Shown: piece after piece, positions 1 through 64,000 of the stretch
Numbering within the stretch: the stretch's first letter is position 1
How the letters are laid out: each line of letters begins with the position of its first letter
Source: Neodothiora populina
Taxonomy: Eukaryota
Assembly (NCBI RefSeq): GCF_041146345.1
Contig: NW_027191417.1
Span: forward strand, 62,001 to 126,000
Length of the DNA stretch: 64,000 nt
Direction of reading: 5' to 3'
Notes under the pieces: model-generated
What the model was told of the DNA's origin: nothing
Databases searched by the model: none
Seen by the model: the letters and a program-made list of their open reading frames with translations, nothing else
Position numbers and translations under genes: made by a program

Positions 1-147
1 TGTAGGCTGCAGGGAAACATTGTCTTTATCAATCAAGTCCCCAAATCGCCATCTGGGAAGATTCTGAGGAGGTTGCTAAAGGACGTCAAGGGAGTCGAGG
101 CACCACTGTATGCGGAAAAGGCATGGCTTGCGAAGCCGAAGCTGTAG
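1..147 (+). CDS. 3' end of an AMP-dependent acyl-CoA ligase (4-coumarate-CoA ligase-like), probably peroxisomal; partial
   Basis: Frame 1 reads LQGNIVFINQVPKSPSGKILRRLLKD...WLAKPKL-stop (TAG 145-147). PKSPSGKILRR is the A10 motif of ANL adenylate-forming enzymes. The terminal PKL is a PTS1-like tripeptide. TGTAG at 1-5 may be an intron acceptor. Confidence 0.85.
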   Translation, partial: CRLQGNIVFINQVPKSPSGKILRRLLKDVKGVEAPLYAEKAWLAKPKL

Positions 148-594
148 ATCTTTTCTTTTGCCTTTTAATTACTCTTTGAATACCATAACAATTTACTACA
201 TGATCGCCTATATGATTATCATATACGAAGGGAAGTCCTAGTCAACAAGTTTGGAGGGCAGTGGTCGAAGTGGGAGTCACTGCTGGATGAGGACTTATGC
301 CAAAGTGCTACTAGTAACCTTGAATCGAGACCTATGTTCCAAAGACAAGTTCATTCACATGGATTATCACTTGGATCTCCCGCCAAGCGAGATGACGACT
401 CCCACCCGTGCCCAAGGTCATTCGAGAATGCACACACCAATTTTATCACTTGTCGAAGAAAGCGATTAACAAGGACGTCAACATCACCGAGTATGTCTGA
501 TCAATGAGATCGTACTTTCATACCATTTCTTTGTACTTGACTTGTCCTTTCAATTTCATTTGTCCTTTCAATATCCAAAAAGTAAAAATGTATA

Positions 595-2060
<1,466 letters not shown>

Positions 2061-2236
2061 ATCTGGAGGGTTTCTTTCCTTGGTCTGGTTTTGAGATTGG
2101 ACTGGATATCACGAGGTGGGCGATGGGAAGATTGATACTACAGTATATAATAGTTTACTGGGGGCTACAGGTCTGATGGTATACGTCTCATATGTGCAAT
2201 AACCATGGCACTTTGAGGGAAGTTGCCAGCGTAGAA

Positions 2237-2242
2237 CCGAGG
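2237..2242. promoter_or_regulatory. CCGAGG, candidate FarA/FarB (Ctf1) site in the divergent thiolase/MFS promoter
   Basis: Exact hexamer 177 bp upstream of the thiolase ATG. It is a short motif, so a chance match is possible. Confidence 0.45.
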
Positions 2243-3037
2243 CCCACGGTAAATGGTCAGGGCCACGTTGCCGCGGGCAGCTGCCAAATCTTGGCAGGGC
2301 TCGCCGTGCAAGTACCTGGGGCTAAGGTACCTACCTGACCTTAATTAAAGTACTCCGTACAAGGTAGGTAGTCAACCTCAGCCTACGGTAGGTACTGTTG
2401 ATTGTTTACTTTGCTTTGCTTTGGAAGGATTATATAATGCTGTAATACCATTATTCAATGCTCGAAAGAACGTGTTTGCTTTTCTGAAAGGCCAGAGTGG
2501 ATCTCGACTATCGCCATGCCTTAGGCGCCGACGGCAGGAGTAAGGTAAGTTACCTCCGTATGTACTCCGTACCCCAGAAACCACGAGCTCTTATCTGCTA
2601 CCCCATGGCCGAGTCTATATCAGTACTGTATGGTAGGTCTTATCTGGACAACCTCGCCTCTTTACTTCAGCCATGCTGGACCCAAGCATGGCTTCCCTTC
2701 CAGTCTGTCTTGGTTTGCATGGCGGAAATGCGATATCATCGCTTTTTGACTTTCAGCCCCTTGTGCGAGTAGCCTTCTTGTTGGTTGTCGAAGTCTCGCG
2801 AACAGTGAGACGAAACCGTCAGGAAGGAGCTGCCCTATCTCGGAGATTCAGCGGACCTTAGATAAGCACATGATTGTCGGTCACACTGCATCAAACAGCG
2901 ATCTTGTAGGAATGGGGTCGGGTAATCTCATAATTACTTATCAGAAGACAGCATGAATCTGGTAGCTCTTGGAGTGGTATAATAATATACATGACTGCCT
3001 CGCATCTCATCCCACTGTTCCTCCAAGTACTGCCAAT

Positions 3038-4669
3038 ATGACTACTCACGCAGACATCGTCCCCGGGACTGTCCATCTCGTTGACCTAGCTGGACAGGGT
3101 ATCGAAGGCGCTCATGCAGCAAACCACAATGACATCGTGTTACATCCCCAGCCCTCGGCGGATCCAGAAGATCCCCTGAACTGGACCCGGAAACGGAAGA
3201 TGTTCTCTCTCCTGATGGTCACTGTCTACACCTTGGGCGTCGGCATCCCTACTACTCTCCACTATTCCGTCATCTCGGACATCACTCGTGATACCGGCAT
3301 ATCTACTACGGATCTCGTGCAGGGCAACGGTGTCATGTTTCTGCTGCTAGGCTGGGCTTGTCTATTCTGGCAGCCTATCGCCATGACATATGGAAGACGT
3401 GGTGTCTATCTCATTTCGTGCTTGTTGACGGTACCCATCATGATCTGGACCGCTCACTCATCTACTGCGGGAGAGTGGTACGCCCATCGTATCATCATCG
3501 GCATCGTATGCTCACCTATCGAGTCTCTTCCCGAGATCTCCATCCCTGATGTCTTCTTTGCTCACGAGAGAGGGACATGGATGAGTGCTTACGTCTTCGT
3601 GCTTTTCGAGTCCAACTTCATTGCTCCTCTGATAGCTGGTTGGCTGGATGACGCAATTGGCTGGCGATGGACCATGTACTTCGGTGCATGTCTGTCGGCT
3701 GGCTGCTTTCTCATTCTCTTCTTCTTCATGGAAGAGACCATGTATTTTCGCAATACCGTTGAAGGTGTAGAGGCCACTGACTCTCCTTCTACTCCCGAAT
3801 ACAGAGACGACAAGATGGACGAGAAGCACACTCTGCCGGTCATGCCAAAAGCCATATCTACACGGTCTGCTACCACCTTCGCCCCACCGAGATCCTATGT
3901 GCAGAAACTGAGGCCGTTTATCTCTCTGCCCGGCCGACCTTCAAACAAGCAGATGTTCATCATGATGTACCGACCTCTTCTGATCATGGTCCAGTTCCCT
4001 ACCATTGCCTGGGCTGGCTTCATCTACGGCATAAATCTAGCGTGGTATAACGTACTCAACGGAACAGCAAGCCCGGTGCTGAGCGCCAATCCTTACGGCT
4101 GGTCCGCTGCGCTTGTGGGATGCGCTTACGTCGGTCCAATCATTGGCGCCGTCTTCGGATGTCTCTGGGCAGGGACAGTGGCTGACAAGCTCGCCATCTA
4201 CCTTGCTCGTCGCAACAATGGTATCCGAGAGCCGGAACAGAGACTCTGGCCCCTCGCCATCGCAGGTGTCTTCACTGCAGCCGGTCTGATCACTTGGGGT
4301 GTCGGCGCCTACCACGACATCCACTGGGTCGGCCTTATCTTCGGACTAGGCATGATGGTCTTCGGACTCATCGTCGGCGGCTCGATTGGTCTGTCCTACG
4401 CGGTTGACTGTTTCAAGGAGATCAGCGGAGAGTCTATGGCTGCTGTCATCGTTATCAGGAACACCATTGGCTTCGGCTTCAGCTACGCCATTACGCCCTG
4501 GTACACCAACATGGGACTGCAAAACTGCTTCATCACCGCGGCCATGGTGTCTCTGGCCTGCACGGGTACCTTTTTCTTCATCATCTGGAAGGGCAAGGAC
4601 TTGAGGCGCTTCTCTGCCAAGAAGTATTGGGAGTATGTAGCCACCAGTGTCGTAGGTGGAGGACATTGA
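3038..4669 (+). CDS. Major facilitator superfamily transporter (HOL1/DHA1-like), intronless
   Basis: ATG 3038, MTTHADIVPGTVHLVD. Motifs PQPSADPEDPLNW, YGRRGVY, DVFFAHERG, IREPEQRL; about 12 hydrophobic segments. Confidence 0.92.
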   Translation: MTTHADIVPGTVHLVDLAGQGIEGAHAANHNDIVLHPQPSADPEDPLNWTRKRKMFSLLMVTVYTLGVGIPTTLHYSVISDITRDTGISTTDLVQGNGVMFLLLGWACLFWQPIAMTYGRRGVYLISCLLTVPIMIWTAHSSTAGEWYAHRIIIGIVCSPIESLPEISIPDVFFAHERGTWMSAYVFVLFESNFIAPLIAGWLDDAIGWRWTMYFGACLSAGCFLILFFFMEETMYFRNTVEGVEATDSPSTPEYRDDKMDEKHTLPVMPKAISTRSATTFAPPRSYVQKLRPFISLPGRPSNKQMFIMMYRPLLIMVQFPTIAWAGFIYGINLAWYNVLNGTASPVLSANPYGWSAALVGCAYVGPIIGAVFGCLWAGTVADKLAIYLARRNNGIREPEQRLWPLAIAGVFTAAGLITWGVGAYHDIHWVGLIFGLGMMVFGLIVGGSIGLSYAVDCFKEISGESMAAVIVIRNTIGFGFSYAITPWYTNMGLQNCFITAAMVSLACTGTFFFIIWKGKDLRRFSAKKYWEYVATSVVGGGH

Positions 4670-5214
4670 TTGTGTTTTTTGGTAGATCATCTCGTCGATA
4701 TGAGTATAGGGAATGCAGTAATGAATCATCTGTTTACAAAGACATTCACCGTGCCATGCCCAACCAATCTTCATGCGATATTGGCTGTGACGACTCAACC
4801 GAATTCTTTGCGATAGTAGTAGTTGTTGTTGAGCTCTTCGCATTGACAACGTCCATCGGCAACAATCGCACTCACGAGGTGTGGATCAGGGTGGATCTAA
4901 ACATACCGGTCGACGAACTGAATCTCGAGATCTAATACAATAAAACGTTCAGACACGAGGAATATTCAACAGCACTGCATGTGAAAGTCAATGCCGCGAA
5001 ACACTTCCGACACGACAAGAAAAGTTGCTCTAACGAAACTCAGAATCCATCGATATCGAACACGGTCCAATCTTGGTAGTTGTGAAACTCGTGAAAAGAA
5101 TAAAATGGAAGAAAATAGAAAACGTCGTTAGGCGATCGAGTAAGCAGTAACTTTAAAAAAACGAGAGAAGAAATTCAAGGAGAAAAAGAGAAGGTTGACT
5201 TTGTTATAGACGTT

Positions 5215-6905
5215 TCAAACGGCGGGGGGCGTTGGCAATCCGCTGGCAAATCCAGGCGACGAAGCTTCCACGTTCGACATCTTCCTCCGCGGGAACCCCA
5301 TCCTCCCCACTGTCCTCGTATTGTGCTCCATCTCGAGCTGAATCTCGGAAACCTGCGATCCTCTCAAAGCATACCCGGCGTAGAAGTATTCGTTCTCTTT
5401 GCCTTCGCTGATTGAGTAGAAGGCGGGGAATAGCACAAACTCTACCGGATCCTCAGCAGGATTCTCCGAAGGTGGAAGGTCCTGGATGGTGCCTTCGACG
5501 TTGGTGCTATTGATCTGTAGAGTTTTCCATTTGTCGTAGTCGCCTTCTTCGTAGATGACTGCTTCGATCCGGACCACGTTGTGCTGGATCAGCGACCACA
5601 GCGTTCTAGCTTGGGCCATCAGTGCGTCGAGCTCTTCGTCGAAGAAATCTTTCTGGTCCGTCGCCAGCATCGGATGAAGATTGTCTGCTACTTCCGCAGT
5701 AAAGCGTGAGGAGTCCAACGTTGTCAAGTCTTCGTCTTCTTCGGACAGAGACAAGATGAGAGCTCGGCAAAGCAACTCCTTTTTGCTGTCTGTGCGTGCT
5801 TGCTCTGACAGTAGCATCTGTAGCAGCTGGTTCTGGCCTACGAAAGTGGGTCGGAATACATGCTTCATGATCAGGTTAGTGAGTACAGAAAACGCAAGTG
5901 CCGTACGAAAGTCCTTTGCTGGCTCGGAATCAGAGGTCGGAACGAAGGAGACATTTGCAAGAGCAGGAATCTCATTGAGTTTCTCAAGCAGGTTGTCCGC
6001 TTTTTGTTGCTAGAAAGGGGTCAACACAGGTCTAAATGGGTACGAAGTTTCAAAAGTACCTTGAAGGAGATTGGTAAATTCATCAAAAAGTACTTTTGTG
6101 CAAGGGCGTGAGTCTGATAGCAGAGCTTGTGGATTTCCGATGCACTTTACTCGGTGTCAGTAGCTGAAGATGTCGTTGTGAGGAGCAGGGCATCCAACAT
6201 GTTCTCCAAAGGCTCTTCGTTGAGACCTGACTTGTAGCCCTCCCATACCGACAACTTCTTCTGGCATGTGGCAAGCTGTGCCTCTGTCTTCTCACCCTTC
6301 TTATGCAGAGACTCATGCTTCTGCTCTAGTGCCTTCAGGGATGCTGACGTCTTGCTGAACATGTCTCGCAACTTCTTGATTTTCGCTTCGGCAGTGGTTT
6401 TCTGCTCTTCTGCGTCTTTGCTTTGCTTCGAGAGATCCTCCTCCAAATCTTTGACCTTTTTCGAACACTCCTCCTCTATCTCCTCGTTCTTCTTCTTGAG
6501 CTCCTCGAGCTGGACACTACTATCCTTCAGCTGGTCTTCATAGTTTCTCTTATCTGTTTCGAGTTCTTCCGTCTTGGTTTGCAGCTCTTTGACTTCTCCT
6601 TCGGTCCTTTCCACCATCTCCTCGAGACTGCTCTTCTCGGCCGACAATTCCGTGAACCGATTCTCATGGACCAACACTAAACTCTTCAGACTGATGTCCT
6701 TGTTCTCAATCTCCTTGTGGAGATCGTCGTTCTGTACTACATATTTATGGAGCAGCTCTTGATTTTTGGCGGCGTTGTTTATGATCTCTTCGTATGTCAC
6801 GCACTCCTTGATCAAATCGAACATCTGTCTCATAGCTGCCAGAGGCGGACTGACGGTGTCATCCGGCACTTTCTGGCCCTCTCCGTCTCCGTTGACCGTC
6901 GCCAT
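5215..6905 (-). CDS. Hypothetical coiled-coil protein, 3 exons, about 528 aa
   Basis: Exons 6905-6199, 6144-6060 and 6009-5215 join in frame (GT..AG introns of 54 and 50 nt with CTGAC/TTGAC branch points). The N half is an E/K-rich heptad region. The C half (PTSDSEPAKDFRTALA...HVFRP) resembles a fungal family often auto-labelled MEI5 protein (from memory, unverified). Confidence 0.75.
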
Positions 6906-7149
6906 TTCGTTCGTTGTTGCCGTAGAATGTATTTTGACTGTACGGAGTACGTGTATAAAGATATATGATATTATATATTTCTCGCAACTACAAACAGTCC
7001 GATAATCAATACATTCTTCTCAATTACGTGGCACTGCATGTCCGAGCCACGTTCCCTAGAGCAGCGTGCTGGACTGCTGTAAAAACTCATTGTATATCAC
7101 TTCCGTCCCTAAAGGTGGACGGGCAGGAGTTGCTGCCCAAGCTCGTTCG

Positions 7150-7187
7150 CTGTCCGATTGTCACTGTCTGATTGTCACTGTCTGATT
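7150..7187. repeat. 14-bp tandem repeat (CTGTCTGATTGTCA), about 2.7 copies
   Basis: ctgtccgattgtca ctgtctgattgtca ctgtctgatt. Confidence 0.75.
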
Positions 7188-8566
7188 TTCTCAATCATCA
7201 CATGCTCTGGTGACGAGTTGGCCAAGTGGCGCACTGGACAACAGTACAAAGAGTCGAACATGGCTTGCATATGTATCTGCTCTATTGAAGTATGGATATG
7301 CAGAGGTACACACGCACTGTACGCCACCTATCATGCAAGTCACATATACACACCCCTCACACACGCAAGCAGAGCCGAAGGAAGTGTGTGTCGGCGTGTG
7401 AGATGCGTGGGGTGATCATGATGACACAAGAGCGGCTGAAGTACCTCCATGTAGATCGGGACATATCTATCACCTGTGATGTGTCAGAGACACGGCCTCG
7501 CGACGGTCGAGACTGTGGGACTTCATACTCCGTACGAGAAACGATAGAGCGAGAAAAAGACCTTTTGGCTTCGTGTCATGTGTCGCCGTATCACAGTATT
7601 GGGAATCGTCCAGGAAGAGAAGCCGCCAAGCTCCGGCGCTCTACCCGCGCGCCACTGTAATTGCCCGCTGTCGCTTGCGGGGAGACACACGGAGCTCTCT
7701 CCCGATCGGGCACTTCCAGTAATTACAGTACCTCAAGCACAGTGAGGTACTGTACTGTGCCTCATCTAGTAGTAAGGTTTAGGTACGAGAGCAAGGTACA
7801 ATAAGGTACCCACTGTAAAGATACGGACCCCTACAGTGCAAAGTGCGGCAAGGTCGATCCGCAGCGATGGAAATGGGGTAAACATCCCCCGGCTCTGCTT
7901 CCCCATTTTCGTCTCTCTTCGCACAGCTCACCTGCCAGCGAACAGTATTTGTCTCAATTTTCAAAACGCACACAACAGACACTCAGTGTACAATCCCTTC
8001 ACTGCATGGTAGCTAACATCAGGTGAGGTTCCACGGCTGGCGTTGCAAGCCTTATGACGTCTCACAGCCACCTGCACTTGTACTGGACGAACACGTTGAC
8101 GATGCAAAGGGTCGGCTTCGACTCGTGGTCAGTGGCGGTTGATCGATATACCGTTCAAACCATCTGTCGAATAGCGATCGGCTTTTGTGTCAAGGAAGTG
8201 ATTTTTCGCAAGCGACACTGTGACCGTATGCTGAAGGCTTCTTCTGTGCGCTGACCTTCCAAATCAGCCGCACGGCTGATGGCTAACCGTTGCGCTCCGT
8301 CCAGCCGTTGACTCTGTCTCTCGTCCCTTAGAAATACTGTTCTTGTCGGTAACGTCTTCTTTACTTATTTGGCTAGCATCACTAGAGAGAGATTTACAAC
8401 CGTTGGCTCTGATTATGGCGAGACAGCGTTCGAAAAGCGTATTCGCGGGTGTAGCCAGAGTGACGATCTATCTTTTATTATATTTGGCAAAGTAGCTAGC
8501 TCCCTATTGCCACGGTCAGTTCCCGTGGATTTTCTGTCTTGTCCCTTTTCTATCATAATAGCAATA

Positions 8567-10067
8567 ATGTTGGGCTGGAACAAGGGCAAGTCTGCCGTGG
8601 TGTCAAGTACGCCGTACGGGCGTGAAAGCATGGAGAAGTCGCCCAGGCTATCTACGAGCGATTCATACGTCTCCAAGCTGTCGGAGGGATCATATGAAGA
8701 CGAAGACGATGACTATGTTCCCGAGCCCGTGCCACGACTGAGGAAGAAATGGAGGAGTTCGCTTTTGGATCACAACGAGCCATACGAAAAACCTTGGCTC
8801 GAGATCAAGGAACCCAAGAAGATCTGGGAGAGAGTCATTTTCTTCTTCGGTTGTGCCTGCGGTGCGGGCTTGGGCATCTGGCTGTGTGTGTCCTCGTACA
8901 CCAAGAATGCCAATCATGCAGTATGTTTGAGTGACAACATGAACTACCATGAAATCTTACTGATAGTGCTATAGTATTGTCTGGTCATGGAGGATGACTT
9001 CAAAACTCTAGACACCAGCACTTGGAACTTTGAAATCCAGAGAGGCGGCTTCAACGAAGGGTCTTTCGAGTGGACTACGAACGACAGATCCAATGTCTTC
9101 GTGGACAAGCATGGATTGCATATCGTCCCAACACTTACAACTGAAACTACTAGCATCACCGAAAGGCAATTGAATGACGGCTATACGCTGAATCTTACTG
9201 CTACCGGAGAATGCACATCTCGAAAAGCGGAAGATTGTGCAGTCGTCAGCAACTCTTCCGCAGGATACTTGATCAACCCTGTCAGAAGTGGCCGCATCAA
9301 CACCAAGGGCCACAAGGCGATCAAGTATGGCAGAGTCGAAGTTGTCGCCAAAATGCCAAAGGGTGATTGGATCTGGCCATCAATCAGGATGATGCCTGTG
9401 GACGAAGCTTACGGAGCCTGGCCTGCTTCAGGAGAAATCGACATTGCCATGCTTCGCGGTAACGCACTTGATGCTGTCAAGGATGGCAGAGATACCATGA
9501 CCAGTACATTGCATTGGGGACCCGAGGAAGGAATGGATGCATCATTCAGAACCATTGGTGGTCACTTCTTGAAACGACGAGACTACAGCGATGGCTTCCA
9601 CACTTTTGGTCTCGAATGGGGTCCCAGTCATATTTACACCTATCTGGATGGACGACCATTGGTACGTATAGCTTTGTCGACATCTTGCGAGATAGAATTC
9701 GCTAACATACCCCTAGCAAGTGTTTTTCGTCTCGTTTCCTGAAGGATCATCAATGTGGGACCAAGGCAAATTCAGCAGCCAAGCTCGACTCTACAACGAC
9801 CCCTGGTCGTGGACAGGCAACCCCAATACTCCCTTCGACAAACCTTTCTATCTCATCCTAGATGTTGCCGTGGGAGGTACCAACGGATGGTGGGTCCAAG
9901 GTCAGGGTGAGAAGCCTTGGGACAATTCTGACCCAACGGCTGCACATGCATTCTACGAAGCGAAAGATGTCTGGTACCCAACTTGGGGCAAGGGGTCCTC
10001 CAAGGGCATGACTGTGAAAAGTGTAAAGATGTGGGAGTTGGGCAAATGCGGAAGTGCCTCGAATTAG
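8567..10067 (+). CDS. Membrane-anchored GH16 protein (laminarinase/beta-1,3-glucan-binding subgroup), 3 exons, about 463 aa
   Basis: Exons 8567-8920, 8975-9661 and 9717-10067. Cytosolic N-tail and one TM (VIFFFGCACGAGLGIWLCV). Motifs INPVRSGRINT, KYGRVEVVAKMPKGDWIWP, WPASGEIDI, FHTFGLEW, PFDKPFYLILDVAVGGTNGW. Confidence 0.93.
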
Positions 10068-11963
10068 ATCAAGTCTGTTGGTAAACATAGTCGAAGTTCA
10101 TACATCATCTCTTCTTACAAATCGCGTTCCAGAATACAAGCTGAACTCATATGCTTCTCCACTGCATGTGCTGAGAATACTCCACTCGCGATGCATGCCT
10201 AATGCATTTCTGGCAGGTTCACCTCAGCCAGGTCCATCTCGATCCCAACGTGCTGGAGAAGAAGCTGAACGTCTATCATGTCCATCTCGTGTTCCCAGGA
10301 GTGTAAGAATTGCTAGATGGTCTGCTAGTAGGTGAACAACGGTAAACTATCACCTCGCGTGTCACAGCGACTTCCCAAATAGTACCGTTTGCCTGACAAA
10401 TTATAGCATCTCGGCCGTACTAGAAAAGCAGGGCCTTCAATTACCTGCAGGCTAAGAGGAAACTCTTGACGGACTAAGGTGCACAGCTAGTACCGGTCGT
10501 TATTGCAACGGTCAAAACAGGTGAGAGTGGCGTGCTTGCCGCATTGGGTTGTAAAAAGCCGAAAAACCTTGCGAATCGCCAAAGATACTCCTATTAGGCA
10601 AGTGACCATACTGCAGACGTGCAGTAATACTGTGAGACACTCTTCTCTAATTCGCGGCAGACTGCAGATCGAGTCTTACTATCCGCAGAGTCCCATGGTA
10701 AAGTGCACATTTTATGAGCAACGGTCTGCACTTTGCAAGCCGCAGGTTGGGGTATAAATGCCGATTGGCAAAATGGAATGGATACAGCAAATCAGTTTCC
10801 CTATTATACAGATCCTCGTACTATAGCAGAGACATGACCTACAGTACTACGCTTGACATGGTCATGTGTGCATTTATTACATCATGAAGACCCGTCCTGC
10901 CAGAGAGGAATTATCAGATGTGTAAATGGTGGTACGCGATGTTTGTCCGGATCCGAACAACATGCGGCGGCCTTGAATTAGTGCAAACATGCCTCACCTA
11001 AGTAACTCCGTCCTCGTCACGTGTCTAGAGATCTCAAGTCAGGCGAACTGTATCGCATGAACTTTACTTTACAATATACTCACAGCTCGGATTTTATACA
11101 CACCTGTTCTATCCAATAAGTCCATAAGAAAAGACATAATATACGCGATGTACGAGATGCGGGCGGACGTGCCCGCCGCTAGACCATATCTAGACAACCT
11201 ACTGGAGGCAGGATAAAACCTCACCGTTCGCTAGGTGAAACATTGTATTGGACGGCTCTTCACTTCCTAGAGACCTTTCTCGAATTCTCTACACGTGGAA
11301 GCGATTTCTTGCACATGCTGCACCAGCCGCATGGCTATGCCGGTTGTTTCACGAAAGCCACGGCAACCGACTGTCAAAGTGGCTGCCGGGCCACAACGTC
11401 TTTTAGTCAAGCCCTCCGTAACCGCCTCCGCGGCGGATACTGCCTTGCACTAGATCTAGCTGGCCATGGATTGAGAATTCTTTCCGAAACTGATCGTCCT
11501 ATGGTGCAGATCTGGCTACCACTGTCGCGGTGGAAGGGCTGGACCATGACAAAAAGCAGTATCTGGCGTTAGTGGAGAAAAAAGAAACCAACGAGCAAAT
11601 GGTCCTCGTGTCGACTGATTGATCTAGCAGTCCGTTTAGAGTTATGCTGTGAATTGGCTCGGCGAATGGAGGAACGCCATGTGAGGTTACGCCTTCCACC
11701 TACGTCCATGGCAACAAAAGTCTTCTAGCCCGGTCAAGCCCAATCCGTCCCCGGCATACATTATACTTCTCCGCAACAGTTAAGGGCCGTTGGCGCTCGA
11801 CTTGTCTCGTCTGAATAGTAAGGTATCTATCAGTAGACTATGAAGGAACTCTTGCCACTAGGCTGCTGGGAGCATTCCCATAAATGTATAGAGTCAGTCT
11901 CCCCCTCCCATGGCTGTCCTTCTCAAGTAATCATCTGGTCTGAAAAGAGCGGAACCAACGATC

Positions 11964-14900
11964 ATGTCGCCCAACAACAGTATTCTTCCCATAGTGGAAT
12001 GTACTATGCCTTCCGATGAGGCTGTGAATGTAGTGCCGAGCTATCCTTCGACAGAGGACGGTCACTCCTCTTCTGTCGTGTCCGTGTCGCAGCCCGTATA
12101 TCAGGAGTCGAAAGGGGTTGCAGATCTGCGGCGATGCGATGTGGTTCGTGATGCAAACGGTCTTCTTGATTACACATTGCTGACTGTGGGGTCCCAGATG
12201 GCCGAATTCTTGCATGCAAGAGCGCAGCGAAATAACTGGCTCGAGAGCTATCACAACGACCTGTTCTATGGCACATCCAACCTTGGAGCCTTTGTGCGTC
12301 GTCCAGATGGCTCCTACTCAACGACATCGCAGGCCGGTGGTCAGATCATGGAAGCTTTGGAGGCTTTGCAGCCACAGATGGCATTCACCATGTCCTTCAC
12401 TGCAATTAGTGTTCTGTTGACTACCCTGGAGGAAGGTCAACGCGTGCTTGAACTGCAGCAGGGCTTCCTGTTGCCTATCCTCGACTCCATTGTCGAGTTC
12501 AGCAGGATCGCCCCAGCTTGTGAAAAGTATATTGGTGCTTGTATCTGCAAACAAGAGCATTTCATTCTTGTTTGGGGCGCAGACCCGAACTCTGTTCTGA
12601 TGAGAGCCGGCGATATGGAGTCTTTGCTTGTTGGAAAGGTGAGACCACTTCTAGGGACATGCCTCTTCGCAGTGCTGACATGTCCAGATCTTCGGTGTTC
12701 CCGTACCACCCATGGATCTTAGCATGCTCGGCCCTTACTCGACAACAATTTCCCGTAGCGCTTCCTCTGCTGGCCAGAAAAGCCCCAGCAGGAAATCAAG
12801 GCCCTCCACCTCAAGACCCACCACCCCAAGAAGTCGCCATTCATCCGCATCCAGAAGTCATCGATCATCATCACGAAAAGCAATCCCGAGGTCTGTGTCC
12901 TTCGGTCAGCCCTTTGATGTTCGAGATGATCCTATGGAGTCGCTGCATATGCCTGTTCCACCATTGCCAGTCTTTTTCCAAACTGAAGCTGGCGAAGCTT
13001 CGTCTTCAATGAACCGAGGCCGGATCATGAGTGCTTCTACTGACGTCGACCCACTTGCCGACCGCATTTCTTCACCAATGAACAGAGGTCGGTTCATGAG
13101 TAATTCTACTGACGTCGACCCACTTGCACCACGGAATCCCACTCGCACCAAGAGTATGCCTCCTGAGATGGTAAGAAGGCCGACTATTGGTTATATCCAG
13201 TCCCTGCAACTCGCCGAAACCGCAAAGGCCCCTCAGCAATTCCCTAGACTTTCGCTGTGGGATCATCGGGTACTCCAAAATGCAGGCATTTCCGTTGGCC
13301 CAGATGGTAAACTAGACGGCGTCATCTCCCACGCTACCCTCAAGAAGATGGGCGTGCTCGAGAAAGCTCTCGAGGTCGAGGAGATGGGTGAGACCAGCAT
13401 CAAGGAGGAAAATGTCATCGTTCCCGATGAAGAGATGCAAAAGAATCAGAAGAGGCCGTTCTTGCTCTCCCACTCGTGGCTTGTCGCAATCGCTGCTGGA
13501 CTGGTGGTTACGCTGGAGTTCTGGACCATTGCTGATTTGATCGGCGGAACTCGCCTCGATGGTGACTGGGCTCGCTGGGCATTGGTAAGTGTTAAGCGAC
13601 CACTGAAGAAGAAAGCTTTACTAACTGCATAACCCAGGTCATCACCATCCCCATGTTCTCACTCTTCAGTTTGTTCTTCATGATTGTTATTTCCGGCTGT
13701 CTTTTCCAGCTGGTTGTACCTGTTGGATGTCTGAAGAAAAACAGCGTCTACTATTCAGCGATAGCTCCCAAGATCTCCGAGCATCCCAATCTCGAACTTC
13801 CCCACATCACGATCCAAATGCCCGTCTACAAGGAAGGCCTGAGTGGTGTCATCATTCCCACCGTCACCAGTCTACTCCAAGCCGTCAGACACTACGAAAG
13901 TTATGGCGGTACTGCTACCATTTACATCAACGATGACGGCATGCAACTGGTCGGCCCCGAACTCCAAGAAGCGCGCAAGACTTTCTACGAACTCAATGAC
14001 ATCGCTTGGTGTTCGCGTCCAGCCCAGTGCACCGAGCCTGGTGAGAAGTTCTTCCTTCGTAAGGGAAAATTCAAGAAGGCTTCGAACATGAACTTCTGCT
14101 TGGATTTCTCTCTCCGTGTCGAGGCCGAATTCATTCGCATGAGAGACGCGCAGTGTGCAGAGGAAGGCATCAGCCACCTTCTGATGCCGCTTGAAGAGGA
14201 AGACGACGTTTACGAGCGTGCAAGAGATCGTGTCATCGAACAGGAGGGCGGCAGAGCACTTAGCGGTGGTGATGTTCGCATCGGAGAGTTTATTCTCATC
14301 ATCGATTCCGACACCATCGTTCCCGAAGACTGCCTGATCTGTGGAGCACTCGAGCTAACCGAGTCACCCGAGGTTGCCATCATCCAGCACGCATCCGGAG
14401 TCATGAACGTCACTGGCAGTCTTTTCGAGAATGGTATCACCTACTTCACCAACCTCATCTACACCAACATTGTCCACTCCGTTGGCAGTGGTGATGTCGG
14501 TCCTTTCGTCGGTCACAACGCCTTCCTTCGCTGGAAAGCCATTCAATCTGTTTCGTACCAAGAGGAAGGCCAAACCAAGTTTTGGTCGGAGTCTCACGTC
14601 TCCGAGGACTTTGATGTCAGTCTGCGTCTGCAGATGGCTGGTTTCATCATTCGTCTCGCAGGTTACCACAAGGGTGGTTTCAAGGAGGGTGTGTCTTTGA
14701 CGGTATACGATGAGCTTGCTCGATGGGAAAAGTACGCCTACGGATGCAACGAGCTTGTCTTCCACCCCTTCAAAGATTGGTGGCGACACGGACCCATTAC
14801 ACCGCTCTTCAGACGATTCCTTGGGAGCAACATCAAGATCACCTCTAAATTCACCATCATGGCTTACATTGGTACCTACTACGCCATCGCCGCCGGACTG

Positions 14901-15416
14901 CCTCTCTCCATTATCAACTATGTACTCCTCGGCCTTGGTTGGCAACTCGACAAGTTCTACCAGAGCAGTTGGCACATTTGGGTCGGTCTCGCAGTCATCT
15001 ACAACGTCGTCTCGCCATTCTCTTTCGCTATGCTCCGTTACCGCACGAAGCAAAAGAGCTACCTCGGAGCACTCTTCGAGTGCGCCAAGTGGCTTCCTCT
15101 GTTTCTGGTCTTCTTCTCCGGTCTGTCGTTCCATTTGTCCAAGGCTCTGTTATGTCATTTCTTCAGCGTCAATATGGAGTGGACCACAACGGCCAAGGAA
15201 GTCGAGAAGACTGGTTTCAGACTCAGCATCATCAGGGTCATCAAGGACTTCAGGTACATGTACATCTTCAACCTCTTCATCGCCGGCGCGATGATCTTCT
15301 TTGCTTTCTGTCCCTTTCCCGCCTGGAGGATCATTGACTTCACCGTTATCATCCCGCTTGTCAACCAGGTCGCTGGACATTTGTTACTTCCTTTCTTTGC
15401 TCTGGGACTCTTATAG
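11964..15416 (+). CDS. Polytopic glycosyltransferase family 2 protein (processive synthase-like), 3 exons, about 1116 aa
   Basis: Exons 11964-12638, 12688-13584 and 13638-15416 join in frame. Two TMs precede the catalytic domain: QMPVYKE, INDDG, KKASNMN, IDSDT, GHNAFLRW, SEDF, ELARWEKYAYG. About 5 C-terminal TMs follow. The start could instead be ATG 12006. Confidence 0.92.
13003..13128 (+). repeat. 69-bp (23-aa) internal tandem duplication in the GT2 linker
   Basis: SSMNRGRIMSASTDVDPLA / SPMNRGRFMSNSTDVDPLA; ATGs at 13009 and 13078; shared core ttctactgacgtcgacccacttgc. Confidence 0.9.
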
Positions 15417-15725
15417 ATTCTGTCCCTCATATTTCTCATAGACTATTCTGTTTCTTTTTATTTCTTTTGTCTTCTCATCACAAAACTACTACTCGATACA
15501 ATAGATAATATCCCATATATTTTGCTGGCCAAAAAAACAAAGAAACATGCCACATAACTCCCGTCTCACTCTCTTCTCTCTCACTTCTATCCCTTCCTAT
15601 CCACATAGGATTCATCTCGCGTGATCGTGAGAAAGCCCAAACCTCGGTTACGGTACGCCTCTGCCGGGACCTGCATTTGCGGTTGAAAAGGTAATACAGC
15701 CGTTTCATCTAGCCCGAAGCTCTAA

Positions 15726-15767
15726 ACGGAAGTACTGTACGGAAGTACTGTACGGAAGTACTGTACG
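15726..15767. repeat. Perfect 13-bp tandem repeat (ACGGAAGTACTGT) x3
   Basis: acggaagtactgt at 15726, 15739 and 15752, followed by acg. Confidence 0.95.
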
Positions 15768-16053
15768 AGCGTAAAAGTACCTATAGTATTTACTAATACA
15801 AGAGTGCCTCAGGTAGAGTACAGTACCTTGACTCGACCTTTGTGGCAAAAGACGGACGGCCGGGCCATGATTCTCGTGCGGGTGCCGATGACTCGGATCC
15901 AGCTCCTTCTCGCCCCCACGTTGTAGCAGGAGTCTACCTGTGATGTGCCTTTACCAATGGTAAGTGAAACGGGGCTAACGCGAGTCTATTGACTGAGCCG
16001 CAAGCCAGCAGCTACCAGCTGACGACCAAGAAAGAGAAGAAAAGAAAAACGAG

Positions 16054-16200
16054 GCCCCGTTGGCTTAGCTGGTAAACTTACTAGTCTTTAAGGTAGTCTT
16101 CTTGGAGTCTTCTTGGAGTCTAAGTGAGGATTGATGGGCGAGAAGCACGAAATCTGACTATCGATGATTTCAGCATGTTTTAGAACGAAACGCCGGGGTT
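16054..16200 (+). pseudogene. Degenerate tRNA-Leu(TAA)-like sequence with an intron of about 62 nt
   Basis: Acceptor GCCCCG/CGGGGT; A-box TGGCTTAGCTGG; anticodon stem TAGTC/GACTA with TT-TAA-G; long variable region; stem TGTTT/AAACG around a 7-nt loop; trailing T-run. The D-stem and B-box are non-canonical. Confidence 0.35.
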
Positions 16201-16538
16201 TTTGCCGCTTTCGTTATGGTGCATGCGCCGCGAAAGGGAAGTAACAATTGTCATTGTCGTCACTGCCTTACTGATACGCCACAGATTTCTTCGAGGTCTG
16301 GACTTGAATTTGTGTCTCATGTTTACCTTTGTTGATCACGGGTTGCACGAGTAATGCCAAAGAGCAAAAGAAAGCAACCTCAAATTATTAACTAGGTTTT
16401 TTTGTCTATGTAATTGTGCTGCTCTATTATCGAGGCAAATGTTACGGCATAAACTTGTAATGTAAGTTTCGAGAGTGAAAGGGTATAAGAAAATAAGAAA
16501 ATGTGAAAGGCCGAGAAAGGTACATGGTAGCCTCTTCT

Positions 16539-17585
16539 CTAGAGGAAGCTGGTCATCGCCATGGACATAGCCACGACAATTCCCCAGCCTGCGAACTTGG
16601 CGAAGTTGATAGGTGATCCGCTGGCGGCGGCGCCCGCCGTGCTGTGGCCGAGATACCAGCTTCCGATGCTCGTCAGTTTGCCCTTGGGGTTCAAGAAAGC
16701 CGCGTTGGGTCCGACGTTGGAAATGTCCGATCTGAAAGCTCCAAAATACGAGTAACGACCGACGAAATCCTGTTCGTCGAGCCACGATGTGCTGTCGTTG
16801 AAGAAAGCCTGGGAATCGAATTGCGAGCAGTTCGCGCAGGCAAATTCCGTGACCCAGATATCGGAGACGTTGGCGTAGGTGCTGTTGACTTGGCTGACGT
16901 GGCTCGAAAGTCCTTCGAAGTTTCCGTACTGAATCCGGGTTAGTATAGAAGAATCAATCCTCAGGACGCATATTGTGGATACTCACCCAATGAACGGGAA
17001 TGAAATCGACCTCGCAAGAAGTGTTGCCAGAAATGGCAGAGCATGCCGTGAAGAAGTCCTGTAACCATTGGTGTCCGCTGGGGCCACCGGTGACTGCTGG
17101 TGCTCCAAGCAGCACGCCATAGTCTCTCTTGAGCGGCTCGAACTGTCGCTTCCATACGGTCGCAGCATCTTGCGGTGATACTCCTGAGCCGCCGGACTCG
17201 GTTGCGTCAGGCTCGTTGAAACCTGAGTGTATATGTAAGTAATGGCATGGATAATCCATAGTCAGAGTAACAGACCTAGCACGTGCGTAATGTTCATGTG
17301 GTCAGTGATCAGGTTCTTGACGGCGTCGTAGAACGACCTATCGTTTTCTGGATCCGCGGGACCTCCCCATAGCTGGGGCACAAACTCGAGTTGTGAAGCG
17401 ATGTATACAGTAGTCGGGAAGGCCTGGTAGTTGTAGTACCATGTGAGGTCGCTGCCCTCGCCGCTCCATATCTTGTCGTCCTTGGAATTGTCCGACGAAG
17501 ATACATAGACGAGTCCCCGCTTGTCAGACGTAGATGCTGAAGCAACAGCCGCAAAAGCAAGCGATGTTAATGCGAGACCCAACAT
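16539..17585 (-). CDS. Secreted, probably GPI-anchored GH128 beta-1,3-glucanase (Asl1-like), 3 exons, about 311 aa
   Basis: Exons 17585-17276, 17222-16987 and 16928-16539. Signal peptide MLGLALTSLAFAAVASA. Motifs KRGL, WYYNY, EFVPQLWG, LGFNEPD (acid/base), VHWY, IWVTEFA (nucleophile), RYSYFG. Hydrophobic C-terminus GWGIVVAMSMAMTSFL. Confidence 0.93.
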
Positions 17586-18098
17586 GCTGTGTTCGGTCTT
17601 CCGGCCTGGTCTTGTGCGATAGCTAATTCAGTCCCCGCGGAAGGCTCAATGGTATTCACTGCACAATGACTTTGTTTATGGTATAGTGACAAGGCAAAAA
17701 GGCGTGAAGAAAAGAACGCCCATCGAAAGCGCAAGGCTATGATATATTAAATACTCCAGATACACGAGAGACTTATCGACGCATGCGGCGAGATGGGCCC
17801 AGAAACCTTATAACAGAAGGGTCCGAAAAAGCCATGGATCAATGTCTATGCGTCGCCAGCACGACTGTGAACCAGCTCCAATTTCCAAACAATCACGTTG
17901 CAACGTCTGATGGGGTCTGTTAGGTGAATGCCGAAAAGGCAGCATAATGTATGGTGGGCCAGTCGACTTGTTAGCAACGGCGGGCTAGAAGCACAATGAA
18001 GTCGTTGAAGTCTTGACCAACGTTTCTTCCCAATTCGTGGTGTGCAGTGCGAACACTCGGGATATCTGCCTCTCGCCACAACACGGAGGTTGCATGGA

Positions 18099-18138
18099 AC
18101 GAGCACTTTTCACAGGATACGAGCACTTTTCATAGGCT
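18099..18138. repeat. 20-bp tandem duplication upstream of GH128
   Basis: acgagcacttttcacaggat / acgagcacttttcataggct. Confidence 0.75.
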
Positions 18139-18765
18139 CACATGCCTTTGCTGGTGGATCAATTTACTTATCGAAAGGATCGAGCCAAAGAATTGTTTCT
18201 CCATGGGTCTCGGCACTTCGCTACAGAACGTCATGAGCACATGACACATCGAGGACAACCTTATCTTGTGACCTGACTCGGTCCATTCCATACTTTGCCT
18301 TACTAAAGCAAGGCAGCTACCGTATACATCTTGTCGTGTTATGACAAGGATAATAATGCCATCTCACCTCGTATCTCTACAACACAAACACGAATATCGT
18401 CAAGTTTGTCCCAGAATAATATCACAGGATGATGACAGGCTCGCTAAGAAGAGATAGGATCGCCTCGTGTTGCCCACGGTATAAATGTCATTATATGCAA
18501 GTCTACATGAATTTACAGAGATGCAGGAGAGACAAGATCGAACCGTATTTCTCGTAACATGAGGTGAACCACATATAATCAAAGGTTTGCTGCAGTAAAG
18601 ATACTTGTATCACGTTTTCTCCAGGAACATCACATCATGTTCCAAGATAGAATCACGAGATCCCGGTAGGTTCATTGGGAAAAGAAAAAGATGAAAGCAT
18701 GTTTCTCGTAACAATAAAACTACATACAACTCAAGAGTCTGGCTGCATCAAAATGTATCCAGTAT

Positions 18766-19557
18766 CTAGACTTGCGAGCGCTCAGACTTCTTCTTTGCGC
18801 TCCAAGGCAGGTGCACCACAGGGACACGGAACCAGAAATTGTCCGTGTCAGCCATTCCAGCGAACATGTTCCACCAAGCCAAGAATGCCGCTGCCATGCC
18901 AAAGGATCCGCCAGCGATCTGTAGTGACGCGGCCGAGGATGACCCTGCGTATTGCTCGCTGAGAGCCAGAAACAAAAAGGCAAGGTCCAGAGTGATGAAG
19001 AGAGCGGAAAAGGCCACCGTCGAACGCAGCGTCAGAAGCATGCATAACGAGGTGAAGATGAACCAGGCCCAGAGGTAGAGTGCAAAGACGTCGTTGAAGG
19101 TCGAGACGCCGGTCGTCTTGTCAACGTAGGAGTCGACGATGCCAAATGCTGGTGTCAGGACGACACCGAATGAGAGCCAGAAACCACCGTAGGATGAAAG
19201 CGCAGTGGCACCGAATGTGTTACCTACTGCCATCTCCCACATACCGGCTAGCAGCTGCACGAGGCCACCATAGCCAAGAGCAAGTGCAACGACCAGGTTC
19301 GGCTCCGTCACATCGAGGGCCTTGAGGTTGATGGCGGAAAGGACAAAGGTCGTCAGAGCAAAGGCTCCGAGACCGAGGGGGGCGGGGTTTCCGAATTTCT
19401 TCTGCGCCGCAATGGGAGCATGTGCAGATGGCTGAAATTCACCACCGTGAGCTGGTAGGAGGGTCGCCTGACGAGCCAGACTCGTGAGGTGCATGGCTAT
19501 AGCCTTCTCGTGGTCGAGATCGCTCGAGGAATCGTGGACAGCATCAGGGTGGCTCAT
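18766..19557 (-). CDS. GPR1/FUN34/YaaH family acetate transporter (AcpA/Ady2-like), intronless
   Basis: ATG 19557, MSHPDAV. Signature NPAPLGL, plus YGGLVQLLAGMWEM and GNTFGATALSSYGGFW; 6 TMs. Confidence 0.95.
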   Translation of the reverse strand: MSHPDAVHDSSSDLDHEKAIAMHLTSLARQATLLPAHGGEFQPSAHAPIAAQKKFGNPAPLGLGAFALTTFVLSAINLKALDVTEPNLVVALALGYGGLVQLLAGMWEMAVGNTFGATALSSYGGFWLSFGVVLTPAFGIVDSYVDKTTGVSTFNDVFALYLWAWFIFTSLCMLLTLRSTVAFSALFITLDLAFLFLALSEQYAGSSSAASLQIAGGSFGMAAAFLAWWNMFAGMADTDNFWFRVPVVHLPWSAKKKSERSQV

Positions 19558-20919
19558 TTTATTCAAGTTACAGGCCAAGATAGAAGACGTGTAGGCTGTG
19601 TGGGATATGTGTGTTCCCGTGTGCACCAAGGGGGACAGGACTTCCTTTAAATCCATTTCGAAGAATAACCCCACAGCCGTAGAGCATCTCATGGGTATGA
19701 AACCTCCGCTGGAGCGGACCAACGTTAGGGAATTAACTCGACACTCATGACTAAACGATTGCTACCCCGTGGCTGGATGATTTGATAATGGACGGCATAG
19801 AAACCAAGCATGTCCGAAGAGGGGGGGACAAGAAAAAATGGCTTTGTGGGGCTCCACAACGACTAATGCTTGCCCCAGAAAAGCTTTTTGCGTCTGAGAT
19901 AGGAGATTGGTGGCTGAGGTCAAGAGTCACAAGATTCCATTGATTTGTGTCGAGGACGGACGAGAGTGATACTTCTTTCGTCCTCGGGGCCTAGACCCGA
20001 CACCAGGACGGGCCAATTCCCGGCGGGGCTCCGCACTTTTACCCCAGGCCAGATCAGCCACCATCACTAATACCTTGACAGAAGACAAGACACACGTCAA
20101 ACCATAGCCCGTAACATACTGTACACCTTTGGACAAAACGCTTACTTTCTATTCATAAGCGAGGGGCCCTTGTTTCCTCGGGACAGTCGTGCGCATCGAA
20201 GGCAGCCCGTGCTCTCATCGAAGGTTTCACGGCTGTAAAGTTCCATGCGGCCGCGGCGATAGTCGTCCGTTGCTTTCTGGAGATACTGTGTTTGACTTGC
20301 CTGTCGTATTAGCTTTACCAGATACGAGACAACACATCGGGACATATATCTACAGATTTGCATACCTTGTAGCTTCATGTTTCGACTGTGTTGCGAGGTG
20401 GCCGAAACTCGACACATTTCGCACAGTCGCCTCTTGATTGTACTGCTGCAGCTACTTGCCTTATTCCCGGCATAACCACAACAGCCTAGAAAATGCTCCG
20501 CCGAGATGTTTCGACAGCCAAAAGTGCTGCCACAAGTAGTATAAGTATCTTGTATAGAACGCCTCGTGCCATCTGCAAGGTGGGGTCATCTAAGGTTCGT
20601 GTCAGACGGTACATCTCAAGCTACGACAAGCATTCATCTACCGTGACCATGTCGATCATGCAAGGCACCAAAGACTACTTCTAACGTCGGACGAGGCCAG
20701 AGGTGAAGTGCTGTGATTTGTGATTCTTTGGAAATGCATTGAAAATCGCTAAAAGAACAACAACAATAAAAATCAACCCTGACTTTGTAACCCACATGAT
20801 CCAGCACTCTCTAATGTAGTGTGACGTTTTATTCTAATATGATATCGACATCTCTCCTGAGCCATGATACATCGCCTTCATAGCTCCACCCCCTCTTCTC
20901 TTTCTTGCTTCGATCTCGT

Positions 20920-22079
20920 CTACTCGGGAGACTTGAAGGTCATACGCGAGTCCTCGCTGGTGGTGAACGGCACACCGAGCTCGAAAAGTCTGACCAAGAC
21001 CTTCTGGAAGTCGGCGAAGAAGGCGTCGTTGTCCTTGGCGTACTTCTCGACATATTGCTTGAAAACCTTATCCTTGATGAGAACCATGTCGGTGGGCAAC
21101 ATCATGAGCGACTTGGTGGCGACATCCTGGAACTGCTTAGGACCGTCCCACTTGCGGTAGGCCCACTTCTCCTCCATCAAGAGCTTGTAGTAGTCGTTGG
21201 TCAGGGTAGTCGGGGAGAAAGTCCAGGGACCCTCGAAGCCGGAACGGTCGGTGTGGCAGCGACCGAGAGCGTGAGCACCGGAAAGAGCGACAATCTCCTG
21301 GTCGTTGAAGCCCATGCGGCCGAAGATGGCACGCAAGTGCTTCTGCTCCTTGGACGCGTCGGGAAGACGACCATCAGGAGTGCAGTAGGAGACGTCGCGG
21401 TCCTGGCGACCGGGTCTCCACGGGATCTTGGGACCCTGCATCTCCTGGATTGCGCAGCAGGCAGCAAGAGTCCAAAGGTCAGAGTAAGAGATCCAAGGGA
21501 ATTGCTCTGGAATGATGTTAGCGGCAATACTGATCAAAAGTTGATGAAGAGCAAAAACATACCCTTGATGGGCTCGAGGAAGTCACGGGCAGCCTGGAGA
21601 CCAGCGTTGGCACCGTGATCACCCTCGGGAGGAAATCTCATGGTGGCACCGTTGCTACCACCAGTTCCAGTGGCGGCATCATAGGTGCCAGACGCGTGCC
21701 AGCCGAGTCTGAGAAGGACGGGACCGTAGCTGCCGTCGTCGTAGTCGTCCTTCTCAACAAGAGCCTTGGCAATCGCATCGTAGACCTTCTGGTAGTCCTC
21801 TTGCTTGGGGGTGAAGATGCCATCGCCACGAGCAATCTTGTCGGCAGTTGCGCGCTCGTACTGACCGAAGCCGTAATAAGCACCAACACCGGCGAGAAGA
21901 GCAACAACACCACCAATGACAGCAGTGTTGCTTCCTCCGTTGGGCTTTGCAGAGTCAGCAAAGCCACGACGGGCCTGCTGGCGGAAAGTGGTCTGAGGAA
22001 CAAAAGTGGCGGTCCTCTTCATGGAAGAGGTGACCGGGGTGCGCATAGCGCGGGTGAAGGTTCTGGCGGCAGAGGCCAT
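20920..22079 (-). CDS. ccp1: Mitochondrial cytochrome c peroxidase, 2 exons, about 367 aa
   Basis: Exons 22079-21563 and 21506-20920. R/T-rich presequence plus hydrophobic sorting signal. Motifs [18 protein letters not shown] (distal), [11 protein letters not shown] (proximal His), GFEGPW, MMLPTDM. Confidence 0.97.
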
Positions 22080-23774
22080 TGTGAATGTGTGATGTGAGGA
22101 AACCAAGGACGGTTCTTCAGAATAAGATCAAGGATATAGAGACCTCTCGTCCACGACTGCGCACAGAATGAAATGGAAAGAGAGAAAAAGATGTAACAGA
22201 CTTGAGAGATGGGAAAGACAGATGGCGAGACGAGCTCCTCGGATAAATGAGAGTCGACCGCATATATAAGAAGGTAAAACGTCCCCCAGCAACCCTGATA
22301 GACGCACAGGCCATGGATCCTCAATGCTGCTGACCGAAATCGAGAGAAACACGGCCTTTGTGATTCGACGACGAGGTGGTTTCGAACCCCACCGGACTGG
22401 CTTATCTCCCCTATCGCCATCCTGCCTTACGCTACACTGTGTTACCATACTGTAGCCATCCACATCCATCATCGACGTCGTGTTTGTTGCTGACCACCAG
22501 CGACGACAGCTTGTGTTCTTTCCAATCGCCACTTTGTTGCTGTAGAAGACGACATATCGGCCGAAGTCTGGCCCACGGTTCTTTCCAGAATGACAATTGT
22601 GAAATTACCTTAGCAAAGCAAGTGGAACCCTGGAAAGTTCACCACTAACGCGTTGAGTCCTTTCTACCAAGGCTGCGCTGCTAAACACGTCGATTGTGAT
22701 TGGCCGCTATGTCATTCCTCGTCCGGGACTTGCCGTTCGTTCGCCATCTGGCAGGACCCGGCAGCCGAGCACCATTTTCTTCTCGTTGTCACGTCGTCGC
22801 AAACTCACCAACTTCGATGGCATTTCCCGCCAGATCTGGGGAAGGGCGAGCAGAAAAGGGCTCAGGTACGCATTGCCTTGCCTATTGCGGCAAAATGATG
22901 TGGTCCCTTCGGTATCTTCATGGTCAAGTCATATACTCGTTGAGTTTGCGGTACTTGTACCTCAGCAATCCATTATTACAAGTACGTACACAACGATTCC
23001 TGTGAACTCGACACAATCCTTCGCGCTCTGTGACTTCATAGGAGTTGTCTACACCAACAAGACATGCTGCTAGAGCAATCTTGCACAACCCTTGCAGGCC
23101 TGTCGAAACAAGTATTAGCTTCGCTGTCGCCAGATCGATTCTCGATGGCGCGCTCAGCTCTGGCGTATAACCGACGCGACTTCCGGCGCCTGGCTTGGCT
23201 CTCACCAGCTGTACGGAACTTGCCGTCTCCGCCAAGGCAATCATTCAACAATCTCCTTCTCACCCACCCCCATTATTGAATGGATGTGAGTGAAAACTCC
23301 GGGCAGACCTGGCAACTTCCGTTCTGGCAATGACTCGGTGACCTCTGGGTACAGTAACAATTCGTATATCGTAATTAAGGTACGCGTGCGATGCGGTCTT
23401 CGGGAAGATCCGCGGCTGAACCCGTCATTACAGTAGGTACTTGTATCCTTGTTCGTTAATCTGTTTGTTGGATATATCCACATTGTACGGTCATATCACT
23501 AAAAGCCATGGCAAGGGTGTCTTGTACAGGAAGAAGGTGTTGTGTAGATGAACAATTAAAATTTATTATCAGGTTCTGTGGAACAATTAAAATTAAAAGA
23601 TGAGTCTGTATTCTTCTCAATCATAAAAACAGTCGGAGTTGTTCCATTCGTCCCATGCATAGCAGAAAATACGACACACCATAACATCGCGATCGAAAGG
23701 AAGATGAGTTTTCCAGAAAAAGAAGAAAAAAAAGAAGAAAAAAAGAGGCCTGAGAACGCAGGAGAGAAGGCATT

Positions 23775-26700
23775 TTAGTCCTTCTTGCTCTTGTTGCGGT
23801 TCTTGGGCACACGTGCGAGCCAGTAGAGGAAGAGCGCGGCGACGACATTGAAGACGACAAAGCCCCACATGATACCAAAGTTCCTCCAGCGGTGCGAGTA
23901 GCTCGCGGCGACGGAGCTCAGGAAGACGTTGGTGTCGCGGATCTGACAGTAACTGCAGTTGTCTCTAGCACTGTCATCTTGCATATAGCCGCCGAATTGA
24001 TCGATGTAAGGCTGCATGTACTGCAGGCATGTCTGTCCGGAAGGAGCCTTGAACTTGAGATATTCGTTTCCGGCGCAGACCAGCTCTGTATTCGCCACCG
24101 CAACAGACAACATTCCATCTACCAGGTATGTAAATGGCGACACGCGGTACATAAAGATCCAGAAGCCAGGAAGCGCGGTTGGCGTTTGGAGAACACCGCA
24201 AAACACCAGCGTCAGCGAGAACAACAGATTCGCAATGTTACCACCCGTCTCTGCTGAGTCGAGACCGGCAATGATCATGTCGGTGAATGTGCAGGTGAAG
24301 ATCAGGAACACGAAGATGTATAGGAAGAAAAGCGCGCCACGCTCGTGCACCTGATCAGCAGCCTCGGCGTTACGGTACAGGCCGATCGGGTAGTAGAAGC
24401 AGAAGAACATGATCACACTGAGAGCGCCGTTCCATGGGAGTTCGACAATGATGTTGCTGAGCATGAAAGCTTTCCACGAATAAGTCTTCGACGGACGTTC
24501 TCTGACCTCGTACAAGGCACGTTGTGTGACAAAATGAGGCATGATCTGTTGCACCAAGTTTCCGAAGATCGTGAAGAGCATGAAAATCGAGAACATCTGG
24601 TTCTGCAATCCTTGTTGCGAGACGGGAGCGTTGTAGAAGATGAAGCCGATGAAAAGCGCCGAGAACAGACCTAGAGCGAATTTGGAGTAGATGTAGCTAG
24701 GTGTGCGCCAGTATTGTTGGAAAACACGAAGAAGTACCTCTCTCATCTGCACCATGAAGGAAGCAGCGAATTCACGATGAAGTGTCTTGTCGTCGCTGGA
24801 ATCCAGCACGCTTTGCTGAGGACGTTTCTCCTTGAGCTGGCGAAGCTCGTCCTTGACGGCTTGACGCTCAGGGCTAGCCTTCCATGTCTCGTGCCAGTCG
24901 ATGTCAGTGTGCGATCCAGGTGCGGCTCCGATGACTTCCAGCATCCATTCAGCAGGGTTAGCTTCGGGCGGACATCTGTGCGCACCGTTTCTCTCGAAAT
25001 AACTAGTCAAGACGTGGGAGTTCTCACCGACCTCGCCAAAGTAGACTGTACGTCCACCGCGGGCGAGGAACAACAGACGGTCGAAACGCTGGAATAACAT
25101 GGCGGATGGCTGATGGATAGTGCAAAGAATGGCTTGGCCGGCGTTGGTGAGCTTCTCCATCAAGTCGCAAATTGCCCATGATGTCTGCGAATCCAGACCA
25201 GATGTAGGTTCGTCCAGGAAGAGCAACAACTCTGGCTTAGCAACCAGCTCGACACCGATGGTCAAGCGCTTGCGTTGCTCGACGTTGAGACCTTCACCGG
25301 GAACACCGACGACGGCTCCGGCATACTCTTCCATGTCAAGCAGCTTGATGACCTCGTCAACGTAGGCGATCTTCTCCTCGCGGGGAACATGAGCAGGTTG
25401 ACGAAGCAGAGCACTGAAATTTAATGCTTCGCGGACGGTGGAAGTAGACAAATGGAGATCTTGCTGTTGAACGTAACCAGTCTTGCGTTGGAATGATGCA
25501 TCACGAGGTTGGCCATCGACAAGCATCTCACCAGTAATGACACCCATAGTCACACGTGTTGCCAGGCAGTCCAACAACGTCGTCTTACCAGCACCTGACA
25601 CGCCCATGAGGGCTGTCAATGTACCGGGCTTGACCCAACCGTCAACGTGATCCAGAATGCGACGCGGTTCTCCCTTGATCTTGATGTCGTAGCAGACATC
25701 TTCCCAAGAGAAGACTGCAGTCTGCTTCTGAATGATCTCGGCGACCTCTTTGGAGTCGTGTTGCTTTTCCTGCACCGCTCCAGCTCCACCGGAGGACTCA
25801 AGATCATCAGTCGAGTTCTTGGACAGGATGGCCGGCTTGTAACCTCTACGGAAGACCAGCACCTCGCCCTTGGACTTCTTCGCAGAAATGTACTCGGTCG
25901 CGGCCAGGTATGTGAACAGGAAGAAGAACATGAAACCGATCATGATACCAAAGTTCCTCCACTTGTGCGAAGCGTAGTAAGAGTAGGCCGAATTGATATA
26001 AGCATCACCATCCACGTAAGATTCGCCTGCTACACTTCCGACAGAACTGCAAACTTGAGTCTGGTCGGCGAGAGAGCCATAAGTGGGAACACGCGCCGAG
26101 CATGTGAATCTGCGGTTGTGGAATTCGTTGATCATCAACGCTTCGAATCCGTATGCGACCGGATCAATGTAGTTGATCCATCGGCACCAGCCAAGCATAT
26201 AGTCGACGGGTAGAGTAAAGCCGGTGAAGATGACGATGGCGAGAATGAGGATTGCTGCGGGCGCCATGGCTTGCGACAAGGTACGCGAAACAGAGGCGAT
26301 GGTACGGAACAGATTCGACATGACCAGGGTCAAGAAGAACGAGATCAGCAGGAAGAAGAAAAACGGACCAGGTTCGCGGCGCAGGTTCGACAGGAAGTAA
26401 AGCGCTGTATTGAACACTATACAATTGAGGACTTTATAGGGTATGTCTGTCAACATTGATGCATATGCTTCGGCGGATGGGTGGTACAGAGCGTAACGGG
26501 AGTGCTTCTCCACAATTGGTCGTTGGGCGTACAAAGTCAAGATTTCCAACATGGAGCCGAAGGCGTTCATCAGAATGGCGAAGAAGAGGAGTGCACCGCG
26601 CTGAAAGAAGGAATTGGTGTCCGACTTGAGGTTGTAGAAGACAGATCCGATGATGAGGGCAAAGATCGAGTTACCAAACAACTGCGATAAGGTCAATGAG

Positions 26701-28469
26701 GGGTCGGCCTTGAGTCGCTTGAATCCACGCCAAAGACACAATCGGATCTGTTGACCGTATGACAGGGTATATGGCGAGCCGACGCGTTGTCTCTTGGCTT
26801 TCTGAGCTTTGCGCGAGGCCTCGAACGCTTCCTGTGACTCTCCGCCGAAAGGGAATTGCTTCTCGTAAGCGTCGATTTGTCGCAGAAGCTCCTGGCGCTG
26901 CGGGCTAGCTTTCCACCTCGCAGCAAACTCGTCAGGCGTTCGCGGCGTCTTGCCCTCGAAGCCTTGGCGGACAACACGCTCTACAGACGAAGTCATGGAA
27001 GTGAGGAAGTCGGGGGTGGTCTGACGATCAGGGCAGTGGAAGCCCATATCGATGAAGTATTGGCGTCCTCCGTGTGCGTCTCCGAAGTAGATCTGGCGAC
27101 CTTCGTAAAGGACGACGACCTTGTCAAACTGATTGTAAGCCTCCTGAGGCGATTGGTAGATGGCCACCATGGCTGTCGAGCCGAAGTATTGGGCACCCAT
27201 GCGAAGAGTCTTACAGAACTCGACGGCATTGGCCGAGTCGAGACCTCTGGTTGAGTTGTCCCAGGCCTGGAGAGGTGCTCCACTGAGCGTGGCTTCGGCG
27301 ATGGTGACACGCTTCCTTTGTCCACCGGACACACCGCGGATGAAGTCGTTTCCAACTTTGGTGTTGACCGTCTCGGAGATACCGAAGGTGGCCATGACCA
27401 CATCACGGAGAGTCTCGGCCCACTGGTTCTTGTTGACACCCTCGGGCAGCGCACGAGGCGACCGCGCACGTGCTGCAAAGTACAGAGTGTCTCCGACGGT
27501 CAAGCTGGGGAAGTGGACATCGACTTCTGCGGTGTAGATGGCTTCACCGCGGTACTTTGTGTTCATGTCTTCCGCGCTGATACCTTGGAAGTTGAGATAA
27601 GACTCGTCGCCGATATAGAATCCGTGCGTCTCTCCGGTCAAGGTCTTGAGGAAAGTGGAGCATCCAGATCCAGGAGGACCAAGGACGACAAGCATCTCGC
27701 CAGCATTGACAAGACCCTCACACTCATGCAAAATGTCAATCCTCGTGGGTTTTGCCTTGCCAAGAAGTCTCTTGGCGAGGCCGATGCCCTCGAGGAAGAC
27801 GTTTCCTACGCTCTTCTGGTAATCCGTGCCTTGACCATATCCAAACACGTTAAGGTTCTTGAAGGCGACACCCGACGTCCTTGCAGGGTTCTTCTCGGGG
27901 TCGGTCTGGTTGAGCTTCAACATCGACTTGACCCAAGCACGAGGCACAAAGTTAGGCCCATTAGGGTTGAGTGGGGAGTCTTCGTCCACGTCCATGAACG
28001 GGTTGTCCGGCACATTCGTCCATCCGGACTGGTTTGTTTGCGTCCGGCTGATACGCTTTGCTAAGGCGTGAATCTCCTCTTTGTTGTTTTCGACCGAGGA
28101 CGCTGCTGATTCTGCCTGCTCGATTCCATCCTTGGTATACTCGCCCTTTCCGTTCGTCGTGGGGATGCCGTCCGGGTAGTATGTGCCACCGTGAATTCCG
28201 GAGTGCTCATCGGCATTTACAGGCACTTCTGTGGTTGCAGTCCTGGACGTCGAGCGAGAAATAGCATTGTTGTTATTATTATTGTTGTTGTTGTTGTTAT
28301 TAGTTGAATAGGCCGAGGTTGTGCTTGGCCGGTTCACATCCTCGGACTCTCCGTTGTCCTCGCTGTGCCTGTGCTGGAACGCAAGACCACTACCAGCAGC
28401 GTCACCCGTGCCACTCGTCGCCGCTGTGTGGTCGAAGTTGTTGAATGCAAAATTACCAACTAGCGACAT
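23775..28469 (-). CDS. Full-size PDR (ABCG) multidrug transporter, AbcG1/Cdr1B/CDR4-like, intronless, 1564 aa
   Basis: NBD1 [30 protein letters not shown]2 [34 protein letters not shown]; (NBD-TMD)2 topology. Confidence 0.97.
28267..28302 (-). repeat. (AAY)n microsatellite encoding 12 Asn in the ABC transporter N-tail
   Basis: attgttgttattattattgttgttgttgttgttatt on the + strand; [17 protein letters not shown]. Confidence 0.9.
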
Positions 28470-28962
28470 GGCTGCGTCAGGGCTTCTTCAATGTGTATAC
28501 CGAAGGCCCAAGGGTCTACGGACAAGAAACACAGCGACCGGCGCGGTCAGATGAGATGGTGGTGATGATAAACAACAGCGACAGGGTGCACGCCAGTTCA
28601 AAGCAGATACAAGAAGCGACGGATTGCGGGAGGCACATGGGTTTTAATATCTTTGTTCCTACTGATATCGTGGGGCGTTGGCCGCGTCGCTAATAAAGTA
28701 ATGATGGGGCAATATGGATCAAGCTCTCATTTGTGACGATCACATCAGCCTTCTGGAAACGATGTACGAGGAGGATGGAAGAGCCCCTAGCACTGTTCTG
28801 GCAGTGTACCATCCAGCACTAGGGACAACATTGAACCGCTTGACACCTTGACACTCTCTAAACAGAGTGAACGCTCTGACGAATTACCTGTAGCCAAGGG
28901 TTAATGGCCCCCTTTAATGGATTCCGGGGCTGCGGTAAGTGGGTAACTGGGCCTCTGGTGGA

Positions 28963-28999
28963 CGGCTTCTTCTGCTTCCGTCGGAAGCACTACCTTCCG
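28963..28999. promoter_or_regulatory. Two abutting CGG-N12-CCG elements (AtrR response element-like) in the PDR transporter promoter
   Basis: CGG cttcttctgctt CCG (28963-28980) and CGG aagcactacctt CCG (28982-28999), about 500 bp upstream of the ATG. Confidence 0.65.
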
Positions 29000-31900
29000 T
29001 CCTATACCTTCTCCGGGATCCGGAAACTTCGTAGCTTCTGACTCGATGCGTTTCTCACCAATTCTAGGCACCAAGTGACCATGCGTTGATTGAGTAAGCA
29101 CAGGGGGAGCTTTGAATTGTCTACAAGCGTAGAGAGCTTCTCGTCAATCTGCTTCAATGTTTGGAGTCTCCACATGCTGTTGGTTGAGAGCTGGACATGT
29201 ACCTGCTGTATGCTGTCAACGCCATATACATTCACCCTCTCCTCTGTTCGGAGCTGTCGACAGCGCCTTTGGTACTGTACATTACATGTGCTCGTAATTT
29301 TCGATATCTGCTGGACCGAGTATCAAATCGATGAGAACATGTCGGTCTGACTGTCGCGGTCATAGAGTGTTCTTCAGACATCCAGCACCTGCCACTGTAC
29401 TGTACACGCTGTGGTAGGGCGACAAGTGGCTGCTCCGAAAATCACTACACGTGGCACTTTGGGGATCGCGCTCAACCGTGTCACAGACTTGTTGACGGTG
29501 ATCACACAGTGCCTTACTAATAAGAGGCGGTAGACAAGACCACACTTGACCGACCTGCATACTGCACCTTGGCTGCACCGTGTACTCATCCTCGTCCGCC
29601 CCTACTGGACGTCCGGCAGGAACTTCCAATCTTACTGGACTCCTTCGCACAACAAAATTTGTTACGAACAACGTTTATTTAGGATTCATGGGTCCCGCTC
29701 GGCTGGGTTTGAAATGAAATCTAGTGGGGGTCCAGCAGAACAGGCTGCTGTGCCTTGTATTGCCACAGCGGAGGACATTGTACAGTTGCGAGGTACTGTA
29801 TTGTTGGCCTGGACAGCCCTACTATACCTTACAATGTTGTGTCTACTGATGCTCTTCAAACGCAGTCATGAAGTGTATACGGAACCATTGCCACTGTATG
29901 AGTCACGGAGCTCCGAATATGGTACGAGTATGACATAGAGCGGCTATTTGACCCGACCCTCGCTCAAAACTCTATCCACTGTGCATTCCTTTTCTAAGAC
30001 ATTGCCTAGCTTCCTTCCGGACGCTTGCGAGTCAAACGTAATGACAACAAGGCAAAGTGGCTGTCCCATCCTGTGATCCTTCTCGAGTCCTGTAAATACG
30101 CAAAGAAATAAAAAATCCTGAAAAGCGTTTTGGTCGTAGAAAATGTGTTTGCACCTTGGAACCCAAAACTCAATTGTTCTATACCTACCTCCGTAACACG
30201 ACGCAATGCCAAGCTCTTGCCACGACTTACTGCCTGCGAGCACTTGCCGGCATTGATATTCGAATATGGAGCTTCATCGAGAGCGAGCATACTGTTGAGT
30301 AAGGCATCGTAGATAGGCTCCTTTGGTAATAGGCTACATGTCCAAACGGTACATCACTACTCCGGTAGCGTCTCGTCGTCACTGCTTACCTTATACATTG
30401 ATACACCAGGTCCGGTCTGCCGACGTTGAAGCGCATCCACCTGCTCGCGAGTGCGACCCAGTCTGTATCAGTGTTACAGAGGTTCGGAGGAGCGGCAACG
30501 GGCAGCATCGCTGCGCAATGACTTCAAGACAGCCACAAGGACTGAAGCGGACACGACTACACTTGCGCTTGAGATCAACGTCTAATTCACGTCAATCGCG
30601 CTTCGTTGCTGACGTGCACTTTCCAGATTACAGTGGCCCACGCTTGCAGTAGAGTGCGGTGTTCCTGGGTGGTGCTACAGCTGGAGCGACACAACGATCT
30701 CAAATCATCTTCGCTGCACACGACTCACCCACAATACTGATGCATAATCATAGAAAAGACACATGCACATGTGAAGTAGGCCAATAATATCGGGTTTTCT
30801 GTTTGGTTGAGCTACTATTCTTCTTCTTCTTATCAAGCTGAAACAAAGCTGAAACATTCCATTCGCCAATTCGCCAAATAGCTAGATTCAAGGACAGGGT
30901 CCCCTCCCCGCTCTGGCAATGCTTTATCTTGTGGACCATTCCGCCAGCCTTATCAAGCACGCGGCACATAACGTACTGCAGAAACATATACCATTCGAAC
31001 CTCTGACTGTATTCCATCTCCCGACCGTAAAACCCATTGAAAGATCATGGCTAGCGACCATCGGATACATACAAATCCGCAACTTTGCGGTACTCGGTCT
31101 CATATAGTCCGCTAGGAATGCATAGTAGCTAATGGGCGACACTCAACAAACAATATGAAGGACACGGCTTGTCCTAAGTGCAAGACACTGCCAGTCTCGA
31201 GTCGTTGTTCTAAAGCAGGATTTGAAAGGTCCATGAGTAGCCAAGCTTGCTCCAGGCTCGGGCTACTGAAAGAGTCCGGCTTGACTCGACTTTGGGTGCC
31301 TCTCAAATGTCAGTCTGGTGATTCTCTCAGTATGGGGCCAAAACGACCGATTGGTCAGAATCGTGAACTACAAAGTCTGGGGCTATAATACTATAGTTTT
31401 GTTCCACTCGACGGGCGACGATTCGCGACAAATGGCATACAACAGCGCAAATCCCTTTCGACTGTGTAGCGCTCAGAAGTCCTATGCTTACGAGGTTCTA
31501 CTTGAGCGCGAGAGAGCATCGTCAATCTCACAGTAGTATACATGTTGCACACAACATGTCCAGTGACGGGCTGACACATGAATAAGCTCCTGAGAGGCAT
31601 CCGACATGACTGCCCTCCGCTTCGGCTCGGTCCTCAGAATGCGGGGGATAAACAGCTAGCGCGAATATCCTATCGACTCTATTTGGGACTCTACGCGGTC
31701 CTGATCCTGTGAGTTTAACGGTTGAAGAAAGATGCGCAAAGGTTCCTGCATCGCGCGGATCCAATTCTCCGTATGGACATGTCACGTTCATCTTCATCGC
31801 ACATCGGCGAAGCGCTCGCTGGCGAAGGACGAATCACGTCGTGTATTCGCTCCTGATATCGATGCTGACAGGCTCGTAGGACAAGTAGCTAAAGCCCCTC

Positions 31901-32497
31901 CCGGCTCGCAACGGCCAGTGGCTTTATGGCTTGACCTAGCGTTATGTCTTCCTCATGAATAGCCCCCAATGTGAGTCCGTCACAGTATCGAATATGCAAT
32001 ACAGTACATATATTGGATCCTTGGGCTCTCCGTGTCACGGCATGAGTTGAGCGACGTTTTCTGTGCCGCGGCTGTTTTTAGCCTTTCAGGGTAAGGTTGA
32101 CACTATACCACATGCCCCTCTTGGGATGGTAAAGACAATATCTTAGTTTCCCGTCGACACATGCGGTCTGACCAAGCATTCATTTATGGAGCAGAGCGAC
32201 GTTCTCTGCGCCAGATACACCATTGCCCCGCTCCGATGAGTCTACGGGACCTGATGCTACTGACCTGCAGGTGATTAAGCTCTAGTCAAGCACACCCAAA
32301 ACATGCCGCATTCACGAAGCCATGCAACGTCGGATAGCATTGCAATCACATTCACTTCACAGATCAAGGCGTCAAGTGCCGAGGAAGATGGAGTCTCCTG
32401 CCTCTTGCTGGACTACTTAAACTCGTCGCAGCCGTGGGTCTAATCTTCGAATAGCATCAGAACTTTACCAGACTCGAGTAGTCTCAGACTGCTAGAC

Positions 32498-34183
32498 ATG
32501 CGTTTCATACTGCCTATCTTATGCTTGGCCTTGGGTGCTTCATCTGCACCGATCGAGGGGAGACAAGCTGGCGCCCCTTCCGCCACTGTGAAGAATGGCA
32601 CTGTCATAGGTAGCACTACTGGTGGCATCGACTCTTTCAAGGGCATTCCTTTCGCTCGACCACCTGTAGGGCCTCTTCGTTTGAAGCCTCCTCAGACAAT
32701 CACATCTGGCTACGCCACCCTGACAGCCACTGCCGTTCCGACGGCATGTCCACAATTCTTCTCACAGGTCGACACGGCCGATCTGCCGTCAGATGTGATA
32801 GGAACTCTCTTGGACTCGCCTCTGGGCCAAGAGATCTTGAATGCCGGCGAGGATTGTCTGACTCTCAACGTGATCAGACCATCCACGGTCACATCTTCTT
32901 CGAAATTGCCTGTTCTGGTCTACATCTTTGGAGGTGGATTTGAGCTCGGCTCAACGCAGATGTACGATGGTACTCCGATCGTTGCACAGTCGGTCAAATT
33001 GGGTGCCCCGGTCATCTATGTTGCGATGAACTATCGTGTAGGAGGATTCGGCTTTCTTGCTGGCAAGGAGCTGAAAGCAGACGGTAGCACGAACCTCGGT
33101 CTTCGCGACCAGAGACTCGCACTCGAATGGATTTCGGAGAACATCGCAGCCTTCGGTGGCGACCCTACTAAAATCACCATCTGGGGCGAGTCAGCAGGAG
33201 CAATCTCGGTGTTTGACCAGACCATCATCAATGGTGGCGACAACACACATCAAGGCAAGGCCCTTTTCAGAGGAGCCATCATGAACTCCGGGTCCATCAC
33301 CCCAGCCTTGGATGTAGATCATCCCAAGCCTCAAGCGATATACGACTTGGTCGTCAAGAACGCCGGCTGTTCGAGTGCGAGCGATACCCTGGCATGCTTG
33401 CGCAACTTGCCGTACCAGGACTTGCTCCAGGCGACCAACTCTGTTCCGGCAATTTTCAGTTATACCAGTTTGAATCTGGCCTACCTGCCACGACCAGATC
33501 CATCTGACAGCTTCTACCCCATCTCGCCAGATGTAGCAGTTCGAAATGGTGCCTATACCAAAGTCCCCATTATCGTGGGTGACCAAGAAGACGAAGGCAC
33601 CCTGTTTTCTCTCGTACAGACAAACATCACCACCACTGAAGAGGTCGTTGACTATTTCTCTATGATCTTCCCTGATACCGAGGTGTCACTGACTGCGGGT
33701 CTTGTGGATACCTATCCTGACGACCCTGCGGCAGGCTCGCCTTTCCGCACAGGAAGCGCGAACCAGATCTATCCCCAATTCAAGCGTGTGGCGGCACTAG
33801 TCGGCGATGTGGTTTTCAACCTCCGCAGAAGACAATACCTCTCCCTCGTCTCCGGGACTGTCAACGCATGGTCGTTCCTCGACAGTCATGCCTACGGCAC
33901 CCCCGTGCTAGGCACATTCCATGCGAGCGATCTCTTGGCGTACTTTTTCGAAACCACCCTCGTGACAGCAGTCACTTACCAGAATTACTACGTCTCTTTC
34001 GTCAACTATCTGGATCCGAACGCGATTCCGACCACCGCGCCCTTGATCAGCTGGCCCAAGTACACGAGCGCGAATCCACAACTGGTGCAGCTGCAAGTGC
34101 TCAGCAACAACCTTATGCAAGACGACTTCAGGAGCACGAGTTATGAGTATATCGTTTCGCATCCAAATGACTTTAAAGTATGA
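32498..34183 (+). CDS. Secreted type-B carboxylesterase/lipase (Candida rugosa/Geotrichum lipase-like), intronless, 561 aa
   Basis: Signal peptide; motifs FKGIPFA, EDCLTLNV, FGGGF, WGESAG (Ser), QEDEG (Glu), GTFHASD (His). Confidence 0.95.
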   Translation: MRFILPILCLALGASSAPIEGRQAGAPSATVKNGTVIGSTTGGIDSFKGIPFARPPVGPLRLKPPQTITSGYATLTATAVPTACPQFFSQVDTADLPSDVIGTLLDSPLGQEILNAGEDCLTLNVIRPSTVTSSSKLPVLVYIFGGGFELGSTQMYDGTPIVAQSVKLGAPVIYVAMNYRVGGFGFLAGKELKADGSTNLGLRDQRLALEWISENIAAFGGDPTKITIWGESAGAISVFDQTIINGGDNTHQGKALFRGAIMNSGSITPALDVDHPKPQAIYDLVVKNAGCSSASDTLACLRNLPYQDLLQATNSVPAIFSYTSLNLAYLPRPDPSDSFYPISPDVAVRNGAYTKVPIIVGDQEDEGTLFSLVQTNITTTEEVVDYFSMIFPDTEVSLTAGLVDTYPDDPAAGSPFRTGSANQIYPQFKRVAALVGDVVFNLRRRQYLSLVSGTVNAWSFLDSHAYGTPVLGTFHASDLLAYFFETTLVTAVTYQNYYVSFVNYLDPNAIPTTAPLISWPKYTSANPQLVQLQVLSNNLMQDDFRSTSYEYIVSHPNDFKV

Positions 34184-35114
34184 TCTGCATGGTGTGATTG
34201 CGATTCATCGCCTTTCTGTCACTTCGCCACCCCGCCAGGTCGAGAGAGGGACTGCGGTGTGGCCTTACATTGTCGCTCCTTTTTATGATAGTTCAATGGT
34301 ATATATGAAGTAAAATCGTCACCTCTGGTCGTCGTCCTCATCCCATGTGCTGCAAACTGAACAAGCAAGTGCAGCCGCCAGCTCCTGTCTTTTCTTACTG
34401 TAGATTCGAGACCACCCTCTGGTAAACGTGAAACCTCGCGAAGTCTTACACGGTCATTCCCCTCCCAATAATCCAGTCACAAAAGCCTTATTTCCACAAG
34501 ACAGACTTGTGTCTGTGTGTGTGTAGATCTTTGTTTCTGTACCGAGGCAAAACAGTGGCGGAACTTAGGCTTCGTCCGGGGTTCAAGTGTGCGGAATCAT
34601 CGCGCACCACTCTGTCTGTCGCTCTCGAATTCATCTAAATACACGGTCATCTTCTCTGCTGTCGTTGGTGTCTTGCGGGGGCAGTGGGGAAAAGAAAGGA
34701 GAGGGCGTGGAGAAGAAAGTTTTGTCCGATCGGGGGGTTATTCGCTTGCTTGCTTGCTTGCTCAGCTCTGCCGTACACGTTCTGGAAACGTGTGCCTGCA
34801 GTAGTATTTGCATAGTTGTGCTCGGTAGGGCGAAACTCGATCAGACCTCGGATGTCACAGACGCAAGCAAAGAGACGAAAAAGGAAAGAAGGAAAAGGGG
34901 CCACATGAGACCGGACTTTCCTGTCACTCGTTTCAAGAGGGACATGAGAAACGTCAAAGTCTAAAAGGAGTTTTGTGTGTGGTATCTCTTGGGCCTGCCC
35001 CGCCGCCCCCGCTTGCTCCCTCGTGTATGTATACTCCTTGCTGTACAGTTTCTATAGTACAGTAGTAGAAATGGTGGAGTCGAGTACCTAGTTTCCATAT
35101 TGTACTTTACCCAC

Positions 35115-37157
35115 TCATAAACCAAAATTGATGCACTTGATGCCCCGCACCTGTGCGCATTCTATCCAATCGACTTCCTCCGCCAGACCCCCCGCAGCTT
35201 CGCGATCGGCTTGCTCCTGGACTATTATCCGGAGTAGTTGCAGGCTGCGAGACACGCTGCGACTGATACCAGTGCCCTCCATGGCCTGCAGCAGCTCCAT
35301 GGCGAGAGCTTTCTCGTGGGCCGACGTCGTGGCGAAGCCGGCGATGAACAATGCTGGGACCATGTGATGGTTGCCTTTGTCGTGGTTCGCGATTGCTCTT
35401 GACGCCATGGATAGTATCGAGGTGCAGTGGTGGGCGTCCTCGTGTCGGTAGCGAGCCGAGGCTAGTCTTTGGCCTGGATACATGCTCGTATGCAGGTAGA
35501 TGGCCATGGTTGAGTATTGCAGCTGTGCAAATTCAAAGGTCGACCGTGCTATCAGCGGTAGCTCCTTCCCCGTAGCGTGTGCGTCTGGCCGAAGCGAATG
35601 TGGGCATCTTTCCATCCATTCGTTGCGTAATCGCTCACAGAAGATGTCGACTTGGCCTTGACATATCGTCATTGCCATGGGGTTTTCGCGAACCTGTCGT
35701 CGCATGTTCAATGCCAGTTGGCTCTGCTCAGCAGAGATAGTGAATAGGTGAAGAACCAATCCGTGCACTGCCATGAAAGCTCCCGATGCGTTGACATGCG
35801 GCGTCTTCATCGGACTGCTTGGTGAGAGTGGCCACCGTGGTAAGGACCTACCATTCTCAAGATACGCTCGGACGTAAGACCCGGCCTCGACATTTCCAGC
35901 CAAGCATGATTGTATGTCTAGGAACAGAATATACCACGAGATGTAAGCTCGCATCCGGCTGACGACTTGACCGCGACGCGGTGTGTGGACTATTCGTGAT
36001 AGATGAGCTAGGTGCTGTGCCCACATTTTCCGGTCCTGTGGCCAATTTTGTGTGGCGCAGCAGATGTCGTAGAGAAGTAATAGAAAGTGTAAATAGAAGA
36101 ACTGATCGGAGTCGATATCTGTGTATGCAAGACAGGCTGAGATGGCTTGATCGTAATGTCGGAATGCTCCTGTCAAAAGGTCGGGCTGACCCTGAAGCGC
36201 TAATGTGAGCAAGACAATGGAGCAAATCGCATGGTAGAGAGGCCGGAAGTCTTTCGCCATTCCTATCACGACATCCTCGTTGCCGGCGCCTATATTCAGA
36301 TTGAATTTGGTGCCCAATGGTATGATACGTTTTAGTATTGAGTTCTTGTAAAGTACAAGATGCTTTTTATTGTCGGCGTCTCGCGTGCCGAAGTTGGTGA
36401 AATCTCTCTGTATCTCTGGGATATACGAAACCATGAACATAACGTTTGCTTTGCTAGCGTCCATGTACTGCTTGTTATCCGAGTTGATGGGCGTGATCTT
36501 CACAAAGGGTGTGTTCTCGAACTCAGATAGAATTATCACATCGGGATCGCCCTCGTCATGATCTTTGATCAGTCCGGAAGTCCTTGAAGCTTTCGAGTTT
36601 CGCCGTGACAATTCTTTGTGAGCAGCATACTCTGGTAGCCGCGAAAAACTTTCCGGCGTAAGCACCACATTGTAAGTTCCAGGTGCACGAGTCAACGCCT
36701 TTTGCTCTCTATATGAGTCATCGGGGAGAACAGCAAAGGGTGGTAGTGTGCCTGCATGTGCCGAAGCTGAATCATAAATGTCTAAACATTCCGAAGATTG
36801 TGGCGTGGCACGCTGCAACGAAGCGTCTTCGAGGACTTTGTACTTTCTTCGCACTCGTACGCTGTCGTCGTGGAACCTCCACTGGCGGCCCCATTCACAC
36901 TCTCTACGCAATCTGGTGCATGGTCCGCACCGCGGATGAGCTTCGTCGCATTTGACCTTGCGCTGTCGGCAAGTGCGGCAGCCCTCGTTAGATCGTAATC
37001 GAAAAGTCCTCGAATGCTGCGTTTCTGGAGTTGAGGAACCGCTATCTCTATCCCGGTCGCTTAATGATGATGCATGCTTGATACGGACATCACATCGTAG
37101 ATAAATTGGGGGACTCGAGAACCCAGCAGCCAAATTAGAATGATCTGCTTGACTCAT
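35115..37157 (-). CDS. Zn(II)2Cys6 transcription factor with a C-terminal fungal-specific TF domain
   Basis: GCRTCRQRKVKCDEAHPRCGPCTRLRRECEW in a 680-aa ORF; C-terminal VPALFIAGFA motif. The exact start is uncertain. Confidence 0.9.
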   Translation of the reverse strand: MSQADHSNLAAGFSSPPIYLRCDVRIKHASSLSDRDRDSGSSTPETQHSRTFRLRSNEGCRTCRQRKVKCDEAHPRCGPCTRLRRECEWGRQWRFHDDSVRVRRKYKVLEDASLQRATPQSSECLDIYDSASAHAGTLPPFAVLPDDSYREQKALTRAPGTYNVVLTPESFSRLPEYAAHKELSRRNSKASRTSGLIKDHDEGDPDVIILSEFENTPFVKITPINSDNKQYMDASKANVMFMVSYIPEIQRDFTNFGTRDADNKKHLVLYKNSILKRIIPLGTKFNLNIGAGNEDVVIGMAKDFRPLYHAICSIVLLTLALQGQPDLLTGAFRHYDQAISACLAYTDIDSDQFFYLHFLLLLYDICCATQNWPQDRKMWAQHLAHLSRIVHTPRRGQVVSRMRAYISWYILFLDIQSCLAGNVEAGSYVRAYLENGRSLPRWPLSPSSPMKTPHVNASGAFMAVHGLVLHLFTISAEQSQLALNMRRQVRENPMAMTICQGQVDIFCERLRNEWMERCPHSLRPDAHATGKELPLIARSTFEFAQLQYSTMAIYLHTSMYPGQRLASARYRHEDAHHCTSILSMASRAIANHDKGNHHMVPALFIAGFATTSAHEKALAMELLQAMEGTGISRSVSRSLQLLRIIVQEQADREAAGGLAEEVDWIECAQVRGIKCINFGL

Positions 37158-38421
37158 GCGAAGGGCTTAGCAGATGCCAGAATTGGTCAAGGTCCTTATT
37201 GTCTCTCTCGCGTTGGGACTTCGAAGCACGCGATATATACAGCTCCTGCTGCAGTGGAACGAACGTGCTTCCGAAAAGTTGTGGATATAGCCAGATTAGG
37301 TAGCCGTCCGGAGTTGGCAGCTGAGATGTTGGAATACCGGTGCAGGGGGTACACAGACTGTGTTGAACGTGTTCCAGCGACTTCCCAGAGCCAGGGAGCC
37401 GCAGAGATGAACGAGATGCAGAAGCGTCTGGGCCTTTGTGAATTATTCTTGGACGGACAGATACTCTCAACTCATGCAGTAGCAGTTTTCATTTGTCACG
37501 GATGCATTGCGATTGTTGAAGATCCAGCCGGATCATGGTCTGTGCTTGACTCAGCCGGTTGGATCTCTAACGCAATCGCCGACCAAGTGCGCCGTGTCTC
37601 GATAGCACCCCTCGTTATCCAGTTGTATTGCCAATCGCAATACAACCCGCATATGGGTTAGTACAAGCTGTTGATAGACAGCATGAGCCGCAGTACAAGC
37701 AGTTACTGTACATATGTCGATTGAGAATATGGCTCACGTTTCTTGTCATTTCTTCTTCGCTGTTTGCTGCAGCAATCCCTCCACAGGACAACCCCGTTGG
37801 TCCGTCCGGTATGACCCCAATCCAAATGATTCTTATAGGCAAACTCTCAGGGTTGGCACGACCATATTTCATCGCAAATGCCGCCACGGTATTAAATCTT
37901 GTAGGTTCGTATCAATACGGTACTTCGTGCAGGAAATTTCTACAGCGCTCTTTTTCATGCAGTAGTCAAGGTCCACAGGGTTACATGTAGTTTGCTCGCA
38001 CGAATTCAGGCATAATACCGTGAATGTCCCTAACGTCATCCTCGCCGACGTTTCCCCTGTTGGTCGTTCCATCGCCTCGTACCTTGGGTCGTTCTACTGT
38101 ATCAACAGTACATTATGGGATGGATGAAGCGACATTGTCTAGGTATCCTACCGAGGTTGAAGACTTCTCTTTCCTTCCAACGTGCGGGAGCTATAGCGCA
38201 ACTCGAGAGAACCTGCAGGACTTATTCTTTCGTGGCTGCCCAAACACAATTACCTTTGTTCTACTTATCCCCGGTCTCTATCAACTTCTGATTACAGTGC
38301 CCGAGCATCGTAATGACAGGGACCGGTCGCAAACGTCAAACGAAGTCAGGTCACAATACTAAGGTACAGTAGCTCATAGCGCGATTGTAAGGTACGCCAC
38401 CCCATCTCATACACGAATAGA

Positions 38422-38465
38422 GTTCGAAATTTTGGTGCCCCGTGTTCAAATTTCTGGTGCCCCGT
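38422..38465. repeat. 22-bp imperfect tandem duplication
   Basis: gttcgaaattttggtgccccgt / gttcaaatttctggtgccccgt. Confidence 0.75.
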
Positions 38466-39197
38466 GGGTTGCGCCGACACGTTGGAAGCTTTTTCCATTC
38501 TGTATCATCTTTGCTCTCTGACACTTTAAATGAGACAATGATTGGTTCAAAGAAGGGGACCAAAAGTGGAGAACAAGGCAAGGATGATGTGCATCACTGA
38601 CACTCACATATCTTCGACAAAAAAACAGGTAAGTACCTCACCTTGCCGGAATCAACGGCAAGTGCCCGCCAATTAGCGACGACCCTTGATTCATTGTGTC
38701 GGAGGTGAAAGTGGAAAGATACGGCAATAAGGGAGACATGCAGGGATTGAGAATCCTGTCGGGTCTGTATCAGACAAGGTTGAGAGCCGGGATCGGACTC
38801 AGGTCCGAATGGGATGGCATGTACAGTATTCTGGCCCCAGTCGCCACGTTGTTGAAGGGTTGAGATGCATCGAGGTCCATGGAGCAAGACTTTGGTCTGG
38901 GGGAAATGAGGAGGCGAAAGAAGCAGAATATGTGCGCTGTACAAGCACTGTTTGTTCAAGTGTTATCTTATCTTATCTCACCTATAGCAGTCTGGTCCGA
39001 ATCACATCTGTGACAGTCATGATACTTGTAGGCTTGGCATATGCATGAATCAATAGCACCCAGTAGAGCTTCCTAGCTCAGCTGCTCTATGCATGTATAC
39101 TATTGATTTCGCCACCGTCCAACCTATCACTTGCAAGCGGCCAATATACCATCGATGAACCTGGACAATCCTGTTTGAGTCATCGAGTCCCACAGTC

Positions 39198-40342
39198 ATG
39201 GCAGACACTCAGTGGGTGAACACCAAAGATCTTCCTGGCCAGCGTTCCGCACGGAAACGCAGCCTACCCATGCCTGACAGCATAAATGTTGCTACACAAG
39301 CCTCTCATAATAAACGGAGAAAGCCGTTGACGGGTAGACTGGGCGAAATTGTCAAAGGCCAACCAAAACCCGAACCAATGGGAGACAATTACATCGACTT
39401 AACTGGCGACGATGATCGTGGCGATGTCTATGCAGCCACCGCGAGTGGCAAGCACAAGACGCCAAAGCAAGTCAAAAGTGATGGCGAGGAGAAGAGGCTG
39501 AAGAGGTAAGCAGCGATCACTTTCCTTGTAAATGACAAAAACATATTGAAATTTCGGTAAGACACCGCGACAAATTACCTCAAGCAGCCTCTATCACCTT
39601 AGAGCGAGCCTTGACACAGCGCATGTACATCGTGGACCGGAAGCGCTATACCAGTATGCTACATTGTCCTCATAATACGCCAGACTGCCCGGAAGAGACA
39701 GTCGACCTGGCAGGCACGACAGGCAACGTCTATACAGTGACTATAACCCACGTGCCGAGATGCACGTGTCCGAACTTCCAAAAGGGGAACTCTCAGTGCA
39801 AGCACATACTCTATGTTCTGGTCAAAGTTCTCAAGGCTCCTGTCCATCTTCAATATCAGCTTGCATTTTTGACTTCTGAACTACGTGAGATCTTTGGACA
39901 CGCGGGCCCCATGCCTACAGAGACGGCATCGGCAAGCGACACCGACGGCAAGCGCAAACCCATCGAGGGCGACTGTCCTATTTGTGTCGAAGAAATAGAC
40001 TCCTCGGGAGGTGGAGAGGCAATCATCTGGTGTCGTGCTGCATGCGGCAACAATCTGCATAAGTCGTGTTTCGAGCAATGGGCGGCCAGTAGACGCGGGC
40101 ATGGCGACAAAATTACGTGTCCGTATTGCCGGACGGTATGGGCGGGGAGTATCGATGCACAAGCTGTGAAGAATCTTGATAAGTCCGGGGCAGTCAATGA
40201 GGACGGCTACGTCAACATTGCTGCTCAGCTGGGTATCACTGGACGTAGAGACTTCTCATCGTATAATCCATACTGGGTCAGGCAGCAGCGCAGGGCAGGG
40301 GTAGTTGATGAGGACCAAACTGGATATCTTGCGGAATACTAG
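39198..40342 (+). CDS. SWIM zinc finger plus RING finger protein, 2 exons, about 362 aa
   Basis: Exons 39198-39505 and 39562-40342. GTTGNVYTV, then CTCPNF..QCKHILYV (SWIM), then CPIC..WCRAACGNNLHKSCF..CPYCR (RING variant). Confidence 0.92.
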
Positions 40343-41478
40343 CGGAGGCGTTCAACGTAATGCGCTTATGACATGGCTGGCAGATGGAAATCGCCTATAA
40401 TACGAATGTATAAATCGACGGGAACACAATTGCGGTCTTCGTCACGGCTGTCTGTACATAGACAATGACGAAAATGGAGATGCCGCGACCGGAATAGCAG
40501 CGAAGAGTTAGAGTGACCGTGGTAATGGATTGGCGGATAGGTATAATGTCGATGACTTATTTTGTGCATTAGATTCGAGATAAGATCTTGTCTGGAATAG
40601 AGGTGCGACAGGTGAAAGAAGAAGCGTGTAGTCGGCACATTGGCAGACTACTGCATGAAGTGGGCTTGTTTCTTCTGTTTTCCTAGTCATCTCGCTTCGG
40701 TTGCTTACTGCTTGCGCAATTTGTATTGACAATCCTCGATACAGGTTAGAAGGTCACTTTCATACTTATCGTGGAACATGAAGGATGTCGTCTAAGTCCA
40801 TACCATAGTCAAGGATAACGTGATTCGTCATAGGTTCTGTATGATCTGTCCTTTTAGCTTCCATATTACCTATACCTTGCACTCATGGATGACACCGCCC
40901 AAATATACAGTAGCGTTCAGTCATCCGGCCACAGAATGGCAAATTATCAATATTCGCCGCTGTTCTTCTCTCTACAGCAATGATAGGTGATATAAGAAAG
41001 ACTTGTCACACTTTGAGATCTTCCTGCAATATTTAAAGTAACATATCATTGTCTTATATTTTCATCTTGCCCCTGACCAGAACACCCCCCTCCCCCCAGC
41101 AAGCATAACGTATATAAGAGCCTGTATCTCTCTGGTGTCTGCCTGTGCTGCCCCTTTAAATTCCACATTCACTTCATCTTGCATCTGCTGGCTAGTTCTT
41201 TCTGTCAGTCTAGTGACTCTAGGGGTTCCCTTCACTTTGTTTACTTACCCAAAGTGGTAATGGCACAATACATCCGTCATCTCTGGTCGTTCTACATCTC
41301 TCTTCTTCCTTCTCTTTTAATGAACATAATCTGCTTCATTCATCAACCATCGCTAAGCCATCGACCTCTCCGTTGCTTCAACTCTTCTTTGTCCTTGCTT
41401 GAGCTTTTTCACCCACTTCAGTCAACACCGCCCATTGTCACATAGCTTCCATATACCGATTTCTCACGTACTGTAAAG

Positions 41479-42763
41479 ATGGGTGAGTCTGCAGACAGCC
41501 ACTTCCTTCTTCTACGGAACTAATGAAGACTTGTTCTACAAAGGCAACGTGCCATCAAATCTCCTTCTACCACCGGTGGAAAATCCCGTAGACTCTCAGG
41601 TTACTGCTGCGGCACCAAGGAATCCATACATTGCAAACTACAATGAAACCACTCTTTATGGTGTCTATTTCCGCCGCACCAGAAGTAACCCTTATTACAA
41701 CTTCACGTTCCTGGAGCTCAGACAAATTGCTCAGCGCTACCGACTCAGCGACACCTCGGCCTTCTCGTATACACCAATCGGACTCTCCGAAGTGATCAAT
41801 CGATGCTATGTACTTGAGCACCCCCGCGTCTCTCTTAAAGTACGCGAACTGCAAGCAGAAGCCAGATCGCGTGGTCTGAAACTACCAAAATCAAGACTCA
41901 AGGCCGACATTATACTTATGCTCGAAAAGTCCGACTCCGATCCAGAGCGTCCTTTCCCCTTTTTGGACCTTCCATTCGAACTTAGAGTCCATGTCTACCG
42001 TTATCTCTTTCTCCAGGTCCACCCGTTTCGTCACGATCAGGCCTCCAAGACTCTGTACTCTTACTCTTCAGCTGGCTCGTCCGTTTATCCCGTTCGATCT
42101 GACCGATCCTCCACCTCACCCTATGGCAGAGGTCAAGCCCCAGACCTTGCGGAACCAGCTGTGACACGCGTTTCCCGCCAAGTGAGAGATGAGTCCCTTC
42201 CTGTGTTCTACCAGACCAGGCGTTTCCCTCTCTTCCACGTGCTCTTCTCAAGACAATTTAGTAATCCACCCACTCTATTCAACGGCATGGAAAACCTTGC
42301 CATATATACTTGGGTACCGCATTTGAGCAAGGACAAGGTCGCAAATCTTCGCGCATTCAACATCGTGGTTATGGTCGGCACACGCCGTCCCTACGAGACT
42401 TTCCTATACCTCGACATCGACCTGACACGTAACAATCAGAAATTTCCAAATGGGAAGAAGTACGAGTTGAGCTGGTGGACCTGTCTCTACGGCTCCGAAG
42501 TGCCCCACAAGAAACTCGTCGAGTTGGGACTACTGAATGCATTGCCCGCCAGAGACGGAGAAGGTGAACAGCTATTCGGCAACCAAAACGTCCCGGAAGT
42601 GCCTATCCTCCAGGATTTCATCGAGTGCCTCGAGCAGATCTGTGATGATGTATGCGGACATTCTTCATCTTCCTCTTCTGCAGCCCCCAGCGACAGCAGA
42701 AGTGTGCACATGGATGACGTGGTGGAGCTGATCAGACTTGCCGAGAACTTGGACATCAGATAG
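41479..42763 (+). CDS. Protein with SAP/HeH-like helices and an F-box-like motif, about 407 aa; micro-exon start
   Basis: Exon ATGG 41479-41482, intron 41483-41543 (GTGAGT..ACTAAT..AAG), giving MGNVPS. LKVRELQAEARSRGLK..LKADIILMLE is SAP-like; FPFLDLPFELRVHVYRYLF and PAVTRVSRQVRDESLPVFY are F-box-like. Confidence 0.8.
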
Positions 42764-43584
42764 ACCCGACACTTTCCAGAGCCGCCCCTTGATACATCGA
42801 AAGTCACCCGTCGTTGGGTTTGCATACAGCGCAGGAAGATATGAGGACGAACAGAATTGTCTACACAACTGGGGTTTGCAGAGGGAGGATGTGACACAGA
42901 GCGTGGCGAAGGATTGTTCCATGGTTTTTTTTACTTTCTATCTTTCATTTGTTTCGTTGTCAGATGTGTTGAGTAATACATGCCATGCTCTGAGATAAGG
43001 CGCGGATGCTGATGCATTATTGGGATTCTGGCACTCCCGCATTAGCTGCTGCATTTGCAGCAGGAACGAGTCTCGTTACACACGCCTACTCCTTCCGAGT
43101 ACAATGCAAATTTATCAGTTTTTCCTACACGGCTTGACTTTGAGGATATGGTCTTGTTCTCTCGTTTTCGTGCTGGCCAGAATTGCAATGCTGCCTTTGG
43201 CTCGTCTTCGTTTGGTTCTTCTGAAGTTTCCCTTTCTTTTCGTGTGGATAGCGGTCGATGGCTGCTCATATATCAAAGTGCACCGTATTGGCATCGCATT
43301 GTCGCAAACTGGTTTCTTACAGCACATTGATCCCCGTAAGTTACACGTTTCGTAGCCGCCATCTGGTGGTGAGCAGAGATGTCCGTGGGCGAGAAGGTAC
43401 TTGACTGGCGGCGATATATCTTCGAAGCTTGGAGGCAAGGAAAAAAGTGTATGTGCATTAAAGATTCAAGTAGAATCTTTCGGAAGAAGACCTATCTCTA
43501 CTCACCAAACTCATATGCTGCTTTTTATTCTGTAGGCTCCTTCAGCTTCATCCCAATATTTTGTGACAAGAAAGATATATAGTA

Positions 43585-45885
43585 CTACAGATGCCCAGGT
43601 AATTTCAGCTTGTCCGGCCCATCTTCATCGTCGTCATCATCGTCGTCTTCTTCATCAGCGTCTAATGCCGAGGCGTCATCGTCGTCTTCATCTTCGTCCG
43701 ACTCACTATCCTCGCTGTCTTCGTCGTCGTCTTCATCGTCGTCATCGCCATCTTCCCCGTACGCATTGACTTCGTCGTCGTCGCTGGTCCATACCCTCAA
43801 GAACCCTCTTTCGGACCGCCAAAAATTCTCATGCCCAGCTTTCGGACTTGTCTCGCCTGATTTCTGCCGTGGCGTCTGGTCTCCATCGTCAGGACTTCCT
43901 TTGCGTTCGTCGTCGGTTGCGGCGGCGGCGCTGCCAGCGGTACTTTCGGCGACCGCGACATTGGCTGGTCCTTCTGCAGCCGCTGCTCGAGTCTGCGAAT
44001 CAGATCGCAGATCCAATCCGTCAATGTAGTAACGCATGGGACTCAGACTACGACCAAGCCGCATGACCATCTCATAGGGCACGCCTCCGAACATCTCGCT
44101 TGCGGAGGCTGAGAGGGCACGGTCTGGACGCAGGAGACCGGCGGCGGCAGCGCCGGCGTATGATGGGTAGGAGGGCAGGTTGCTACCTTCTTCTTGGGAC
44201 GCACGCAGGAAATAGCTGCGACTTGCGGGTTGCGTGGGATCGTGATGATGGATCCACTCGAAAGTTTGCTGCTGCCCATGCTGGTCGCTTTGATCATGTT
44301 CGTGCGTGTGGTGCGAGTTGTTTCCACAACCACATGCGCTGTCTACCCTATGTTGCTCGTCCTGACCATGCTGTGTTGCGTCTGCTCCTTGATCGTTCAC
44401 CAAAAGTGTGATTTGTTCGGGCCCCAAGCCAGCGGCGCCACTATCATTACTTCCGTCGCCAAAACTGCGGATTGCCTCAACGCCGGTAAAGTCGTGTTGA
44501 CGTTGCGTGTGATATGTCTCTCGTACTGCATTGAGAGCAGGCGTCGAGGCATTGCCGAGTGGTGTAGTCTGCGTAGTGTTGTAGCCATCACATACAGTAC
44601 AGCGCAGACCAAGCCAGTGGAAGGGCGTCCAACCTCGACCTCCACAGTCATTGCAGCTCACCCAGACCTTGCGGGGTACATGGCGTCGGCTTGGTGCAGA
44701 TGACTGTGCTGTTTCCGGCGCAGCAGGCACCCCTGAACTAGATGTGGTCTGGTCTTCCTGGCGAAATTGATCGGTGGATTCTGATGACTCCGCTGATTCT
44801 GCTGGTCCGGCAGAATTTGGACGAGAAGGTGGCGGAGACGCCGATAGAGGCTCAAAGTCTTCCTCTGGCATCGGTTGGAGTCTGATCTCGTCGTCAAGTT
44901 TCCTCCATTGCAGCTCCATGTTGACGGCGCTCTTATTGCAGACAGGGCAGCGATAGGTGACCGTCATGAGGTCCTTGTAACAGGTCGCATGCATATAATG
45001 ACCACATAGCAGGCTAACGACGGGCTGTGGAGAGGAGAATAGATATTCCAGACATAAGGGGCAGTCACAGTCCGTAGCACGCTCAATACACGGGTGAGCG
45101 CTGGACGTCGATATCGATATGCACACGTTGCATCGTTTGCAATGCACGTAATCTTTACCCAAGCCTTCTCCTCGGCGACAGATACCGCAGTCATCGCAAT
45201 GGTAAATCCGTTTCGTGCTGTCATTATCCCAGAGTTTGCATTTAGGGCAATAGTAATATGCAGTTTCGGCACCACAAGACATGCACTCCTCGCCAGCGGG
45301 TTGTGGGGTTTTGCATAACATGCACAGCATATTCTCTGTCATCTTTCTGTTTAACTGATGGGCAAATGGTAGCTTCGTAGAAGTGTCGTGGCAGTGACGA
45401 CAAGGGAACCATAGCTTGCAGTCATAGCACTGCACCTTGACGTTTCGGGTATAATGTTGACAACCCAATGCGCGGCGCTCACCCCCTTCTTCAGGCATAT
45501 CCTCCTCGTCACAAAGTGGTACTAATCCAGGACAATAAGTTGGTTCCAAGTCGACAGGATGGACGTTGTAAGGATTGTCTGACGGATCTGAGCTCCGAGT
45601 ATCTCGAAGTCGAAAAACGGACCGGTTGTTGTCATCTTCGCCGTCGTCGATTCTGACGGGAAGGTGCGTCTCGTGTAAGTTACGGTAATCGCGCGTCATG
45701 AGAAGGTGCATCTTTCTTGCTTTCTCTTCCGTCGAGATTGCCAGGCCCTGAATCTCCCGCATTGATTGTCGCAAGGACTCCATGCCATCGTCAGCAGGCA
45801 AGGCCGGAGACCTGGGCGGCGACACATTGTGTGTTTCCTCGATCAATCGATGTGGCAATGCCAAACTACTATCTGGTTGTGCCAT
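43585..45885 (-). CDS. CHY zinc finger/RING E3 ligase (Pirh2/RCHY1-like) with an acidic tail, 766 aa
   Basis: GCQHYTRNVKVQC..CRHCHD (CHY); YHCDDCGICRRG (CTCHY); CPLCLEYL..CGHYMH..CPVC (RING-H2); CNDC..FHWLGLRCTVCDGYNT (zinc ribbon); D/E-rich C-terminus. Confidence 0.93.
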   Translation of the reverse strand: MAQPDSSLALPHRLIEETHNVSPPRSPALPADDGMESLRQSMREIQGLAISTEEKARKMHLLMTRDYRNLHETHLPVRIDDGEDDNNRSVFRLRDTRSSDPSDNPYNVHPVDLEPTYCPGLVPLCDEEDMPEEGGERRALGCQHYTRNVKVQCYDCKLWFPCRHCHDTSTKLPFAHQLNRKMTENMLCMLCKTPQPAGEECMSCGAETAYYYCPKCKLWDNDSTKRIYHCDDCGICRRGEGLGKDYVHCKRCNVCISISTSSAHPCIERATDCDCPLCLEYLFSSPQPVVSLLCGHYMHATCYKDLMTVTYRCPVCNKSAVNMELQWRKLDDEIRLQPMPEEDFEPLSASPPPSRPNSAGPAESAESSESTDQFRQEDQTTSSSGVPAAPETAQSSAPSRRHVPRKVWVSCNDCGGRGWTPFHWLGLRCTVCDGYNTTQTTPLGNASTPALNAVRETYHTQRQHDFTGVEAIRSFGDGSNDSGAAGLGPEQITLLVNDQGADATQHGQDEQHRVDSACGCGNNSHHTHEHDQSDQHGQQQTFEWIHHHDPTQPASRSYFLRASQEEGSNLPSYPSYAGAAAAGLLRPDRALSASASEMFGGVPYEMVMRLGRSLSPMRYYIDGLDLRSDSQTRAAAAEGPANVAVAESTAGSAAAATDDERKGSPDDGDQTPRQKSGETSPKAGHENFWRSERGFLRVWTSDDDEVNAYGEDGDDDDEDDDEDSEDSESDEDEDDDDASALDADEEDDDDDDDEDGPDKLKLPGHL

Positions 45886-46834
45886 CCTTTGTTTTATCTT
45901 TCAACCCCAACCCACACCAGAACTATCAAGTCTCTTTTATGTTATTGCCACATGTAGCGGTGTGTGATGTAGAAGCGAAACTCCGAGATTTACGGTGTGT
46001 TAGGAAGAGATCGAGGAGATGAAGGCGGGCAGCAGTATTGCGAGGATAGAAGACGTGAGATCGAGATGCAAGATGACTTCGTTTGGCCCCCAAAAGAGAC
46101 GCTCTATAACCACTATACCTTTGTTTTTTTTCTGGCCTGTTTCCGAACTTTCCACTGTTAGACCCTAGAGTCACAAGATCAATTACCATGCAAGGCACAC
46201 GATATGCAGGCAGAGCCGGGATCGCTGGATCTTTTGCTTGTATCTGCTGCTTCGCCTCCAATCGTACGACACCACACGACATACGCACAACCCACAACCT
46301 ACATCCACAGCCTTCCTTCCTCATCCCTGGGGCGCCTTCCCACCGCACTTCCGTCATCGTCTGCACGTGCAAAGCCGAGCTGGCTGACATGTGATACTTG
46401 GCGTTAGAAGACTTGGCACGTCTTTCACGTCCCGGATATCGCCTACCACTCGAATGCATGCTATGGTATATGTACGCGAGCGAACACAATGCCTTTAGAG
46501 ATATATTTCACGATTGGGGCGAAACTTGAGCGCCGCAGCCATATAAGAGCTCTTTGTTACAGATTAGCTTGTCACAAGCCTTGCGGCCGCAGAGACAGAC
46601 AGTGTGGCGAGAAGTGCCGAGCCGGCTTTGTGAACTAATTATTCTATATAACCTATATACAACAGCAAAACAGCTCTCTCGCAAGAAACCAGTCATTGCG
46701 ATCTTTCCACTGATATGGGATCCTTTCATCATACTTAATCCGAATCCACTAACATCCTCGGCTTTGCATTACACCTAAAATTGTATCCTTCCCGCAGCAT
46801 TATTCCTCGAGTCTACATTGCACAAAACGCCCGA

Positions 46835-47668
46835 TCAAGAGGTTTCCATAGGTGGCATAGGGGCATGGAGATCGCGTCTTCTTCTTCTCTTCTTCAGAGA
46901 GCATGCGCTAGCTTTGGCTGTAGTCTTTGCCGTTGTCTTCGATGTGGGCTTGGCGGTAGTTTTGGCAGTGGTCTTTGCGGTCGTCTTTGCAGTGGTCTTT
47001 GCAGTGGTCTTTGCAGTGGTTTTTGCCGTCGTCTTTGCAGTGGTCTTTGCAGTAGTCTTCTTCGCGGTTGATGACGCATCTTGCGCCAGGATACATTGAC
47101 ATGCATTGCTGACGTCCATGGCATTCGGGATCTTACCGAACGGCGTGGACTTGTGAGGACGTTGCGCCAGCCAGTCTGTGCAGAAGGAGTCCGTAGATGG
47201 CCTATTTATCCGGATGCGAGCGATGTGAGAGGCTACACATTTGAGTGATGAAGCGACGGTTGCCGCATTCTTCTGGGTCGAGATAGTGATGGAAGTACCC
47301 TTCTTGGTCGTCGTGGTTGCTTTCTTGGTGGAGGTACATACAGATGCTGCAGCCCTCTCCTCGAGATCACGTTCTTGCAAACCAGCCACGTCCAGTTCGG
47401 CATACTCGTCGGCATATCGCTTGCTCAACACGGATATCGGGCAGATTCCGAAGAGAGGTTGACAGCCGTCACCGCAATGGTCATCAGTCGATCCGCAGAT
47501 GCCTGCTGCATTACAACAACTGCCGAAGCTTGATCCCACACAAGTCACACCTCCTCCACACATTCCGTTCTGTGAAACGCCGGTGATTGGCGCATAGTCT
47601 ACTGCTAGAGTAGCATGAGAGGAAGCAAAGAACAGCGCAAGAGCGGAGATACCAAGGAGCCTGCCCAT
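46835..47668 (-). CDS. Secreted protein with a hevein/CBM18-like domain, Kex2-like sites and a basic AKTT repeat, 277 aa
   Basis: Signal peptide; SQNGMCGGGVTCVGSSFGSCCNAAGICGSTDDHCGDGCQPLFGIC; LSKR and LQERDLEER; (AKTT)n; KKRRRRR. Confidence 0.88.
   Translation of the reverse strand: MGRLLGISALALFFASSHATLAVDYAPITGVSQNGMCGGGVTCVGSSFGSCCNAAGICGSTDDHCGDGCQPLFGICPISVLSKRYADEYAELDVAGLQERDLEERAAASVCTSTKKATTTTKKGTSITISTQKNAATVASSLKCVASHIARIRINRPSTDSFCTDWLAQRPHKSTPFGKIPNAMDVSNACQCILAQDASSTAKKTTAKTTAKTTAKTTAKTTAKTTAKTTAKTTAKTTAKPTSKTTAKTTAKASACSLKKRRRRRDLHAPMPPMETS
46913..47065 (-). repeat. 12-bp coding minisatellite, about 11 copies (AKTT)
   Basis: gtctttgcagtg-type units on the + strand, varying at synonymous positions. 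Confidence 0.92.
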
Positions 47669-49396
47669 GGTTCACTCTCGTATGCGATTCAGAGGGATAT
47701 GGAAGAAGCGGGACAATTGATGCTGACCGAGAGGTATGGAGAGAACAGGAGGAAGAAAAGAGATGAACACCAGGAGTTGAGGAACACAGCGACTGGTTCG
47801 TGTCTTAACAGGACCTACTGAGCTGGTTATATGCAGGGGATTGGCATCCGCCGTTTACATAGCCAACGTTGTTGGCATAGAGAATTTTGCGACACCGGCC
47901 ACATTGACCTGCCACCGCAACGGACCGGTCGATAGGCGGAGCGGTCACGCACGGGTCGAGATGATTACTGCTCTGACTCCAACGTCCGCGGTCAAGAGTA
48001 TATCAGGAGAACTCAAGCTGTCGGGCTGTTATTCTGCTCGGGAAAAGAAGTTCCAGACTCGGTGGTTGAAAAGAGTAGGACCATTCACTGCCAGCAGATC
48101 GCCAATGCATGCAGGAAAAACTTACCGTTAGATAGGAGCTCAGGTCATCGGGGCAACAGAACGGTTCAGCCGTTTGACAGCCATGCGGCAACTACTGGCA
48201 GGTCCGGCATGGCGGGAAAAGTGGCTGTTATGATGTATGTCCTTGATGAGTGCTCAGGAAAAGCTCGCGCGCCGCGTTGAGAAAACGTATAATGATGCAT
48301 GGAAGCACGAGTCCTCTTCAACGACTTGCTTTCGCGATGTAGTCCGTGGCGGCAACCGGCAGATACAGCAGGCGGCTGAGCAGTCCCAATTAAGTCTTTT
48401 AGTACTTAGGTACTCGTTAGACCTCGTCTATCTCGTGGCCCAGTAACCTTAATCATCATAATCCAGGCACACCCGCATCCGCAGTACACTTGCAAGGGGT
48501 AGACCTAAACGAAGAGGAGTAGACTCCAGTACCCACAAGTACAGTACCTTACCTGTATCTTGCGCGGCACAAGAGCGACGGAATCATATTACTGTTTGGC
48601 CAAGGGCGATGGAGTATTGCCAAGACTTTCGTGCAAGAAGAGAAATACTGTGAATATTGGAGACCTGGCCCGAACACACACGAAGCCCTAGAGTTTATCT
48701 AACAAATGAACACATCTCGGATGCTGGTGTATTCCTAGCGCAAAGAAATGGGAACAGAATGCAGGTCGATTACCTCTGTCTGACCATGACTTCGGTCTAG
48801 AGTATGGACAAAGCTCTCGCCATGTACGCCGACCAACACTAGATTCAAGGAGACGCCCTTGATCGCTTGGTGCGATTGGTCTTGAGCATCTACAGTACGG
48901 AGGTACAATAACGTTGGACCCACAGGTGCCGAGCTTCCGACTGTGTGGTGCTTCCTTACTCATACATCATCTTGCCGTCTCCACCTCAACCTCGACTGAA
49001 CAAGCATCACGTTCTACAGGACGAATGGGACAAGCATGGAAAAGACCTCATGCGATCCATCCGTGGACACGAAGCTGGCAGTGTTGTTGGGCGCTAACAA
49101 CATGGAGACAGATGCTATCGAATCACGCAGGATCGAATACGAAGAAAAATTGCATCCCAAGCTCAAGCATCAGTAATGGTTTCACACTATCAAGACGACT
49201 CTCGCGCTGGTGAATCTTGTGAATTAGAAGAGCCGAAGTTCAGCAATAGTTTTCAATCCTGCCCTTTAGGAGTCTGCTGCCCCCACCCTTCCAATTTCTC
49301 GAGTTGACAATGCTTGTGGTCGGTTATTGTACTCATCTATTGCCCCTGTGATGAATAGTATATGCTTATGATCAACCTTGTTTACGTTCAGTGGTT

Positions 49397-51078
49397 ATGT
49401 CGATATTGCATGCTGGAGCAATTGCGGTTACGTTTTATGCACTGCCAAATCTAGCCTTAGCATTCGCCTCTTTCACGCCATCGGCTGTAGTGTTGAATCT
49501 CACTGTGCTCGACCGACCTGCGTCGATCTCAGCATCCAACCGTGAGTATCAAGAATAATAACCAGATCCGGCAGGGTTCTCACCATAAGACAGACTGTTC
49601 CACAAATAGCAGTAGCCAACTTCTCATCAGCAATGCCGAGCAAGCCGCATCGTTTGCATCCGTGTGCACATCTTTCACTGGAGCTATACACATCAATGCG
49701 TCCGAGAATCTTGCGCTGGACGGTCTGAGGGTCATAGATGGCAGCCTGAGCATTGCGGCCGCACCAAATACTACAGTCATCTCGTCCAACAGTCTTGCTA
49801 ATGTTACGGGATCTTTACTGCTATCGTGCGTGCCCGGCCTGGTCTCCTTGAACTTCACAAGTCTACGATCAGTTGGGTCGTTATATCTCCATGGCTTGCC
49901 ATCTTCATTGCAAGATCTGCCACTGCTACAGACGCTAGAGAACGTCAATGAGATAGAAGTCCGTTCGACTGAGCTGGAGAGCCTCTCTGGCTTGAACCTG
50001 CAAGATGTGCGCGGTGTAAATATACAGAATAACCCGAGTCTGACGGCACTCGACCTCAGAGCAGTCAATGTCACAGACCTCCGGATTGCGAACAACTCGC
50101 AAGAACTGGTGGTCAGCCTGCCGAACCTTGACTGGGTGAACAATCTGAGCTTGGCAAATTGCTCTAGTGTCTCGATACCATCATTGACAAGAGTGAACAA
50201 TACTCTGCAATTGTTAGGAAATTCATTCTCCGGCTTTGACAACGCATCGGCCGTTCGCACGATCGGGGATGGCCTGTGGATCAACGACAACATAAAGCTG
50301 GCAAACATCAGCCTGCCTTCGCTTCGAAGTATCGGAGGTCATGTTGATATAGCGGATAACCCACAACTTAGTGTCCTCGATAGAGTCTCTGCACTAGAAA
50401 GCATCGGTGGAAACATGCATCTAGACGGCAATTTTCTGAGGTAGTGTCCGGATGCTGTTTAGATTGGGACTGCGCGACTGACCGTTTCGTGACAGCATAT
50501 CATTTCCATCTCTTGTAAATGTCAACGGTAGTTTCGTACTCAACACGACTACCGAGCTCGATTGCACAATCTTTGATACCTATTATGACCATGGCGTCAT
50601 CATGGGCAACTACACGTGTAGCAACCACACTGCAGGTTCAAGTAGCAAATCTCGGAACAGTACCTTGACCACGCATATCAGTCATAGCGAACATATTGGT
50701 ACCAAGATTGCACTCGGTGTCGCAATTCCTCTGGGCATCCTAGGCGTTGGGTCTTTGGTAGCTCTGTACTTCCTCCGTAGACTGAGGACGGGTCGCAAAA
50801 GACGACCTCAAAACGAGTACGAAGAGAAGAAAGGCTCGCTAAACACGTCGACATCATCCAGCTTGATCGAGATTGGAGATAGCAAGGCACTCGCCGAACT
50901 CGGTCGAAACCAAACGAATACACTCGTTGGACCCGAGCAGCGTCATGAGCTTAACGCAACCACTGCTCCTACAGAGCTTGAATCGAACGCTGTTGACGAC
51001 ACGCATGGTATGAACGTCATCATTGGACAGTTCGAACTCGAAGGTGATACTGTACAGAGACGCAAGCCAGAGACATGA
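49397..51078 (+). CDS. Ecm33/Sps2/Pst1-like L-domain protein with a transmembrane helix and cytosolic tail, 3 exons, about 524 aa
   Basis: Exons 49397-49541, 49594-50440 and 50496-51078 join in frame. Signal-like N-terminus; CTSFTGAIHI; repeated LxxL/VxGxLxI units with many NxS/T sequons; LDCxxF..VIMGNYTC cap; TM IALGVAIPLGILGVGSLVALYFL followed by RRLRTGRKRR. Confidence 0.88.
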
Positions 51079-52994
51079 GCTTAAGCGGCAGCTAGGAGGG
51101 GAGCTTGTGCGGAGCTCATTACTCACTGAGCTCCACCTATGCACAATCATCGCGTACCAGTCCTCAGGGGAAAGATAGCCATTACCGCGAACCATCTTTT
51201 CAACCAACGTATCAGCAACACACGGTCTATTGAATTTTGACTTCGTTAACCATTGTCCAATTGATGAGCATAGGAGGACGACCAAGCATTTATTTGCCGA
51301 TCGAATGCACATCCGAGAAATGATCTGATCGACATAAAAATGCTTGATACCCAGGACCAAGTAATCCAGACAAGGGACAAGGAAAAGAAAGTGATCGACA
51401 CTGGACAGCGCGCGCGCACGCCAGCTATGATCACCAAGCTGTCAGACCACCCCACACTGCACTTGTGCAATGGTGGCACACCTAGACCAATAATCAATCG
51501 GGTATTGTGATACTGTACATCTTGACCGAACCGACGATTTTGCTCAATTCTAAGTTAGTGTCGGTAATCCAGGACGACGGTAGAATGGGCATAGATCGTC
51601 TCCATCTGGCCCCCCTTTCTCCTTTCACCATTAACATCGCCGGCTCCTATCTCCTGGTACTCCCGCGTTGCGTCTCACGCGCTAGTCGAGCCCTCTCCAT
51701 GCCTCTTGCTTGACGAACCACGATCGCCGCTGTGTCTCGGCAAAGAGAAGACGACTGGAGTATGCTACTGCACGGAATCTCGCCGATCAACACAGAGAGA
51801 CACCGAGACCAGGGGAACAGCATGTTCATCGTCGCCAGATAAGTCTAGTGAGAAGATAGAGTCCCATTACGACGGCCCACATCGCCCATCATTCCCACTG
51901 TGCACATGCCGTACACATGTACTGTACATAAACAGTATGTACCCGGAAAGACGTCGAAACACAAGAAAGTTCACATGGTGTGTCTCGTCATTCTTAATTC
52001 CCGCCCTTCTCGCCGCGTCGCCGCGCGCACTGGGCACCCTTCACTTCGCAAAAAGTCAAAAGCTGGGACATATCTCCCGCTGTTACGACCCATTTTCTTT
52101 TCCCTTATCCATAGATAAAGGGCGGTCGGCCCACAAGGGGAAGGGAAGATCATTCGATCAAAAGGATAGTATAGTGGTTCTCGCGTTGATGCCCAATTGT
52201 ATCGATGCCCAACGCCCTATGCGTATAGTACTGTACACATATAGATCCGGGAAGATATCGCTACGACAAAAACAAGATACGGGCGGTAATGCAAAAGGAG
52301 AATATGGAAAACGTTTTCCGTCCCCTATGGCTACTGCACGACGATTGAACAGAAATGTTGTCAGACTGGCTCTTGCTGATGAATCATGAAAAAGGAGTGA
52401 AATGTGACGGGACAGATTGAGATATTCCATACATGCACTGCTACATTTTGAATTCCGGAGCAACCATCCACCAGGGCGGCCACCGTCCGGAGTCCTTGTA
52501 GCTAGCCAGCGCTTGATAGCATGCAATGTATACCGTAGAGAGATGGCCTTGAGAATAATTTTTGCCATTAATCTTCATCCTCGTGCCCATATGAAGTCAT
52601 GCAGAAAGGACAGTATAGAAACACGCGGCATACCGAGAAGCCGCAAACGAGGCTGCGAAAAAAAACCCAGCCGAGTAAAGAAAAACAACGCTGAGGTGGT
52701 ATCGTTTCGCAGAAAAGCATGCCATGGTGTTTTTGTTTCCTTTCCCCCATCCGACTGACCCTTCCATTGTCCATTCCTTGATCTCCCAATTACCAGTGAT
52801 ATAGTGATTTTTGACGAATCATCCGATGCTTTTCCATTTTCGTTGCTTGAAATTGTTTTGTTTCCACTTTTCCTGAAACCCTGTATGGCTTCCCGGGGCT
52901 CTCTTGATCTCAGCGGCCATCTGCGACTCCCTTTCTAGTGGCTCCCTCCAGGTCTCGCTCCCAGGGTCTGATACGAATCGGATCCAGGCTCGCT

Positions 52995-55900
52995 TCATAC
53001 AGATTCCGCTGGCTTCAACTTCACCTCTATGTCGTTCTTGAAGCCTAAATTCGACAAGAAGTCGCGCTTGTCACGAGTGAAAACACTGTTCAGGCCACTC
53101 TTGCTGACTTTATGCCCAATCCTGAATGCCGCAATGGATCTGTTGACTGGTTGTATCACTCCATCCACAGTGCTTGAGTTGGATGTTGTTCTGCTAAGAC
53201 TATTTTCGCGGATCCTGACCTGGCTGACTCCCTCGAAACAATCGGCAGGCTTAGGCTCCAGTTTCAGGGATCGCCGCCAGAAGCTTTGCATGGTGCACTG
53301 CTCGCTTGTATGTACCCGATCTATCATGGTGTTGATCCACTCTTGTAATTCGTCCACGGCCCGAAGGCGGTAACAAACTTGATAGCGTTGGAGATCCGAG
53401 ATTATTCGCGCTGTGCGCATATGTTTGTCAAAGTTGATGATTTTGATAGGCTGGATAGTGTCGTCACTACTAGGGAGTGTACGGAAGTCCTGATTGCCCG
53501 CGTCCACAAAGGTCAAGTCGGTAAGGTAAATGCCCACGAAAGGAAGACATGGTGCTCTGGGTGTTCTGAGGCGTTGACGAAGGACGGCGTAATTACGACT
53601 TATATCCACGACGTTCTTCAGCTCTTCGAAGGTGTTCTTCCACTTCTGAGATACTGCACTCCAAGAAGCTCTCAAACGGAGAATGGTGGACGAGCTGAGT
53701 GAACATACAATAGCCATGACGCTGTCGTAGTTGCTGAGATTGAGACAAGCTTTTCCTATGCGGATCCAGTGCTTGATGACAAGCGCACGCTTCTTCAGCT
53801 CCTCAGCTGACAGTATGCTGTCAGCGACAAGGTTGGTAAGATCTGTGGCGAAGCGCGCCATGGTACGGATGTTGCTGTTGGCGGATGAGGCCTTAGTCCA
53901 TTTGGTGTTCAGCAGCTCTTGGGCCTCGATTGCGCAGAAAGTCCGGGATTGTATCAGAGTAAATTGACGAGCAATTTCGGTAGGGTCAAAATCAGTCACA
54001 CAACCGATTGAAGCGTCAGTGAGGGCTGTTCGCAAGATATTTAGCTGGCCCTTAGTGATTACTGAGCTTGGCACGTTCTGTTTCTGGTACTCTGTGCCCA
54101 AGGAGACACTGATCTTGCCGACTGGTTTGACGATTTGGGAAACAGAGTCCGTTCTTTCTTGTCGAGAGGCCTTTTCAGTCAGTTCAAGTAGTTTTCGTCC
54201 AGGAGCCGCAAGGAACTGCTTCATATCCTCGCTTGCAAATGCTTGGATTGTAGGTATTGCTTCAGAGTCATGCTCGTTCAGCCAGTGAGACTCCAGCCAG
54301 CCTTTCATGAAATTGTAGACCCTTAGTCGAGCGGGCACGCTCTCGGTCTTACTTTCTCCAACATAACGAAATCGGTCTATCAATGCTTGCGCAAGTTGGT
54401 TAGCATCTGTGAATAGCCGGAACGTGAGGTAGAAAGTGTTGACGAAGGTCGGGTCCGGTGGCGAGTGTTGGCTTGTGAGCTTCTCCACAAGGGCTCGAAG
54501 AGTGCCACCGAGGATTTCGCCATCTTTGTTGTAAAGCAGCTCATGTGCATAAGAAACGGCAAGTATCTCAGCTTCGTTATCGCTCCCGTCACTCGCGAGG
54601 GTCGTCGCTGATCGTAAGCTTGATTTGCTCGGGAAGCTGGTCAACTTAGGATCATCCTTCTCGGAGCTATTTGAGCGATCAGGTGTTGTCGCCCTGGTGG
54701 AAGTATGTGATCTAGCACTGCCTACTGAGTTTCTGAAGCTGTTCTGGTATGTACTCAAAGACTCACTCGCCGACATTACGAGGCTGTGCTTGCGTGTCTG
54801 CATCTGAGTATCCCAGGGATCTCTGAGCAGACTATCTGGCGAGATTGGGGTCCTAACAGACGTTGGCGTGGGTGAAGCTTGGTCGAGTACTGAACGTGTT
54901 GTGTTTGAGACTTGTGGGGACGATCTAGGCCGAGGGGCTAGCTCATTATCCTTCACAATTGGAACGAAGTCTTTGCTACCCAGGGTAGCGGCTCGCACAT
55001 GCAGAGCCTTTTGTCCATGTCCCTCGACCGCACCCATCTCATGCTCTTGGTATATGGCCTCATCGACGTCATCAACAGTAACAACCTGTGCCTCAGATTC
55101 ACCTGGTCCATCATCGATAGCCTCGGGATCCACTGCAGCAAGGTGTCCTCTGAACGATTGGTCTTGTTGATAAGCAGCGGTAAGGTCAAGGGTGAAGTCT
55201 CCGTTCTGGTCCAGAAGTCGACGAGCCTTCACAGTTCCTTCTCCTGCGGATCGAACACAGGCTGTGGCAGCACCCACTAGACCCTTTCGTAGTCCGGGTC
55301 TGAGTAAGGTAGGGTCTTCGAAAGGTTCAGAGGACGTGCATAGAGTCTGTGCTGCGTCTGACAAGCTCTGGAGGTTCCCGTGCATCTCTTCCATGACATC
55401 TCGAACTTCCTCTGATCGGCATGAATCATGTATCCATATCGCCCGGATCACAGTGATGAGTCCAATGTAGGCATCAGAAGATCTCTTCATAGCATTCGTC
55501 AAATCCATAGATGTTCTTGACTGTAGATGCAAACCCAAGAACGCACCGATGTGTCCTAATAGGTGATCGTGTGCAGCAGAAAGTCTCTCACCTGCAAGGT
55601 TGGAGTTGCTACGTTCTTCTAGGTGCTGCCCAAGTCCAGAGCGATCGTCGGGCCTAAGTCCCAACAAGGGAGAGCCTTGACGATCCTGCACGTCTGAGCT
55701 TGTTTCAGTCAGTGAGCTGACCGGATCATCCGGTAATACTGATATAGACTGCGCATCGATGCCAACGGATTCAGACTGGGTTACAGATTCTAAGCTTCCG
55801 TGGGAATCTTCTGACTTTCTCGGCTGTAGATCAAAATCGAAGAGCCCGGCTTGTTCTGGTAGATCTGTGACAGGGCGCACACGATCTTCGTCGATAGTTC

Positions 55901-56715
55901 GTAGCTCCGCAGGTAGAATGGGCGAGAACGAATTTGTGGACGAGGAAGGAAAGCTATGCTCGACATTCGCGCCATCGTCAAAAGATGAATTGATGCGCAA
56001 ACGCCTTGAACCAGCCCCTTGGATCCAGAGATCCAAGAATCGTACAGCGCGACATGTGACTCTGAATGCTTTGCTCATGTAATCGTCAATCGTAGACCAT
56101 GACACCTCGCCAGGACTGTCTGTGGAGAATGTGTCTTGTATCTGTTTTCGGCATTTAATGAGAACTGCCAATTCGGCAAGCAGAGTTTTGCGGGTTCGAC
56201 GAAGACCAATGTGTTCTTGGATCGCGGCATCGTACCTATGCAGACAATCGCAGTGCTCCTGTCTGATTATTAGCACAATTTTGAAAATATGTCATAGTGA
56301 TCAGTCATACTAGCAAACGCCGCACGCCAGCTATGAGGCCCTGGACGTAGTCTTGCCTCTCATCGATCATGGCCATGCCACCACCTTGCGAACTGAGATA
56401 ATCCCATAATTGGGTCAAACCATGCATAAGACTTCGAATGAAAGGATGATCGAAGATCTGGCAGAAGTTCGTGGGGATCCAACCTCTCGCTCCAGTCTGC
56501 AGGACGGTCCCATCTGCCCAACCATTGGCATGAGTGAGATGTACCAAGATTATATCACCCTCTTCCAGTGGGACCGTCACAGAGACACCGCCAGTAGAGC
56601 CAGAGAGCGTGGTTTGGGCAGGCTGATAGTCGTGGCAAGCGCGCATGTACTTTCGATTCAGGGGTGGCGTGGTCACCGGTCGGGCGTGAATCGTTGTTTC
56701 TCTGATGGATGACAT
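52995..56715 (-). CDS. SH3 - REM - Cdc25-type Ras guanine nucleotide exchange factor, 2 exons, about 1222 aa
   Basis: Exons 56715-56311 and 56258-52995. SH3 RACHDY..GWADG..RGWIPTNFC; REM GGTLRALVEKLT, FYLTFRLF; catalytic EIARQFT, PCLPFVGIYLTDLTF, INFDK. An extra upstream exon cannot be excluded. Confidence 0.94.
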
Positions 56716-59270
56716 TGGACCGGAGTGTAGACACCGAGGTGTGTCAAACAGAGTATAGTGGTTCAGAAGTGCAAGTGATCCAGAGGAGTTTTGATTACAA
56801 TGATCCGATAATGCACTACTCCGCGATACCTTGGACGCTCTTCAGCGATTTCATGATCTGCACCCACACATGCAACGAGGATTGTCAATTAAGGCCCATG
56901 GCTTAGGGTCATCAAGGCTTCGTCGAGATTATTGATGGGGTTTGAGTTTTTGTATATTCCTTTTAGGTACTGGTCTTACGGCGTTAGAGAGTTTACACCA
57001 CGCCAAGGCAGGCCTCGGTCGGGGAAGCGACGTTCCGTGGAATGCCAGGAGGGCAACAGGCTTCGGTCAAGCAAGTGATGTGAGCTGTCGTCAGGACCGG
57101 GAGGATGGGCCGCCGCAACCTTGTCTATGCAGGAAGCTACTGCTAATATATGGATATCCCTGTGCTGCAAGATGGGGGACCTCGTGTTGTGTGCAGCAGT
57201 GGAGAAACGGACGTAACAGGCCTCCGCCAAAGGATGCGCCGCAGCAGGAAACAGCAGAATTACCTCAGAGTAGTCGCGGAACCGACACACCATAACCATT
57301 ATAAAGCAAGTGAAGATTCCGGTTCTCACCATCTGCAGCTTGGAGAAAGCCGTCACATTGTTTCATTGCGCGAGACTAGCCAGCTTGGGTAGGCTAGCTC
57401 GTGAGAGCCTTTGGTGGTGCACGCTTAAAATGGGAAGTGAAGAGTCAAGGGTTCCATAGCTGATTCGTGCACGAGGACTTGTGAACCTTGATGATCGGTG
57501 TGCAGGGATAGAGTGTTAGCGACTGGCAGAGGCCTGGGGGAACACACATCTATTCTGAATTAAAGTAGACTCGATGCATGTTAGCGAGCCAGTGCTCCAG
57601 CCTGGACGTAGATGGCGAAGAGGGAGCGACGTTGGGGATGACCGGTAAAATGCATGGTGATTTCGCAAACCTTAGCTTGCTCTAGTCTCCCAGCCAAGAT
57701 CCCACGCCACGCCATCGGAATACTCTAAATGAACGGCTATACCAGTTCCTTACATGCGCGTGAACGTATCATGGTCACTGCGCGACGATCCTCCGGCTTC
57801 TCAATCTTAAGGTCCATTCATTGATGATTGTGGCTGTCCAAGGAGGGTCATAAACATCCGAGAAGGCGTGCCGTAGATTTACAAGGGCCTACGACGACTG
57901 TGGATACACGGATCAGCGCCCTCTTCCGGATCGAACTTTGACTCCCATTGACTTCGTAGCGAAGACAGCCCAAGGCACTTCGACTTGCTTAAGGTACCTA
58001 TCAGGATGAGAGAAAGTTCTGCTGTACAGTGGACATACCCTACATGTCCACTGCACATCTCATGCAGTGCCGAACGGGACGTGCAGCGGCCACTACTGCC
58101 CTAGGGCTGGCAGAGTTCCCGGCTTGTTTGTTTCCATATCCCAAATGACAGTCAACAAAGAATCGGGAGATTACTTGTCGATATGGTAGGACCATAGAAG
58201 ACTGGACCGTCACTGTCAAGTGTTAGGTCCCAGAGCCTTGGGACGTCGAAACTTTTTCATTTGCACAAAATTGCAGCAAGCACTTAATTAAATCAGTCAA
58301 TATCGTGTTGCATATCCAGGGTCTCATACCATCCACCCAGATTGTGGAAGCCTACCTAGGTAAGGTAGGCTATTCGATGTGATAATGCAATGCGGCGATC
58401 GAATTTGGAAGGCCCTGAAGTCTAGTGTTGTACAACCGTGAAGTCTAGGTATAGCAGACAAATACATTCATACGACATTCCTGTATCTGTATAGCTGGCC
58501 ATAAGATGTGCTGCAACACAAAGAGGCAGAAACAACACAGACGAGAATCAGATACTGTAGCGCGAATTTCGCTGCATAATACCAGAATAGTCAAGTCGCT
58601 GCGTCACCTTCGTCAGAGGCTTCTTTCGGGGAAGTGTTGGAAGTCAGGCACGGGCGTCGATGAAGGTGGCATTGCTGCGCGCAGTTGTCATTACGAGGTA
58701 CAGGGTCAAATGTACTTGTATAGATCATATAGATCGTGGTGCAGCTCCTGAAGCTGAAGGTTTCACGTTTGGACACGCTGTTGGATCTTTGCCTGCAGCA
58801 TTGAAGCATGACACGATTGGTGCAATCCCTAGATAGCTTAGTGTCATTCGACGTGTGATAATCAAGGTAGATATGGCGTGTCTTAAGACTAAGGCATGAG
58901 ATACGATGACAAGGTCCATGCTCTGCGCTCCCTGTGTTCAGAATATCCGAATGGGGAAACCACGGCATCGCAGAAGGAAGGGACAAGAGCTGGGGTCGAT
59001 GGAGGTCAGCAATTTTGCGTCACGGCATGAGACATGATCGCAAGTCCAGCCCCCCAACAAGCAAAGAAGCAAGTATTACCTTTCCCCACACATTTGCTTA
59101 TCTGCAGGAACAGAGAGAAAATATTGACACATGCGATAGAAATCAATTGCGTGTGATCGCGTGTCTGTGTTACTTGCTTGAGATAGGTCGCGTGTCAGCC
59201 GCATCAATTGGCTGTATTCCTCCGACCTGAGCTATCGCACTTTCACTGCATTCTTACATACACCCCTACC

Positions 59271-60390
59271 ATGCTTGACGCAATCCCGTTGACGGCGCAC
59301 GAAGCGCTGTCCGGTGTTGCAGGTTCCATTTCGTTGGCCTGTTGGGTTTTCTTGTTGGTAGGTAGATATACCATGTGCAGAGATGGACCGCTGCTTCTCA
59401 ATGTAGAGACTGATTGGACCAGGTTCCTCAACTGATCGAGAATTACCGACAAGGGTCTGCCTCAGGCATCTCCATTACTTTTCTGCTTGTGTGGATGGTA
59501 GGCGACATCACAAACTTAATTGGTGCGGCCTGGGCTGGCCTTGTGCCAACAGTGATTGCTCTGGCCATCTACTTTTGTTTTGCCGATGCCGTTCTTCTCT
59601 CACAATGCTTCTACTACAACACGATCAACGCGCGTCGTGAGCGCAAATTGTCAACTCAGACGCAGGTTCAGGGCGAGCAAGAGAATGGTGCTGCCACCGA
59701 GGAGGATCCTCTTATCGTTCGTCGCGCAAGCCATGAGGAGAATCTTGGTCTGCCTGGTAGCAGGAGACGCAGCAGCGCTGCAAGCAGAAGAAGCACCAGA
59801 GCCAGTGGGGAGAGACGAGACAGTCTCGCCAAGATACTCGAGGAGGAGCCTGGAAAGAATGCATACCTTAGGAACACGCTTAGTGTGCTCATGATCCTTC
59901 TTGCTGGTACTGCTGGCTGGGCTCTTGCTTGGAGGGCTGGCGCATGGAGACCATCTCCGGAAGGCTCATCTGGTGAGAGCAGCCCAACTCCTCTCGGCGC
60001 TGAGATCTTGGGCTATGCGAGTGCTGTCTGTTACTTGGGGTAAATCGTCTCTGAATTCACACTTTGGAGTCAAGCTGACTTTATCCCAGCGCCCGCATCC
60101 CTCAAATCATAAAAAACCACAAGGAGAAGTCTTGCGATGGCTTGTCCTTGCTTTTCTTTCTGCTCTCCTTGATGGGAAACCTTACCTACGGTGCAGGAGT
60201 GAGTATATCTTCTACCCGTTTGTTCGCCAGTCACTAACGAGATTAGATTATCTGTCACTCGGTCGAAAAGCAGTACATCATGACCAACCTTCCCTGGCTC
60301 ATCGGGTCCTTGGGTACCATCGCCGAAGACGCTGTCATCTTCCTCCAATTTTCGATGTATGGCGAGCGTCAATGTGCCATCGAAGACTGA
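59271..60390 (+). CDS. ypq1: PQ-loop vacuolar cationic amino acid transporter (Ypq1/Rtc2 family), 4 exons, about 318 aa
   Basis: Exons 59271-59357, 59423-60039, 60090-60198 and 60247-60390. ALSGVAGSISLACW, VPQLIENY, ARIPQIIKN..SCDGLS, NLPWLIGSLGT. Confidence 0.93.
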
Positions 60391-61462
60391 GTCTTCGCGC
60401 CAACACACGGCTACGGAATTATAGATCGACATGGGTTCTCGAATAAGGTTGACGACGCACCTTCAGCATTCGCTGTGTGCATGTGTATACATGAGTAAAG
60501 TCTGTTTCATGTTCTGATGTCTGTTCTCGGCGGTTGTTTATGTACAAAGCTGCCTTGGTACTATATTGATTATAGAAAATGAGAAGCACCATGATTTACT
60601 TGATGTCCACATTTCGTTATAAAGATCGAGTTCTCGAGGACATTGCTGAAGCGCATCAGCTCTTCTTTCCAATGTAACAATCTGAGAAAAGGATGACTAG
60701 AAGACGCCCAAGAATATGGCAAGTGCTGAGACTTGGAACGCAGAAGCAGGAGGGGAAAGTGGAAAGAAGGTGAAGACGATCAAGATTTTTGTGAAGTCTC
60801 TCCGAGGCCCTTTAAAAGGTAGGTAAGTAAGTCCAACCACGCACCTTCCTCGTTTGTCCTCGTAGTGAAGCACCACGTAGACATATTCTCTCCTTAGCTG
60901 ATTACCTTAGGTAGGCATATCGAGAAGTGATGTTCTTCCTAATGCTGATTGCGTCGTGATCAAAACGGCACGATGGACCTGTGAGCTAGATTCTTCGTCC
61001 TGCGCCTCCTGCTTCCACGTTTGTCCTCCTGTAGTCGACTGCTTAAGAAACGAAGAGGCGACGGGGCACAAGCAATCTTCCAGCTATCTTTCAGCAACGG
61101 CAAAACAAATATCAAACAGGAGCGCCGAGATGCCGAGTGTCTATACAGGGGATGTGCACACACACAAATTCACATATTGCTTTCAGCTGAAGGCTTGCTC
61201 CATTTCCAATTTGTTTGCACAAGGACATGAAGACATCGTGATCTGATCGGCTCTCCAAACGTTCTATCATCCAAATCATCAGCAACATATATCAGGGAGC
61301 CATAAAGAAAGCGGAAAGTCAAGAATAGCAGAACACTTCTTCGACCTGCTCATTATCTATACCACTGGAAAGAAGGAGCAAAACGACACACACGTAAGTC
61401 CAAGCTCGAAGTCAGATATGATGTATCCCAACAGCTAAATAATAGACAGGTCCGAAGAAAGA

Positions 61463-61625
61463 ATGTGCCAATCAAAGTTCATCTACTCCACGCTGTGCAC
61501 ACACACAAGCGCAATCCCTCAATACTGTGCCATAGCTCTCTCTCAATCTCCTCCCATCAGATCCAAATGGCCCAGAGATCCAGCTGCTGGATTTGATACC
61601 TCTTTGGCCAGGGACAACGGCAACG

Positions 61626-61656
<31 letters not shown>

Positions 61657-61897
61657 CGGCAGCGACGAGCAGCTGCCAGGCCTCGAAGAGAGACGGCTAT
61701 GCAACGATTGGCACGCCCGCCAGGTCAACACCACAGACACCGCCAGCAAGGATGAAACGCGATTCTGCAGGGAGTGCATTGCGGATCTGCAGAGGGGGCT
61801 GAGAGATGTCATCAAGGAGAAGGAGCTGCAGGTCACCAAGGAGCGGGCGTGTATGTGGGAGAGGGGGACGTGGGAGAGGGAGGCGGCAAGTGTATAG
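61463..61897 (+). CDS. Small hypothetical Cys/His-motif protein with poly-Asn, 144 aa
   Basis: MC-x9-CTH ... YC ... LC ... CREC spacing; (AAC)n tract near 61628-61657; apparent 5'UTR intron GTAAGT..CAG at about 61394-61449 just before the ATG. Confidence 0.6.
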
Positions 61898-62149
61898 GGG
61901 CTAGTAAGAAGATCAGTACTATGCAGTCGTTTGTATGATCAGCAGTCAACGGCCGGGCTAGCATCAAAGCCAGGCGAGCGTCGAAGAGTTTTGAAATCTC
62001 CTGTACCACACTCCACTGTTTATCTGCCTAGATGACTCAAAAGATGCAAATATGGTCCACAAATAGGTATGGAGATCTACCGAAGTCGACCAGCAGTCCA
62101 GGCTTGAATCGCAACTTCAAGATAGTAAAGCTTGCAGTAAGATAGCTGA

Positions 62150-62380
62150 GAAGTGACAGCGAAGCAGTACCGAAGCAGCAATAAGGCCGTGATAAGGCCT
62201 CGATATATCAACAAAAAAGCTACTGTGGAGCAACAATGAGGCAGAAGCGACTTGAGGATCAAACCGTAGTAAATCAGCAATGAAATAGCAGTAAAGCAAA
62301 AGTGAAGCGGAAGTGAAGTGGTAGTAAAGTAGCAATGAAGCTCAAATGAAGCGGTAGAAAGGACACAGTGAATCAGCAGC
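62150..62380. repeat. Highly degenerate 11-bp minisatellite, 21 units in exact phase, consensus RAAGCAGYART
   Basis: gaagtgacagc gaagcagtacc gaagcagcaat ... aaatcagcaat gaaatagcagt aaagcaaaagt gaagcggaagt gaagtggtagt aaagtagcaat gaagctcaaat ... gaatcagcagc. Confidence 0.8.
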
Positions 62381-63363
62381 AATCGCCATATTCAAATTCT
62401 ATTCCGTGCAAGGGTTTGTCGTGACTGGACCTACCGAGAAGTTATTTTGAACATCGAGCCTAGTCTGGATGGTATCTGTGATTTTTGCAGATATGGACGT
62501 GATACATCGAGGGTGACGGTTTGGGCTATCAGGTCTCGGAATGTGGCATGAAGAAAATTCGATGGTTTGGAGGAGAAGAAGAAGAAAGATGCATAACGCT
62601 TTGGAGCATTGGGATTTCCTATTATTGCTCGACAAAGATGTAACTCTGGATTTTGAAGGTTTTGCAATATGGCGTTTGGGAGTTCTGGAAATTCTGCAAT
62701 ATTGAATTGATAAGTGAGGTCTCCCTGCTGCAGCAACTGGCTGCATCTCGAGGACTCATACCAAGAGGGAAGGGTTCTGCTTTAACATGAAGTCTTGATC
62801 CTTATGAGGGGGAGGGCAGGTGTCATTGGCTATCAGATTTGAATAGTCTGTTCGAGCTAGGACCTTGATTCGACGGCTCGAGGGACCAGGAATTAGTCCG
62901 GGGAAGGCGATAAGTTCATCTACGGCTCCCGACGACTCATTGGTCATCAGGTATATGTTTGTATAATAATGGCAATCATACCCAGACAACTTAGTTTCTC
63001 TCTGTCTGGAAGTATCAATTAGATATACCACGATATATGGAATGAATGGCTACAGTACAGTACATGTCTTTCTAAAGGTGATGTTGAATTCTTGAAAGTG
63101 ATATTATATTCCAGAACCTGGGGCTTCCTTCCGCACTTAGTAGAAACAACTTGCGAATAGGTTAAACACGTATCATGGTGACTGAAGGAACCTTCATACT
63201 TCATGCATATGAATCAAAAGCGAACAAAGGTGGCAAAGAAGTGTTGACTAATTTATCAAGCTCTATATACAGTCCACTCATCATATGCCTTCATACAGTT
63301 GTAGCTGTTTCTGTCTATACATTCATTGTTCGGTAGCTTGGGTCTTTATCTTGGCACAACTAC

Positions 63364-64000
63364 TTAAAGTGGAGGAGTATCTGCGTAAAGAACAGCAGCA
63401 AAAGCTGCCGGATATCTAGTTCCAGCAATCTCGGCCTTGTTGCATGCATCTCTTATCTCTTGCTCCTCCTCGGTGGAGAGATAGACCTTTGTGGCGCCTA
63501 AGTTCTCCTCGAGACGCTTGGGGTTGGTCGTACCCGGGATGGGGAAGAAGTCATCGCCCTATTGTATTTGAATCAGTATGGTGAACAGGGAGAAGGCAGA
63601 GAACAAACAAAACATACCTGAGCCATGATCCATGCTAGTGTGAGCTGGGCTGTAGTGATGTTCTTCCTGTCGGCAATGGCGGTAAGAGCTTGGACCAACT
63701 CCAAGTTCTTGTTGAAGTTCTCCGGCTGGAATCGAGGAGCCATCTTCCTGAAGTCGCCCTCCTCGAAATCGTCGGGGCTCTTGATGGCACCAGAGAACAT
63801 ACCGCGTCCGATTGGTGAGTAGCAGACAATTGCAACTCCGAGCTCACGAGCAACACTCAGCACGTTAATTTCATCACTCTCGATTTCGAGAGCAAAGGGA
63901 GAGTACTCGATTTGCACAGCCTGGACGTGGTGGATCTTGCATGCTCTGCGCAGAGTATCGGCAGAGACCTCGGAGAGACCGATATACTTGATCTTGCCCT
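63364..64000 (-). CDS. Aldo-keto reductase (YakC-like), 3' part only
   Basis: GKIKYIGLSEVSADTLRRA, AVQIEYSPF, YSPIGRG, AQLTLAW; intron 63559-63617; PIPGTT..RLEEN..ADTPPL-stop at 63364. Confidence 0.93.

What the first reader, a model, noticed from the sequence alone, without database searches (positions are those of the whole stretch)
8567..17585. Candidate beta-glucan synthesis/remodelling cluster: GH16 + orphan GT2 synthase + GH128
Seen: three consecutive CAZyme genes. They are a type II membrane GH16, a polytopic GT2 of about 1100 aa with the cellulose-synthase-style layout (NDD, KKASNMN for KAG, DSD, SED for TED, ELARW for QxxRW), and a signal-peptide plus GPI-type GH128. Established: this GH16 subgroup and GH128 both act on beta-1,3-glucan; the canonical fungal beta-1,3-glucan synthase is Fks (GT48), not GT2; synthase-plus-hydrolase clustering is typical of polysaccharide export systems (bacterial bcsA/bcsZ, the Aspergillus galactosaminogalactan cluster). 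Inference: this may be an Fks-independent system making a beta-1,3-containing or mixed-linkage surface glucan, with GH16 as membrane partner and GH128 trimming or releasing chains. I know of no characterised product for this ELARW-type GT2, but cannot verify novelty without a search.
Basis: partly seen in the sequence, partly recalled or inferred. Interest (0 to 1): 0.8.

Follow-up and report, generated by a model that had tools for sequence, protein, structure and literature searches.

The report
Conserved fungal glucan synthase–glucanase pair
A membrane enzyme that looks like a cellulose synthase but has no known product sits beside a membrane-anchored glucanase gene in many filamentous fungi and is predicted to bind it, hinting at an unstudied second route to surface glucan; the third gene in this window is a local neighbour, not part of the shared unit.

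Summary
All three genes are real and intact in frame (GH16 463 aa, GT2 1116 aa, GH128 311 aa), and every quoted GT2 motif is present. The conserved unit is a pair, not a trio. GH16 lies next to the GT2 in 16 of 21 informative metagenome clusters and in many named ascomycetes; GH128 lies downstream in 0 of 22. Relatives more often carry a WSC–copper radical oxidase (AA5) gene. GT2 and GH16 distances mirror each other (rho 0.90). For an orthologous pair, a model docks the GH16 cytosolic motif and membrane helix on the GT2 (score 0.74, best control 0.00). This parallels the fission-yeast Bgs3–Ghs2 synthase–remodeller module, but with a BcsA-fold GT2 and a laminarinase-type GH16. The product is unproven; a beta-1,3-containing glucan is most likely. 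Ten literature searches found no description of the pair. No expression data were available.

The parts
8567..10067 (+). Type II membrane GH16 (laminarinase/GNBP-like, probably GH16_4), 463 aa; exons 8567-8920, 8975-9661, 9717-10067
8738..8890 (+). Conserved cytosolic juxtamembrane motif (aa 58-78) and membrane helix (aa 90-108) of the GH16; the part predicted to dock on the GT2
   Evidence: motif in 94 of 118 hits; interface of the orthologue model; 27 of 39 interface residues identical or similar in the window copy
9434..9451 (+). GH16 catalytic motif with the nucleophile Glu272 kept and the acid/base Glu replaced by Met277; a cleft Trp is also replaced by Arg256 (9386-9388)
11964..15416 (+). 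Polytopic GT2 synthase, 1116 aa; exons 11964-12638, 12688-13584, 13638-15416; motifs NDD 13929, KKASNMN 14073, DSD 14304, SED 14601, ELARW 14712
12198..12638 (+). DUF7928 N-terminal domain; a homologue's model has a class II aldolase/adducin-head fold with no conserved histidines
12688..13275 (+). Low-complexity insertion of about 200 aa in the GT2 linker, with no match in five homologues tested; holds a duplicated unit of about 20 residues
16539..17585 (-). GH128, 311 aa, both catalytic glutamates present; exons 17585-17276, 17222-16987, 16928-16539; a local neighbour, not conserved beside the pair
8063..8071 (+). Crz1-like site upstream of the GH16 (a lead only)
11357..11385 (.). Two enriched promoter words upstream of the GT2, one Crz1-like (a lead only)

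Best explanation
The GT2 and the single-pass GH16 form an old two-protein module of filamentous fungi. The GT2 polymerises a UDP-sugar (most likely UDP-glucose) on the cytosolic side and passes the chain through its membrane channel (fold shown by a model; activity inferred). The GH16 is held on the synthase by its cytosolic basic/aromatic motif and its membrane helix (predicted), which would put its beta-1,3-glucanase domain outside, where it cuts, releases or re-links the new chain (inferred). The product is most likely a beta-1,3-containing glucan made without Fks (inferred from the partner's family and from the WSC domains of the usual third gene). In this genome the GH16 has lost its acid/base glutamate but kept the docking parts, so it probably serves as a stabilising or glucan-binding subunit. 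The GH128 is a paralogue that sits here in this lineage only, as far as tested.
For: Linkage: 16 of 21 metagenome clusters with at least 4 kb upstream hold a GH16. Adjacent locus tags in 5 named genomes; accessions 1-2 apart in 6 of 6 pre-selected pairs, and tags 1-3 apart in 8 Sclerotiniaceae records. Co-inheritance: trees show the same groupings; Mantel rho 0.90 on 27 pairs, 0 of 5000 permutations as high. The unlinked GH16 on C7 and the unlinked GT2s on C3 and C4 of this genome both match best the same two linked pairs, L030 and L073. Complex, Aulographum orthologues: ipSAE 0.74 in three runs, best of 3 controls 0.00, contacts agree at least 91%, partner pLDDT at least 70; the mark was reached by 51 of 78 solved and 2 of 108 mismatched microbial pairs, and by 39 of 65 and 2 of 126 eukaryotic pairs. 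Fold: model pLDDT 89.6; best match BcsA, Z 22.8, rmsd 3.6, 390 aligned. GH16 best PDB hits are laminarinases and beta-1,3(4)-glucanases; 106 of 118 hits have an internal membrane helix. Precedent: S. pombe Ghs2-Bgs3, where the equivalent Glu mutant keeps the complex and loses activity (PMC13612389).
Against: No biochemical or expression data. [quoted passage not shown] Five of 21 informative clusters and both other GT2 paralogues of this genome have no GH16 neighbour. Linked genes give mirrored trees without binding. The complex was folded for orthologues with a 77-residue partner, peptides and predicted chains are outside the tool's calibration, and 7 of 44 blind neighbours also pass. GT2 interface residues are no better kept in the window copy than background (32 of 51 identical against 67%). 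Some clusters are near-identical (L015/L019, L032/L036), so the counts overstate independence.
Confidence: 0.6

Rival explanations
1. A true three-gene unit in this lineage: the GH128 was recruited next to the pair and took over the hydrolytic step from the impaired GH16.
For: The locus with the impaired GH16 is the only one seen with a GH128; the GH128 is catalytically intact. A Talaromyces atroroseus gene model joins a GH128 to a GH16 (P0220), and that GH16 groups with a GT2-linked one.
Against: 0 of 22 informative clusters, including the nearest tested relative L052. The genome has about seven GH128 loci, so chance adjacency is plausible. The Talaromyces GH16 is intact and its GT2 neighbour was not checked. 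The GH128 has no membrane helix like the one that docks on the synthase.
Confidence: 0.2
2. The pair is real but the product is not a beta-1,3-containing wall glucan: for example a short or cyclic beta-glucan of the OpgH, Cgs or NdvB kind, a beta-1,6-glucan, or a non-glucose polymer.
For: Best though weak NCBIfam hits are OpgH (E about 1e-7 to 1e-11); highest Foldseek TM-score is to Cgs; QxxRW occurs in only 2 of 267 family sequences, so the acceptor site differs from that of cellulose-type enzymes.
Against: The best structural Z is BcsA (22.8 against 16.5 for Cgs). The partner belongs to a beta-1,3-glucanase group (PMC6827312), which would be of little use on beta-1,2-glucan (established specificity, recalled).
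Confidence: 0.25
3. This copy is a decaying duplicate: the GH16 is losing function and the locus is under relaxed selection, while the C3/C4 GT2s and the C7 GH16 do the work.
For: The window GH16 has the longest end branch in its tree (0.62, median 0.17) and departs at 7 of 103 conserved columns (median 1); the GT2 carries a long insertion; WSC-AA5 gave no oxidase-domain match in this genome.
Against: All frames and introns are intact; the GT2 keeps all catalytic motifs and is no further from the main clade than L052 (62.6% against 63.0%); an 88% identical GT2 exists in another sample (P0001); the docking motif is kept; about 9% of GH16_4 members are non-catalytic (PMC6827312).
Confidence: 0.15
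4. The genes are only co-regulated neighbours on a shared divergent promoter, with no physical partnership.
For: 15 of 17 linked clusters are divergent and the intergenic DNA is enriched in a Crz1-like word.
Against: Linkage persists in tandem layout (window, L052, L030); unlinked paralogues in this genome still match by clade; the complex model passes.
Confidence: 0.15

Closest known systems
S. pombe Bgs3-Ghs2 synthase-remodeller module (PMC13612389; abstract, passages and section 8 read)
   Same: A single-pass GH16 bound through its cytosolic N-terminus and membrane helix to a polytopic glucan synthase; the same EXDXXE motif, whose second Glu is dispensable for complex formation.
   Different: There the synthase is GT48 (Fks type) and the GH16 is Kre6-like; here a BcsA-fold GT2 and a laminarinase/GNBP-type GH16, and the genes are physically linked across many fungi. 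Binding is shown there and only predicted here.
Bacterial cellulose synthase BcsA-BcsB with BcsZ
   Same: Best structural match (Z 22.8); D, DxD, ED and RW motifs in the same order; a single-pass partner and a linked glucanase (BcsB and BcsZ roles recalled).
   Different: 13-16% identity; ExxRW instead of QxxRW; N-terminal DUF7928 and no PilZ domain hit; the partner is itself the glucanase.
Aspergillus fumigatus Tft1 / A. nidulans CelA mixed-linkage glucan synthase (bioRxiv 10.64898/2026.09.17.752320; first fifth and passages read)
   Same: Fungal non-chitin GT2 in the same four ascomycete classes; shows that a fungal GT2 can make a beta-1,3-containing glucan without Fks.
   Different: The paper mentions no GH16 partner (0 occurrences). 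I did not align Tft1 with this family; that they are separate lineages rests on motif and domain differences and on recall.
OpgH/MdoH and cyclic glucan synthases (Cgs, NdvB)
   Same: Same Pfam group PF13632; weak profile hits; synthesis coupled to a glycoside hydrolase domain (Cgs, NdvB; recalled).
   Different: Scores far below the curated cut-offs; different domain layout.
Cps1/CpsA fungal GT2 (PMC9500679; passages read)
   Same: Fungal GT2 with unknown product.
   Different: [quoted passage not shown]

Membership tests
Processive membrane GT2 synthases (BcsA/CesA-like) | GT-A domain between membrane helices with the BcsA fold | tested here: met
   orthologue model, Z 22.8, rmsd 3.6, 390 aligned to BcsA
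Processive membrane GT2 synthases (BcsA/CesA-like) | D, DxD and catalytic xED motifs | tested here: met
   NDD622, DSD747, SED846; conserved in the family
Cellulose synthase / RiGT2-type glucan synthases | QxxRW motif | tested here: not met
   ELARW; QxxRW anywhere in 2 of 267 family sequences
Cellulose synthase (NCBIfam CelA) and OpgH equivalogs | score above the curated cut-off | tested here: not met
   at most 43 bits against cut-offs of 328-1131, including the intronless C3 paralogue and two full-length homologues
Tft1/CelA fungal mixed-linkage glucan synthases | sequence clade with AfTFT1 | not tested
Fks/GT48 | PF02364 match | tested here: not met
   the only PF02364 match in the genome is on C17
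Any glucan synthase | polymer made from UDP-glucose, with known linkage | not testable with these tools
   needs expression and linkage analysis
Active GH16 endo-beta-1,3-glucanase | EXDXXE with both glutamates | tested here: not met
   window copy has Met at the second position; 118 of 120 hits keep Glu
GH16_4 | CAZy subfamily HMM match | not testable with these tools
   no dbCAN library; the WPA...WPX pattern and GNBP-type names fit GH16_3/GH16_4
Kre6/Skn1/Ghs2 (GH16_2) | SKN1/KRE6 Pfam match | tested here: not met
   no such family at E up to 1 for five proteins of this group; the Pfam family is recalled
Synthase-remodeller module (works like Bgs3-Ghs2) | single-pass GH16 bound to the synthase | tested here: inconclusive
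   predicted for orthologues, 0.74 against best control 0.00; not shown by experiment
GH128 | PF11790 with both catalytic glutamates | tested here: met
   E 8e-73; NEP and TEF; PDB hits such as 6uay
Conserved three-gene cluster | GH128 next to the GT2 in other genomes | tested here: not met
   0 of 22 clusters with at least 4 kb downstream, 0 of 80 loci overall
Class II aldolase enzymes (for DUF7928) | fold | tested here: met
   Z 12.3, rmsd 2.6, 140 of 155 aligned; the 15 chains with Z of 8 or more among 48161 appear to be class II aldolase-like
Class II aldolase enzymes (for DUF7928) | metal-binding histidines | tested here: not met
   no column above 31% His in 36 sequences

The most novel reading that the evidence does not exclude
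The ExxRW GT2 family, found in ascomycetes, basidiomycetes, stramenopiles and giant-virus contigs, is an unrecognised class of glucan synthase. With its docked GH16, and often a WSC-AA5 oxidase, it makes a stress-induced extracellular beta-glucan (such as a hyphal sheath or matrix glucan now credited to Fks) under control of an aldolase-fold sensor domain. In this species the GH16 has turned into a pure adaptor and a GH128 supplies the cutting.
Probability: 0.25. Interest if true: 0.88.

Novelty: new variant of a known kind. Interest (0 to 1): 0.7.

Why it matters
Fks is the only established fungal beta-1,3-glucan synthase (established knowledge), and several wall and matrix glucans have no assigned enzyme. 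A widespread GT2-GH16 module gives a concrete, cheap test: co-express the pair in a yeast and analyse the polymer, as was done for Tft1. If it makes a beta-1,3-containing glucan, the synthase-remodeller principle shown in 2026 for GT48-Kre6 proteins arose twice in fungi from unrelated synthases and different GH16 subfamilies. The window adds a natural variant without the acid/base residue and a fold assignment for DUF7928.

Tried and rejected
RNA evidence: no RNA holder listed; the one run laid covered 9 of 30 bins with short contigs and showed no joints or differences, so it tests neither splicing nor the Met codon. Sequence search of the PDB with the GT2 exon or profile found nothing meaningful. 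The ESM Atlas gave no usable hit for DUF7928; Foldseek gave no match at E up to 0.001 for it, though its top rows were the same aldolases. A conserved small gene between GH16 and GT2, suggested by accession gaps of 2, was not found among 33 loci; in L018 the gene between is WSC-AA5. The glyoxal oxidase family search of this genome found nothing, but its controls were silent too, so absence is not shown (one search matched WSC repeats only). Rlm1 sites were not enriched, nor was the Magnaporthe Crz1 word (fold 1.1). Prokaryotic genomes gave one distant GT2-kinase fusion without a glucanase neighbour. Six look-ups of earlier scan findings returned nothing relevant. The careful GT2 tree did not finish; both trees are quick trees with SH-aLRT support only. 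A single sequencing error as the cause of the missing Glu is unlikely, since ATG differs from a Glu codon at two or more bases, but no reads confirm it.
Full report
Observation. The three genes are there. Splicing at GT-AG introns gives open frames of 463 aa (GH16, 8567-10067, +), 1116 aa (GT2, 11964-15416, +) and 311 aa (GH128, 17585-16539, -), with gaps of 1.9 and 1.1 kb. Every GT2 motif quoted is present. Pfam gives PF00722, PF25550 plus PF13632, and PF11790. Database proteins identical over the query exon and equal in length to my GH16 and GH128 models are labelled Neodothiora populina AAFC00_004445 and _004447. The other window genes scanned (thiolase, MFS and ABC transporters, peroxidase, esterase, RasGEF and others) are not carbohydrate-active.

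The GT2. It has at least 3501 relatives among the 8000 candidates scored; the best 120 were listed, and the named ones are ascomycete proteins without a specific function name. A profile search reached 615 representatives at E up to 1e-30. Of ten representatives looked up, six carried names: Metarhizium, Papiliotrema, Kwoniella, Exobasidium, Pseudozyma and the stramenopile Phaeothamnion. Atlas look-alike clusters include Basidiomycota and diatoms; six viral-collection loci, five matching most of the core at about 30% identity, also hold it. An AlphaFold2 model of the Aulographum orthologue (pLDDT 89.6) matches BcsA best (Z 22.8, rmsd 3.6, 390 aligned), then plant CesA (19.0), Fks1 (16.7) and Cgs (16.5). 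So it is built like a processive synthase. The fold does not give the linkage: Foldseek's TM-score is highest for Cgs and the best NCBIfam hits are OpgH, far below cut-off. QxxRW occurs in 2 of 267 family sequences. The N-terminal DUF7928, folded alone from a metagenome homologue (pLDDT 90.7), matches class II aldolases (Z 12.3, rmsd 2.6, 140 of 155 residues; 15 of 48161 chains reach Z 8) but has no conserved His. I infer a non-catalytic regulatory or oligomerising domain. The genome has one Fks elsewhere.

What is conserved. The metagenome scan confirmed 370 stretches and kept the best 80, which fall into 60 clusters at 95% identity. Of 21 clusters with at least 4 kb upstream of the GT2, 16 hold a GH16; one shorter locus holds part of one. 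Of these 17, 15 are divergent and 2 tandem like the window. Thirty-nine clusters were too short upstream and were left out of this count. The five without GH16 belong to a separate GT2 clade that also holds this genome's two unlinked paralogues and two linked loci. Named records agree: adjacent locus tags in Cladophialophora, Exophiala, Cryoendolithus, Neoarthrinium and Cudoniella; accessions 1-2 apart in all six Dothideomycete pairs that I pre-selected by shared contig length; tags 1-3 genes apart in eight Sclerotiniaceae records. One Talaromyces marneffei pair was not adjacent. GH128 was found in 0 of 22 clusters with at least 4 kb downstream and in none of the 80 loci. The recurring third gene is a WSC-repeat copper radical oxidase (AA5): its oxidase domain lies in 6 of the linked clusters, and the WSC part in a seventh; a Cudoniella gene model joins GH16 to five WSC repeats. 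WSC domains bind beta-glucan (recalled). The window GH128 is one of about seven GH128 loci in the genome and is 60% identical to a paralogue on C3. In favour of some GH128 link, one Talaromyces atroroseus model fuses GH128 to a GH16 of this group; its GT2 neighbour could not be checked.

Partnership. GT2 and GH16 trees show the same groupings (quick trees) and distances correlate at rho 0.90 over 27 linked pairs. Linkage alone would produce this. More telling, the unlinked C7 GH16 and the unlinked C3 and C4 GT2s of this genome each match best the linked pairs L030 and L073, as if cognate partners were retained after separation. The GH16s have an internal membrane helix (106 of 118) preceded by a conserved motif (94 of 118). 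I folded Aulographum GT2 residues 34-903 with GH16 residues 36-112. The score was 0.74 in three runs against 0.00 for the best of three controls; contacts agreed at least 91% and partner pLDDT was at least 70. The mark was reached by 51 of 78 solved and 2 of 108 mismatched microbial pairs, and 39 of 65 and 2 of 126 eukaryotic pairs; 7 of 44 blind neighbours also pass, and peptides are uncalibrated. The motif lies on the cytosolic GT domain and the helix on the first membrane helix, which fits type II topology. The window proteins keep 27 of 39 and 40 of 51 interface residues identical or similar; for the GT2 that is no better than background. This is the layout reported for S. pombe Ghs2 on Bgs3 (PMC13612389).

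The peculiarity of this copy. The GH16 motif EXDXXE ends in Met (codon ATG at 9449); 118 of 120 hits keep Glu, and one other has Gln. A conserved cleft Trp is Arg, and the protein departs at 7 of 103 conserved columns (median 1) with the longest end branch in its tree. In Ghs2 the equivalent E419A mutant keeps the complex and loses function. About 9% of GH16_4 members lack catalytic residues (PMC6827312), so this is unusual among the orthologues but not in the subfamily. The C7 paralogue is intact. The GT2 catalytic motifs are intact and it is no more diverged from the main clade than its nearest tested relative.

Regulation, a lead only. In 17 upstream or intergenic stretches the word G[AT]GGCTG occurs at 1.17 per kb against 0.37-0.43 in two backgrounds, in 15 of 17 sequences. 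GAGGCTG is a reported yeast Crz1 site (PMC2873923). The words were chosen after a k-mer screen, the species are related, and the Magnaporthe Crz1 word was not enriched.

Mechanism. Shown: gene structures, motifs, conserved linkage, loss of the acid/base residue. Predicted: BcsA-like fold, aldolase-like N-terminal domain, GT2-GH16 docking. Inferred: UDP-glucose as donor, a beta-1,3-containing product, cutting or re-linking of the new chain by the GH16, an adaptor role for this copy. I put about 0.8 on a functional partnership and 0.6 on the whole reading.

Novelty. Ten full-text searches covering GT2/GH16/GH128 clusters, Tft1, orthologue locus tags and DUF7928, WSC-AA5, OpgH, GNBP-type GH16 and PF13632 returned no description of this pair or of a product for this GT2 family; most hits were judged from the listing only. 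The library omits most subscription papers. Papers seen: PMC13612389 (abstract, passages, section 8); bioRxiv 10.64898/2026.09.17.752320 (first of five parts and passages); PMC6827312, PMC9500679, PMC4059230, PMC10282164, PMC10374906, PMC8777122 and PMC2873923 (passages); PMC8032200 (listing only). No supplements were read; the Tft1 preprint's Table S3 and Figure S1 may bear on whether this family was placed there. Verdict: a new variant of a known kind of system, a synthase-remodeller module built on an uncharacterised GT2 family. The three-gene cluster as stated is not conserved.

Noticed in passing
L015:3-2525, L018:3751-7276, L046:46-2939 and others: A WSC-repeat copper radical oxidase (AA5) gene is the recurring third member beside the GT2-GH16 pair in relatives; no oxidase-domain match was found in this genome.
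   Followed up: partly
window 12198-12638: DUF7928 models as a class II aldolase/adducin-head fold without metal-binding histidines.
   Followed up: yes
G000 C7:693996-694580, C3:503394-505124, C4:1099592-1101332: A second, unlinked set in this genome: an intact type II GH16 and two GT2 paralogues of the matching clade. The C4 paralogue matched in two frames and gave no ExxRW hit in my motif scan; intron, frameshift or divergence was not resolved.
   Followed up: partly
L099-L104: Viral-collection contigs, three labelled GVMAG, carry ExxRW-family GT2 genes of about 670-690 aa without DUF7928 and without a GH16 neighbour in the two inspected.
   Followed up: partly
L091:5749-9594: A Lachnospiraceae gene fuses a GT2 of this type to a Ser/Thr kinase and DUF5050, next to a glycogen-debranching-like gene.
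   Followed up: partly
P0220: Talaromyces atroroseus gene model joining GH128 and a GH16 of this group; a true fusion or two merged neighbours.
   Followed up: no
window 13000-13130: A duplicated unit of about 20 residues inside the lineage-specific GT2 insertion.
   Followed up: no
window 17223-17275: The first GH128 intron has an unusual donor (GTCTGT); the database protein has the same length as the model that uses it.
   Followed up: partly
window 15722-15768: A short head-to-tail repeat (about three copies of a 14-base unit) between the converging GT2 and GH128 genes.
   Followed up: no
P0159: The Myriangium GH16 orthologue has Gln at the acid/base position, a second apparent loss near the window's branch.
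   Followed up: no
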